The position numbers and the translations under genes are program-made. Below, in pieces: positions 1 to 64,000 of a stretch of 64,000 nucleotides of DNA; position 1 is the stretch's first letter, and each line of letters begins with the position of its first letter. The notes under the pieces are model-generated. The model was given only the letters and a program-made list of their open reading frames with translations, made no database searches and was not told where the DNA came from. This stretch comes from Carcharhinus amblyrhynchos (lineage: Eukaryota). The stretch lies in the NCBI GenBank assembly GCA_965287045.1, contig OZ336883.1, positions 30,752,001 through 30,816,000 on the forward strand, read 5' to 3'.

Positions 1-227
1 TATGTTCAGCTTATGCACTATAAACTGCATTGGATTGAAGATGCAGACATTGGCCTCTTTCCCCTTCCATTGATTCACCTACTCCGTACATCATCCCGGG
101 TTAATGGAGTAGGTATACTGAAATTGATTACAACAGGAAAATAACAAAAGGCAATTCTTCAATTTTCCCATCCTCATTATGTGGGAATATACCCACCAGC
201 ATTTCCTAACTCATGCAGGTTGATACT

Positions 228-535
228 TTAGTACAGTATTACTCTTAAAGGTGCCTTTCTCAGATGAAACATCAAACTGAGATCCTGTCTTTCCTCCCAG
301 GTAGACATAAAACATCCCACTTTGAAGATTGCAGCTGAGATATCTCAATGTCTTAGTCTCAATCACTAAAAGCAGATTACCTAGTCATCATCACGTTGCT
401 GTTTGTGGGAGTTTACTGCATGCATTTTGGCTGCCATGTTTCTTACATAACAACAGTAATACATTCAAAAGGACTTCATTGGCTGTAAAACACTCTGGGT
501 TGTCTTAAGTTCACAAAGGCACTGTTTCAGTGCTG
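228..535 (+). mobile_element. DeuSINE (SacSINE1/AmnSINE1-like Deu domain), degenerate
   Basis: aggtgcctttctcagatgaaacatcaaactgag Deu-like core followed by tail ttgctgtttgtggga...cttcattggctgtaaa. Confidence 0.65.
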
Positions 536-2054
536 CTCCTCTCTGTAACAACGTGAGCTGACATTTAGGCCGAAAGGATGAGAATGCTGTGGTAATTTAT
601 GTTCCTTTATTGTCTTTCTACCTTTGCTATGATGTCAAAAATGAAGACAGGTTTACAATTATATAGCACTTTCAGAATGTCCCAAAGCATTTCTGGCAAT
701 AATGTACTTTTGACATGCAGTATTCACTGGTGTAATCTGTATGTCTTAATGAGTCTAATTGAGCACAAGATCTTGACTGAAATTCCAGTGCAGTGTGTGA
801 GTTTTGCACTAAGAGGAGCAAAAGCTTGGATGAGAAATTAAACTGAGGTCTTGGTCATTTACATTCAAATGTAACAAACTCACTTAACTTCTATCTACAT
901 TTTGAGTAACCCCTTTCTTTCAAAACAAAATATACTTCAAATCTGTAATAGTACGCAACGAAGAGTTGCAATCCAGTTTTGATTCTTCTAATGAAACAAA
1001 TTTTGTTGCTTGTAAGTTATACAAGCAACCAAGTGGGATAAATTACCTCAAGCGTCTTCAGTATGCAGTTTCCTCTTAGCAGGGACTTATATAATGCACT
1101 CAAGAGCAACTGTGCAACCATTGATGTATGTAATAAAGTTGTTATCTCATCAAGCCACTTGCCTCCAATCTGAACAATATAACCAATGTTATCATTCTTC
1201 TCTTGTTCTCTCTGAACCTATCACTTTCACTGATATAATATAGACATAATAGCTGCTCCTTGATTTCTGACAATTGCAAACACTTGCTGGAAAAAAAATC
1301 AGGGCACTGCAGTTTGACTTGCCCAAAATTTTCTTTCCTTGCCACGCAGGAACAATTGACAGCGTGCCTGAGACAGAGGATTGTAGGGAATCACATGCAA
1401 ATTGAAAGTCATGATAAACTAGATCCTACCAACTAATAAAACTTTGCTTTAACATTTGGTTCACCCTTTGTTACAAAATAAACTATGGCATTAGTGGCAA
1501 ATCAGTTTATCACATTGCTGTATATGCAGTAATTGGATCTTGAATTATCTGATGCTGTGTTTCAATTGCTATACCAAATTTATGCTACTGCATTCAAAAA
1601 CAAAATCTACAATTAAGTCCACCCATGTAGGCATGTCAGGGTTGGTATAGCATTGTTTTATCTAGAATTTACAGACTGTTATAGCATCATAGGGGTATAC
1701 AGCTCAGAAAAAGGCCCTTTGGCCTACCTATTATGTCTGTGCCAGTCAAAGACAAACCACTCAGCAACAACATGAACTATAATGCAGTGAGAACACTCAG
1801 CTGCACGTCAGTGCAAGGCTAACTCACTCATACTAACATGCAGCTGTTCAGTCGCCTGCAAAATGTGGAACAAGGTGTAAATACAGAATTGCACATGCTC
1901 TATGGCGCTCAGCAGCTTGAGGCAACTCCAGCAACCATTAGCTACAGCTTTTGAAATTCCACCAGTATAGAAAAAGTAGCTTATTCTTAAATTCTTTTCT
2001 TCTTCCCACTTACTTTACTTTTCCTGGAGACTCTCACTAAGCATGACATTGTCA

Positions 2055-2290
2055 TTGGAGGCAGCCTTCTGGTATAATACCCAATTAGACCTAATTTCTA
2101 AATATGAGCACCATGTATCAAAAGGTTATTTGTTGGGATTATGACAGCTAAAACTTTTCCTTTACTGATCTGATGTTCAGACAAGCAGACACTGGTATGG
2201 CTCTATGCATTGTAAGCAATAGAGTGCGATCAAGAGCAGAAAACCAGTGTTTCCTGATGTTTCTCCTTAGCTTAGCAAATGGAGACCATG
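2055..2290 (-). mobile_element. Ancient SINE remnant, MamSINE1-like
   Basis: Reverse complement resembles the recalled MamSINE1 body (ttcctgctcctgatcgc, gtggacatc, cacttgggcgaggtacc-like blocks); heavily decayed. Confidence 0.4.
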
Positions 2291-3888
2291 ATGACACATT
2301 CATTTTTAATAGGTTTTAAAAATAGTGCATGGTTCTTTGAATGAACTGGTGACATATTTTGTTATTCATTTAACCATTTGGCCAATCTCATATGGTAAAT
2401 GTTACTTTACTGACACACAAATTACAAGGTAATACTTAACAAAATGAACAATAACTGTCTAATGTTCAAATTCACTACTTACAGTTATACTTATTACTTA
2501 GCTTGTAAAAAAAAATCCACAGGAAACACATACTTAGCTATTGCTTGACAACTTGTAATTATAAAGTTAATGAATTGACAGTGAAAATGCTGACCAAGTT
2601 TTGCTGAACTCCAAAACCAATTTAATGTTAAAAGGAAGTAACAACGAAGGGAAAAAACAGGTTCAAGGCAGGATGGTTTTGAAGCAACTTTTTTTTACAC
2701 CCCAGTATATAGTTGTGTCATTGTACACATTCACATCTTAAGTATTCATCGTTTAAAAGCTTTGCGTTATACAGTTCAGAACTGATACCAAGGACAGGAC
2801 ATAGCCACAAATATACAAGTAACCTCCCACCCCAAGCAATCTAATTGCATGACTGAGTTTTTCTGCTCTCTGCTGTCTGGCAATGGGACTTTGGTTTTTG
2901 CTTTTTTTAAAATGATGTATTTAAGTCTAGTTCATTAGGGAGCAAGCTTTAATAGTGCACACAAAGCAAAGCACTTTTGTCGAAGAAATATGTTAAAATG
3001 AGGATATGGCACATTTATCTTAAGGGATCTTCTAACGGAAGTGGTACTGCTTCAATCAATTTATTTTTAAACCTTCACCTATAACTGACTGAAGAAAGGA
3101 TGGTGTCAGGTATGGTAAAAGATTTCCTTACATGTCTGTTCTTTATAAAGCAGGGCTTGATGGAAGATATCAAAGATTGAAAAGAGTAGGCAGCAAAACA
3201 AGAAGAATCATTGAAAGAGTACATTAAAACAATATTTTAGACAGGAGTCAACTGCACATCACTTAATGTAAATCTCAATACACTAGGATGCAGATTAATT
3301 ATCTGTACACTAAATGCCAAAATAGTTCTGGAGTTCAAATAAACACCTGTGAAGCCCTTGCTGGAACCAGAAAATAGGAATTAATGGCTAAGTACTAACA
3401 AAGCTTGACCTTTACTGGATAAAACAGCCAAACAACACTAAATCTGTGCTTAAAATATATTATAATTTAATTGTTTAGATGAATTGAAACCATTAAGCAC
3501 AATGACTGAACATCATTTGAAGTAATTTGTCCAATTTTATTTGAACTCCGTCTAGTTAATTGGTATTGCAATGAGACACAAATCTTTTCAAAAATGCCAA
3601 CCCACATGTTTAGTAGGCTGTTGAATTGCGTTATAATTTAGGCAAAGGATAATTCTATATTTTTTCAAGTACAATCACAATGTTAACTGCAGCTTGAAGT
3701 CATTGGGAAAAATGACTATTTGAGTACTAATTTTCAAAGATTAGCAATAGTAATAGTAAGTACAGAAAGTTTCATGTAAAGCTACAGCAGAAATAATTAG
3801 GATGGAACAAGGAAGCAGAGTGAGTTCGGAGGGTCAGATTATGCAAGTGCCAACAAGTTAGGGTGACAAAGCACGCACAGAAACTTAC

Positions 3889-3939
3889 TTCTTCCCAAAA
3901 TGCTAGGAGAGATGATGTAGACGAAGAAGAAACAGAGCC
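3889..3939 (-). CDS. CDC42BPB: MRCK-beta 51-nt in-frame cassette exon: GSVSSSSTSSLLAFWEE
   Basis: Within ORF 3772..3969; T-rich tract then ctaag acceptor, GTAAGT donor; phase 0-0; resembles a mammalian alternative segment I recall as DSLSSSSASSLLAFWEE. Confidence 0.82.
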
Positions 3940-4537
3940 CTTAGTGCAACAGATATGAAAAAAATACACTTAGTGAATTCCCTTATGCAAATTCAAAAGT
4001 ATTAATCAGGATACCATCTCTCACGAAGAGATTGCTGTATTTGGGCATAACCAATTTTGATCAAAAGACGACCTTTATTTCATTTTAAAAAATTACAAAT
4101 GTTTTAAAGGTTCTTGAAAGATGTCTGGAATTACCATATGCAATGTGACAAAGTGTACAAGTAGTTTAATTTGTTTTTAAAATTCTAAAGGTTAAGGACC
4201 GCAGCTTGAAGAATGGAGTGTGGACTGAATCAACTGATTACAAAAATCAGCAAGTACATCTTTTTCTGAGCAACTAACCAGCATTTCCTGACTGAATCTT
4301 GCTACTTTTCAACATATCTGACTTTTCTCTAACAACTGTGGCAATTTGCTGCAAAAGATTGCAAAATATATTCCGTGTAGATGTGGCAAGACTCTCTACT
4401 CCATGCAAATCCATGTTTCTGTTCTATTCTATACAAGGTATCCAAAAATATCTACCCTGCTCAATTAAAACATATTAACCACCACAGATAAAATACTCCT
4501 CGGAGTTTGAATTTATCACTGTATAATGAGCACTTAC

Positions 4538-4617
4538 TTTAAATCCCAAGTCATGTGGAATTGGAGAGGTGTTAAAGTAGTCAAAAATGGAATCCTGAAA
4601 ATCTGGAAGTTTGAGAC
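4538..4617 (-). CDS. CDC42BPB: MRCK-beta exon 21 (80 nt): (G)[26 protein letters not shown]
   Basis: taaag acceptor at 4618-4619, GTAAGT donor; [11 protein letters not shown] is characteristic of CDC42BPB; follows a 130-nt intron. Confidence 0.93.
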
Positions 4618-4747
4618 CTTTAAAAAAGAGCAAGAACACAAAAAATTGCTTCCTTTAAAAATAAAGCTAACCAGATGTTTAAAAAAGCTAGGGCTTTTGT
4701 ATTTATAGCTCATAGTAAAGCTGTTGCATGCTGCAGATATCACCAAC

Positions 4748-4845
4748 CTTTTTCTGTTCTGTTCCTGCTTTCCTCTAATTCTTTCTTTAAGTTCTGTATC
4801 TCTTCTATAAATTGCTGATTCTTGGCATCTGCCTCCTTCAGTTTA
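4748..4845 (-). CDS. CDC42BPB: MRCK-beta exon 20 (98 nt): KLKEADAKNQQFIEEIQNLKKELEESRNRTEK
   Basis: tttag acceptor, GTTGG donor; phase 2-1 fits exons 19 and 21. Confidence 0.92.
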
Positions 4846-5094
4846 CTAAAATAAAAGGTTCATGATAGAGACAGAATGCAGAACACCAAGATGAATTCAA
4901 ATCAACATAAAAGTTGCCAAGAAATTTGCCAAAGATTTTAACATTCAATATTTAACAGTTACAAAAATCAAAGGGAGGATCTTGCATTTATGTAGTGCCT
5001 TATTACAACCCAATGTGCTGCATAAGCAAAGAACTGTTGCCCTTTTAAGGGCAAATGAGCAGCCAATTTCAAAGCAGCAGGAATCCACAAACTC

Positions 5095-5965
5095 AATAGA
5101 ATTACAGTCACCAGGGAACTGGTATCGAGCAAATTGTTGGGGCTGTAGCTGAAGAATCCCCAGTTCCGGATGGACTTCACCCTAAGGTCTTGAAAGAAGC
5201 AACTAATGCTTGGTGCGTTGGTTTTAATTTTCCAAAGTTCCTTGGATTCAGGCAAGGTTCCGTTAGATTAGAAAGTAGCAAACGTAACCTCTTTATTCAA
5301 AAAGGGAGACGGAAAGCAAGAAACTACAGGCCAACTAGCCTAACATCCGTCACAGGAAAAAGATTGGAAGCTATTAAAGATGTTTAGGCAGACCACTTGG
5401 AAAAATTCATGACAATTAGGCAGAGTCAACATGGTTTTGCAAAAGGGAAATTAAGTTCTTTGAAGGAATTGCATGTGCTGCAGTTAAAGGGGTATCGGTG
5501 GATATACAGTACTCACATTTCCAGGACACATTTGATAAGGTACCACATCAAAGATTATTACAATAATAAAAACTCAAGGTGTATGGGGTAACAATCTGGC
5601 ATGGATTAAAGATTAGCTAGCTAACAGGAAACAGTTGGCATTTTGGTCTTTTTCTGGTTTGCAGGGTGTGATGAGTGGTGTGCCACAGAGGCCTCAACGT
5701 TTTGCAATTTATATAAACTACTTAGATGAGAGCACTGAAGCTATTGTTGCTAAACTTGCTGATGATATAAAGATAATAAATTGTGAAGAGAATGCAAGAA
5801 ATCTTACAAAGGGACATAGATATTTTAAGTGAGTGGGCAAAGATCTGGCATATGGAGCACAACGTGCGCAAATTCAAAATTCTCCATTTTGGCAGGAGGG
5901 ATAACAAGAAGCTTATTATCTAAATGGTGAGAGATTGCAGCTCTGAGATGTAGCGGAATCTGAAT
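5095..5965 (+). mobile_element. CR1 LINE ORF2 (reverse transcriptase) fragment, frameshifted
   Basis: ORF fragments NYRPTSLTSVTGK, QSQHGFAKGK, SGVPQ, IYINYLDE, AKLADD are CR1 RT motifs split across frames. Confidence 0.9.
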
Positions 5966-6369
5966 CACAAAAAGCATTTTAAATGCTTTCACGCTCTTTT
6001 AAAACTGCAACTGTCTCTGCCACAATGTTTTCAACATCTCCATGTAAAGAAATTCATTTTAACCTTTCTCCTCAATCTCAGGTGACAATCTCCCATCAAA
6101 AATCCCTAATTACTGACTCAAGTTAGAGTAAACCACCTTTCCCCATTCACCCCATCAAACTCTTCATAATCTTAAATATATCTATCATATTTCCTCTCAC
6201 CTCCCTGTTCCAGTGGAAACGATCTCAGTATCTCAAACTTATTTTCATAACAGCAATTTCTCATCTTTGGTATCATCGCAAAGAGTCTGCTATACGCTCT
6301 GTAACTAATTTCCTTTCTATAATGGGCAGACAGCACTCTTAACTATGACCTAGCCATTGCTTTGTACAC

Positions 6370-6703
6370 ATCTTAGAAGGGTTCACAGGGTAGATGCTGA
6401 TAGGTTGTTTCCCTTGGCTGGAAAGTCTAGAAGTAGGAGATATTGGATAAAAGGTTGGCTATTTAGAATTGATTAGGGAAGAAATCTCTTTAAAGAGTTG
6501 TGAATTATTTGAATTCTCAACCTCAGAGAGCTATAAGTGCTCTGTTCTTGAGCATATTCAAGATTGAGATCAAGATTTTTGTATTATAGAGCACTAAAGT
6601 ATATACAAATAGAGTGGGAAAGTGTGGTTGAGATCATCAGTTATGATCTAACTGAACGATGACACCAGCAATAAGGGCTATAAGGTTATTCCTGTTTCTA
6701 TTT
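6370..6703 (+). mobile_element. CR1 LINE 3' end
   Basis: agggtagatgct...gtttcccttggctggaaagtctaga...gagttgtgaatt...tcagttatgatcta...cctgtttctattt; decayed match to other CR1 tails in the window. An opposite-strand CR1 relic lies at about 6010-6360. Confidence 0.7.
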
Positions 6704-6949
6704 TAAAATAAAGTTCCATATATCCCATCAAAATAGCAGCAACAATCATTTCAAGCCAAAAGCTAAAAATTTAGCCAAGTTGAGTCTTCAAAAAGTACAA
6801 TGAAAACTTGAGTGAAAAAAATTTTAAGTGTAAAAATTCAAGTTGAAAGTCAAATAAATAGTTACAGGGAAAGCCTGCAGAATTTTGGAACTGCATTTAT
6901 TCATTCTTTTCTTTTATGGAGACTAGAAGAACGAACGATTAAAGATAAT

Positions 6950-7041
6950 GGGCAGGATTTTCCGGCCACGTTCACCCCGAAACTGGAAAATACCACCCAA
7001 GGTCAACAGATTCCATTGAGTGGGACAGGAAAATTCTGCCT
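6950..7041. mobile_element. Short MITE with terminal inverted repeats
   Basis: GGGCAGGATTTTCC (6950-6963) and GGAAAATTCTGCCT (7028-7041) are inverted repeats (12/14); similar termini at about 9311-9323, 15991-16120 and 21420-21435. Confidence 0.6.
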
Positions 7042-7160
7042 GGTACCTGTAGAGATCTATTCAATTCAGCAAGCAAAGCCATGGGAAATGAACAGCAGTG
7101 CTATTAAACAGATGTACCAATAACCAGAATCAGTAACTAGTTTGATAATGGAAGTCATAC

Positions 7161-7309
7161 CTCTCAAATGCCATGTTAGTAGCTTTCACCCTACTTAGCT
7201 CTTCCTGTACCAATTGCTTAGCACGTATTTCTGCTTCAAGGGCTGACTGTAGTTCTAACCTAGCTGACATATCCAACTTTGCGCTTCGTCTCACTTTCCA
7301 TAGTGGATC
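7161..7309 (-). CDS. CDC42BPB: MRCK-beta exon 19 (149 nt): [53 protein letters not shown] coiled coil
   Basis: ttttccag acceptor, GTATG donor; DPLWKVRRS is diagnostic of the beta paralogue (from recall). Confidence 0.96.
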
Positions 7310-8076
7310 CTGGAAAAGTATAACAAGACATAAGAAATTAACATATCAGTTTGTCTGGAAAATATTAACAATTTTGGTAGATTTACCAGTCTGGCAAGGG
7401 TGAGGAAGTTGAATTAACCTGTCTCTGAAACATCCTATATTAATAATGATCTCTGCTGATGGCAAATTAATGATGTTAATTTGACTTCTCTTATTATAAG
7501 GTCCAGTAAATTCCAGGTGGCGTCATCACTATTCACTTCTCAACTACAATGAGTACAGTGGCTATATACAATATATATTATGCATTCAGTAGAAACACAC
7601 ACTCACACGCACGCATGTTATAAATACATATATTATAAATGAATGCTACAAGGGGCATTGGCAGTGAGGCTCTCCAACAGTTAAATGGCAATAGGCTTTT
7701 GTATTTTGTTGAATTGTGGTTACTATTCTAATAATGCACAAACAAGATCAAAGCACACTTCCCTCAAGTTGGAGATGGCTAGTAACTAGAATAATATGCC
7801 TCCACCTTCTCCAGAAATATTTTACGTTGCCATGTATTTGTATCATCATATAGGATTAGAGATTTAACAATTAACTTTAACAGCATATAGCAATATATTG
7901 CGATTTCAAAAAATTTTGATCTACACGTTAATTGCAGATAAATGTAACCAGAAAAGCACATTTGTTATTTTATTACGTGAGATTATTCACTTATAAATGG
8001 TGCTGCTCACAAGACTAAATGAATATTTCTAATATGAAATAGGCTCATTAATATGTTCTAAACTATTCTTCCTTCA

Positions 8077-8499
<423 letters not shown>

Positions 8500-8857
8500 T
8501 TAAACTAGAAATGCACAATTATTTTGAGTGAATAGCTTATGAATGCTTCATGCGCACATATAGGAATTTTATCATAAATATGCAATGAAACACGCATTAT
8601 CTAATTCCAGCAAACACTCAATCATCATAGGAACTTAAAAGCTAAATTAGATTAAATGCTTAATGATCTACTAGTCAATATGAGCTTGTAACAAGTCAGG
8701 CTATATTTTTTGAAAATATATAAATGCCTCAACCAGTCATTTTCTAAATTCCATGCATGTACATTTTCCAGCATTTACTACTGAACGACGATTGGCAGAA
8801 GGGGGAACGAGGGGGAGGTGGGAAATACAGATGAAAGATTATTCACTTGAAACGTTG

Positions 8858-9323
8858 GAATTTAGATCCTGCAATGGGCGTTTTCCCCCACACTGGCTGG
8901 GCAACCACTGGAAGCTGTGTCACTTCTAACTGGGAGGGCCAATGCTATTTAACTGCAATTAACTGGCCGGCGTCAGGCATCACATCGAGTTAAGTCTCCA
9001 ACACACCGTTAATCCTAACCCCAAGAGCTGTTGTAGAAGCTGGCATCTCTCCATTGCCAGCAGTGCCATTGGGAGCAAACGCTGGCGCAGTTAATGTTCT
9101 GAGGTCTTCATCAGGGATAACTGCTGGATCCCTGAAGACAGACGAGTTACAGAGAGGGTGTCACTGGCAAGGGTGTGGGGTAGGTGGTGGTGAGGGGTCA
9201 GATGCAAGGGCAGGAAAGTGACTTTCAGTAGCCTCTCACCTCACAGGCATGCCCACCTGATCTCCCCTCCCACTATCGCCTCCATCACCTTCCCGCCTCA
9301 CCAGGTTCCGTTAAATTCTGCCC
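8858..9323. mobile_element. GC-rich MITE-like insertion splitting a hammerhead-type palindromic element (flanks about 8826-8857 and 9326-9395)
   Basis: Ends in aaattctgccc (MITE terminus); left flank ...cagatgaaagattattcacttgaaacgtt continues on the right as aactatttctctctgcaaagattctaccagatctgctgag. Confidence 0.45.
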
Positions 9324-10122
9324 ATCAACTATTTCTCTCTGCAAAGATTCTACCAGATCTGCTGAGTATTTCCACCATTTTCTGTATTTACTTTAGGCAT
9401 AGTTACTGCACTGGCTGAAACGAACAATCCCATTCTTTATCATTGATTATGCTAACAAAAAAGTAGTTGCTAAAAGTAGAACTTAAAAAAGAATTTTGTT
9501 TTAAATCCTTTATAAACATGTTCGGCTAAATAATTAACACAACAGCGTTAGCGTCATGAGAGGAGAAGACTGCAGCTGTATGATTTCATAGAATTGTCAG
9601 TTATTACAGGTAACTTGTATATCCAGTACACACTGTATATAGTATGAACACAACAATATTTGTTTTATCTGGGGTTTTGAAATTCTACAATTGCGTAGGA
9701 GAACTTAATTGATCTTAATTGAGTTAGATCATATCTTCTAAATAATTCCTTAACATTAGCCCTATCTTTGCACTGCTATAACATTTTTCAAAGTTGTAGC
9801 TACAAATCCAGACATCATCAACTGCCGGGCAATAAAAAAATGGGTCAGCAGCAATGGGCAGTGCAGAATAACCTATCAACTTACCGTCATTTTTTGATGT
9901 AGTTATTTCATAACAACAAATTGCTAGGTGTCTATCTAGAATGAATTTCTATCCAAACCCGGTCTTACAAAAGTATGCATCTGATCGTACTTCACATGAA
10001 TGCACGGATGGTTACGTCCATTTCTGACGTGAACACTTAGCTGAATAAAACTTAAAACAGCATAATTCATGGATACAAAGGTGATAATATTTCTGAAATG
10101 CATATTGAACAAAGTGACTTAC

Positions 10123-10228
10123 TCGATCATTCTCAACTGAAAATTTCTTGTTCTCTTCGATAAGCATGTTTCGCTCACATTCATACTTCTTTTTTAGCTC
10201 ACCCAGAGTCTCTTCCATTTCATTGTGC
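10123..10228 (-). CDS. CDC42BPB: MRCK-beta exon 16 (106 nt): HNEMEETLGELKKKYECERNMLIEENKKFSVENDR
   Basis: Within ORF 10012..10269; catag acceptor, GTAAG donor; phase 2-0. Confidence 0.94.
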
Positions 10229-11617
10229 CTATGCGCAAGATAGATAGATATATTCAGCATTTTAATCAAATTGTTCTATTAATTGGCAATTCATTTGTTC
10301 AATTATACATCATGTGGGTCTTTTTTGCTGCAGCATTAGTCTCCATCTTATACAGATAATGATCCACAAGAGGCAGTTGCACCCAAAATCGAAATCCAGA
10401 GCTAAACGTGCAAGTTTCTTTCTTGTTTGAACTATATACAAAGGTTCAGATAGAGGACAGATGAATCATTCACAGCTTCACTTATTTTATTGTACAATTT
10501 TTTCATATATTGAGCATTATGGTAAAATGTGTATAGCTTATGGTTCAAAATATGTAATGATGTAATTGCAGCAATGCAGTTTTTTGTAATGTTAAAAGCA
10601 ATTGCTCTTAATACTTGACAGAAATATTAAGCAATTGAATTCTTCAAAAAATCATGTTCACGGATGGATTCAGAATGAAATACATCTGAAGGCTGTAAAC
10701 TTAACCCAAAACATTTGCAGACTCAATAGCTAATATCTCTTATAACATCAAATTTGTTTTTGTTCAGTGGATTTTTGAATATTACCAAACTAAGAATGGA
10801 ATACTGGAAGTTAGAGTCAATTGGGGCTTGAACTTTGATATCAAAAGATTAATTTTGCTGCTATTTGCTGGAAAACAGCAATTTAACAGCAAAATTCTTC
10901 ACAATTACAGTTTCAAATTTTAAAATGAACATTGTTGACTAAATTAATTGAAGGACTCAATAAATGTTCTATGCTTTTGCATCAAAATATGAGACAAGAA
11001 GCAATATTTCCAAGTTTTCTTAATATACCTGAACATTGCAAGCCAAGACAATGCTATTTAGTCTGACTTCCTTTAGAACTATAGAACGTACTTAGTATGC
11101 AACAAGAATACAAAAATATTGAAAATAAAGAAGAAACAAATAACAAAGAGCTACATGCATTCATTAAACACATATAGGAGACTATGCTGGTTAAAAGCAG
11201 AGTTGTATAAATGTATGGAAGCAATCAAAAGAAGTCAAATAACGCCATGATCAATCAGAACACTCACTACTTTCAACTACTTATTAAAATAAGGCCATGC
11301 CTACAGATCAGTTGTTTTCTCCTCATTCCTGGTCTCTCCAATTGTACCAAGGTCCTACTGCTCCCCAGAAAGAAATGAGAGTGGAATACACCAGTGTGGA
11401 TTTAAATGGCCCACCATTTCATGGTACAGTACTTCACTATTCTACTAAGAGCAGCCTTATCAAGGCAGTTTTCTAAGTGAGCTTTTCCCCTATTCTCCAG
11501 AAAACTGTTTCTCAAGCTTCACATTATTTCCACAATTGCTGTACTTGTATTTAAAGCAACTAGTAAGACAAGTAGAGTTCTTAGTAGTTAACTAAGTGCC
11601 TTTTTTTGGCTATTTAC

Positions 11618-11862
11618 CTGTCTCTCTTGGCTTTCTCCAGTTTGTCCTTTAGTATCATGACATCCTTTTGGAGAGCTAAATGTTGGGCATCTGAATCATG
11701 GAGCTCCTTTTTAAGGTTCTTAATTTCTGTGCTATGAGCAGCTTCACACCTCACCAGTTCCTCCTCGTAGAAAACTAGTTTCTTCTCCAGTTCTGCTTTC
11801 ATCTTGGAGAATTCTTGCTGATGCTGTAAACTGGACCCAGCAGCTCGACCTCCTTGCTTCAG
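11618..11862 (-). CDS. CDC42BPB: MRCK-beta exon 15 (245 nt): [38 protein letters not shown]...[11 protein letters not shown](R)
   Basis: Overlaps ORF 11614..11802; cttag acceptor, GTAAA donor. Confidence 0.95.
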
Positions 11863-12178
11863 CTAAGCGTGTGGGGGAAGAAGACAGTTGAAACTACTTT
11901 TCACATACAAAAATCCTTTCGCCTGGTACCTCATCTCTAACTCACCTCCTCTGGCCAAATTTGGTTGGAATATTCTACTCTGGGACAATGTCTCAGTATT
12001 TTGCTGTTGTTTGGAGATCAGCATATTCATTTGGATATGGAAACTAAATAAATGAGGGCAAATAGTCTTTAATTTAGGAGTGTGGTTTTGTTTTATAGTT
12101 ACCCTCTAATTCACCGATATTTTACCTTCAAATAAAAACATGATTTAGTTTTGAAAAATATTTTCAATATATTCTGAC

Positions 12179-12289
12179 CTTTAATGATTCCACTTCACTT
12201 TCCAGTTGTTTGGAATAAGTTTCGCTGTGTTCTCGAAGCTTCCTCTCCTTTGATGCTTCAGCGATCGAGTCTTCCAACTGGGCTTCCAG
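12179..12289 (-). CDS. CDC42BPB: MRCK-beta exon 14 (111 nt): [37 protein letters not shown]
   Basis: ttttctag acceptor, GTCAG donor; [11 protein letters not shown] motif; phase 0-0. Confidence 0.95.
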
Positions 12290-12438
12290 CTAGAAAAGGA
12301 AATATTCATTGCAAACCTATGCTTACACCCCATTTCACATTTCCCACCACAAAATTGATGCACAATCCTTTTGGCAGGCATTATAATCGATTACTTACAA
12401 CAATGTTTCAGAAACAGAATCAAAATCATTTTTTAAAC

Positions 12439-12672
12439 CAAATGAGAAAGTGCTGGAAAATCTCAGCAGATCTGGCAGCATCTGTAAGGAGAGAAAAGAG
12501 CTGATGTTTCAAGTCCAGGCGATCCTTTGTGGCACAGCTTTGAAAAACGGTCATCTGCACTCGAAACGTTAGCTCTTTTCTCTCCTTATACATGCTGCCA
12601 GACCTGCTGAGATTTTCCAGCATTTTCTCTTTTGGTTTCAGATTTCAGTATCCGCAGTAATTTGCTTTTATC
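12439..12672. mobile_element. Penelope-derived palindromic non-autonomous element (family A) with hammerhead-like cores
   Basis: About 95-bp inverted arms (tgctggaaaatctcagcagatctggcagcat / atgctgccagacctgctgagattttccagca), asymmetric tail, perfect 12-bp flanking direct repeat cattttttaaac at 12427-12438 and 12673-12684. Confidence 0.8.
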
Positions 12673-13127
12673 CATTTTTTAAACAGCCTTGGATGAAACA
12701 AATAATTAAGAGTTGTTGAGCGGTACTGCTTATTCCACAAATTCTCGTTTGCAGCTTTGGGAGATTATGAAAATGATCTTGGAAGTAAAAAAATCTGAAG
12801 TGGTACAAAAAGGTTCAAATTCTCAACCGATTTAAAAGATTGAAAACAACATAATGAAGAGCTTTATGCTGCATTTTACAATATAATTTAAGCACTCTAG
12901 TTCTATCCTTGGTAATATTACTCACATTCGTAATGTTTTTGCCATTTACCATGTGACAAGATTGCATAATGTCTTAATAAAGTTAAATACAGCTCACTAC
13001 AATTCATATTATGAGTTAAAACTAAGGCAATAAAATGTCACCTTCAATAAGTGGTGAGACCCAAATTGCTAAATATTTAAAACAAGAGTAATATTTTAAT
13101 AAACTTGGATTAAAATCAAAGCAGAGC

Positions 13128-14010
13128 ACGAGAACACAAGATGTAGGAGTAGAACTTAGCCTGCTTTGCCATTCAATATGATCATGGCTGAACTTGGGTT
13201 TCTACTTTATTTTCCACTTTATTTTCCTTTCTGCTCCCCATAATTCACCAAGAGGCCAAAAATCTGTCTTTCACAGCCTTAAATGTTTTCAATGATGGAG
13301 CATCCACAACCCTCTGGATAGAGAATTTGAGTGAAGTAGTTTCTCCTCATCCCAGCCTGAAATAATTGGCTGCTTATCTTGGAACTGCGCTCTCTTCCCC
13401 TGCCTTGTTTTAGGCACACCAACCAGTGGAAACAATCTCTCAGCGTCTCCTCATCAAATCCCCGCAAGAGTTTTGTATTTTCAAAGAGATCTTCTTTCAT
13501 TCTTCTGAATACTAGAGAACATAAGCCCAATTTACTAAGCCTTTCATCATACAACATCATCTTCATCCCAGGCACCAATCGAGTGAACTTTTATGATGTC
13601 GCCTCCAATGCAAGTACACATCCTTATATAACCGAACCTGCACACAGTATGCCAGATATGGTTTCACCAAAATCCTTTACAACTGTAGAAAGGCCCCTTT
13701 ATTCCTGTGCCCCAATTCACTTGCAATAAAAGCCAACATGCCATGTGCCTTCCTAACTGCTAACTTTTTTTGAACATCAACATTTACAAATTTCAAACCT
13801 TTTAAAAAATATTCTGCTTTTCTATTCTTATAAACTAAGTGAACAACTTAACACACTACATTGAAATCCATCTACCATCACGTTGCCCTATTACTTAACC
13901 TATTGCAGCTTCCTCCCCACTGCTCATATTCTCACCTACCTTGATATCATCAGCAACTTTCATACTTGGCTCTCTAATCTCTTCACCCAAGTCATTAATA
14001 TAGAATGTAG
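13128..14010 (-). mobile_element. CR1 LINE 3' portion (continues at about 14590-14655 after the LTR insertion)
   Basis: ORF 13279..13578 (YDERLSKLGLCSLVFRRMKEDL) is CR1 ORF2 C-terminus; CR1 tail at 13128-13190. Confidence 0.88.
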
Positions 14011-14585
14011 TGTTGTGGGAAATTCACCACTTCGGAGTCAGACTTGGAGGTCAAACAAAAGTTTTATTCAGACAAAGCTTTGGGAGAAGCGCTGGTACTC
14101 CGCACTACTGCCAGCCACCTTCTCAACTACACAATGGCAGTTGAGCATCTTTTATATATTTTTAGATAATAGACAGTACGGACATTAGTTGTTAGCACAT
14201 CGTCACAAGTTGAGTAGACAGATACAGACATCGACAGTTAACAAACCATTATAAGTAGACAGGTACGGACATCAATAGTTGCACATAGGGTGGATACATT
14301 TATGCAGTTATGTCCTCTATCAATGACTGGTTTTGTTATATACATTTAAGCCCTCATCAGTGGCTGATCTCGTTATCAAATTCATTGTTCTAGATCTGCT
14401 CTTATCTCAAGTTTTAAGATGCCGCAAGGTCTGACCAGTTTCCTGCAGCGATTTAAACACTACAGGTTTAACTCTTTGTGCAAATGTCTCTGCCCAAAGT
14501 CAGTGCCTCTTAATATCCCTTCCCAGAGTCCACTGCGTGCGCCAGGTAACCATATTGTGTCCATCACTTCCATTTCATCCTAACA
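14011..14585 (-). mobile_element. Solo LTR (575 bp) nested in CR1
   Basis: TGTT...AACA termini, imperfect 4-bp TSD gtag/gcag, minus-strand TATAAAA (14150-14156) and AATAAA (14063-14068), three internal agacag..acggacat-like repeats; CR1 resumes after it. Confidence 0.75.
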
Positions 14586-14659
14586 GCAGGTAGCTAAGGC
14601 TCCAACTCAAATTATTGCAGCACTCTAGTATTCACTGCTTGGCAACCTGAAAAAGTAGC

Positions 14660-15325
14660 AGTCCCCAAGGTTTAACCATCTTCAGCTGCTTATCAAGTAC
14701 CTTCCCTCCATCATGAGGTGAGAAGTTGGGATTGTCGCAGATGATTGCACAATGTTAATCACTATTTATAGCCCCTCAAATACTTAAGTAGTTCATGTCC
14801 AAATACACGAAGATCTGGAAAGTATCTAGGGTTGGGCTGACAAGTGGCAAATAACATTCGCTCAACACAAATGCCAGGCAATGAGTGCAGCTCCACCAAC
14901 ACCGAAAAGGCTCAACACCATCCAAGACAAAGCAGCCCATTTGATTGGTATCCCTTCCACAAATATTCACTCCCTCCACCACCAACAGTGGAAGCAGTGT
15001 ATACCATCTGCAAGCACACTGCAGGAATTCATCAACGCTCCTTAGCATCTTGCAAACTCGTGACCACAAGCATCTAGAAAGCAAGGGCAGAGAAACCCAA
15101 GAGCAATACTACTTGGAAGTTATTCTTCAAGTCACTCACCATCCTGACTTGAAAATATATTCCTTCATTGTCATTGGGACAAAACCTCCCTAACAACATT
15201 GTAGGTGCACCAGGGATTGCAGCAGTTCAAGGCAGTTCACCACCACCTTCCCAAGGTCAACTAAAGATGGGCAATAAATGCTGACCTAACCAGTGATGTT
15301 CACATCCAGGAAGTGAAAAGAAATG
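14660..15325 (+). mobile_element. LINE 3' portion (CR1/L2-group, tail gggcaataaatgctg...cacatcc)
   Basis: Decayed RT motifs (ttcagctgc, cttccctccatcatgagg, gcagatgattgcaca = ADDCT); tail shared with 25228-25520, 32495-32760 (-), 34680-34790 (-) and 59520-59580. Confidence 0.75.
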
Positions 15326-16671
15326 AAGAATCAATTTTGTAATCAATGAAGTTCAAATGAATAATTAAGGCTAGATACTTTGCAAGGTAAAGTATACTCC
15401 AAAAGGTAATATTATTTTGTGTTCTCGTGTCTGAGGGCAATGTATTGCTGTCTTTCTGCTCTTCTGTCCACTCTCAAACTCGAAATAGCACATCCATCAA
15501 CATAAATATGAAAAACTTCATACCGTAAAAATGACACAGCAATTTCCACTAGAATATGCATCATTGAATTATGCTGAGATTTAATTGCAAAAGCTCAAAC
15601 AACTTGATGCCTGGTTATTTATAAAGATTATCTAGTAGATCGTTCGGTAATTTTTTTTTAAGTGATTAAGCTGTAGCCTACTACGGTATGATTTGATATT
15701 TGAATATTTAAATGTTAGTACTTAAAAGCGGCATGGTGCAGAGATTAATAAAGAAGTAATAGCTAGACAAATTAGAGTTAGCCAGAATACTGTTTACTTG
15801 CAAAACTCTCATATTTGGAGAGAACTAAACAAACAATAATGATCTTGTGTAAATCAAACTCTTCGTTACATTAGCTTCCTCTCAATGATGCTGCCATGTT
15901 CACTGCCTTCCCGTAACAGTTCTTTTGTACTGGAGTATATTGATCAGATGAGAGCTTGGTCAGAATTTAATTGATCTTTTGTAAATTTACAGGCCAGGAT
16001 TTTACAGCCCCTCCCTGCCAGGGATGTCCCTTTGAAGTAAATGGCAATTTAAATGGCTCATTGTATCTGCCAGAGAGAGATATGCCAGACAGGGCCATGA
16101 AAGCCTGGCCATGGTCTTGCTTTCCATTGGTCATTACTGTTTGAATTCTAATTCTAGGAAGGAATAATGGTGTGAAAGATATCCCGAAACACTGAGGGAC
16201 ACATGTCAACTGTTGTCCTTAACATTATAAAATGAAGCTAGAAGAATTGGGAAAAATGCATTTATGATTTCTTCAGAAATATATCCAACTATTCAACTGA
16301 GTTGAAATTAAGAGGCCATCATTTATGTTTGTCGATCAATACAGGTGTTAGTTGTAGTATCTGGAATCAAGTTTGCAGTGGTTTAAATTTTGAAAATCTT
16401 TTTTCCACAGTAACGATTTTTTTTAAAGATAAGCTTGCTTACTATCACTTTCAATTGTAATGCTTGTCTGATGAGGACCACATTAGTGAACAGTTCAATT
16501 TATTTCCTCTGTTTCAGAGCTCTGATGCAGCATATGAAGATAGAAAAGAGAAAAAAGATCTAAAGCTCAATAGTAAAACACAGATACGATGTGACTATGT
16601 GAAACAATAGTCAAATGGAAATGAACAGTCTGAGGAACTGCAGTAAGAAAGATAGTATACTGAATGAGAAA

Positions 16672-16745
16672 CCCGGGCGGCGGCGGCGGCGGCGGGGGGA
16701 GGGGGAGGAGATAAGAGAGAGAGGAGGAGGAAGGAGGAGGAGAGA
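16672..16745. repeat. (GGC)6 microsatellite followed by G/GA-rich low-complexity tract
   Basis: ggc x6 at 16676-16693, then gggggga gggggaggag ... gaggaggagg aaggaggagg. Confidence 0.9.
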
Positions 16746-17262
16746 TCTCTTTCCACTTCTATCCAGTCAAACATCTCCAACATCCTCACATAATTACTTC
16801 TGCTGTGTTCAGTTCTTTGATATGGCACCAAAACAAAGTAGATTTCTTACAGGATGAAAACGCACGCACTAAATGCTTTGCACGCTTGCCAATGTTAAGA
16901 ATTCAAATTGTCAAACAGCTGAGGAAAGCTATATTTGACAAGTTGAAAAACAAATCAATTAACAAATGACAATTGGCAGCAGGCTGATTATTCTATCCTT
17001 TCATTGTTCCTCCATTTACTGTGCTCCTTTTGCTTTTTTTAAAAAATACTTTTGGTGCTTTTTCCTCACCCAGTGACTGTTTTGTCCTTTCAGGACTTAT
17101 TATTGAATGAGAGATCAAGAAATAGTTTCTGACAAGTGTCAAATTAATACATACGGATTACTACTTGTAATGTAGAGATCAGTATTTTCTAAACATTTGA
17201 GTGCTCAGGTCTAATGTAAAGTGGGACTATGAATATATTCTTTTAGTTTGTTGGTGACTTAC

Positions 17263-17505
17263 CTCCTTTCTGGTCCTCTCTGCTTTCCTGATTTCTTGAC
17301 GCATTGTCTCAATCTTCTGCATAGCCACTTCCAACTCTTCCTCTTTGTCACGAAGATGTCGGGATAACTTTTGTTTCTGTGAGCGCAACTCTGCCATCCG
17401 TTCATTGAGTTCAGAGAACTCCTGCATTGCAATTTTTCTCTGCTGATGTGCATCCTTTAATTCCTTGGTTTGGGATTTTTGTCTTTCAAGGGTTTCAACA
17501 AGTTG
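17263..17505 (-). CDS. CDC42BPB: MRCK-beta exon 13 (243 nt): [57 protein letters not shown]...ERTRKE
   Basis: Overlaps ORF 17227..17427; gacag acceptor, GTAAG donor; KELK motif. Confidence 0.96.
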
Positions 17506-17959
17506 CTGTCAAATTTATGGGTCAAAAAGACATTACATTAATACTAAAAATAAATTTGCAGAATTTGCTACAACTCAAGTGGTATGAAACTACAGATTCC
17601 AATTTCAAACTGGCACCTGTCAAACTGAATGAAGTTCAGTGACAAAACAGCACTATGCATGCTCCAGTCCCACATGTGGTTAACTTTTAATATTAGAAAA
17701 GTGCTGACAAAAAGATATTCTCTCATAGTCTTCTCGAGATCAAGATTTCTCAAACTTTGAGCTGTGGAACCCCTAGTGACCTTCCAAGTGCATCAGGGAA
17801 CCCCAAGCATTCTCACTATCAATACTCCTTTTTCACCACAAAATATGTGAGAACGCAGAAATCAAATGTAAACAAGTCTTTTCTAGCTAGATCTATGCAC
17901 ATAATAGGAATTAGGAAGAGGCACACAGAGACACACGCTTCCTACACACACATCCACAC

Positions 17960-18220
17960 ACTTCAATTTCCTTGTAATTTTTTTCCTTTACATTCTTTCT
18001 ACTAGTTGGTGACCTATAGACTATACTGAGCAATGTAGTTGCTCCTTTTTTGTTCCTTAGCTCAAGCCAAATAGATTCTGTCCTTGATCCTTTTGGGATA
18101 TCCTCTCTCAAGCACTGCAATGCTCTCCTCAATCAATATTGTCATTCCTCCCACTTTTCATCTTTTCCTGAACACCTTGTATCTAGGAATATTTAACACT
18201 CAATCCTGCCCTTCTTTGAG
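17960..18220 (-). mobile_element. CR1 ORF2 endonuclease-domain fragment
   Basis: ORF 17911..18132 contains LREDIPKGSRTESIWLELRNKKGATTLLSIVYRSPTS, a typical CR1 APE-domain segment. Confidence 0.8.
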
Positions 18221-18781
18221 CCTGATGGTAAGTTAGCTGGCCTACAAATCTACGCTTTCTCAATGTGGATTTGTGTTGGATTGCTGTTGCTTTGTGTTAA
18301 TGTCACCGTTCGCCTGGATGTTCCTGCATAACTCCCATATTAAGCCTGTGCGGTTAAGGTAAGGAGCAGGAAATCTTGGGAGGGGGATTAAAGGTCTCAA
18401 ATTGTTTCCGATAACAAAATTTTGCATAACGTCACATTTTCTGGGAATCAAACAACAACGTTAAGCACTGGCTTCCAGACATTAAAATTAACATTATAAT
18501 TTGCATATCTGAAATGTTACACATTAACAGGTTCTGACTAACTTGCTGCATATTTCAAGCAATTTATATATTTTACGACATTTTAAGGATTTGCGTGATT
18601 TATGATGCCATAGGAATACATTTAACATTACTGCAATGTTGTTCCATTGCCTGACTTCTTGAGCTAGTTATGTGTCAATAATGAATTTTAAAAACACTTC
18701 TGATTGTAGTAATACTCCTTTTTTTAAAATCATAACCAAGGTCTGTTTGCAATAATCAAAATTAGAATTTTACTTGTGTAC

Positions 18782-18915
18782 CTTGTGATTTTCTTCTTTT
18801 TCTTGCTTAAGTGCTTTAATCTGTTTTTCAAGTGCTTTTACTTTGTTTGTAGTTTCTTCAAAGTCCTGGCGGAGCGACACTGCATTTTCAAGTTGATGTT
18901 CCAATCGGTCCGATT
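18782..18915 (-). CDS. CDC42BPB: MRCK-beta exon 12 (134 nt): ESDRLEHQLENAVSLRQDFEETTNKVKALEKQIKALKQEKEENHK
   Basis: cttag acceptor, GTACAC donor; KELK-region coiled coil; phase 1-0. Confidence 0.93.
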
Positions 18916-19127
18916 CTAAGAACAATGCATAAAAGCCAAAAGTCTATAACTGAAATGTACTTTTGAATGGGCAGTTAAACGAGTATTCAAAGCCTTTTTG
19001 ATCACTTCTGTCTGTAGTGTCATCACAATAGCTGAATATTACAAATTCATACACGCTGTTTTCCAGTGTTCCGTGCAGAAATAAGCAATGGCATTTCTCT
19101 GGGCAGATTTGTTAACAATGACACTAC

Positions 19128-19462
19128 TTTGATTTGATTTATTATCACGTGTTAGCATACACGGAAAAGTACTGTTTCTTGCGCTATACAGACAAAGCAT
19201 ACCGTTCATAGAGAAGGAAAGGAGAGGGTGTAAAATGTAGAGTTACAGTCATAGGTAGGGTGCAGAGATGGTACGTGATCTCAGAGTTTTGTATCTTTTT
19301 CCTGATGGAAGAAGGTGGAAAAGAGAATGTCGGGGGTGCGCGGGGTCCTTGATTATGCTGGCTGCTTTTCCGAGGCAGTGGGAAGGGTAGAAGGGAACTC
19401 AGAGTCAATAGATAGGAGACTGGTTTGCGTGATGGACTGGGCTTCATTCACAACCTTTTGCA
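19128..19462 (-). mobile_element. LINE 3' end with aataaa(tcaaa)n tail (Rex1/Babar- or L2-like)
   Basis: tttgatttgatttattatcacgtg tail on +, followed by a GC-richer decayed body; clade assignment from recall only. Confidence 0.45.
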
Positions 19463-20010
19463 GTTGAATCTACTTTGCATTCATATCATGCACACCTGAT
19501 GAAAATTAATTTTATTGTTCTATCAAGGTATCAGCATTGTATTCAATTTCAAAATATTGATCAAGTTAGAAAAAGTGTATCAGATTCAAGTAGAGTCCTA
19601 TGACTTAATGAAGTCTGTCTAAGAACCTTTTTTTATGCAATCACAAACTAATTAAGATACCTGTGAATAGCAAAAGATATGAACGTTACTGTACTTGACA
19701 ATTTTACAAATGGGAGTCCAAACCAGTTCTGACATATGGCACATTTGAGTTTAAAGAATTAATCAATTTGCAGTTGACCTGTCACATCATCTGAAAAGAT
19801 ATTAATTCCTTAGCATGCGCTGAAGCATATATGGTGAGACGATAGGATTAAATTTTATCAAAAACTCTCCAGATTTACACATATTTGGCAAGCTTTGTCG
19901 ATGCACGTAATGTTCTAAAGATGCATGGTGTCAGAAAAAGGTAATAGCAAAAAGTATCTCAGTACCGGGATTTTTTAGGAAGGTGGGATTTTTAGACACT
20001 TTAAATAAAA

Positions 20011-20315
20011 GTGGACAGCACAGTGGTTATCACTGCTGCCTCACAACGCCAGGGATCCGGGTTCAATTCCTCGAGTCACTGTCTGCGTGGAGTTTGCACA
20101 TTCTCCCCATGTCTGCCTGTGTGTGCCGATTTCCTCTCACAATCCAAAGATGCTCTGATTAGGTTGATTGGTCATGTTAAATTAACCCAAGTGTCAGAGG
20201 GATTAGTGGGGTAAATATTAGGGTTTACGAGAATAGGGCCTGGGTGGGGTGGTGGTCAGTGCAGACTTGATGGGCTGAATGGCCTCCTCCTGCATTATAG
20301 GGATGCTATGATTCA
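20011..20315 (+). mobile_element. HE1-type V-SINE (tRNA-derived)
   Basis: A box cagtggttatcactg, B box gggttcaattcc, V-domain gtggagtttgcacattctccc, CR1-like tail gatgggctgaatggcctcct. Confidence 0.9.
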
Positions 20316-20344
20316 TATTAATAACAATCTCCGAAGAGCTAAAT

Positions 20345-20686
20345 ATCATAGAAACCATGGCATTCTTACAGTGCAAAAGGAGGCCATTCGGCCCACATAA
20401 ATCTGCACCAACTCACCGAAAAAGCATCTTACCCAATCCCACTGACACAATGCATTTGCCATGGTTAATCCACCCAACTAACCCACATGTCTTTGGACAT
20501 TACTAAGTTAGCATGGCCAATCCACCTAACCCACACGTTTGGACTGATAGAGAAAACCAGAATACCCGGAGGAAACCCGTGCAGGCAGTGGGAGAATGCA
20601 CAAACTCCACACGTATAGTCACCCAAGGTTGGAATCAAACCCGGGTCCCTGGCGTTGTGATGCATCAGTGCTAACCACTGTGCCGC
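20345..20686 (-). mobile_element. HE1-type V-SINE, inverted relative to the adjacent copy
   Basis: Reverse complement reads gcggcacagtggttagcactg...gggtttgattcc...gtggagtttgtgcattctccc; tail ggccgaatggcctcct. Confidence 0.9.
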
Positions 20687-22347
20687 TCAGATTCTTCCAA
20701 GAAGCATAAATCTACTTAACTGGATATTACAGACACAAGGGATTCAGGTATATTAGATGACACTAACTCAAAAAGAGTAGGAAGCCCAGTTTTGTAATGC
20801 TCCTTTAATGCACCAGCTTTTGGAAGCACTGGTCTCTGGAATTTTTATTGACAAAGTGTGCCTTGGCTGTGAAACAAACATCAAATAATCCATGAACTTG
20901 ATTTGAAATGCATGTTGTACTCAATTCAAAAAAAACTTAACTTATACTTCTAGTTTTAGTAGTTTACTCAGAATAAGAGCAAGGGACAGCATGGGAATCA
21001 CTAAATTGTAATTTCTTTAACTAAATTTTGATACAACAGCAATGTTTAATATAGGGGTGGAGTAGGATTGTGAAGAGTTAAAGATCATGGAATAACCAGA
21101 AGTACTTTTGCAACAGAAATTGATTATATGTGATAATGCTCAAAGGACTGAGTGAAGAAGACTTTCTTTAAAAAGACAGAAAGATTTACCCCAGTAAAGC
21201 AGGGAAATCCTATAAGAGTCAGGAAGAGCTTTGGACTTTATACTCAAGACTACAGGCAGGCAGCTGTTTTAATGAGCATTCATGAGATTCAAATAAATGC
21301 AAATTGCAATCATGCCACCAGCCAACAGGAAGGCCAACCTGCCATTGGGAGAATTACAACGTGGTTTTACACCGGGGGGTTTCTGATAGATTCTCCACTC
21401 CTGCCTGCCAGGGACTGGATGGGAGAATTTCACCATATGAATCTATGGAGAGAGTGCAGTGTGATGCATAAATGCACTGTGGGGTTTTCAGTTGCTGACT
21501 ATGGTTGCTGTTTAAGTATATGTTGATTTCATTGCGTTTGTTACATTAAATGTTGTAATGAGATCCTTTGAGTCGGAAGTTGGGAAATTCAAATTTCTTT
21601 TTAAAAGCGATTTGTGGGGATTCTAATAAACTTCATTAATTTAGATGTAGTAGCAAAATCTGCTTTCAGGATCCCTGGAACTTTACCTTCATTGAGCATG
21701 AAATCATTGGCTGAGCTCACAGCAGGAAGATTATCCTGTTGCAGATCATTTAAGTAAAGCATATGAGCCTCTGGCTCATACATAAAATGTACTTTGTCCT
21801 TAGGTCTGTCATTCGTGTGATTAATAGAATAAACTTTAAGTACTCCTTTCCAAAACAAAATACACAGTTTGCTTCCCCTACACCAGTTGTTTCCGTCATG
21901 TGTGAACCTGCAACTCCAGTGGGAAAGAGGGACGCAAATGCCTGCTAACCAGGTGCATCCTGAGCAATGAGGATCAACTTCATTTCCAGAACATTAGCAA
22001 ATTTGAAATGTAATTCCCATTTATCACATTTATGCCTTAAAATGGGTTGAATAGTCCTGAACAAATCTTGAATCTAACCCACTCTTTGATGGGCAAAATC
22101 TGTCCACACAATTGGCTATCAAGCCACCTTTTTAGAAAAAAACATTCCTCAATCTGAATATTAGTTTCTTGGATTTTGATTGAAGCTCATTTCCTGCACC
22201 TGGATACACCAAGGAATACATGGCAAAGGAAATGGAAAGGCTTTCTCCGTACCTTGGATTTGAGAAAAAAAAATTAGCAGATAATCCAATGAAGAAATGA
22301 GGAATGTTTCTTTGGTGATGATCTGAAATTCACCACCTGAGCGGATC

Positions 22348-23710
22348 ATGAAATAAGAAATAACAGGAGGATGTTATTCAGCTCATGGAGCCTGCTCTGC
22401 CATTCTGTAAGATCATGACTGGTCGGATTGTGGCCCTCAATCCACTTTCCTGCCTCTCCCCAAGAATCCTCAACTTCTTTGTTGATAAATCTAATTCAGC
22501 TTTGAACATATTCAATGACCCAGCCTCTACTGCTATTTAGAAGAGAATTCCAAAGGCCAATGAGCCTGGCAGAAGAAATTCTTCACCGTACTTGAATGGG
22601 AGATCCTTCATTTTTAAAACCGCGTGCCCTAGTTCTCGATTCCCCACAAGATGAAATAGCCTCTCAGGATCTACCCTGTCAAGCCCACACAGGATTTTGT
22701 AGGGTTCAATAAGATTACTCCTCTCTTCTAAACTCCAATGAATGCAAGGCCAATCTACTCAACTTTTCCTCATTAGGAAACCCTTTCATCCCAGAAATCA
22801 ACCCTGTGGACCTTCTCTGAACTGCTATATATACCCCAAAAAGGAGACCAAAATTGTACACAGTATCCCATGTGGTCTCACTAATGATCTATACAGTTGT
22901 AGCAATATTCCCCTACTTTTATCCTCTATCCCCCTTGCAATATAGGTCAACATTTCATTTGCCATCTGAAGTACCTACATGCTGACATTTTGTAATTCCA
23001 GTACAAAGGCAGCCAGGTTCCAGTGTACTGCAGAATTCTGTAGTTTCTCTCCATTTAAATAATATCCGGCTTTTCTATTCTTTCCACCAAAGTGGACAAC
23101 CTCACATTTTCCCACATTATACTCCACATCTGCCAAATTTGTGTCCACTTGCTTAACCTATCTATATCGCTTTGCAGACACTTGGTATCCTCCTCGAGTT
23201 CTTTTCTATTTGGCTGCGACACAGTCAATTCCATCATCAAAGTCATTAATATGGACCATAAACAGTTGGGACCCTAACACTGATCCATGACACTCCACTA
23301 GTTAGTCAAGCTAAAAATGATCCATTTACCCCAACACTGTTCCCTGATAGCCAATCCTCTACCTGTGCCAGTATATCACCCCCCAAAACCATGAGTTATT
23401 AGCTTGTGCGGTAATCTTCTGTTTGACACTATCAACTACTTTTTATCAAATCCAAATTCACAATGTTTGCTGGCTCCCTGCTATTCTCCCATGCTTGTTA
23501 CATCCTCAAAGACCTTGAAGAAATTTGTCAAACACAATTTCCTTTTACAAAACCATGCTGAATCTGCCTGTTTGCATTATCTTCCACATCCTCTGTTACC
23601 ACCTGAATAATGGATTTCAGCAATTTCCAAAGACAGATGTTAAACTGTCTGATTTATATGGGTTTCTTTCTCCCTCCTTCTTAAAGCGCATTTTACATTT
23701 GTTTTTCCAT
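22348..23710 (-). mobile_element. CR1 LINE 3' portion, decayed
   Basis: CR1 tail at 22348-22420; ORF 23055..23246 (LQSDIDRLSKWTQIWQM) is RT thumb region. A plus-strand CR1 tail follows at about 23712-23970. Confidence 0.85.
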
Positions 23711-24721
23711 TAAAAGGGTGGAAAAAGCAGATTCAATAATATCAAAAGGAAATTGGATATATTTGAAAGAGAGCAATGTGCAAGGTATAAAAGTAAAATG
23801 TAAAGTCTTCATAGTCCTAGATGACCATGTGCTGAGGGGGAGAGCTGATGGTGATTTGACTGAGGATCGCCACACCTCAGGCAATGGGAAAGACTATGGA
23901 GATAGTGTAGAGGAGTGGGGCTACTGGATAGTTCCTACAAAGAGCCGACACAGGCATGATAAACTGAATGGGCAGCAAAATTCCAACTCTGACTTCCCTG
24001 GCTGCAGCTGATGTGAACCAACTTTGGCTTTTACAAATGGAACATAAAGGCTTTAGAGAGGATGGCACTTGAAAACCTGGAAATTCATCACCTGAGAAAC
24101 TAGCTGAGTCATGACCTGAGGCTTACAGATTGAATGATGTGCATGTTAAGTAAAACAGATTCTCATTCCTTGTAGTTATTAATTTCAATAAGATATTAAC
24201 AAAAGAAGAGTCAAGGCAAATGGCCATTGTCCAAAATGTTGGATGCCAAGGTTGAAAACAGTCAGACAAAATGTAGTGGGGTAATTGGAATCAGGTGGTC
24301 ATTGGTGAATTCTCAAAAGAATACGGCCAACCAGAGATGGCAGCTCTAGATGCAAGGCTATATAATATTAACCTGCTTAGAAGTTCATTGTGCCTAGATG
24401 AAGATTTTGGAAAGGATCACAATAATAATGAATGGTTATGCAAATGGCTAAGAGCAAAGTGGAGGAGAAATGTATTATGGACAAGAGGAACAGTTATGCT
24501 GAAAACATGGTGATGATCAATAGTTAGAAGATGACATTCAAGGTAATGAATAATTTGAGAGTTGATATTAGCTTCCATCAGTTCAGGTTTTATTGGTTTA
24601 ATGGCAATAGCCTGATAGGTTAAACACAATCACCTTTATTAGAGACAGAAGTACAACAAATAAGTCTGCAAGGAAAGTTGTGGCATGAGTGCAAGAAGCC
24701 AAAATATGACAAAAAATGTAC

Positions 24722-24841
24722 CTGCTAATTTTTTTCTGAGTTTCTCCATTTCTTCATTTAATTTCTTGATTTCCTTATCTCTGCTGCCAGTTCCCATTCC
24801 ACGTGTTGAACTATGAAGTGACTGTACTGTCTGTGTAGATT
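24722..24841 (-). CDS. CDC42BPB: MRCK-beta exon 11 (120 nt): [40 protein letters not shown]
   Basis: Within ORF 24639..24857; tttag acceptor, GTACAT donor; phase 1-1. Confidence 0.94.
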
Positions 24842-24904
24842 CTAAACAAGAGTTCAAATATATAAAAGTAAATTAGATATTACACAGGACTGAAGTCAAA
24901 TCAG

Positions 24905-26075
24905 AACAACAACAGCAAGATCTTATATTTATGTAGGGCTTTCAACAGAATGACACATCCCAAGATGCTTCACATGACCATAACAAAACTAAAGTATGAC
25001 ACCAAGTCACATTAGGTCAGATGGCCAAAATGTATCTCAAAGTTGTGGGGCTGGAAGAGGTTATAGAGACTGGGAAGGCAAGGCCATACACAGATTTCAA
25101 AACAAGTATGGGAATTTTAAAATCAAGACATTGCTTGACCACTGTGGGTCAGCGAGTATAGGGTGGTTAAGTAGCAGGCTTGCTGCAAGTTGAGAAACTG
25201 ACAGCAAAGTTTAGATGCCTTTAAGTTCAAATCCATGACTTCTACCACCTAGAAAGACAAGGGCAGCAGATGCATGGGACCACTACCACCTGGAAGTTCC
25301 CCTCCAAATTGCTCACCATCCTGACTTGGAGACATATCATCGTTCCTTCACTGTCGCTAGGTCAAAATCCTAGACTTCCCTCCCTAACAGCAACATGGGC
25401 ATATCAACAATGGATGAACTACAGCAGTTCAAGAAGGTAGCTTCTTGAGAGCAATTAAGGATGAGCAATAAAAAATGCTGGCTTAGCCAATGTTGCACAA
25501 TCTCATGAAAAGAATAAAAAATAGTTTAGACAGCAAAATGTGGGAGAGCAGCAAAAAGTTCATTGGTGTGGTCGAGTCTAGAGGTAACAAAGGCGTGAAT
25601 AAGAAAGAAGCAGCAGATGAGCGGAGACAGGGGCAAAAGTTGAGTAATGTTCCGGAGGTGTAATTAGTGGTCTCAGTGATGGCACAAATATGAGATCAGA
25701 AGCTCAGGTGTGACCCCAAGTTTGCAAACAGACTGGTTTAATCTCAGACCACTGGCAGGGAGAGGGATCCAGTCAGTAGTTAGGGAACAAAATTTGGAAC
25801 AGGAACCAAAAACAATGGCATCAGTTTTCCCAATTATTTAACTTGAGGAAATTTCTACTCATCCAGTACACGGTGTCAGAAAACCAATTTTTAATTTAGC
25901 AATAATGCAAGAGTTGAGAGAGGTGTTGATGATGCAGAGCTGGGTGCTGTCAGCGGACATGGGAAAATATTGTGCCTTCAGATCATGTTGCCGAGGGGTA
26001 GCATATACATGAGCAATAGGAAGGGGTCAAGGATAGATCCTTGAGGGACAGCAAAGATGTCAGTGCAGTAACAAT
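24905..26075 (-). mobile_element. L2 LINE RT fragment, interrupted by a plus-strand LINE tail at about 25228-25520
   Basis: Minus strand encodes decayed VPQGSILDP, YMLPLG, MSADSTQL and WMSRNFLKLN motifs (25840-26050), typical of L2. Confidence 0.75.
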
Positions 26076-26369
26076 CTAATAATCTTGATCTTTTAAGAAA
26101 ACTTGTGACTGTTGAAATCTGAATAATAGAAGATAGAAATAAACATATCAAGTGGTACCTGTAAAAAGAAAAGACAGGTTGAAGTTACAAGTGTGCATAT
26201 CTCTTTAGAACTGATGCCTAGCCTTTTGGTTTTCTGTTTTTGGACACATTGGTTTCCAAATCTGATGACGCTTGCAAATCATAAGCACTAACTTGTCTTT
26301 TCCCTTTACAGATGCTAACTGATCTGCTGTGTTTTCATGCTTATCCTGTTATTTAAATCTTAAACTTAC

Positions 26370-26536
26370 CTTGCAGTTTCCTAGTTAGTTCTAGTTTCTC
26401 TTGTTCAAGCCTGTGGATTCGCCTTTCATAAGCCTCTACTTGCAAACTGTTTTCCAAATCTATTCGTACATCTGCATCCCCATCAATTGAACCTGATTGC
26501 ATAACATGTTTCAAAGAAGTTCTGTCTGATAAAGGA
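26370..26536 (-). CDS. CDC42BPB: MRCK-beta exon 10 (167 nt): [16 protein letters not shown]...[29 protein letters not shown]
   Basis: Within ORF 26353..26610; tttcag acceptor, GTAAG donor; start of coiled coil. Confidence 0.95.
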
Positions 26537-26629
26537 CTGAAACAACAAATCACATTACTCATTGTTGCATTCAAAATATCAGATAACTTGATTAAGCATT
26601 GACAATTCAATGAACATAGTCATGCAACC

Positions 26630-27125
26630 CAGCAAAGAAATAAAGCTCACATTCAATAAACGCTTTTCAAAACCTCAAGTGTCACAAAATGCTTCAACTT
26701 TGAGATGTAATCAATGTTGTAACATAGTGAAATATGGCAAATAATTAATGGGCATAAAGATCCCACTAAAATAAATGACCAGATTACCTGTCTTACTGAT
26801 TTGAGTTATGGGATACATGCTATCCATGGGACTGGGAGAACTTCCTACTCTTTGAATAGTGTCGTGGGATCTTTTGCACCTAGTTGAAGGGGGGAGCCAG
26901 GACAATGGTTTAATATTGCATCGGAAAATCAGCATCTCCCACAGTGTAACAATCCCTCAGTATCTCACTGAAGTGTCAGTCTAGGGTGGCATGGATAAGT
27001 TGGGCCGAATGGCTTGTTTCCATGCTGTAAATCTCTATGACTCTGTGCTCAAACTGCTGGAATAGTAGTTTAACAAAGGATCTTTTTATTGGAGCAAGAA
27101 TGCTTTCACTGTGTCATCGGTGACT
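26630..27125 (-). mobile_element. DeuSINE (SacSINE1-like) with a short CR1 tail inserted at about 26985-27042
   Basis: gggagaacttcctactctttgaatagtgtcgtgggatctttt and ccctcagtatctcactgaagtgtcag are reverse-complement Deu-domain blocks. Confidence 0.65.
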
Positions 27126-27489
27126 CTTACTAGAATGTGTCAAGATCACTCGAAATTAGACAATGAATGTTGAATCAAATTCTATACTGATCAAGAGCTG
27201 AATGAAAAAATATTCAGATCTGATGACTCGGCCAACTTAACACATTCAAATCCATGTCACTCATTTTGTTGTGCAGTTTACTACCAGCTGTGAAAAATAA
27301 TATAATGCACCAGATGCTGTTGCACCTGACATTTATTGGACAATAAATGTATTTTCAACAGGTTGAACAACATAGTTGATTCACTTAACTGCATGGCTCA
27401 TTCCAATTTAAAGTTATATTTTAACTAAATGTTGGTACTCAATTTGTGTTAAATTAAACAAGAACATATCCAACTCAACATATTAAACA

Positions 27490-27770
27490 AGTGAGCAGCT
27501 GAGACAGGAAGACGAGGAAGATTCAGGTTTGATTCCTGTCTTGTTCTCAGTAAGTTGATCAAAGGCAAGGTTTTTGGCTCGAGACCTTTGGGCTAGGGGG
27601 AAGGAATATCAGCCAGGTTCCTGCACTGGATCACACTACATGCTCAAAGTGCTTTGTGGACATCAAGGAAGGATTGGTTAAACTTACCAATAATCCCCTA
27701 CCTTGGCTAAATGGTCTCACACATCAAATATGACTTGGGTGAGATATGGGATTGTTTGGAATCCTGAACC
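27490..27770 (+). mobile_element. Ancient SINE, MamSINE1-like
   Basis: caggtttgattcct, gggctagggggaaggaatatcagccaggttcctgc and gacttgggtgagatat match the recalled MamSINE1 layout. Confidence 0.5.
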
Positions 27771-28075
27771 ATCAAAAGGTCAATTGCTCAAAAGAAAATT
27801 AGTTTTTGTGAACCATCAGCTTATACCATTTGATGCAAACTTAAAGCTCTTTAAGGGAACAGTTTACACTAGATTAGTTATGCTTACAATAAGGTGCGGT
27901 TTGTTTCAATTGTTGAGCATTTTCATAATATTCTGAATGGAAAACAAAGTAAAGACTTCTTAAGCTGTTTTTCAGAAGCTGATATAGTTATGATCCATTT
28001 GTTAACAACTGTGGATTGTTTACTATAGTACATGTAGTCACACAAAAAAGTGCAGCATTTTAATAAAGTGCCTAC

Positions 28076-28155
28076 CTGCTGGTGGTAAATGTGAAGCCTA
28101 CAAATGGCAGATGCAGTCCAGAAAAAGCAGTGTGAGTAGCTGGAGGCACCAATTC
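28076..28155 (-). CDS. CDC42BPB: MRCK-beta exon 9 (80 nt): ELVPPATHTAFSGLHLPFVGFTFTTS, AGC hydrophobic motif
   Basis: cctag acceptor, GTAGG donor; FVGFTFT hydrophobic motif; phase 0-2 fits the neighbouring exons. Confidence 0.94.
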
Positions 28156-28931
28156 CTAGGACAATCAAAATCATTAAGTATAAATGGAGGGCTTTTAATT
28201 CAATAAATTGTGACAATTTAATGATTTAAAATCAACTCTGAACACTAGCCATAAAATAGCAAAGTTAATTAAAATGTAGAAATAAAATAATTGTGTTGTC
28301 TACCTCAAAATTAGAACTGTATAAGTATTTCTGCAAAATAGGGCTGCTAGTTCTGGTCAGTTCAAGCACAGATTTACCTTGATGCTCAGTGGGAGCACAC
28401 ATTGAGCCAGCTCGTAATAAACAGAAGTTGGCTAAACCCTTCCAAGTCTACTCCTTGTTCTATGCTAAAATACTTTAGCTGAAGGAAGCCCAACTTTAAA
28501 GCTTGGAAGACATTGGGAAAGCAGCAAGGTTCATGGAAGTCCAATTTCAGAATTCAATCGGTGGACTTGTTAAGGATATGGGTGAGAAAGCTATCTGACG
28601 AATCTTGACTCATCCATCTGCAAAGAACCCAGAGATCCAATCTCCCTCTCCTATCACAACACACCACTGTTTGTTAAAATACTTTTCTCTAAAACAATTT
28701 TTGCCTCACGATGTTACTGAGAATTCCTAATAGTGCACTATTCTGTAGTTTTAAATTAGCCTGAGGTGTTTCATTCAATGTCCCCTTGCCCAATTCAAAA
28801 CTAATGCCAATATAGGTTTTCATGCTGAACTGGCAAATTACATTTCAATTATTAACAAATTCTTTCTCAAGGTAAACCAGATTTGACAGTCCTGTTAGTT
28901 ACACTGCTTCTCTCGTTAAAGAACAAAAACA

Positions 28932-29228
28932 GGGTGGCACAGTGGTTAGCATTGCTCCCTCACGCCTCCAGGAACCCGGGTTCAATTCCAGCCTTGGATC
29001 ACTGTCTGGTTGGAGTTTGCACATTCTCCCTGTGTGTGTTTCCTCCCTCAGTCCAAAGGTGTGCAGGTTAAGTTGATTGGCCACGCTCAATTGCCCCTTA
29101 GCGTCAGGAAGACTAGCAGGATAAATGTGTGTGGGGTCACGGGAATAGGACCTGGATGAGATTGTTTTTGGTGCAGGCTTCATAGGTCAAATACCTCTTT
29201 CTGCATTGTAGGGATTATATTATTCTAC
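28932..29228 (+). mobile_element. HE1-type V-SINE
   Basis: gggtggcacagtggttagcattgct...cccgggttcaattcc...ggagtttgcacattctccc...tgtagggattat. Confidence 0.9.
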
Positions 29229-30194
29229 GAGGCCCAGTTTTATTGCAAGGTTGAAAGGAAAAGTAGAGTTTTTGATTGGTCAAAATATGGAAGTACTGCT
29301 GATTAATCTTCCATAGAAATTTTAAGATCATTTTTGATGGGGTGGTTTGGGAGGGTGGGTTGAAAAAGAGTGAACTTCAAATGAGTTACACAATGCTAAT
29401 GGTTGTGACAAGTATTGCATAAAGTAAGCAGAAACAATCAAAATTTAATTTAAAAATGATTAGGCTCATTTTTCATTTCTAATTATTTTGTTCCCAAGTA
29501 GCCCTCTATTCTGAATTTCACACAATGTAAATAACGTTCTGTGCTTTACAAATTGGCTTTGCTTCAAAATTGCATTTCTGATCAATTAAAGCCACATAAA
29601 TTATTTCAGGAAAACACAAGGATCGTACCTACATACATTAGCGACACCAAGATATTTAGATGTATAATAATCATCCTAAAACTTGAGTTTTTAATAATTC
29701 AAATTATATTAATTGCATCACACATTTTAAGTAACTGGAAACTGTATTAAGTGTTCTACAGATGGACGTCAATATTTTGAGAAAAATCAATGGAATAACC
29801 AGATGTCTACGAACAAAAACAGTCTAAACTTCCAGATGGTCACAGATTTTAATCCAAAAGCTGCCTGACAACTAAATGAGCTTCCGATGAATTTAGAGGG
29901 GTCTTGGTCACATCATTAAATAAACCATCTAGCAGTGGTAACGCCAAAGGCCTGTGACTCACCAGACCTTTCTTCCTGCTGCTGCAATTTTGGGAGTAAA
30001 ACAACATTTGGAAAAGAAGAGGAAGTGAGGGAAAAGTGTTATCATAAGGGTGGTAGTTCTATGAAATGACACACAAGTACGGCTAAAAATCAAAAAATAT
30101 GTCTCATTTATAGTCAAATGGTACCACTGGATGTTACATTTTAAGCTATTCCGACTTAGAACATTTAGTAATCCACTAAAACTGAAGTACTAAC

Positions 30195-30443
30195 TGGATT
30201 TTTGAGAACATCATCATCTACATCAAAGTTTGAAGTGTCTGTTGGACTGCTGACTTCAGGAATATAAGGTGCTTCAATATTTCTAATATTGTCCCAATCA
30301 ATCCCTTTGAAAAATGAATGTTTTCTGAAATCTTCCATTCCATTTTTTCCAATGCGATGTTCTCTACTACAGATTAATCGCTGTATCAAGTCCCTGGCTT
30401 CATCAGATACATCAGTGATATGTGATGGAAACTGGAATCGTTC
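30195..30443 (-). CDS. CDC42BPB: MRCK-beta exon 8 (249 nt): [25 protein letters not shown]...[14 protein letters not shown]
   Basis: Overlaps ORF 30165..30389; gacag acceptor, GTTAGT donor; end of kinase domain and AGC tail (NFD motif). Confidence 0.96.
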
Positions 30444-30971
30444 CTGTCAAAGATGCAAACTAGATGTTACTGACAATGTCATCCAAATAAATAGTTAAAT
30501 GGTATTGTTTTCATATACAAGACAGAGTTCTAGTTGTACAGACGTATTCCCTGAAAAAGAAATTAGCTTAGAAACAAAGTTTTATTCTGCTTTCAAAGAA
30601 CAAAGAACAACACAGCACGGGAAACAGGCCCTTCGGCCCAACGAGCCCACGCTGCCATCTTAATGTATTTTTCCTACCTCCCTTGACCCGTGTCTATGCT
30701 TATGGTATCCCCATTAACATTTCCTTGAGTATATGTTGTTTTCATTATATTTTTCTTATCAGAATTCTAGATACGTGATTATCAGAACTGGGCGCAAGAT
30801 ACATTGAACAACCCTAATGGCATGCTCAAAATAAAATCAATTTAAACATGCGGTAAGCATATCACCAGCTTGTCATAATGTACTGCATTACCAAGTGATA
30901 CAAAGTCATCCTCTTCCTACAAAGTGAATGGCTGTGTTTCACTGCAAATAGTTTAATCATAACATAAATTA

Positions 30972-31208
<237 letters not shown>

Positions 31209-31316
31209 CTAAAGACAAAAAAGTACACCTGAAACCTGCATATCTGTGCATGTTTTACTTTAACCAAGAAAATGCAGCAACAAAACGTTATTGATTTAAA
31301 CATTCATCTCCAGATA

Positions 31317-32403
31317 CAGTGAAACCCCGATTTTATGCGCCCCAATTTAGCGTGAATTCGGAAATAACGCGATGAATCATTGGACCTTTTTTTTGCTCTT
31401 TCTGGGGAACCGACAAGTTTTTCGTGAGTTAATTTCATGTTTTCTTAGATCGAAATGGAACAAACTGCTAAGAATCTTTTTCTGTGAAAGATAAGCTTCA
31501 CGCACTTGACGTGATCAAGACAAAGTCAAACTCAAGTTGCATCGGAATCAACACTTCGTGCTGGAAATCTCAGGAGAAAAGTTGCTTTGCAAAGTTGAAG
31601 AAGGAGGCCTGAATGTGAAGGAAGTTTGCACTTGGGTCAGAAAGCCTGGGCAGCACTCAGCTCATCATGTGTAGAGAATTGCTGGGAAAAAGGGTCTGGT
31701 GCCAGCCTTTTCATCACGCCAATGCACCGTGGAAGATGATGACAAGCCAGATTTTTACAGCTTCACAGAGGAAAATGTGCATGAGGCAGAGAAGCTGTCT
31801 GAATGCAGCAAAGAAGAGCTACACCAGTAGCACGCTGCCAACGACAAATGCCCAACATATGAGCATCTGACCGATGCCAAGATCATCCATAACATAACTA
31901 TAGCAGCAGTAGAGGCATGTGTACTGGTTCTCGAGTCACAAGAAGATAATAAATGAAGAGCCTCCAGCCCCAAAAGTGTCTGAAGCCATTGAACACCTTG
32001 AGGCTAGCCTCCACTGGCTGGAGACTCAGGACATGGACCGCATAAAATTCCTCCAACTCAGAAGTATTCTAGATTTTGCTCGCAGCCAGCAAAATGCTAC
32101 GTTCAATCAAGTAACACTCAATCACTTTTTAAAGAAATAAACTGTTGTTGTTTTGTTTTATTAAGAAGCTTTACTAAAAATTAATTTGTGTTTTAATTTC
32201 TACTGTAACAACAATTTATTCACAGAATTCTTTAATTAAAAGATAATTTACTTGCCAGATGGTAAATGCACAAAAAAGGGTCAAATAGGGTATTAATAGG
32301 GGTTTGAATGCTGATTTTCTTGAACCCCAATTTAGCATGACCCCATTTTTTCACAATAACATTTTATGGACCCTAACCATTGCGTTATAATGGGGCCGCA
32401 CTG
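31317..32403 (+). mobile_element. Internally deleted Tigger/pogo (Tc1-mariner superfamily) DNA transposon
   Basis: Imperfect TIRs CAGTGAAACCCCGATTTTATGCG / TGCGTTATAATGGGGCCGCACTG, TA duplicated on both sides (31315-16, 32404-05); N-terminal HTH remnant (SVKDKLHALDVIK) and C-terminal ORF 31919..32140. Confidence 0.85.
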
Positions 32404-33396
32404 TATTTAATGAAAAGGGTCAACTAGTACATCCCATCTTCACAAATATTATAAAGTGAAAAACACTGACTTTCACTTGTCATTGCGAAGCTATTTTTAA
32501 TTAATTCTTGGAATGTGAGCATTGTTGGCAAGGCCAGCATTTGGTATCCATCCATAATTGCCCAGGAGAAAGTGATGAGCCACCTTTTTTGAACCTCTGT
32601 GGTACAAGGGCATTCACTGATGTTAGAAAAGGAGCTCTAAGTTTTTGATCCAATGATAGAGTTCCATATCAGGACTGTGTGAGTGTCTTAGAGGGGGACT
32701 TGCAGGTGAGCGTTTTCCCCAAGTGGCTGCTGCTCATGTCCTTCTGAGTGGCTGAACTGTCAGCTTTGGACAATGCTGTGACATTGGCATGGCTGTTTGC
32801 TGCAGTGCATGTGGATGATATGCATGGTTGCAACAGTGCAGGTTGGTTGTTTAAGGTGGAGGATGTTTGCACAATTATTATAAAGCACCATTGTATAACT
32901 AAACAACAAAATACAGTTCCAGAATCTCTCTCATTCCCTCACCCATTCTGTGCTTATCAAAATCTCAATCAGCTTAGCTGTTCTCTAGAGTTACTGGTTT
33001 TCATCAGATTAGAAGAGAAATTCTGAACTAAGATTTTACAGAAGCTTTTTAATGCTGTTGTTTGGCAGACATCAGTCATAGGAAATCATGTTTATAAGAA
33101 GACAGAACAAATTGTTAAGTTTTGAGTTTCAAAATGATTACAACCGGACACTAAAAGAAGTAAACAGATTTAGTTAAGATTACCAAAAATGAGTGACATT
33201 AAAAAAAATTGGGAAATTACCAAAACTTTGCAGATGTTTTGTTTGAGAACAACAAAAAGTTGTTTGTACTCCACACTAATATAGTATGCATTGTAATATA
33301 TTTCATGTCCTGTGATACAAATAACTATTTCCTGAATGTTACTAGGATACACAGTAAACACTGTTCCAATGTAGTTGTTCTTCAAATATGTATCTA

Positions 33397-33537
<141 letters not shown>

Positions 33538-33597
33538 TTACCAATTTTTGAGGGGACAGGAAAGGGAAACTCGCGCACAAATAATGATCTTGATTAT

Positions 33598-33777
33598 CAA
33601 AGCAAATTACTGCAGACGCGAGAGTCTGAAACAAACACAGAAAATGCTGGTAAATCTCAGCAGGTCTGACAGCATTTGTTAAATGTTGAGTCTGGATCGG
33701 CCAATTGGCTCTATTCTCTCTGCACAGATGCTGTCAGGCCTGCTGAGATTTTCCAGCTTTTTTTTGTTTTCATACTT
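33598..33777. mobile_element. Family A palindromic element, centre deleted
   Basis: Inverted arms aaatctcagcaggtctgacagcat / atgctgtcaggcctgctgagattt; flanking repeat atcttgattat / atgttgattat (33587-33597, 33778-33788). Confidence 0.75.
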
Positions 33778-33931
33778 ATGTTGATTATTTATCTGAAATC
33801 TCCCAGTTTCTTCAGCAAACCATTCCCAATTCATATGTATAAAAAGATATCATTGATATTTATATAAATCAAGAGAAAGTTTGATATAGAAATAAAAACA
33901 GCGCTGTAAAAGTGCAACAGGTCTGGCACCA

Positions 33932-34208
33932 TTGAATCCCAGAGAGCAGGAGTTGGGCATTCAGCCCATCAAGTTTGCACCGGCCACAATCCCACCCAGA
34001 CCCTATCTCCATAACGCCATGCATTTCCCCTAGCTAGTCCCCTGACACTAATTTAGTGTGGCCAATCCATCTAATCGGTGCATGTTTAGACTGGGAGGAA
34101 ACCAGAGCACCTGGAGGAAACACATGCAGACACAGGGAGAATGTCCAAACTCCACATAAAGACAAGCCAGGAATTGAACCCGGGTCCCTGGCACTAACCT
34201 GTTGTGCC
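33932..34208 (-). mobile_element. HE1-type V-SINE
   Basis: ggaattgaacccgggtccctggcac, gggagaatgtccaaactccac and gtggccaatccatctaa on + are reverse-complement HE1 blocks. Confidence 0.88.
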
Positions 34209-35682
34209 AACGTGGAGAGAGAGAAAACTTTCCATGTCCAAAGACCCTTTCCAACGATATTAATGCAAGATTGCTTTGAACAGTATCACCTTACACTGTG
34301 TTTACATTGTTTTGAAGTTACTGTGCTTAATTTTTAAAATATATTTTTGATTACTGCATGCAATTTTGTAAAAATGCAAGCCTTTAGAGTGATTGGCTAT
34401 TATTCATAGTATGCTAGCTGGTAAACTTTCCTTAAATCAGTAAGGAAGGGCAGAATACATGTCACAATGAAAGTTTTTTTTATTGCTCTGTCAAGCTTCT
34501 CTAGAATTTTGTTTTGTCAAAGGGGCTTCAATCTTCCCACAGTTATTTTACCTTTACCCCTATCCCACTTTCCCTACCACTCGTGTCTCAGTACATTTCC
34601 TTAGACAATGTTTTTCCAGTACCATTACAAAGGGTAGCCTTGCTTCAGGTTCAACAGCAGGTTATATATTCAACTTTCTAAAATTAATTCTTGGGATGTG
34701 AGCTTAACTGGTAAAGCCAGCATCTGCTGCCCAGCCCTAACTACCCTTGAAAAGGCAATAAGCCACTTTCCTGAACTGTTGCAGTTTATGTAGTTGGTTA
34801 CCCCTACCACACCCACAGCAATCAAAGCAACTCAAGCAATTCAATTAAATTCAACCCTATGGTTGCACGACAGAAAGGTATCGACACAGTCCTGTCCCTT
34901 ACATGATTCTGAGCCTCAATGGGGTACTTAGGTGAGGGAATTTATACATGATTCCTACAGTATAGGCACTAAAGTACTGGTTTGTAATTTTAAGTCAATA
35001 TCTCTTTCAATCTCCTGCTCACACTCGTTTTACCTGCTGAATTTGTTTGTGTATGTTTATTACATGTCTACATTCTGCAGTAGTTCATGTAGGCCTGCCT
35101 CCTTGCCTTGCCCCATGTTTACGGAGCGGTGTCTGTCCCTCAACCAAAAACAATCAATTCTCTCTCTCTCATCTAATGGACAGAAATGCCCACAGACCTT
35201 TGTGGACTACAGCTATTTAGCTTGCATCAAAAAATTCGTAAAGACTGAATAAAGTCATAGTGTGATTCAGCTTTTAGGCCACAAACTTATTTCTTATATA
35301 AAAAAATCATTACTATGTAGTACGGGTACATCCACTGTGCTGTTAAGTAGGAAATTGAACTGTGTGAGCAATTCAAGCAGTTGGGTACAGAGCAGACATG
35401 GGAATTCTGATCCATTTTTACACCCTCTCCAAACCCAAGATTCTAAACTAAGCTGATCCTTCAACTAATCTCAACTCAAAATAACAAAATTAGTGACCTG
35501 AAGTCAACTATGTCAACTGAGATTAGTAGAGATCAGGTATCGAGTTTACAATCTTCAGGGCCTGCATCAATGCCATCCAAACCATTATATTCAACCAGTG
35601 AAATGGATAGAAAACCTGGTCCTGATCCAGGTTAATTCACAGCATTTTTTTTGAATATCTAATTAGACTGTTACATCAAACA

Positions 35683-35918
35683 GGTGGCACGGTGGCATAG
35701 TGGTTAACACTGCTGCTTCACAGTGCCAGAGACCGGGATTCGATTCCAGCCTTGGATGACTATCTGTGTGAAGTTTGCACATTCTTCTCATGGGTTTCCT
35801 CTAGATATTCCGGCTTCCTTGCACAGTCCAAAGATGTGCAGGTTAGGTGGATTGGCCATGCTAAATTTGCCCCTTCTAGTACCAAGATGTGTAGGTTAGG
35901 TGGATTAGCCATGGTAAA
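35683..35918 (+). mobile_element. HE1-type V-SINE, 3' truncated
   Basis: ggtggcacggtggcatagtggttaacactgctg...ttcgattccagc...cagtccaaagatgtgcaggttaggtggattggccatgctaaattt. Confidence 0.88.
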
Positions 35919-37762
35919 TCAGAAGAAATCATTGCTGAACTAAAAGCTGCACCTATTCTATGATGTATATAAATTTAGCATTGATAGGGAGTGAACCATT
36001 TTATTCAGAAATTTTCTTGTAATTCCCATGAAGTCAGCAGGCTCTGAATGAAATAGAAGTTTTTTTTTCCATGGTCTTTTTGAAGAGCTGATATAAATAG
36101 CGGGTCACTCATTCACACAACAGGAATATCTGCGCCAGAAGTAAACCTGGTGGTCAGATCTGTGACTTTTCTCTCCTGAGGCTTGCTTTTGTAAAGCCAT
36201 TTCTTTTGAAGTTAACAGTTTTTGACCTTAATGATCAGTAGTTGCTGGTATCATTATAGCTTGTTTCTTCTCGCACTCAACAGTAATTGAAAGTTACTTT
36301 AGCACCTTTCCCACTACAATAAAAAGGGTGCAAATCACAAGTCCTGTAGAGAGTTTAGCCAAAATCCTAATTAAAACATGCACTCAAGTGCCATTACTGA
36401 AAAGGTTGCAGTGCTACTGTAGTATTGCTACTGAAACTAAACTTTTGTTTAATCATCAAATTTAAAAGGTTCAATCAGACTGAAAACTAAATTTAACTTG
36501 AAAGCTCTTTAATTCAATTTGCAAATCTGCAGCAAAGTTGCTAGACCGTCAGAATTGTATAAACAATTAATGCAATGCACTGCATGCTGTTCACAACCAT
36601 ACAGGCACAAATGTTCTTCACATCTGCTATCTTGATGTGTATGGATTGAACTGTTCCCGAGGTCTGAATTCCAAATAAGGCTCCAACAGCAAACATAAAA
36701 TTACATGGCTGCAATTTAAATTTACTATAAGTTATTTTTACTTGTCTAAATTGTGGTGAAATAAAATGAGAATCTTATTTTCTTAAGCAAAAATGTTATT
36801 TTTATTTTATGCATAACATTCTGCCACTTACGAAATTCTCATTAGTGCAGTCTTCCATGAAATGTTTGTTTATAAAACTCATACTTTTCTCATTCTGGCT
36901 TCTCTTCTGTAACCCAGGCCACACATTCCAGTGTTGCATTCTGTATGGTTGGTTTTGTTCCAGATTTAAATTTGTATTGCACAGTACTCTTATACAGGTT
37001 TACATAGAGCCCAGAGCACAATGTTTAATACATCATTTCAAAACTCCTGGTCATTGAAGCAAGCTCTGGGGAAGCCTGACACTTAACCACCACACCTAAA
37101 AAATGTTGAGTTAATTTTGCATTCATAATGTATTCATTCTTCCCTTGCATTTTTTCCCACTCTCTCCCTTGATCGAAAGCTATTAAATTGCTAGGTTCTC
37201 TCATTTTGGTGATTGGCCACAGATTTGAAACATTAACTCTATTTATTTTGCCTGAGATCTGCCAAACGTAAGTATTTCCAGCATTTTCTAATTTCGGTTA
37301 GATTGTATAACTGAATATAATTCTGATCATTTTAGCAGAGGTGAAAACAAAACTTGACAAAGAAGAAAACCCAGATAAAAACAAACAGAAATTGAACAAG
37401 AAGGTTTATACCTTCCACTTCAAAACTGGAAAAGGAGAGAGAGCGAATGTTAGGTTATGGTTGTGGGTAGGGCAGGGGAACTTAAATAAGGCAAGCTAAA
37501 CAAAACGTTTTGTTCTTTTCACATTTATTCCTGTAGCAATGTCTTTGGTCTAATACTTGGCAGGTTTATCACTGAAATGTTATTTCATTCAGCACCAGTG
37601 TAATATGAAACGCCCTGGAACCTGCTGGTAATCTTAGCTCTTACATCTGAAGCATTTGTGCAGACTTGATGGGCCAAATGGCCTCTTCTACACAGTAGGG
37701 ATTCTATGGTTCTAAGTACCGAGCTCCTTTATTGTCCCTACGCTGAATTATTTTAAACACCT

Positions 37763-38050
37763 GGGGACGGCACAGTGACAAGCATTGCTGCCTCACAGCA
37801 TCAGGGATTCAGGTTCAATTCCAGCCTCGGGTCACTGTGTGGAGTCTGCATATTCTTCCCGCGTCTGCGTGATTTTCCTCCCACAGTCCAAAGATGTGTG
37901 GGTTAGGTTGATTGGCCATGCAAAATTGCCCTTACCGTCAGGGGGACTAACAGGGTAAACATGTGGGGTTATTTGGATAGAGCCTGGGTGGGATTGTTGT
38001 TGATACAGGCTTGATGGGCCGAATGGCCTCCTTCTGCATGCAGAGATTTT
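37763..38050 (+). mobile_element. HE1-type V-SINE (a separate HE1 tail fragment lies at 37655-37713)
   Basis: tgctgcctcacagcatcaggg...gtggagtctgcatattcttccc...gatgggccgaatggcctccttctgca. Confidence 0.88.
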
Positions 38051-38214
38051 AGGTACTGTGTTTTGTAGGATATCAGTTATATACCATAGCACAAAATACT
38101 GGGAATCATGGTTCAAAATACAGTGTGAAATTGACTTGTGAAGTATGCACATAAATCCTGTATCAACACGATTAACTGCCTTATTGATTTAAGAAATTAA
38201 AAGTAACGATTCTG

Positions 38215-38850
38215 GCTGTGAAACAAAATACTTCCAATGCTGAAAATCTGAAATAAAAGTAAACAAAAATGTTAGAAATAACCCATGGGTCATGCAGCAT
38301 CTTTGGTGAGAGAAATACAGTTAACTTTTTGGGTCAATGAAATTCTGACAAAAGACCATCAACCTGAAATGTTAATTGTGTTTCTCTCTCCATGGATGTT
38401 ACCTGACCTGCTCGAGTACTTCCTACTTCTATTCCAGATTGTGCTGGCCAGTTTTAGTACTGAAGTCAATTAATGATTTAATATGAAATCCAGACATTGT
38501 AGTTCAATAAACAAACATAATTCTAACCTATAAAGTATCCACTGTTAGATTATGCAAAAATTTTCAAAAGCAAAATACCGTGAACGCTGGAAATCCGAGA
38601 GGAAAACAGAAAATGCTGGAAATGCTCAGTAGGACTGGCTCCAACCGTGTAGAGAGAAACAGGGTTAATGTCTCATTCAAACTGATGAAATGTCTTAGTC
38701 CTGAAAAGTTAACTCTGTTAACACTTCAAAATGATTTTATTGGCAGCGAAGTGCTTTGAGACATCTAGTGATCATGAATGTACTATGCAAGTACAAGCTT
38801 TCTTTATACAGATGCTGCTTGGTCTGCTGAGCATTTCCAGTATTTTCTAT
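38215..38850. mobile_element. Two older family A palindromic elements (about 38215-38440 and 38565-38850)
   Basis: gcagcatct..gagagaaa..agttaac arms with cores ttCTGACAA..cctGAAAtgttaa (38343-38376) and aaCTGATGA..cctGAAAagttaac (38680-38713). Confidence 0.6.
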
Positions 38851-39808
38851 ATTAAAAGAAAATAATTGGTAGACAGACACTCAAAAACTTTCATGTGTAT
38901 TAATTTATTTACACTTCAGTAATATCAGCATAAAGAGCTAAAATTACCACTAAATAAATGTGCCTAAATAATGTGGTTGAAGTTCAAGGCTTCATCTTTT
39001 AGAATTTCTTTTCTATAGTACTTGGTTAATTTTTGAAGGGTACTGCCCAACAATTCCCAGAATTATGACTTTACATAAAAAACATGGGTGCATGCGCATA
39101 AACAACGTACAATATTCACTAATGGCTATAGACAGGGACATTCAAAAACACCCACAAGCAGACTAGAAATTATTCACAACTGACAACAGTGAGAGTCGGA
39201 CACCAATATTTTATACCATGCATCCCAAGTATGAAAAGTGAAAAAAAAAAATAGAATTCGCCTTCCGACAATCAAAGGTCTGTGATGATTGCGCTAATCG
39301 CAAACATGGCAATGAAAAGGGCAATGCAATTGGCTTCAGCAGCTGAACCTGGGGGGAAAATTGATTAATGACTCTTGCTGGATTTCAGGCAAGAGCACGA
39401 TTTAGTTAGTTGAAGCCCTGACATTAAATTGCTTGCCAATACTCACGTGCAATGTTCTAACTATGTTAGGAGTTGTGGGTTTTAATTAAAAAATGTGGTT
39501 TGCACATGTAGATTCAGCTAACAGAATGATTCTAGCAACGTTTTCCTGCACAGAATTCAAAGTAAAGCAGCAGCCTCTGCAACACCCTAATGATATCACC
39601 ATTAAGTCACATGATCAACTCTTAAAGCAATCTGCAACGAGTAAAGTATATAGCATCACCATCCCGACTCGCACTTGATAGCGACTTGATTGAACTACTG
39701 GCAAGGGCATAACACCTGCATAACCATACCCCAGCAAATGGCCAACACCTTTAGGATTGGTGGGGGGCATGGTGCAGAAGGTAAAATAGGCAAAAATCCA
39801 CATTATCA

Positions 39809-40123
<315 letters not shown>

Positions 40124-40204
40124 CTATTTTCTCTGGAGTGAACAACTATGTTATCTTTTTGTTCTGTTGGGTAACTTCAGAAATGCAAGTGAAAGCGGAC
40201 TTAC

Positions 40205-40300
40205 CAAGTAGTTATCATCTTGGAAGGCATAGTGTAGTGTAGTAATCCACTGGCAATCACCATTCACCAGAACATTCCTTTCTTCGCGAAAGCAAGCAGT
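40205..40300 (-). CDS. CDC42BPB: MRCK-beta exon 4 (96 nt): [32 protein letters not shown]
   Basis: AG at 40301-40302, GTAAG donor at 40200-40204; alphaC Glu (FREER); phase 0-0. Confidence 0.96.
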
Positions 40301-42706
40301 CTATACATAAGGAAGTGTTTCATGAGCCTGATTACGTATTTTTAGTTAGATTGCATTATTTCCTACATTACTTCCTAGGTTTGGCTTCCATTTGATCAAA
40401 CTGGACCCCTGGTATGACCACTGACTAGCAACCAAAGGGATTAGTAAACTGAGGAAAAAAACTTTTGCCCACAATTAATGCTTCACAGTTTAAATATCAT
40501 TTAAGAACATCAAAGCCCCATTTTGAGTCATTTTCAAAATTTCCATGCATCTTGAATACATCATGCTTTCTTCCAATCTGATTTTTTAAAATATCTGTTA
40601 GCAAATGAGATACGACCTGATTTACTTACCATGAGCCTGGCAAGAAATGGCGTATATTCAAACTAAAACAGCAGCTTCATTGTACTATTAATACCAGGCA
40701 GATGGAAATTGCCACTCAATACTACTGAAACTAATGCTTCAGAATAGTAACACAACTAAAATTCTGCCACTAGTTTACTTTGTAATTATTTTATATTTAA
40801 CAGCTGCCTAAAGATAAGGAGGATCTTTTAAGGCAGATGCTACATGCGTTGTCAAATGGAACCCAAATAAGGAATGAAGTGAAGTTGATAATTTGAGGAA
40901 AAATCCAATTCTGTGGAAACATGTGCTTACATGTGAATGAGTCTTCGGAGTGCAAGGCCATCAGGTTGAGGATTTACCAGTAAAGGAGAAAGATCTCTGG
41001 CGAGATCCGTGACTACAGAGTTGTGCTGTATCTCGAGTCTATGCGGCAATCTCACGGACTTGGACAGTGGGCTCAAAATTACCATCTTAAATTTGCATCA
41101 TGGCTCAATTTTGATCTAAAAGTAGCAAACTAGTAAGCCCCTGAAATTTTGCACTTCTAAATATTTATATTATCGAAAAGTATTTTAAAATCTGACAATT
41201 CAAATGCTGCCCAACTACTTTTAATGATGATGGAAATCTGCACAGTGAATTTCACCAGCACCATTGCTTGCACAATGTATTCTGATTATTGTTCCTAACC
41301 ACAAATGAATTTAAATATAGGTGTAAATTTTACTGTCACATTAAAGACAACCCAAAATCTTGCTGAGTGAAAGTGTGCCCCAGAATCCCCTATTAGTGCC
41401 TGTCTGCAATCTAGTTTCAACACTGGTGCTCAGCTAAAGTGTTGACCTAACTAGACTAAAAACTTAGATTAAGGCCAGCTCTGGCTAGCAGGATTTACTC
41501 TGCATCAAATTACCAAGTGCCCATCCACACACAGATTGAAATACTAGAAAAGGAGTGATAGTAGCCCCCCAATTTCCCCAACCAATAAGTGACAGGAACA
41601 TGTTGGAGCACATACCCAATTAACATTCTGTCATGTTCTTCCCAAATCTAAAGATCTGCCAATGGCAGATGGAAGTCATAGGCCACTGAGTATTAATTTT
41701 AGAGGATATTTCACAATATTGACCTGAAAGTCTGGTAGACTACTATGGGAAAAGGTAGACGTTTACCAGTCTTAGGTGATTAAGGACTGCATGGCTCAAT
41801 TTATTTCTTGTAAAAAAATGCAGCATGTGCAAGCAGATTTTATGAAAAGAACTGTGAATACAAATTATGTGGCATAAAGTGTTATTTCTTCACCAAGATG
41901 GGCTTACTGTAAAGTTATTGACACTTCTGAACAGCGGATGCCTTCAAGTAATTGTCACGTTTCATTTTAGAAAAGGTAGGTTCATTCTTACATCATTGAT
42001 ATTTTCGTATTTTCTTTCCTCCATGAAATCCTTAATGCATGTGTGACTAGATGACAAATCACATCCAGCCCGTACTAAATCTTTCCAACACTTCAGCACA
42101 ATGGTCAGTTTAAAGAAAAACATTTATTTCCCCACTGCTTTTACATGGTTTATACAATTCCCCTGTAACAAAATACAAAAATATATACTCTGGTCCCTAA
42201 TGTGTGTAACTGATACTTTACACAGTTCCAATGATTCACATTGTGATTGTAATCCTTCCAGCTTAAATCAAGCTCCTGCACCTAAATAAACTGGCTTGCT
42301 CATTACAATCAGATAAAAAATATCAGAACTACAAAAATTGTAGATATTCATCTTGTTTCAAGTTCTCATATATAATAATAGTTAGGTGGTGTAACCACAA
42401 ACTGGTTTAAGCAAAAACAATCATTTATTTCGAAAAGCGATTGTGCTGAGGAAATGAAAATTAGATCCAATTGAGCACCTAATGACAAAAAATAAACTCC
42501 TACAAACTATTTACTAGCTAAATTTCTCCTAAGTTTTTTTCTTTAAAAGATCAGAAGGAGAAATCACATTATGTCAACATCATATGGTTCAAGTGAGTTT
42601 CAACCATGATCCATTTTCACTGCAATCTCAAAGCATAATTTGCCACATCCATCTGCAAGGCAATTCAGCCCAAAATGTAAAATTGGGATGCATACACTGA
42701 AATCTA

Positions 42707-42808
<102 letters not shown>

Positions 42809-43852
42809 CTAACGAACAAAATTGTGAGATTTACACAAATTTTATAACAGCTTACAAGTCATCAGTCTATTCAAAATTAATAAAGGACAGAATCCATGTT
42901 TAATTTCTTCTTGCTCTTTGCTCTAAGCAACTCACACGTGTTTCTAAAAATTAACACATTTATGATTAATTTTGTAGAATTAAAGAATAATGCAGCATAG
43001 AATTTGGTCTGTCATGTCTGTGTTGGCTCTTTCAAACAGCAATCCAATTACTCCTATGTGCTGGTTCTGAGTAATTTTTTCCTCCTTCAGTATTTATCCA
43101 ATACTCTTTTGAAACTTAGTACTGAATCTATTTCCATTCCCCTATCAGACAATGCACACCTATTCCAAACCACATGTTGTGTAAAAGATGTCTTTCCTCA
43201 TGTTGCTGTGTCAATCATCGCAAGTCTGTGCTTTCTGGCTATCAACTCTTTATGCATTGAGAAGTAGGGTCTAGCTTGTCACGCTGTATATGAATTGAAT
43301 TGTATTTACTGTTCTTCAATACCCCACTAATGTTTTCACTGGAAGGTTTCAGCCTGGGAATGGTCTTAATATATTTGTCCAGAACTGATCTTTAACTAAC
43401 TGAAATTAGATTGTGCGTCTTGAGATTGTGTATTTTAGCCAACTTTTTCAAGATGCCTCATTGGCATTTCATCAGCAAACAACTGGAATACTGTTCACCA
43501 GTTTCTAGCAGTTTGTGCTCATTTGTGTTTCCAAATTACTTGCAGAAAGATTAGAAAGACAAGTTTGAAAAGCTTTATTCAGATAAAGATGACTGTGTTG
43601 GCAGAGAACTTGAGTAAAAATGACAGTCTATAAATATTACCAGCCTGAACTCATTAAAAAAAACTACAAATTCAGTCCTGAAACAAATAAAAATGTCTAA
43701 TTATCCATTATCAACTGTTTTGCTAAAGTTGGAAACGTAAACATTCTAAATACTAACAGCTGTGAGACAGAAAGAACGCGAAAGAGAAACAATAAGATGC
43801 AAGACTCCATATCAGGAGACAATGTATTTAATCTTTGACATTTGAGGAATTG

Positions 43853-44195
43853 ATAGAACATAGAATCCCTGCAGTGTAGGAGGACAGTTGGCCCATCAAG
43901 TTTGTACCAACTCTCTGACCGTGCATCTTTACTCAGGTCCCCTCCCCCATCCTATCCCCTTAACCTCACACATTTACCATGGCTAATCCATCCAACCTAC
44001 ACATCTTTGGATACTAAGAGGCAAATTTAACATGGCCAATCCACCTAATCAGCACATCTTTAGACCGAGAGGGGAAGCCAAAGCATCCAGAGGAGAAACA
44101 CACAGATATGGGGAGAATGTGCAAACTCCACATGAGCATTCAAAATTGGAGTCCCAGGTCCCTTGAGCTGTGAGGCTGCAGTGCTAACCGCTCAG
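43853..44195 (-). mobile_element. HE1-type V-SINE
   Basis: atagaacatagaatccctgcagtg tail; ggggagaatgtgcaaactccac; gctgtgaggctgcagtgctaacc head on the reverse strand. Confidence 0.88.
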
Positions 44196-45371
44196 CTGTC
44201 CAAAACAACATTGAGGATTCCTCTTTCTCTCACCCTCACCCTCCATAAGGACAATGTTACCTCCCTTTTCCAAATTCAGACCAATGTCAGGAATCCAGAA
44301 GTGAGTCAAACCAGGTTCACTTTCCACCAGGACTGCTAAACCCCAGGTTCCCAACACACAGCAATTCTAAGCCACAGGGCGACCTCAAGATGCAAAATTC
44401 CAACATCCTCACTGTACTATGAAACTGTGTCAGCTGCAACAAAACCCCAGTTCCCCTTCTGAGTACTGCTAAACACTAGACAATACTTTCCTCTTAACCA
44501 CTGCATCTCACGTACCAATTTGTGTTGTGTTGTTAGCTTTAAAATAGTAAGCTAACAAAAGGTCATTTTCAGTTATCACAGAATAATTAGTAGTGCTGAG
44601 AAATTTAATCAAAGTACCCAGTGAAGGAAACTGATTAAAAATATTAATCGCTAAATCAGTGGTCTTGATGTCAAGCTTAAATATGCATTAAATGCATCCA
44701 GTGTTATAGAATGGAAAAGGCAGGAGAATGGGGATGAAAAAAATCAGCCATGATTGAATGACGGAGCAGATTCAATGGGCTGAGTGACCTCCTTCTGCTC
44801 CTATGTCTTTTGGTCTTACAGACTTACAAAATAGTGTTACCTTACAATGCCACAGAACCACTACTAACTATTTATTAAAACTGTTGAGAGATTCAGAACA
44901 TCCCAAGCTTTTGTAGTTAGTTCTATTTCAGGATTTAATCAATGGGAAACTCCATTTTAAACATGTCAACATTTCCATGCAGTAGCCTTTATGTCTGAAG
45001 TTGCTCCTGTTGATGGCCTTTAATGTACTAGCAAACAAAATTCTGCAATTTAACCCGAGTTCTATCACTTGCCAGCTCAATTACAAAGCTGCTAGATTGA
45101 ATTCCAGAAATCCATCAGTCCTCATCTGGCTGCAGTCAAAGTGGAGTAATGTAATAAAATGTAAATACATGAAATTCATTTTCTTCTTTACTAAGAGTAA
45201 GGCGCCTAGTCGCTTGAGCTGGAACGAACTGTACACAGTAATAAGAGGCCTACTGAAGAGAATCCACTAGTGTCCACAATTACTCCTCATTCACCATTCT
45301 GAAAATCCATCTCAGTTTCTTCCACTATGCAGTTTCACAGTTTTGTCCAATATCCCTCCCCACCCCCTGCT

Positions 45372-46075
45372 GTTTTTTGCAAAAATATACTTTATTCATA
45401 AAATATCTACAAGAGACATTACAAAATATTTCAAATTGTCAGAACAAGAAAGTGCAATGATATTCACATTTTTTCCAGAGATCAAGATTCTCTTTAGGGT
45501 GTTTCAATTCAGTAATGAGAATATCATAAACATTTCAATATTTTTGTTACAGAGAATACAATTCTATTCAAACCACATACATGGGTCATGTTGCATTCTG
45601 AGGTGCTTCAATACAATTACATACTATTAGGATTAAGCACACAGTTCGTGGGGTTTTATATGGTTTAAAGCCCCTTTGTGTACATTGGCTGAGAGGCCTT
45701 GCACAGTGGCCTTTTCCTATTGTACTTTGGCAATGGCTGAGTGCACCCAAGCTTGAGTGCATCCCTCAGCACGTAGTCCTGGACCTTGGAATGTGCCAGT
45801 CTGCAACACTTGGTCGAGGATAGTTCTTTGCACTGGAAAATCAACAGGTTTTGGGCAGACCAAGGAACGTCTTTCACCGAGTTGATGATCTTCCAGCAGC
45901 AGTTGTTGTTTGTCTCAGTGTCTCTCCCTGGGAACAGCCCACAGGGCACAAAGTCCTGTGTCACAGAGTTACTCAGGATAAATACTACTGTATCTCTCTC
46001 TCCAAACCATTTTTGCAAAGGAACATTATAGGGCTGTGGTACTGCTTTAACATGCTGACATGACAGTTGCTTTTC
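45372..46075 (-). mobile_element. Tx1-clade (L1-group) LINE 3' end
   Basis: ORF 45665..46111 contains WKIINSVKDVPWSAQNLLIFQCKELS..CCRLAHSKVQDYVLRDALKLG, resembling the Tx1 ORF2 C-terminus; minus-strand AATAAA and A-rich tail at 45372-45400. Confidence 0.75.
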
Positions 46076-47775
46076 TTCCCTATAGTCTGGGGTGTTGATT
46101 AGATAGTCCACCTCCCCAATTCTCTTTGCTACTGTATGGGTGACTGAACTGGGCTTTCAGAGGGTCACCCTGTATCAGTGGGAGCACGAACACACCATCT
46201 CCTGGCAAAGGATTCAAGTCTTGAAACGTTTGTCTGCTAGCTTTTTCATAGCTGTTTGGGAGGTTTTTATGCACTCCTGAACCACATCACAGGCTCCTGT
46301 AAGCTGCTCACGAAATGGATATGATATTGTCTAACATGGCAAGCTCTTTCTTCTACTCTAAACATTTGTCCTTGATTAGCTGAACAGGACCCCTCACTTA
46401 GTACCTACAAGCTAACTCAAAAGAGGCAAACCTGCTTAACTCAGAAGTCCTGGTGGAAAACAGAACAAAATCCAGGCCTTTATCCTAGTCATGGAGATAC
46501 GTGTGACAGGATGCCTCAAGTACTGTTCTAAAGCTCCTTACAAAATGTGGGTGATATGTTGAGGACCTCCTGGAATACTTTAATCAAGGTTTAAGCCCTG
46601 ATGCGACTGGATCTCAGTGGACAGCTGATAATTGTGTTAATTCCTCCACCACTAGCTTGGCAGAGATGGTTCCCAGTGGAATGGCCTCTGCGAATTCAAT
46701 AGCTACATTAGGGGTTCCATTCACATACACACAGGGCAGGGTAGGTGTAGGAAAATGCTTTGTTGAAGGGGCGGCGCGGGCTCGTTAGGCCGAAGGGCCT
46801 GTTTCCCGTGCTGGGTTGTTCTTTGTTCTAGCCACATCAATAGTAATAGGAATATATGGTTTTGTTTTCATCAGTGGTCTTGTTCAATCCACAAACAGCT
46901 TTGGTTCTCCAAATGCAGGTAGGGGAAGCATACGTGCAGGTTTATTGCAAGCTGCGGTTTCGCCACTACTTGACAGGTGTGGCAAGATTTTCAGAATCTC
47001 ATCACATCTTTGTGGAGGTGTGGCTAATAAAAATGCTGGTTTATGGGGGCTTAAGCTTTTCATACACTGACACATCCAGTCATTGGGATTTCATGGGCTA
47101 GCCTCAGTATCTTGGCAGCATCACTATCTGGTGGATCACTGTCCACTTTTCATTTGCATGTCTGTGACAGGCTCTCCACTTCAGCCTGTGTTCGAGCAGT
47201 CTGTACCAGGCCAGCTTGCTGAACCACAACCAAGGAAAACCTACTCATTACATCCTTGGAGTCTTCCAAACTTCCCAAAAAAGTTCTGGATAACTAGATG
47301 GTTGAAGTCATCTGTCTACAGTGCTCGTTTGGCCACCTCTGAATGGCTCATTGGGCCATAGACCAGGTTACCCCACAGTCAAGAAAAATGCAAAGAATTT
47401 TCATCTGCTTTTTATGTGCCCCAATAAATCCTACAGACTTTCCCTCTAACCTCCAAAAATCAGCACAAAAGTGATCAGTCTTAAGGGAACTGGAATACAT
47501 AAGCATCCAAGCCGTGCTCCTTTTGTTGTCTGAGGTGGGGTTTCTGTATTTCCAGCCATCCCCTCTCTCCCATTGGTGCTCAGCTTTCTAGCGTTCTCCC
47601 ATCTCCTAAGCTTTCCAGGCTGCTGAGGATGAATAGGTAAGGGTTTCTTTTGGGCTGAGGACTTAAGCACAAGCTCATAATCATTAGTGAGAGTTCTGCG
47701 TGACTGGCCCTTGCCACTTTCTGATCTTGTGTGTGTTTTTAGGAAGAGGCTGTGCATTTTTGAATGGGGTGGGAT

Positions 47776-47962
47776 GGCATGATGGCGCAATGGTTAGCAC
47801 TGTTGCCTCAGAGGGACCCAGGGTCAATTCCCGACTTGGGTCACTGTCCGTGTGGAGTCCACGTGTTTTCCCTACGTTGCATGGGTTTCCTCCTGTTTCC
47901 TCCCAGTTGGAAAGGTGGGCTGATTAGGTGCAGTGGTCATGTTAAATTCTCCCTCAGTGTAC
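47776..47962 (+). mobile_element. HE1-type V-SINE, 3' truncated
   Basis: ggcatgatggcgcaatggttagcactgttgcctca...gtgtggagtccacgtgttttccc...ggtcatgttaaattctccc. Confidence 0.8.
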
Positions 47963-48363
47963 CTAAACAAGATTTGTTCTTTCTCTTTCTTCTTTTTATT
48001 TTGGAATTCTAGTTGTAGCCATCTCCGTTTTAGTTGTAATCATGCTGAAGCTAAGCTGCCTGTTCCACATCCTCCAGGTAAACAATCTAATTGTGTGGCC
48101 AGTAGTTTTACAGTTTCAGCTTTCCTGGCTTTTGAATGCATCTGTAACTGCACCACCTTAGCTATACTTTTTAAACTCAAAGGTTTGAAACTTTAAATTA
48201 TTGAAACTAATTTCCATCTGTTCTAGAAAGACACTGGCTTCAAATGTGATTATTTTGCACTTTAGTATGGTAAATCCAAGAAATCTTGCAGCAATTCTTT
48301 CTTTTTAAAAGAAATTTGCTTTAAGGGGACAGGGGTTTTCATGAATTTAGCAAGGATGTGCTT

Positions 48364-48913
48364 TGTCAGTACTGCAGGAGTCCCACTATCTACACTTTCA
48401 AATGATAAAGAATTGACCAGAAAGGTTATTTGAGCTTAAACAAAGAACAATATAGGTTTATTGACCCTAATTCCCGAATTAAAACTAGACAAATTGCAAC
48501 CATCATTCCTACACACACATCCCCTGGACCCATATACACTAGTTCAATTGGTAGAACATGAGGATAAGTTTACAGTTTGTGAAAATAAACAATCAAATAA
48601 AATATACAGTTAACTGCCCTTTGGCTAGTGTCGATGCAGTGATTCTACATTGTGTTCAGTTGGCTTCCCGAGTGTAATTCTATGGAGTAGATTACCACAT
48701 TTCATTCCCAAAAGAGCTTGGTTTGCAATAGATTTCTCTTCTCAGGGTAGTTACTTTCCAAATCCTGCAACTACACTTTAGAAAGGGTGACAGAGAGAGA
48801 AACAGCTTCCTTGCAGCTTTTCAGTGTAGAATTCTGATATCTTGTATACTCTGGTTTTGTAAAACAGTACTGCTGGCTGTAAATTCTACAGGTAGTCTTT
48901 GTTTCATACAACA
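48364..48913. mobile_element. Possible old solo LTR
   Basis: TGTCA start and AACA end, minus-strand AATAAA near 48457; no clear TSD. Confidence 0.3.
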
Positions 48914-49095
48914 GGTAAATTGCATTTTGATGTCTCATCTAATATGAAAGTCAACCATTGCCTTAATAGGATTCCAATTTGCTTTTTTTTTTAAAAAATT
49001 GAGCCCAAAAATTTAAGACAAAAGTGCTTGCATGAAATGCAAAACACTAAAATCTACTAAAATAACTTTTATGAGTAACGTATCTTGATTTTTAT

Positions 49096-49631
49096 AAGAA
49101 CATAAGAAATAGGAGCAGGAGTAGGCCATCTAGCCCTTCGAGCCTGCCCCGCCATTCATAAGATCATGGCTGATCTGTCATGGCTCAGTTCCACATTCCC
49201 ACCCTCTCCCCATAACCCTTAATCCCCTCTCTTATCAAAAACCCATCAACCCGCGTCTTAAAAATATTTAGCGAGGCAGCCTCCACCACTTCAACGGGCA
49301 GAGAATTCCAGAGATTCACCACCCTTTGAGTGAAGAAGTTCCTCCTCAACTCCGTTCTAAACCGCCCTCCCTTTATCCTGAGGCTGTGCCCCCTAGTCCT
49401 ACTGTCTTTTTTCAGCGGGAAGAGTCTCTCCACCTCTATCCTATCCATCCCATTAATCATCTTATACGTCTCAATGAGATCTCCCCTCATTCTTCTAAAC
49501 TCTAACGAGTACAAGCCTAGTTTATTCAGCCTCTCCTCATAGCTCAACCCCCTCAACTCCGGTATCAGCCTAGTAAACCTCCTCTGCACTCCCTCCAAGG
49601 CCAAAATATCCTTGTGCAGGTGTGGCGCCCA
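49096..49631 (-). mobile_element. Young 5'-truncated CR1 LINE with intact ORF2 C-terminus
   Basis: ORF 49185..49688 open from WAPHLHKDILALEGVQRRFTRLIP to the natural stop; intact 3' UTR and ttcttatg tail repeats; CpGs retained. Confidence 0.95.
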
Positions 49632-51589
49632 AATCATTTTTGTGAACATTTTTCCTATAATGCTGTTAAATATTATCTTTCTTTGCATCTCAATGGTGTC
49701 TCTTATGACCCTTATCTTTCAAAATCTTTTACAAATTTCTTCCGATTAGTAGGGACATGGCTTTTTATGTTATAAAATAAAAAAGGAAACCATTTACGTA
49801 AATATGCGAGTGAACTGTCAGTTACCAAAATTATTTTCATGCTACTGCCATTATTTGTTTTGGATCCTGTAGTGATATCCAGAAAGTAGTAAATGTTTAT
49901 TTCCAATAGCAGAACCTATCACCTCAAAGGAAAAAACTTAACGTAAGCGAATGTGTTATCACCTGAGGAAATTAACAGAATTTGTTCTCAAGCCTCAATA
50001 ACTAGCATTAAAAGAAATAAATGGCAATTTGGGCTGCCATGTACTGTTTTTCTACAGAACCCCAGGCAATATGCTATGTTATACAGAGTAATACATAATT
50101 GTAGCAGTGCAATAATACATTATGTCCCTCTACGGCTGCAAAGTCTAACTCAGGTTGTCAAATACATTAACCACGAGTCAAGTGTGGCTACTCAGGAATT
50201 CAGGTGTGGCAAACTGCATGCTTGATTAGTTTATTGAAAAACAGGAGGCACCAATGTCAGGCATATGATCTCAATACTCATTTTGCATGGCCCATGCATG
50301 TGCACGTTGCCTTTTTGTAAGATTGTTGGTGAAATAGTCAACACAACAGCAGTGCCCAAACACTTTTGATTGTTTCATGCACTTTACTTCCTTGGTTACT
50401 TACTAATGATCTGCTACAAATGTGCAATAATTTTACCCATATAGCGCCATCATAATTCCAGTGAATTGGCACTCCTTCCAAGGCCAATACACAAGAACAC
50501 AGGAATTAGGAGCAGGAGGCGGCAATCTGACCCCTCAAGCCTGCTCTGCCATTCAATAAGGTCATGGCTGATTGAACTCTGGCAGCAATTCCACTTTTCT
50601 GTCACCCATAACCCTTCTGATCAAAAATCTATTTAACTCAACCTTGGCTACATTCAATGACCTAGCCTCCTCTGGTCTCTAGGGAACAGAGTCCAACAGA
50701 CAAATGACCAGAGAAAATTTCTCCTCCTCTTAGTCTTAAATAGGAGGGAGTATAATTTTAATTGCCCATGACTAAACAGAAAAGTTTTGATTTGCATATT
50801 TGTGTAATCAGTGGTGTATTTCTCCTTTCCCCTCAATTTCTACGTTCATACATGAAAAGTGGGATAAAGAAAATAGCTACAAGGAAAAGATCACAGAGAA
50901 AATATGATTTTTTTCCAAATTAACCCAGATTCAAAGTCCAATGGTGTATTCTTGCAGAGTTGGTAGGCTGAACAGTGATGGTGGATAATTCACATTTCTG
51001 GTGAGATGACTTCCACTATGGGATAGGCATGTAGAGATGGATTAGTCTTGTAAGTGCTGACACAGATGCTCCACTAAAAACAGTGAAGGTGTGAAACCAG
51101 GTATTCAAACCCGGCCAGAGACCTTATTTAGGAACTGCTTCTTGCTAGATGGAAAATGGCTGAACTTTACAGCTTCAGCAAGACAGGGTCCAGCCTCGAG
51201 CATCATGTGACAGGACACCCACTTCTCCATTTTGATTTGGGCAAAGAATATTTATCTGTCGGCATTTATGAAATGGATTGTGTTTCCACCATTAATAATT
51301 TCAAGAGGTTTCAGGATCCTATGCCCTCGTAAACGGGTCGTTTTTGTTGCATTTCTAAGGCTAGGCTGAAGCAAACAGTGTTTGTAAAATTGTCTTGGAA
51401 TTTGGTCTCTGCAGTCAGAGAGCATTAGCGCCTCTTTAGAGATAATGAGTGTCAACTTCTTATTGCTGCAATCTTCCTTTTGTTTGAATCATAGCTTTAA
51501 TCATTTTAAAGCCTTTGCCCTGTTTTTATGATTTTATAAATCAGCCATGATGATATGTTGTATATATTATGAAAGAAAATTTTTAAAAG

Positions 51590-53070
51590 TGTGTCCCCTC
51601 ATTGTAGATTGTTTCACATGTGGAAACATCATTTCAACTTCCAACCTGTTGGAGTCCCCGCAGGTTCTTATATGTTTCAATAAGATCACCTCTCATTCTT
51701 CTAAGCTCCCAAGATACAGGTCCAACCTATTCAATCCTTCCTCATAAAACAGACTCTTTAAAGTCAATCAAGTGAACCTTCTCTGAACTCGTTCTAATGC
51801 ACTTGTATCTCTCCTTAAAGAGATCAAAACTGTACACGACACCCTAGATGTGCTCTTGCTAAGGCCCTGTACAGCTGTAGCAATACTACTCAACTTTACC
51901 AACATGCCACTTGCTTTTGCCACATTCTAACATTTTGTGATTCATGTACCAGGACTTCCCGGTCCCTCTGTACCGTAGAGTTCTTCAGTCTCTTTCCATC
52001 TAAATAATATACTGCTTTTCTATTCCTCCTGCCAAAGTGAAATAGTTCAGATTTTTACCCACTTCCTCAACCAACTCAATCCCTTTGCAAATTCTATGCT
52101 GTCTTGACAAATGACTTTTCTATCTTTCTATCAGCAAATTTAGCAACCGTACATTTGGTCCCTTCATCCAAGTCATTGTTACAGATTGTAAGTAATTGAG
52201 GCCCAGCATTGCTCCCTGTCTCATTCCATTAGTTACAGGTTGCCAATGCAAAAATGACCAAATTTCCTTTATTCTCTGTTTCCTAATAGCTATGATGTGG
52301 AGATGTCAGCATTGGACAATAAGAAGTCTCACAACACCAGGTTAAAGTCCAACAGGATTATTTGCCTACAAAATACTCACATTGCAACCATTATCTTGTA
52401 AATTGAGTTTGTGTCCACGTATCTGCCCTGTTTGTGAACACAACTCCTCACTCACCTGATGAAGGAATGAGAGTCCAAAAGCCTGTGCTGCCAAATAAAC
52501 CTGTTGGACTTTAACCTGGTGTTGAGAGACTTCTTACTGCCTTAATAGCTAGCTAATCTAATGATATGAATCATTACCTCCTCCATGGGTTCTTATTTTG
52601 TGGAGTCAAATTTAATGTGTTACCTTATTCAATAATTTTGGAAATCCAAGTACGCCACATCTATAGGTTCCCTTTGATCCACCTTGCTTATTACTTCCTC
52701 AAAAAGCCAACATGTTACTCCTGCAATTACCTCTAGTAAAGAATTCTCACATTTTTCCAATGAAAAGTTAGACCAACCGGTCTCTAATTTTCTTCATGTC
52801 TCCTTTCTTTCTTGAATAAAGTGATGCGATTTACGATTTTCCAAACCACTGGGACTTTTCCAGACTCGATGCAACTACTATCTCCGCAGCCAAATCATTT
52901 TCAAACCCTAGGATGAAAGCCACCAGACTCAGGAAACTTGCCAGCCTTTAGTTCAAATAATTTTCCCAGTACTTTTCCTTTGTGATTGTCTTAAATTCTT
53001 CCCTCCTTCTCACCTCGATTTTCAACCATTAAGGTTTTTTTGTCTTCTATAGTGAAGACAGATTTAAAAT
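51590..53070 (-). mobile_element. CR1 LINE fragment, decayed, interrupted by a palindromic element
   Basis: Collinear with the CR1 at 22348-23710 (tcaataagatcacctctcattctt, cagcaaatttagc, ccaagtcatt, ttggaaatccaagtac). Smaller CR1 tails at about 50490-50770, 42975-43265, 60683-60855, 30595-30700, 44710-44820 and 46765-46830. Confidence 0.8.
52293..52540. mobile_element. Penelope-derived palindromic element (family B) with a hammerhead-like core
   Basis: Inverted arms aagaagtctcacaacaccaggttaaagtccaacagg / cctgttggactttaacctggtgttgagagacttctt; CTGATGA core at 52456-52462; TSD cctaatagcta / cttaatagcta. Confidence 0.8.
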
Positions 53071-54206
53071 GTCAGTTTAGTTCATGGAAAGTATAGAGAA
53101 ATGCAAACAGCCAATATTATACCACCTATTTTAAGGCCCAGGAGTAAATACACACAAATACAAACAAAATTCAGCTCAATAGCAATATCCCTAGCAAACA
53201 TTTTGAAGTAATTATTTTGTATTTGTCTCACCACCCAGAAAATTAAATATTTTAGTCCTGAATCTTTGGAGTTTTATTTGTAATTCCATTATGAAATGTG
53301 CATGAGGACAAACATTTTACAATTAAAATTAAGAGTATTGTATGCCAAATATAAGCTGCACAAACAATTTACGCAAAATTACGGACCCTGAAAGCTGCAC
53401 TGCTGCTCATGAAGTTGAGACTGGGCCTCAAGAGAGGGAGTGAGCTAGAACACAGCATAGGTACAAGATAACTATACTGCCATTGTGTAAAACAATACAT
53501 GACACGTAGAGTACCTCAAGGGCAAAGTCTTAATGGTAATTTCCGCAAAAGGAAGCACATTTAAAAAAACATTTAATCAATCTGTGACTGAATCAGTAGT
53601 CAACCAAGCCAATGCAGTTCCAAACTCATTTGGTGAATGGGAGCAGGAAGGAACAGCCAAGCACTTTCAGACATTCAGTTCCCTCTTCTGTTGACAACAG
53701 CTGGCCACATTTAGGAAGCCTGTCTGATAGAAAGAGCTCTGAGCCCAGAGGAAGTGCGTGTCCAGGGGTGTTCCTTCTGTACATAGAAACAGTCAACTCC
53801 TTGAATTGTTGCAAGAACTTAACCTCAAAGAGAATTACTGTAATGCACCAACAGTCATCTGTTTTTGCTGAAGCCAAATATGTACATATAGCTGACGCAC
53901 AGTGGATTACTCATCATCCACTGATATTAAACTTAGTTCCTGTACATGGTCACACCTTGTTAGCTGCAAAAAAGATATAAAATTGCTTACTATGTCTGCA
54001 ATTTCCTTCAGTGCGTGACCCCACCCTGTCTGTACAATAAGATTTTAATAAATTTGAGGGTAGAATCTACCATGAAGCCTCTCCCAAGCAAGCAAAATGT
54101 GCATTTGTGTAGCACCTCTTACATCTTTAGGACTACCCATAAAGCTCGAATAACTTTTAAAATGAGAGTCACTATTATGTGGGCAAGCATGGAACAAAAT
54201 TTGTAC

Positions 54207-54504
54207 AGTAAGAAGTCTCACAACACCAGGTTAAAGTCCAACAGGTTTATTTGGTAGCAAAAGCCACTAGCTTTTGGGCCTCTGACCCTTCATCTGGTGA
54301 GTGGAGAGTTGTGATCACAAACAGGGGATGTAAAGACACACACTCATCTTTACATCCCCTGTTTGTGATCAGAACTCTCCACTCACTGACAAACGGTCAG
54401 AAGCCCGAAAGCTGGTGGCTTTTGTCACCAAATAAACCTTTTGGACTTTAACCTGGTGTTATGAGACTTCTATGTTTACTCCAGTCCAATGCCGGCACTT
54501 CCAC
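54207..54504. mobile_element. Penelope-derived palindromic element (family B), near-perfect hairpin of about 125 bp
   Basis: Arms 54211-54336 and 54347-54471 with a 10-nt loop, tail to 54504, TSD aacaaaatttgtac / aacagaatttgtat; inserted in a decayed DeuSINE (about 54060-54720). Confidence 0.85.
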
Positions 54505-55129
54505 AACAGAATTTGTATACAACAAACTGAAATGAGATAAATGACCAATTAACCAATTATGGTGATCTGATTGAAGAAAGTGTTTGATCTGAATGTTTAA
54601 GAACTCCCTTACTTCTTTTTAAATAGTATCATAGGATCTTTTATGTTCATCTGAACACACGGACTGCCTCTTTTCAATATCTCTTCCAGAAGACTACATT
54701 ATCTGTCATTGCAGCCACTCTCTCTAGCCGGATGTTTGATATGCTACTGACCTACAGGATTATTTAAAAAGCCAATACCCATGAGCAAACAAATGGATGC
54801 ACTTTGAGTTTTTTTAAAGTTCTGATTCTATTTGGAATTTCTTCTGCGCACACATATAAACAAGCTAGTTTCTGTTTTGCGACTCAAGGCTCAAGGTGCA
54901 TTATATGATCATGATGATGTCATTGCTCAAATGGGTCTATATCTTAAACACACACATTCGTGCATTTGCGCTGTGTCATGTCCTCAGGCAGCCCCAAACC
55001 ACTTTTCAACCAGTAAGTTAATTTCGAAGTCAGTCACTTGTGCGTAAACAAATGTTGCAGACATTTTGGATACAGCAAAGTCCCATACACAGCGAATTAA
55101 TAAATAAATGGACCAGTTAATATTTTGTT

Positions 55130-55420
55130 TTTATTTAACTACAGATTTAGGACATGGCTGATGTTTCATTTATTCCCCAACTGTTCTAGAACCACCTTTA
55201 GAATATAACCAAGTGGCTTGCTTGGCCATTTCAGAGGGCAGTTGAGCCTTTGCTGTGGATCTGAAAGCACATACAAGTCAAACTGGATATAGAGACAAAG
55301 TTCCTTCCCTATAGGACATTCGTGAACCAGATGGGTTTTTATGACAATTATTGACACCAGCTTTTTTAATTCTAGATTTTATTTAATTGCAATTAAAATC
55401 TACAGCTGCCATACTATTTG
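55130..55420 (-). mobile_element. tRNA-derived shark SINE with the LINE-shared tail
   Basis: gtggcttgcttggccatttcagagggcagtt...ccttccctataggacattcgtgaaccagatgggttttt, recalled as a common elasmobranch SINE body. Confidence 0.55.
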
Positions 55421-57210
55421 AACTTAATCTTTACCTTCTCTCCAATACTCAATTTAAAGCAACTTTAAACTCCCCAAATGCAAGATCCATTTTTTTCATT
55501 TTAATAGCCTAAAGTGCACCCACCATGTTATTCTAATTACATTAATTTCCAGCCAGGGACCAAGCTTCCTAAGTCTCTGGAAATCCTTTCAGCTTACATT
55601 ACAAATGTTTTTAATGTTGTACATAATACCTCACCAATGCCACCAATTCCTAAATGGGTTTCACAAAAGTTAGCTTGGCAGGTTTGAAGACCCACTTGCT
55701 GCACAAGAACAGCATATTAGGAGCAGGCAGCATCAGCATCATAAAACTAGTTTTAATAAAATATCAATTAAACACTACAAGGCCTGCATAGCTTGAACGT
55801 GTAGTTTGAACCTTCCTTCTCTGCTTTCCCCCTCATCCTTCCGTGGGCCAGCTATGAATCAGCAACACAGTAGGCAAGCTGTTGGGTTATTGACATGGTT
55901 TCCATTACTACATTTCAGGAGCCTGAATCACAAATCATCCTTTAAACTTGTAAGAGCAGCAGTACATAGGCAGCATTTCTCACTTTACTGGCATAAACGT
56001 GTAAACCACAAAATGCATTTCAGGAAACCACATTTGGTCACCATTTCCTTTCACTGAAAATATCCTCTTCCTGACAGCATCCTGTAAGCATTCTCACCCT
56101 CGATAGTGATTAATAATAATCCACTTAGTCTGCTGAAGTCTTAAAGTTTTTGTGACCACCATGGAAGTCTGAGGCAGCTAAAGGATCAAATAAATTATTA
56201 ACATTTCCAAGGCTTTTCAACGTGTATCTATTGAGCACAAGAGCAATAAAGAAAAGATAATTGAATGCATTATAACTTAAATTTCCAGTGCGTCAATAAT
56301 TGTATATTGGGTCAAATAGATCAGTTTTACTACTCTAAATGTCCATGATGATCAATACATGAAAATTATATTTTAGATTCATCTTGTTGCGCACAGAACA
56401 GTACATGGTTCATACATCGTTTTAAAAAAATGAAACTTCATAATATTTGCATTAATAATAGCAATGCCATTACCTTAAACACCAAGATGTCATCACCTTA
56501 AGTCTCACCACGAATCAAATTGAAATTTTAAAGTTGAACATGTATAAATACTTCAAACGCCAAGTTTGAAAAAAAAACTAGATTAAAGATAACACGATCC
56601 AAATGTTTGAAAGCAGGAGATATGGTAAGGCGTAGGTTCAAACAATACTTTAATGCTTTTTACGCAAGCTTAGTTAATACCTCGTCTGGATTCAATTTCT
56701 CCAGTATTCTCATTGTTCTCACCGGGTCCCCATAGTCCAAAACCTCCAACTTGCTCAAAAGCCTAGCCTTCAATAAGACCTATCTTTCATCACTTCTGCC
56801 CTCATTAAACAACAACCTATATTGATTCCATGCCACCAACACATCTTCAATTACCACTATAGCTTTGTACCCACAATCCCTATTTCTGCCATCTCCCCCA
56901 CTGCCTGATTTTACAGTGCAGAAAGAGACCAGTCTAACAGGTCCATTTTGACTATCACGTTCCCCATAAGTCTCCTCCCACTTTTTAAAATCAGATTTTT
57001 ATATGAGCACGTCCCTTTATTCTCCTCTTCATCATGTATTTTTCTAGCTTTTCCCTAACAGCAGGTATGTCAGTCACCTCAACTACTCCTTAGTTCTAAC
57101 ATTCTAATCACTCACTGGATAAGGAAGTCTTTCTCAATTTGTGACTGCATTTGTTGTAAATATGGCCCCAGTTCTGGTCTCCCTTCAAATGAAAACATTT
57201 TTCCTACTTT

Positions 57211-57888
57211 TGTTATGATCCCAATTGATGTTATTGCTGGATGAGAAGGACTCAATAGCCATGAACTTTCAAACTTTCACACAATACCTCAGGGATCCAG
57301 CCACTATCAGTTCACAGGCAAGAGGTAGAGACTGCCAATCTTACGACTACTTCAGATCTCTGACTTCTCACTAGCCAACTCCACCAGACCTGTACTTTTC
57401 AGCTCTGTCCTTAACTTCAATAAACATGATCCTATTCAAGTTTTGCCAATCCTTTAACTTGAGTTTTATGGGGTCTTCTCTTTGCATTCCCTGATTTCTA
57501 GAACTACCAGTCCTGTAATTTATCTAGGACTTGCTTTCTTATGCTTCTGGCAGAGCTGAGAGAGCTGTTTCACCTCTAGCTTCCTGGATCTTTCTGCTAC
57601 TGGTTCAGTTAAAACAAAATAAAAACACAAGGTATTTTCCCTAAAGGTGAGCTCTCACTGCTAAGCAACAGCTTGTCCTTTCTCCAAGTTCTTTACTTCG
57701 TATGCCATAAACTCTAAGCACAATACAGACACAGTATGAAATGAAACCAAAATCCTCATACATGCAAAGATTTTTGTTTAACATGAGTATAACTGAAGTT
57801 TCAATACTTTCTAACACTAAAATCTGTAACTTACTTTCAATATCTACCAATACAAATATAGTTTACTTAAAACATCACCTTCCTGACA
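57211..57888. mobile_element. Probable solo LTR nested in a CR1 relic (about 56900-57955)
   Basis: TGTTATGA...TCCTGACA termini (6/8 inverted); CR1 sequence gaaaacatttttcctac resumes as ctaccttatcaaac after it; TSD unclear. Confidence 0.5.
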
Positions 57889-57949
57889 CTACCTTATCAA
57901 ACTCTTCCTAAAATTAAAGGCCGCAATCAGGTCTCCTCCACCTTTTCTT

Positions 57950-58180
57950 GTAGCATTCTCCCCTCTGCATGGGTTTCCTTCCTCAGTCCAAAGATGTGCA
58001 GGTTAGATGGATTGGTCATGCTAAATTGCCCCTCATTGTCCAAAAACGTAGGTAAGGAGGATTAGTGGGTAAATATATGGGGTTATGGAGAAAGGGCCTG
58101 TGTGGGATGCTCTATCAGAGAGTCAGGGCAGATTCAAATGGGCTGAATGGCTCCCTTCTGCACTGTAGGGATTCTATAAT
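57950..58180 (+). mobile_element. HE1-type V-SINE, 5' truncated
   Basis: cattctcccctctgcatgggtttcc...cagtccaaagatgtgcaggttag...gcactgtagggattctat. Confidence 0.85.
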
Positions 58181-59274
58181 GACTATAAATTTATAATCAT
58201 TACCTTAGCCAGTTTTAATAGGCTTCAGGTACTACATGCATTTATGTCAAAATTTGTTGTTGCTGTTACATTTCCATTTTTGAAGGCAAGAGAATCCTGA
58301 ATGAAGAAAGGGTAAACCCTATAGCTTTAAAAATTTGAAGACTTTGTTTTTTCTTCTGTGAAGACCACCAAAAAATAGCATAGTATAAAAGCCAGTGGAG
58401 CTTTAAGGCTGCGGGCATTTAAGAATTAATATTGAAAACAGTATAAAAGAGAGGACAGAATACCTACCATTAGGAGAGACTTAACATCTGTAATTCCCTA
58501 TCATCTTTAGTTCTATGCTCATATGCCTTTGGCCTTTTCAACAGCTTTCCACCTTTACCCCGCTATTAGTTGCGGATGTGTTAGCTAGATAATCGCTGCT
58601 CTGAAACTTCGCCCCTTAATCCTTCTGACTTTTTAATTCTTTTTCCAATAACCATTCGAAAAGCAATCTTTTCAACCAAGTTCTTGATTATCTCTAATTT
58701 AGCACAAAAAATGATCCTTTGCATATTTAAAAGTGGTAACTTGACAATTTTATTAATGAAGTTTATAATGAGTTTATCATTAAACTTTATTAATCAGTGT
58801 CTAGCCCATGACCTGCAGGTAACCCAATACCAAATCATAGAAAATGATTTTTAAAAATCTATGTATAGCTATTTACTGGTTTCATTCGTGTGCGGTAGAC
58901 AGTTTATTAGCTAGTTAAATATTTATCCATTAAAAACTATTAAAAGGATTGTACTCGCACCCTGGCACCTGAAAGTACAATTTTAAAGATATTCTTAAAG
59001 TCATGCAACTGATCTAATTAGCATAAAGTCACCTTGGCGATTCACATATTTTCCTGTGAGGGGCAGGGAAAGCAGGGATAGAGCTGGCTCTCGATGTGAT
59101 TTTTGTTTAACATTAGTGCTAAAGGTTTTGGAAATACAATTTACACTGGACGTAACCTGGATGTGAAATTTCTGGATCTTTAATGCTTATCTTGCTCAAT
59201 TTAGACAGCAAACTCTGTAAAGGCTAGTGCAACCTACCTAAAACGCTACTTCAACAGAGGCTAACAAGCCTAAA

Positions 59275-59470
59275 ATTAAAGCAAAATCCTGCGGATGCTG
59301 GAGATCTGAAATAAAGACAAAGTACTGAAAAAATTCAGCCACACTGGCAGCATCTGTGGAGAGAGAAACAGAGTTAACGATTCTAGCCCAGTACGATGAC
59401 TCTTCAGCACTACGACTCTTCAGCACTACTGCCAGACCAGCTGCACTTTTCCAGCACTTTCAGTTTTTAT
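59275..59470. mobile_element. Family A palindromic element with an internal 16-bp tandem duplication
   Basis: aaagcaaaatcctgcggatgctggagatctgaaat tail, ctggcagcatctgtggagagagaaacagagttaacg arm; gactcttcagcactac twice (59398-59429). Confidence 0.75.
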
Positions 59471-59819
59471 ATTTACAAGTCTCCCTAGCAACATTCCTAT
59501 AAAGAATTTAAGGAATTTCTGCTCAAGGGGAATTAGGATGGGCAATAAATGCTGGCTTTGCCAGTCAGTGTCACATCTCAAACACACATCTTTACAGTGC
59601 TCAATGTAAAAATCCCGAAATGAAGAAATAAAAAACCCTACAATCTGTAAAATTTAATTCTGTGTTATATTGTGCTGAAAATCTTCAATGATGCCTGCCA
59701 GAATGGCAATATTCACCTCAAAATTGCACATTTTCTCAAACCTGGTTTCATTTCAAAATGTTGGCATCCCTCAGTTGATATCCATTTTTAAAGTTACTAA
59801 ATAACTGACAATAAATCAT

Positions 59820-60178
59820 GAATCTATAATCTAATCTCAGGGTTTAAAGCATTTTATGAAGTGCAATGGAAACAGTTTCTCTCCAGCTACTCTATCTACA
59901 CCTCTCATGATTTTGAGTGCATCAAAAGTTCTCTCAAACTTTACTCTAAAACAACCAGGGCTTCTCCACTGACTCTCATAACTGAAGTACCTCATCGCTT
60001 GAGCTATTCCCCCAAATTGTTTCTGCACCCTCGCCAATCCCTTCACATCGTTCCTCAAGTGCAGTACCCAGAATTGGACAAAATACTCCAGTTGAGGCCA
60101 AACTGGTGTTTTCTTAAGGTTCATCACAACTTCCTTCTTTGTTCCTTTTGTCTCTTTATAAACCCAGAACGCCAATAA
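59820..60178 (-). mobile_element. CR1 ORF2 C-terminal fragment
   Basis: ORF 59837..60175: PQLEYFVQFWVLHLRNDVKGLARVQ...KIMRGVDRVAGEKLFPL. Confidence 0.85.
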
Positions 60179-63100
60179 CGATGGTCACGCAGCCAGCAAT
60201 ATTGGAAATTTGCAGCCTTCTTCCTCGAGAGAATTAGAATGGTGTTTTATAAAATGATGAAGGTCCATCAATGAAATTTTTCCTAAAACAAATCTTTTGG
60301 ACTCATCCTCCTCATATGTGCATTTTGACAATTAATATTGCTCTTCTGCTTAACTAAGTACTAAACTTAAATTATTTTTTGCTGCAGCTTTAATTAATTA
60401 GAGTCTTCAAAGGCCAGGATCCCATTGCCAGCAAGACTGTACCCAACATTTCAACTCAGGACCTGGTGCCCTTCCCTGCCCACTATGCGCAGAGGTATCC
60501 TAACAGTGGATCACTGCAGCCCCTAACCCAATGCTGCAGTGAGTTACACAGCTCTTCCATAACATCTTGTGTAAACCACATCTGTGCATCCGTTTGTTGA
60601 CACTTAGTCACATCCTATTCAACGTTAAAAGTCCTCACTACACCCAGCTATATAAAGAAACAAAGCAGATTTTTTTCAATGTTTCAAAGAACAAAGAAAA
60701 TTACAGCACAGGAACAGGCCCTTCGGCCCTCCAAGCCTACACCGATCACGCTGCCTGATTGAACTAAAACCCCCTGCTCTTCCGTGGACTATATCCCTCT
60801 ATTCCCATTCTATTCATGTATTTGTCAAGACTCCCCTTAAAAGTCACTATCGTAATTTCCTTCAGAATTCTAAAATTTAATCTCTTTTGGGAGCAATAGA
60901 TCTTCAAGTTTTGCAATTTTAAGATTTACTGAAGCATGTTAATTAGACACAGACAAAGTAGGTCTGATAATTACAAGCCCGAGTGGCCTGTGTATAAACA
61001 CAGGAATAAAGTAACTAGTTGACTTTGGTATGTGAGCAAATTGAAACTTAAAGGGGGAAAAAATAAAATGTAAGAACAGGATAGACTAATTTCCTTACAC
61101 TTGCTAAGCTAAGGCACCAATTTTATGGATTTACCACTTTTTTAGGGCAACCTGTTTAATTATACAAGAAATTTATAGAAAAATGGAGAATTAATGGATT
61201 GAACTGTTAAGAGGTTCTAATCAAGTTAATTTCTTAATCAAGCTTTGTATGTAAAATAAATGAATTGCAGGCTGGTAGTTCTAAGAAGAATTGTTGAGAT
61301 AAAAATGATTTAACTTGCATAAAAGGTAACCTGTTCCATTCATTAAATTTTTGTCTTGTTGTTCTGTTTTCCCTCCACCCAAATGCTTGTTTTCCTTATC
61401 CTACTTCACTCACTGGATATTTTATTTTCACTTTCTCTCTAATCTTCTTTGCTGCACCTTTTACAGCATGGCTTACTTTCCTTTCATTTTATAAATCCTT
61501 GCCTTTTCCATTTTGAATTCAGCCAAAATTTCTAGTACTACTTCATCAACAGTTATCCTCTAATTGTTCTGTCTCCTCCTTTTGTAACCTCTGTGGCCAA
61601 CCACAAACTTCTGCAAAAAAAAGGCTTTCATCAACTTTAATCAGCTACTTCTTTTAACAACTTTCCCTTTTTATGTGTACAATAAATTCCATTAATACTT
61701 ATTTACCTGACAGTCACTTCCTATACCTTCTACTTTCTCTTTCTTTCTCCCCTCTGCCACATTAGTTTATAGTTATTGCCAAAGCATTAGTTATTCTCAT
61801 GGAAATGGCACTGATCACAGCTTTGGTCAGCAGAAGCCTATAGAGACCTTTCCTGATACAGAATGGGTCCGATTGTATAAGAAATCAGAGCTCTTCCATC
61901 CCAACACCATTTCTCCAATCACATACGTAATTGAATCACCATTACTATACTGTCTAGCCTGTTAACTATAGAAGTACTTCTGTCATTATTACCCTTGCTC
62001 TTTCATCACCTCATGTTTTGGTACAATCCCAATTCTATTTCCAGGATTACAACTTCTGTTGCTTCCCATCACTCTTTTAAACAAGATAACCTGGCAGGCA
62101 ATCTATTGTTTGGAAATCTTAGTGGTATCACTGTAACAGGGATTCCACACTAATTATCCACTTGATAGTTCAACACTCGAGGAAATCTCTGTACTGCCTT
62201 TGTGGATGCTCGCTCACTCTTTTTCTTTGCTAACTGTTGTAATGAGACCAGGTCAAAAGAGGTTTACTAACTTTCACAAGGGAAAAGTGAGTTCATCAAG
62301 GGGAGGGGTGGAGGTGGAAGAGATAAGCTTCTATTTGAAAAAAAAGAACAATCCATCCCTGATAAGGAGTCTTAAATGGGTGCTTGTATTATTTCTGAGG
62401 AGTGGACAGCCCCTTCCTCAGATAACCGGGTTTTCTGGCAGAATGAAGCAAGCAGGCACTTAAGATGAGGCCATGACAATGAGATTCCAATCCTACATAA
62501 TAGAGTGAGCAGTTCTGGGTAGCCTTGAGTGGGCACATCGCCAGCCTAATTGTTAGGGTCACAACCCAAGCTTTATAAAGGTCCATACAATCTTAACTTA
62601 CACAACTGGTTGAGTAGCACTGTAGGAACCAGCCAAGTATAACTAATCACAGCAGCTGTTAATTAAGTAAAATATTACTGGCTACAACCAACCATGAGAC
62701 ATTGCACTAAGTCAGTCAGTAAGTTCTTAACAGCAAACAGAAATCAAATAAATTAAAAGCACTGTGCAGTACAAATTGCAGTACTGTGCCCTAATCTCAT
62801 CTGGTGAAATTAAACTCCACAGTGTTCTTTCGCACTTGTAATCATATCTTGAAAAATGTTTGGATGTATTCTTTCTATACATAGTCGTATACAATTTTAG
62901 ACCATTCAAAGCATTTTGATGAAGCAGTTAGCATTGGTCAACATTTTTAAGTTACACCCGGAAAATATTAAAGTAATCGTGACTCTTTGTGCAGTGACAG
63001 TTTCCTATTACAAGTGATTGAGTACCAATATGGTTGTGTGACAGAATTTCCTGCACACCCGGTGTTTGTGCTGGCATCACATTCTTACTTTCAATCCCTT

Positions 63101-63540
63101 TATTCACTGCAACTACAGTGTTATACGCCAGTAAAAAAGTTGATTTGTCCCTTGTCATAACAATGCCTATTAAGGAAGTGTCTAACAAATTGCGGAATGT
63201 AACCTGTTGATTCTCAGACAGGTTTTTAGTCCTCCACCTCTGTTCAGGAAATAAGAATTACATTAGAGGATACTGAACTTAAGCCAATTCAATGGTTCTT
63301 GTCCAAGTCCCAAACAAACAAATTGGGTTTGAGAAGTTTTACCTCCAAAATATATATATATTATTTTACACATATAAATGTGTTCTCTTATTACATTTTA
63401 AACGTTGAAATTTCAATAATGTTTTAGATTTCAACAATTATCCAATCTAGTAAATTAAGTTTGAAAATGAATTCACTTCAGGTACTGTGTAACCAAGCTA
63501 GCACAGTCAAAAACTGTATCAATATACTACTTTTTTGAAA

Positions 63541-63715
63541 ATGGAGATGCCAGTGTTGGACTGGGGTGGGCACAGTAAGAAGTCTCACCAAAGTTTAACC
63601 TGGTTAAAATCCAACATGTTTATTTGACATCACAAGCTTTTGGAGCACTGCTGCCTCATCATCCGAAAGCTCTTGATTCCAAATAAACCTGTTGGACTTT
63701 AACTGGGTGTTGAGA
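63541..63715. mobile_element. Family B palindromic element, internally deleted
   Basis: ggagatgccagtgttggactggggtgggcacagtaagaagtctcac tail and arm; right arm ccgaaagct...caaataaacctgttggactttaac. Confidence 0.75.
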
Positions 63716-64000
63716 AAGAAAATTCTTTGGACATTGGGAGGTCACATATTACATATACTGGTAAATCTGGGGTAGTAGTGTTGCAAAACGATAACTCATG
63801 CAACCTTCTTGAAATATGCAATCTGGCCCAGAGAATAGTGCTGTCAAGTTTTATTAAACTCGTTGAGAATTGGTGGTAAGTGTCTGCATCTAAAGAGGGG
63901 ATTAAGTACGTAGAGATATAATGGAAGGTTAAATGCCCAAACCACTATAGAGAGCATATTTTGATGCTAAGAATCAATATTCCAGACTGTACATAATATT

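Follow-up and report, generated by a model that had tools for sequence, protein, structure and literature searches.

In the available portions of the reports on endonuclease-bearing (EN+) Penelope-like elements (PLEs), the published layout of an insertion includes an inverted, 5'-truncated copy of the element and a tail at one end only (PMC8557442, PMC3846280). The inverted terminal repeat (pLTR) is shorter than the direct one and stands head-to-head with it, the tail is 30-40 nt long, the junction between the repeats is palindromic, a target-site duplication (TSD) encloses the insertion, and the pLTR contains a TATA box (Arkhipova et al. 2013, PMC3846280; Craig et al. 2021, PMC8557442). The hammerheads of Cercyon of Schistosoma mansoni and other metazoan PLEs have, in the excerpted text, a stem I of 4 bp, an extra nucleotide after A9, the pair G10.1:C11.1 and palindromic positions 15.2-16.2; U3-A8 covariation is given for Schistosoma, with about 1,300 hits, as are motifs paired on opposite strands, and minimal PLE hammerheads are described as weak cleavers (Cervera and De la Pena 2014, PMC4209133). 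Poseidon of Anolis carolinensis (PAc), which carries a hammerhead in its pLTR, cleaves and extends both target strands in vitro, starts reverse transcription at two sites that bracket the tail, and uses uncleaved RNA as its main substrate (Frangieh et al. 2024, PMC11167929). Animal non-LTR retrozymes, as defined in the accessible part of the preprint, are short, non-coding, PLE-derived repeats arranged head-to-tail in tandem, with a type I hammerhead in each unit (bioRxiv 10.64898/2026.07.22.740005).

The window, a stretch of 64,000 nucleotides of Carcharhinus amblyrhynchos DNA, holds a locus that can be compared with each of these systems. Measured against the same portions of the reports, it agrees with EN+ PLE insertions in the arms, tail, junction, TSD and TATA box just described, and differs from them in being reduced to two arms with no ORF between; in addition, junctions in the shark family to which it belongs cluster at the first base of hammerhead stem I. 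The family shares the stem, core and opposite-strand features listed for Cercyon and its relatives. Unlike Cercyon, as far as the excerpted report extends, it is a vertebrate subfamily with thousands of copies, U3:A8 being their master state, and a C3:G8 sister is found in the same genome. With PAc it has in common a pLTR hammerhead, two 3' end classes that match the two tail-bracketing starts and, apparently, the insertion of uncleaved RNA, whereas PAc belongs to the Penelope/Poseidon clade and has C3:G8 and an ATG inside stem II, the shark family having a CX4CxxC linker and a predicted ATG about 35 nt past the tail. The locus is short, non-coding and PLE-derived with a type I hammerhead, as retrozymes are, yet it is a head-to-head pair, and the tandem head-to-tail units that the preprint text describes were not found in it. 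Both the U3-A8 core and the inverted-pLTR architecture are already published. No paper joining 'twin priming' with 'pLTR' was found in the openly accessible literature searched, and on hammerhead ribozymes of Penelope elements in sharks that literature yielded one review (PMC6155905).

The insertion and its two arms

The unit comprises 234 bases, made up of two inverted arms and a one-sided tail, and is enclosed by a direct repeat (12427..12438 and 12673..12684, plus strand) that is perfect over 12 bp in the window sequence. The last 4 nt of the left duplication also match the arm, a microhomology, and the first 2 nt of the right one also match the element's continuation. Family positions are numbered from the central AGCT, whose first base is +1. 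The tail-less arm (12439..12539, minus strand) spans family +1 to about +101/104 and is sense to the host pre-mRNA, while the tailed arm (12536..12672, plus strand) spans +1 to +137 and differs from the family majority sequence at 8 of its 137 positions. The two arms stop at different places, one near +100 and the other at about +136/+137, after a tail of approximately 33-37 nt (12640..12672, plus strand) that is present on the tailed arm only and that in full-length copies continues into the 5' region of the ORF. The arms share a self-complementary AGCT junction (12536..12539), which is at once the 5' strand of stem I and the predicted 5' end of the RNA. Very probably, an endonuclease-bearing Penelope-like retrotransposon left this short and decayed insertion, whose two head-to-head terminal repeats were likely synthesised and joined in a single integration event.

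Between 12435-12528 and 12545-12638 the inverted arms are 86% complementary over 94 nt, and the whole unit folds into one hairpin with a predicted energy of -140 kcal/mol (z -17.4, equalled by 0 of 200 shuffles); the minus strand folds at -134 kcal/mol. These results bear out the first-pass annotation, made from the sequence alone, which had described a TSD-bounded palindromic unit with a one-sided tail and the order of a hammerhead on both strands. Its reading of the right arm as a minimal type I hammerhead (12536..12574, plus strand) also matches the sequence: the core has U3:A8 and an extra A after A9, with G10.1 and one further stem II pair broken. As it had also stated, the core of the left arm (12499..12539, minus strand) is more decayed, a remnant with G at position 3, a 2-nt insertion in the core and changes in stems II and III. 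Stem II of the right arm has a predicted energy of +1.5 kcal/mol, compared with -5.3 kcal/mol for the family (z +1.1), and neither arm of the window copy passes a relaxed hammerhead descriptor. An intact core with both stems is therefore absent from this copy, in agreement with the earlier suggestion that stem II mismatches may have left it inactive.

In another sequencing run, one contig extends from the left flank into the beginning of the arm and aligns over 180 nt with 7 differences and 1 gap. Because this contig spans the boundary, the insertion is shared with the genome of that run and is old enough for this; no empty allele was seen on the left-flank side that the contig covers. By itself the locus is an ordinary dead insertion.

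The parent element and its hammerhead

A DNA search of the 2.9-Gb genome returned 4,611 candidates, and the 40 that were scored, besides the self hit, match at 84-89%. An exact 30-mer from the arm (+54..+83) occurs 5,064 times, so that the genome has at least 5,064 arm copies; since the same 30-mer is present in 8 of 30 loci selected by their core, the count suggests a total of roughly 2 x 10^4 arms. Among 30 loci chosen by core motif alone, 8 extend upstream into a common 3' UTR and 3 of these reach coding sequence for RT and endonuclease. At the opposite end the tail leads into the beginning of the ORF, whose candidate ATG lies about 35 nt beyond the tail. Contiguity with the RT and GIY-YIG ORF at both sides identifies the arm as the pLTR of an autonomous Penelope-like element. 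This places on record the autonomous Penelope sharing the termini for which the first-pass annotation had proposed a search.

The longest open frame recovered among the family copies, P0001, has 557 aa and no intact ORF was recovered among them. The RVT_1 match of P0001 (E 2e-4) falls below the cut-off, and the domain assignment goes by way of P0020, a homologue (41% identity, 97% cover) that passes the cut-offs for both RVT_1 and GIY-YIG and that, over its GIY-YIG region, gives an alignment with a family copy at E 5e-28. A direct Pfam search for GIY-YIG gave no match on 7 decayed family segments. A CX4CxxC motif lies between RT and endonuclease in P0001 and in other copies, and in the available text of PMC8557442 this linker marks the Neptune and Nematis clades of PLEs; by this linker we assign the parent, provisionally, to a Neptune/Nematis-type EN+ PLE. 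The order of RT and C-terminal GIY-YIG in an ORF contiguous with the repeat, the pLTRs on both sides of the ORF unit, the 30-40 nt tail at one insertion end, the variable length of the TSD and the variable 5' truncation are all those of an EN+ PLE. The nearest named homologues of the protein come from sharks and rays. Three ray or skate proteins (P0003, P0035 and P0118), 55-58% identical to the PLE protein, are named as isoforms of host genes (divergent protein kinase domain 1C, chitinase domain-containing 1 and nicotinamide riboside kinase 1); they are either exonised PLE sequence or annotation artefacts. Just 5' of the candidate parent ATG, at about +138 to +168 in the family (L110-L138), there is a branch-point-like motif, a pyrimidine tract and an AG, motifs that, with no donor identified, suggest a possible 5' UTR intron in the parent element.

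The family majority has a stem I of 4 bp, U3-UGA-N-A8-A9, an extra A, a stem II of 5 bp with G10.1:C11.1, GAAA, a palindromic stem III and UC. At the level of the family, this is the Penelope-type minimal type I hammerhead that the first-pass annotation had recognised, in its core order, stem I of 4-5 bp, G10.1:C11.1, extra nucleotide after A9 and palindromic stem III. Both the majority sequence and copy L050 fold stems I and II, with a z of only -1.4 for the 39-mer. Among the fetched loci, which had mostly been retrieved by core patterns, the hammerhead descriptor finds 81 matches, and 645 kb of shuffled sequence give 0. An Rfam covariance search to E 10 found no hammerhead match for the window, for an intact U3:A8 copy or for a C3:G8 sister copy, returning only sub-threshold miRNA-hairpin and other matches. 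The blank is uninformative, because the sister copy, a control with the canonical core, gave no match either; the models miss the minimal form.

U3:A8 is the master state of the whole family. In a sample of arms not selected on the core, 64 include positions 3 and 8, and 60 of these have U3:A8; U3 and A8 also occur together in 93 of the first 100 of 408 core matches, so the co-occurrence that had been predicted from this one copy holds across the family. A sister family with C3:G8 and an identical stem II (409 matches) is present in the genome, consistent with the earlier remark that the C3:G8 pair can covary. With positions 3 and 8 left free, the first 100 of 219 matches to the sister loop, counted by eye, include 56 with C3G8, 17 with U3A8, 15 with C3A8, 3 with U3G8 and 9 others. 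In the pooled listings (n = 200) the numbers are 110 for U3A8, 57 for C3G8, 19 for C3A8, 5 for U3G8 and 9 others (Fisher p 5e-26), an association that reflects one change at the level of a lineage and not many events. C7-A8 is read in 14 of the 15 C3:A8 copies among the sister-loop matches listed, and a CpG route to A8 is plausible.

Other natural hammerheads also have U3-A8, and the accessible text of PMC3088659 states that it is active in vitro. When a type III hammerhead was mutated pairwise, as excerpted, the G:C swap alone rescued the 3/8 pair (PMC9901934); this result and the weak cleavage of minimal PLE hammerheads (PMC4209133) would, by analogy and as far as the consulted portions go, count against activity of the putative U3:A8 ribozyme. 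The U3:A8 and C3:G8 family hammerheads, having the same stem II, are a matched natural pair for asking whether the swap keeps cleavage.

Ends, junctions and the origin of the palindrome

The many insertions of the family make the origin of inverted ends and tails in PLEs countable. Ends were read in an unselected sample of 92 arms, for which presence of the +54..+83 30-mer was the sole criterion (they occupy the first 92 of its 5,064 places, on one contig). The 5' ends fall at +1..+6 in 35 arms, 20 of them exactly at +1; the others lie at -19..0 (11), at -20 or further upstream (20), at +7..+30 (16), at +31..+40 (6) and at +41..+54 (4). A TATA-like box starts at -30 in 8 of the 8 loci with upstream sequence, and +1 is probably the start of transcription of the parent, the RNA 5' end lying 30 nt below the box. 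The 3' ends are bimodal, with 56 arms ending at +87..+124 and 36 at +133..+148.

TSD-like repeats scoring at least 8 flank 38 of 53 head-to-head insertions, compared with 0-1 in 20 shuffled pairings of the flanks, and range in length from 8 to 19 nt with a mode of 13-15. Insertions of 0.2-2.9 kb, including those that bear an ORF, have the same two ends and TSDs; the end rule also holds for the seven whose arms are separated by 1.6-2.6 kb of ORF, and 5 of these have a TSD. In L115, L116, L121 and L129 (~1316-1382 in oriented coordinates) the copy has its start precisely at +1 and extends into the ORF, and what precedes it is an inverted fragment of the tail region only, equivalent to a very short partner cDNA.

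Exactly one arm is tailed in 54 of 59 head-to-head pairs. Two tails occur in the other 5, of which four have a diverged arm (78-83%) that may be a neighbour. In the 37 head-to-head insertions of the unselected sample there is one tail in 29, none in 8 and two in 0, the 8 pairs without a tail counting against a one-tail model. Both arms reach the central AGCT (about +1) in 9 of the 37, the window's insertion being of this type, and in the other 28 at least one arm starts elsewhere. Even among 15 loci with an exact AGCT-centred junction the end of the short arm varies from about +12 to +102. No fixed differences between tailed and tail-less arms were found in 54 pairs; three positions at which the arm classes differ (uncorrected p 0.01-0.04, 91 positions) were set aside because the query itself differs there. 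Common ends and TSDs at lengths of 0.2-2.9 kb, asymmetric junctions and the lack of fixed arm differences indicate that the palindrome was likely built anew at each insertion.

The mechanism that we propose for this is double priming. The protein of the element would nick both target strands, about 12-15 bp apart, and each nick would prime its own cDNA, one from the end of the tail and the other from the tail-less start. Both cDNAs would run to the RNA 5' end, 30 nt below the TATA box, where the self-complementary AGCT would let their 3' ends anneal. Uncleaved RNA would serve as the template. The U3:A8 core is an inheritance from the parent subfamily.

The state of the template can be addressed since AGCT occurs at +1 and again at +36, directly 3' of the predicted cut. 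Searches with one 24-mer each found 65 exact head-to-head junctions at the +1 AGCT and 1 at the cleavage-site AGCT, an excess that indicates uncleaved templates. The ratio agrees with the in vitro finding that uncleaved RNA is the main substrate (PMC11167929); it concerns the template and not cleavage by the predicted ribozyme. Starts in the vicinity of the predicted cleavage site, at +35..+38, account for 5 of the 26 arms that begin at +7..+54 (p 0.06), and some templates may have been cleaved. One tail per insertion, asymmetric junctions and the 65:1 excess fit double priming on uncleaved RNA, and would extend the in vitro Poseidon results to an element of the Neptune/Nematis type.

The arms of one insertion share 27 non-CpG variants, compared with 13.4 ± 3.3 after shuffling (p 0.0005, 54 pairs, a few of which may be chance neighbours). 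This sharing is easier to explain by a single template, fold-back or later gene conversion than by two unrelated RNAs. It is a reason to consider that the inverted arm, of the same PLE origin, arose from one cDNA or an antisense RNA that folded back or primed itself, or from a template switch at the RNA 5' end. Arkhipova et al., in the accessible portion of their paper, proposed self-priming on an antisense template for junction palindromes (PMC3846280), and the 9 near-symmetric insertions, the window's among them, would suit it. The 28 asymmetric junctions do not, the inverted arm fails to mirror the 5' end of the direct arm in long copies (L079, L085, L065), and AGCT permits a loop of 2 nt only; we judge this route improbable.

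Still less credible is the model of the first-pass annotation, a non-autonomous, retrozyme-like palindromic family transcribed and mobilised as a 234-nt unit, with ribozymes working on both strands. At least 30 loci do match the whole unit at 84-89% identity with similar ends, and the 65 exact AGCT-centred junctions could be read in its favour; however, those 30 loci were chosen by their likeness to the query, and in unselected copies arm length and junction vary. Ends and junction are not fixed, only 9 of 37 insertions reach AGCT on both sides, the arms have no diagnostic sites or signature of their own, and the same ends bound ORF insertions of up to 2.9 kb. A transcript of either strand would be one long hairpin that sequesters both cores, and retrozymes are, in the preprint text at hand, head-to-tail repeats (bioRxiv 10.64898/2026.07.22.740005), whereas the arms here are head to head. 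The idea is largely refuted. A MITE or other DNA-transposon derivative with terminal inverted repeats and a chance hammerhead-like motif, to which the long inverted arms and flanking direct repeat might point, is refuted by the contiguity of the arm with an RT and GIY-YIG ORF, and the variable length of the TSD, the tail that keeps the inverted repeats from the very termini and the descriptor matches absent from shuffled sequence leave it a negligible probability; no link to a transposase was seen.

Returning to double priming, a wider proposition can be stated, which we advance tentatively and hold to be somewhat short of an even chance. It is that many natural PLE integration records show double priming in which the cDNA from each nick begins at one of the two RT start sites and stops at the TATA-defined first base of the hammerhead, the self-complementary stem I strand serving as the joint, and that cleaved RNA is almost never the template, yet a compensatory U3:A8 core became fixed in an expanding subfamily, the ribozyme acting at some other step. 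If this is true, the putative ribozyme might, for instance, remove a capped leader of 35 nt or release unit lengths from read-through RNA, and shark genomes would hold tens of thousands of natural records of PLE integration.

Some junction details are recorded here in their own right. U3:A8 makes the RNA 5' end at family +3..+13 nearly self-complementary (a 5-nt inverted repeat around one base), a property that the C3:G8 sister does not have, and junctions with an overlap of 10-11 nt (L020, L027, also L197) appear to use it. In L256 (G000:C1:62789460-62790200) and L251 the arms seem to jump between the stem I copies of AGCT, with deletion of the hammerhead core.

The host gene

The host, identified as an MRCK/CDC42BP kinase gene by KELK (E 5e-26) and DMPK_coil domains and by structure matches to MRCK beta/alpha, lies on the minus strand, and the element sits in one of its introns. 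The next downstream exon (12179..12289, minus strand) lies outside the element, its acceptor at 12290/12289 being 149 nt away, close to the 150 nt estimated earlier. Transcription of the host from the minus strand puts the right-arm core antisense to the pre-mRNA and leaves only the broken left-arm core in sense orientation. The earlier claim that the insertion puts a ribozyme-like motif and a long dsRNA stem into the host pre-mRNA needs correcting to this extent, the better-preserved core being the antisense one. Self-cleavage of the host pre-mRNA is unlikely, because both cores are mutated and paired into the long hairpin; an effect on the host by way of the predicted dsRNA stem is possible.

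In the left arm, at 12482/12481 on the minus strand, a polypyrimidine tract and AG are followed by ATG, 192 nt upstream of the true acceptor. If this cryptic AG were used, the transcript would gain an in-frame stretch that meets a stop after 28 codons; the hairpin would likely mask the site. Five further pLTR-related fragments, more diverged (77-86% identity), lie in the same gene at window positions 33596-33772, 38566-38848, 59275-59467, 9332-9383 and 26296-26335, and three of them are opposite-strand pairs. The host introns also contain decayed C-terminal fragments of a LINE-type RT, putatively of the CR1/L2 type, at 49188-49718, 13282-13590 and 59840-60184 (minus strand).
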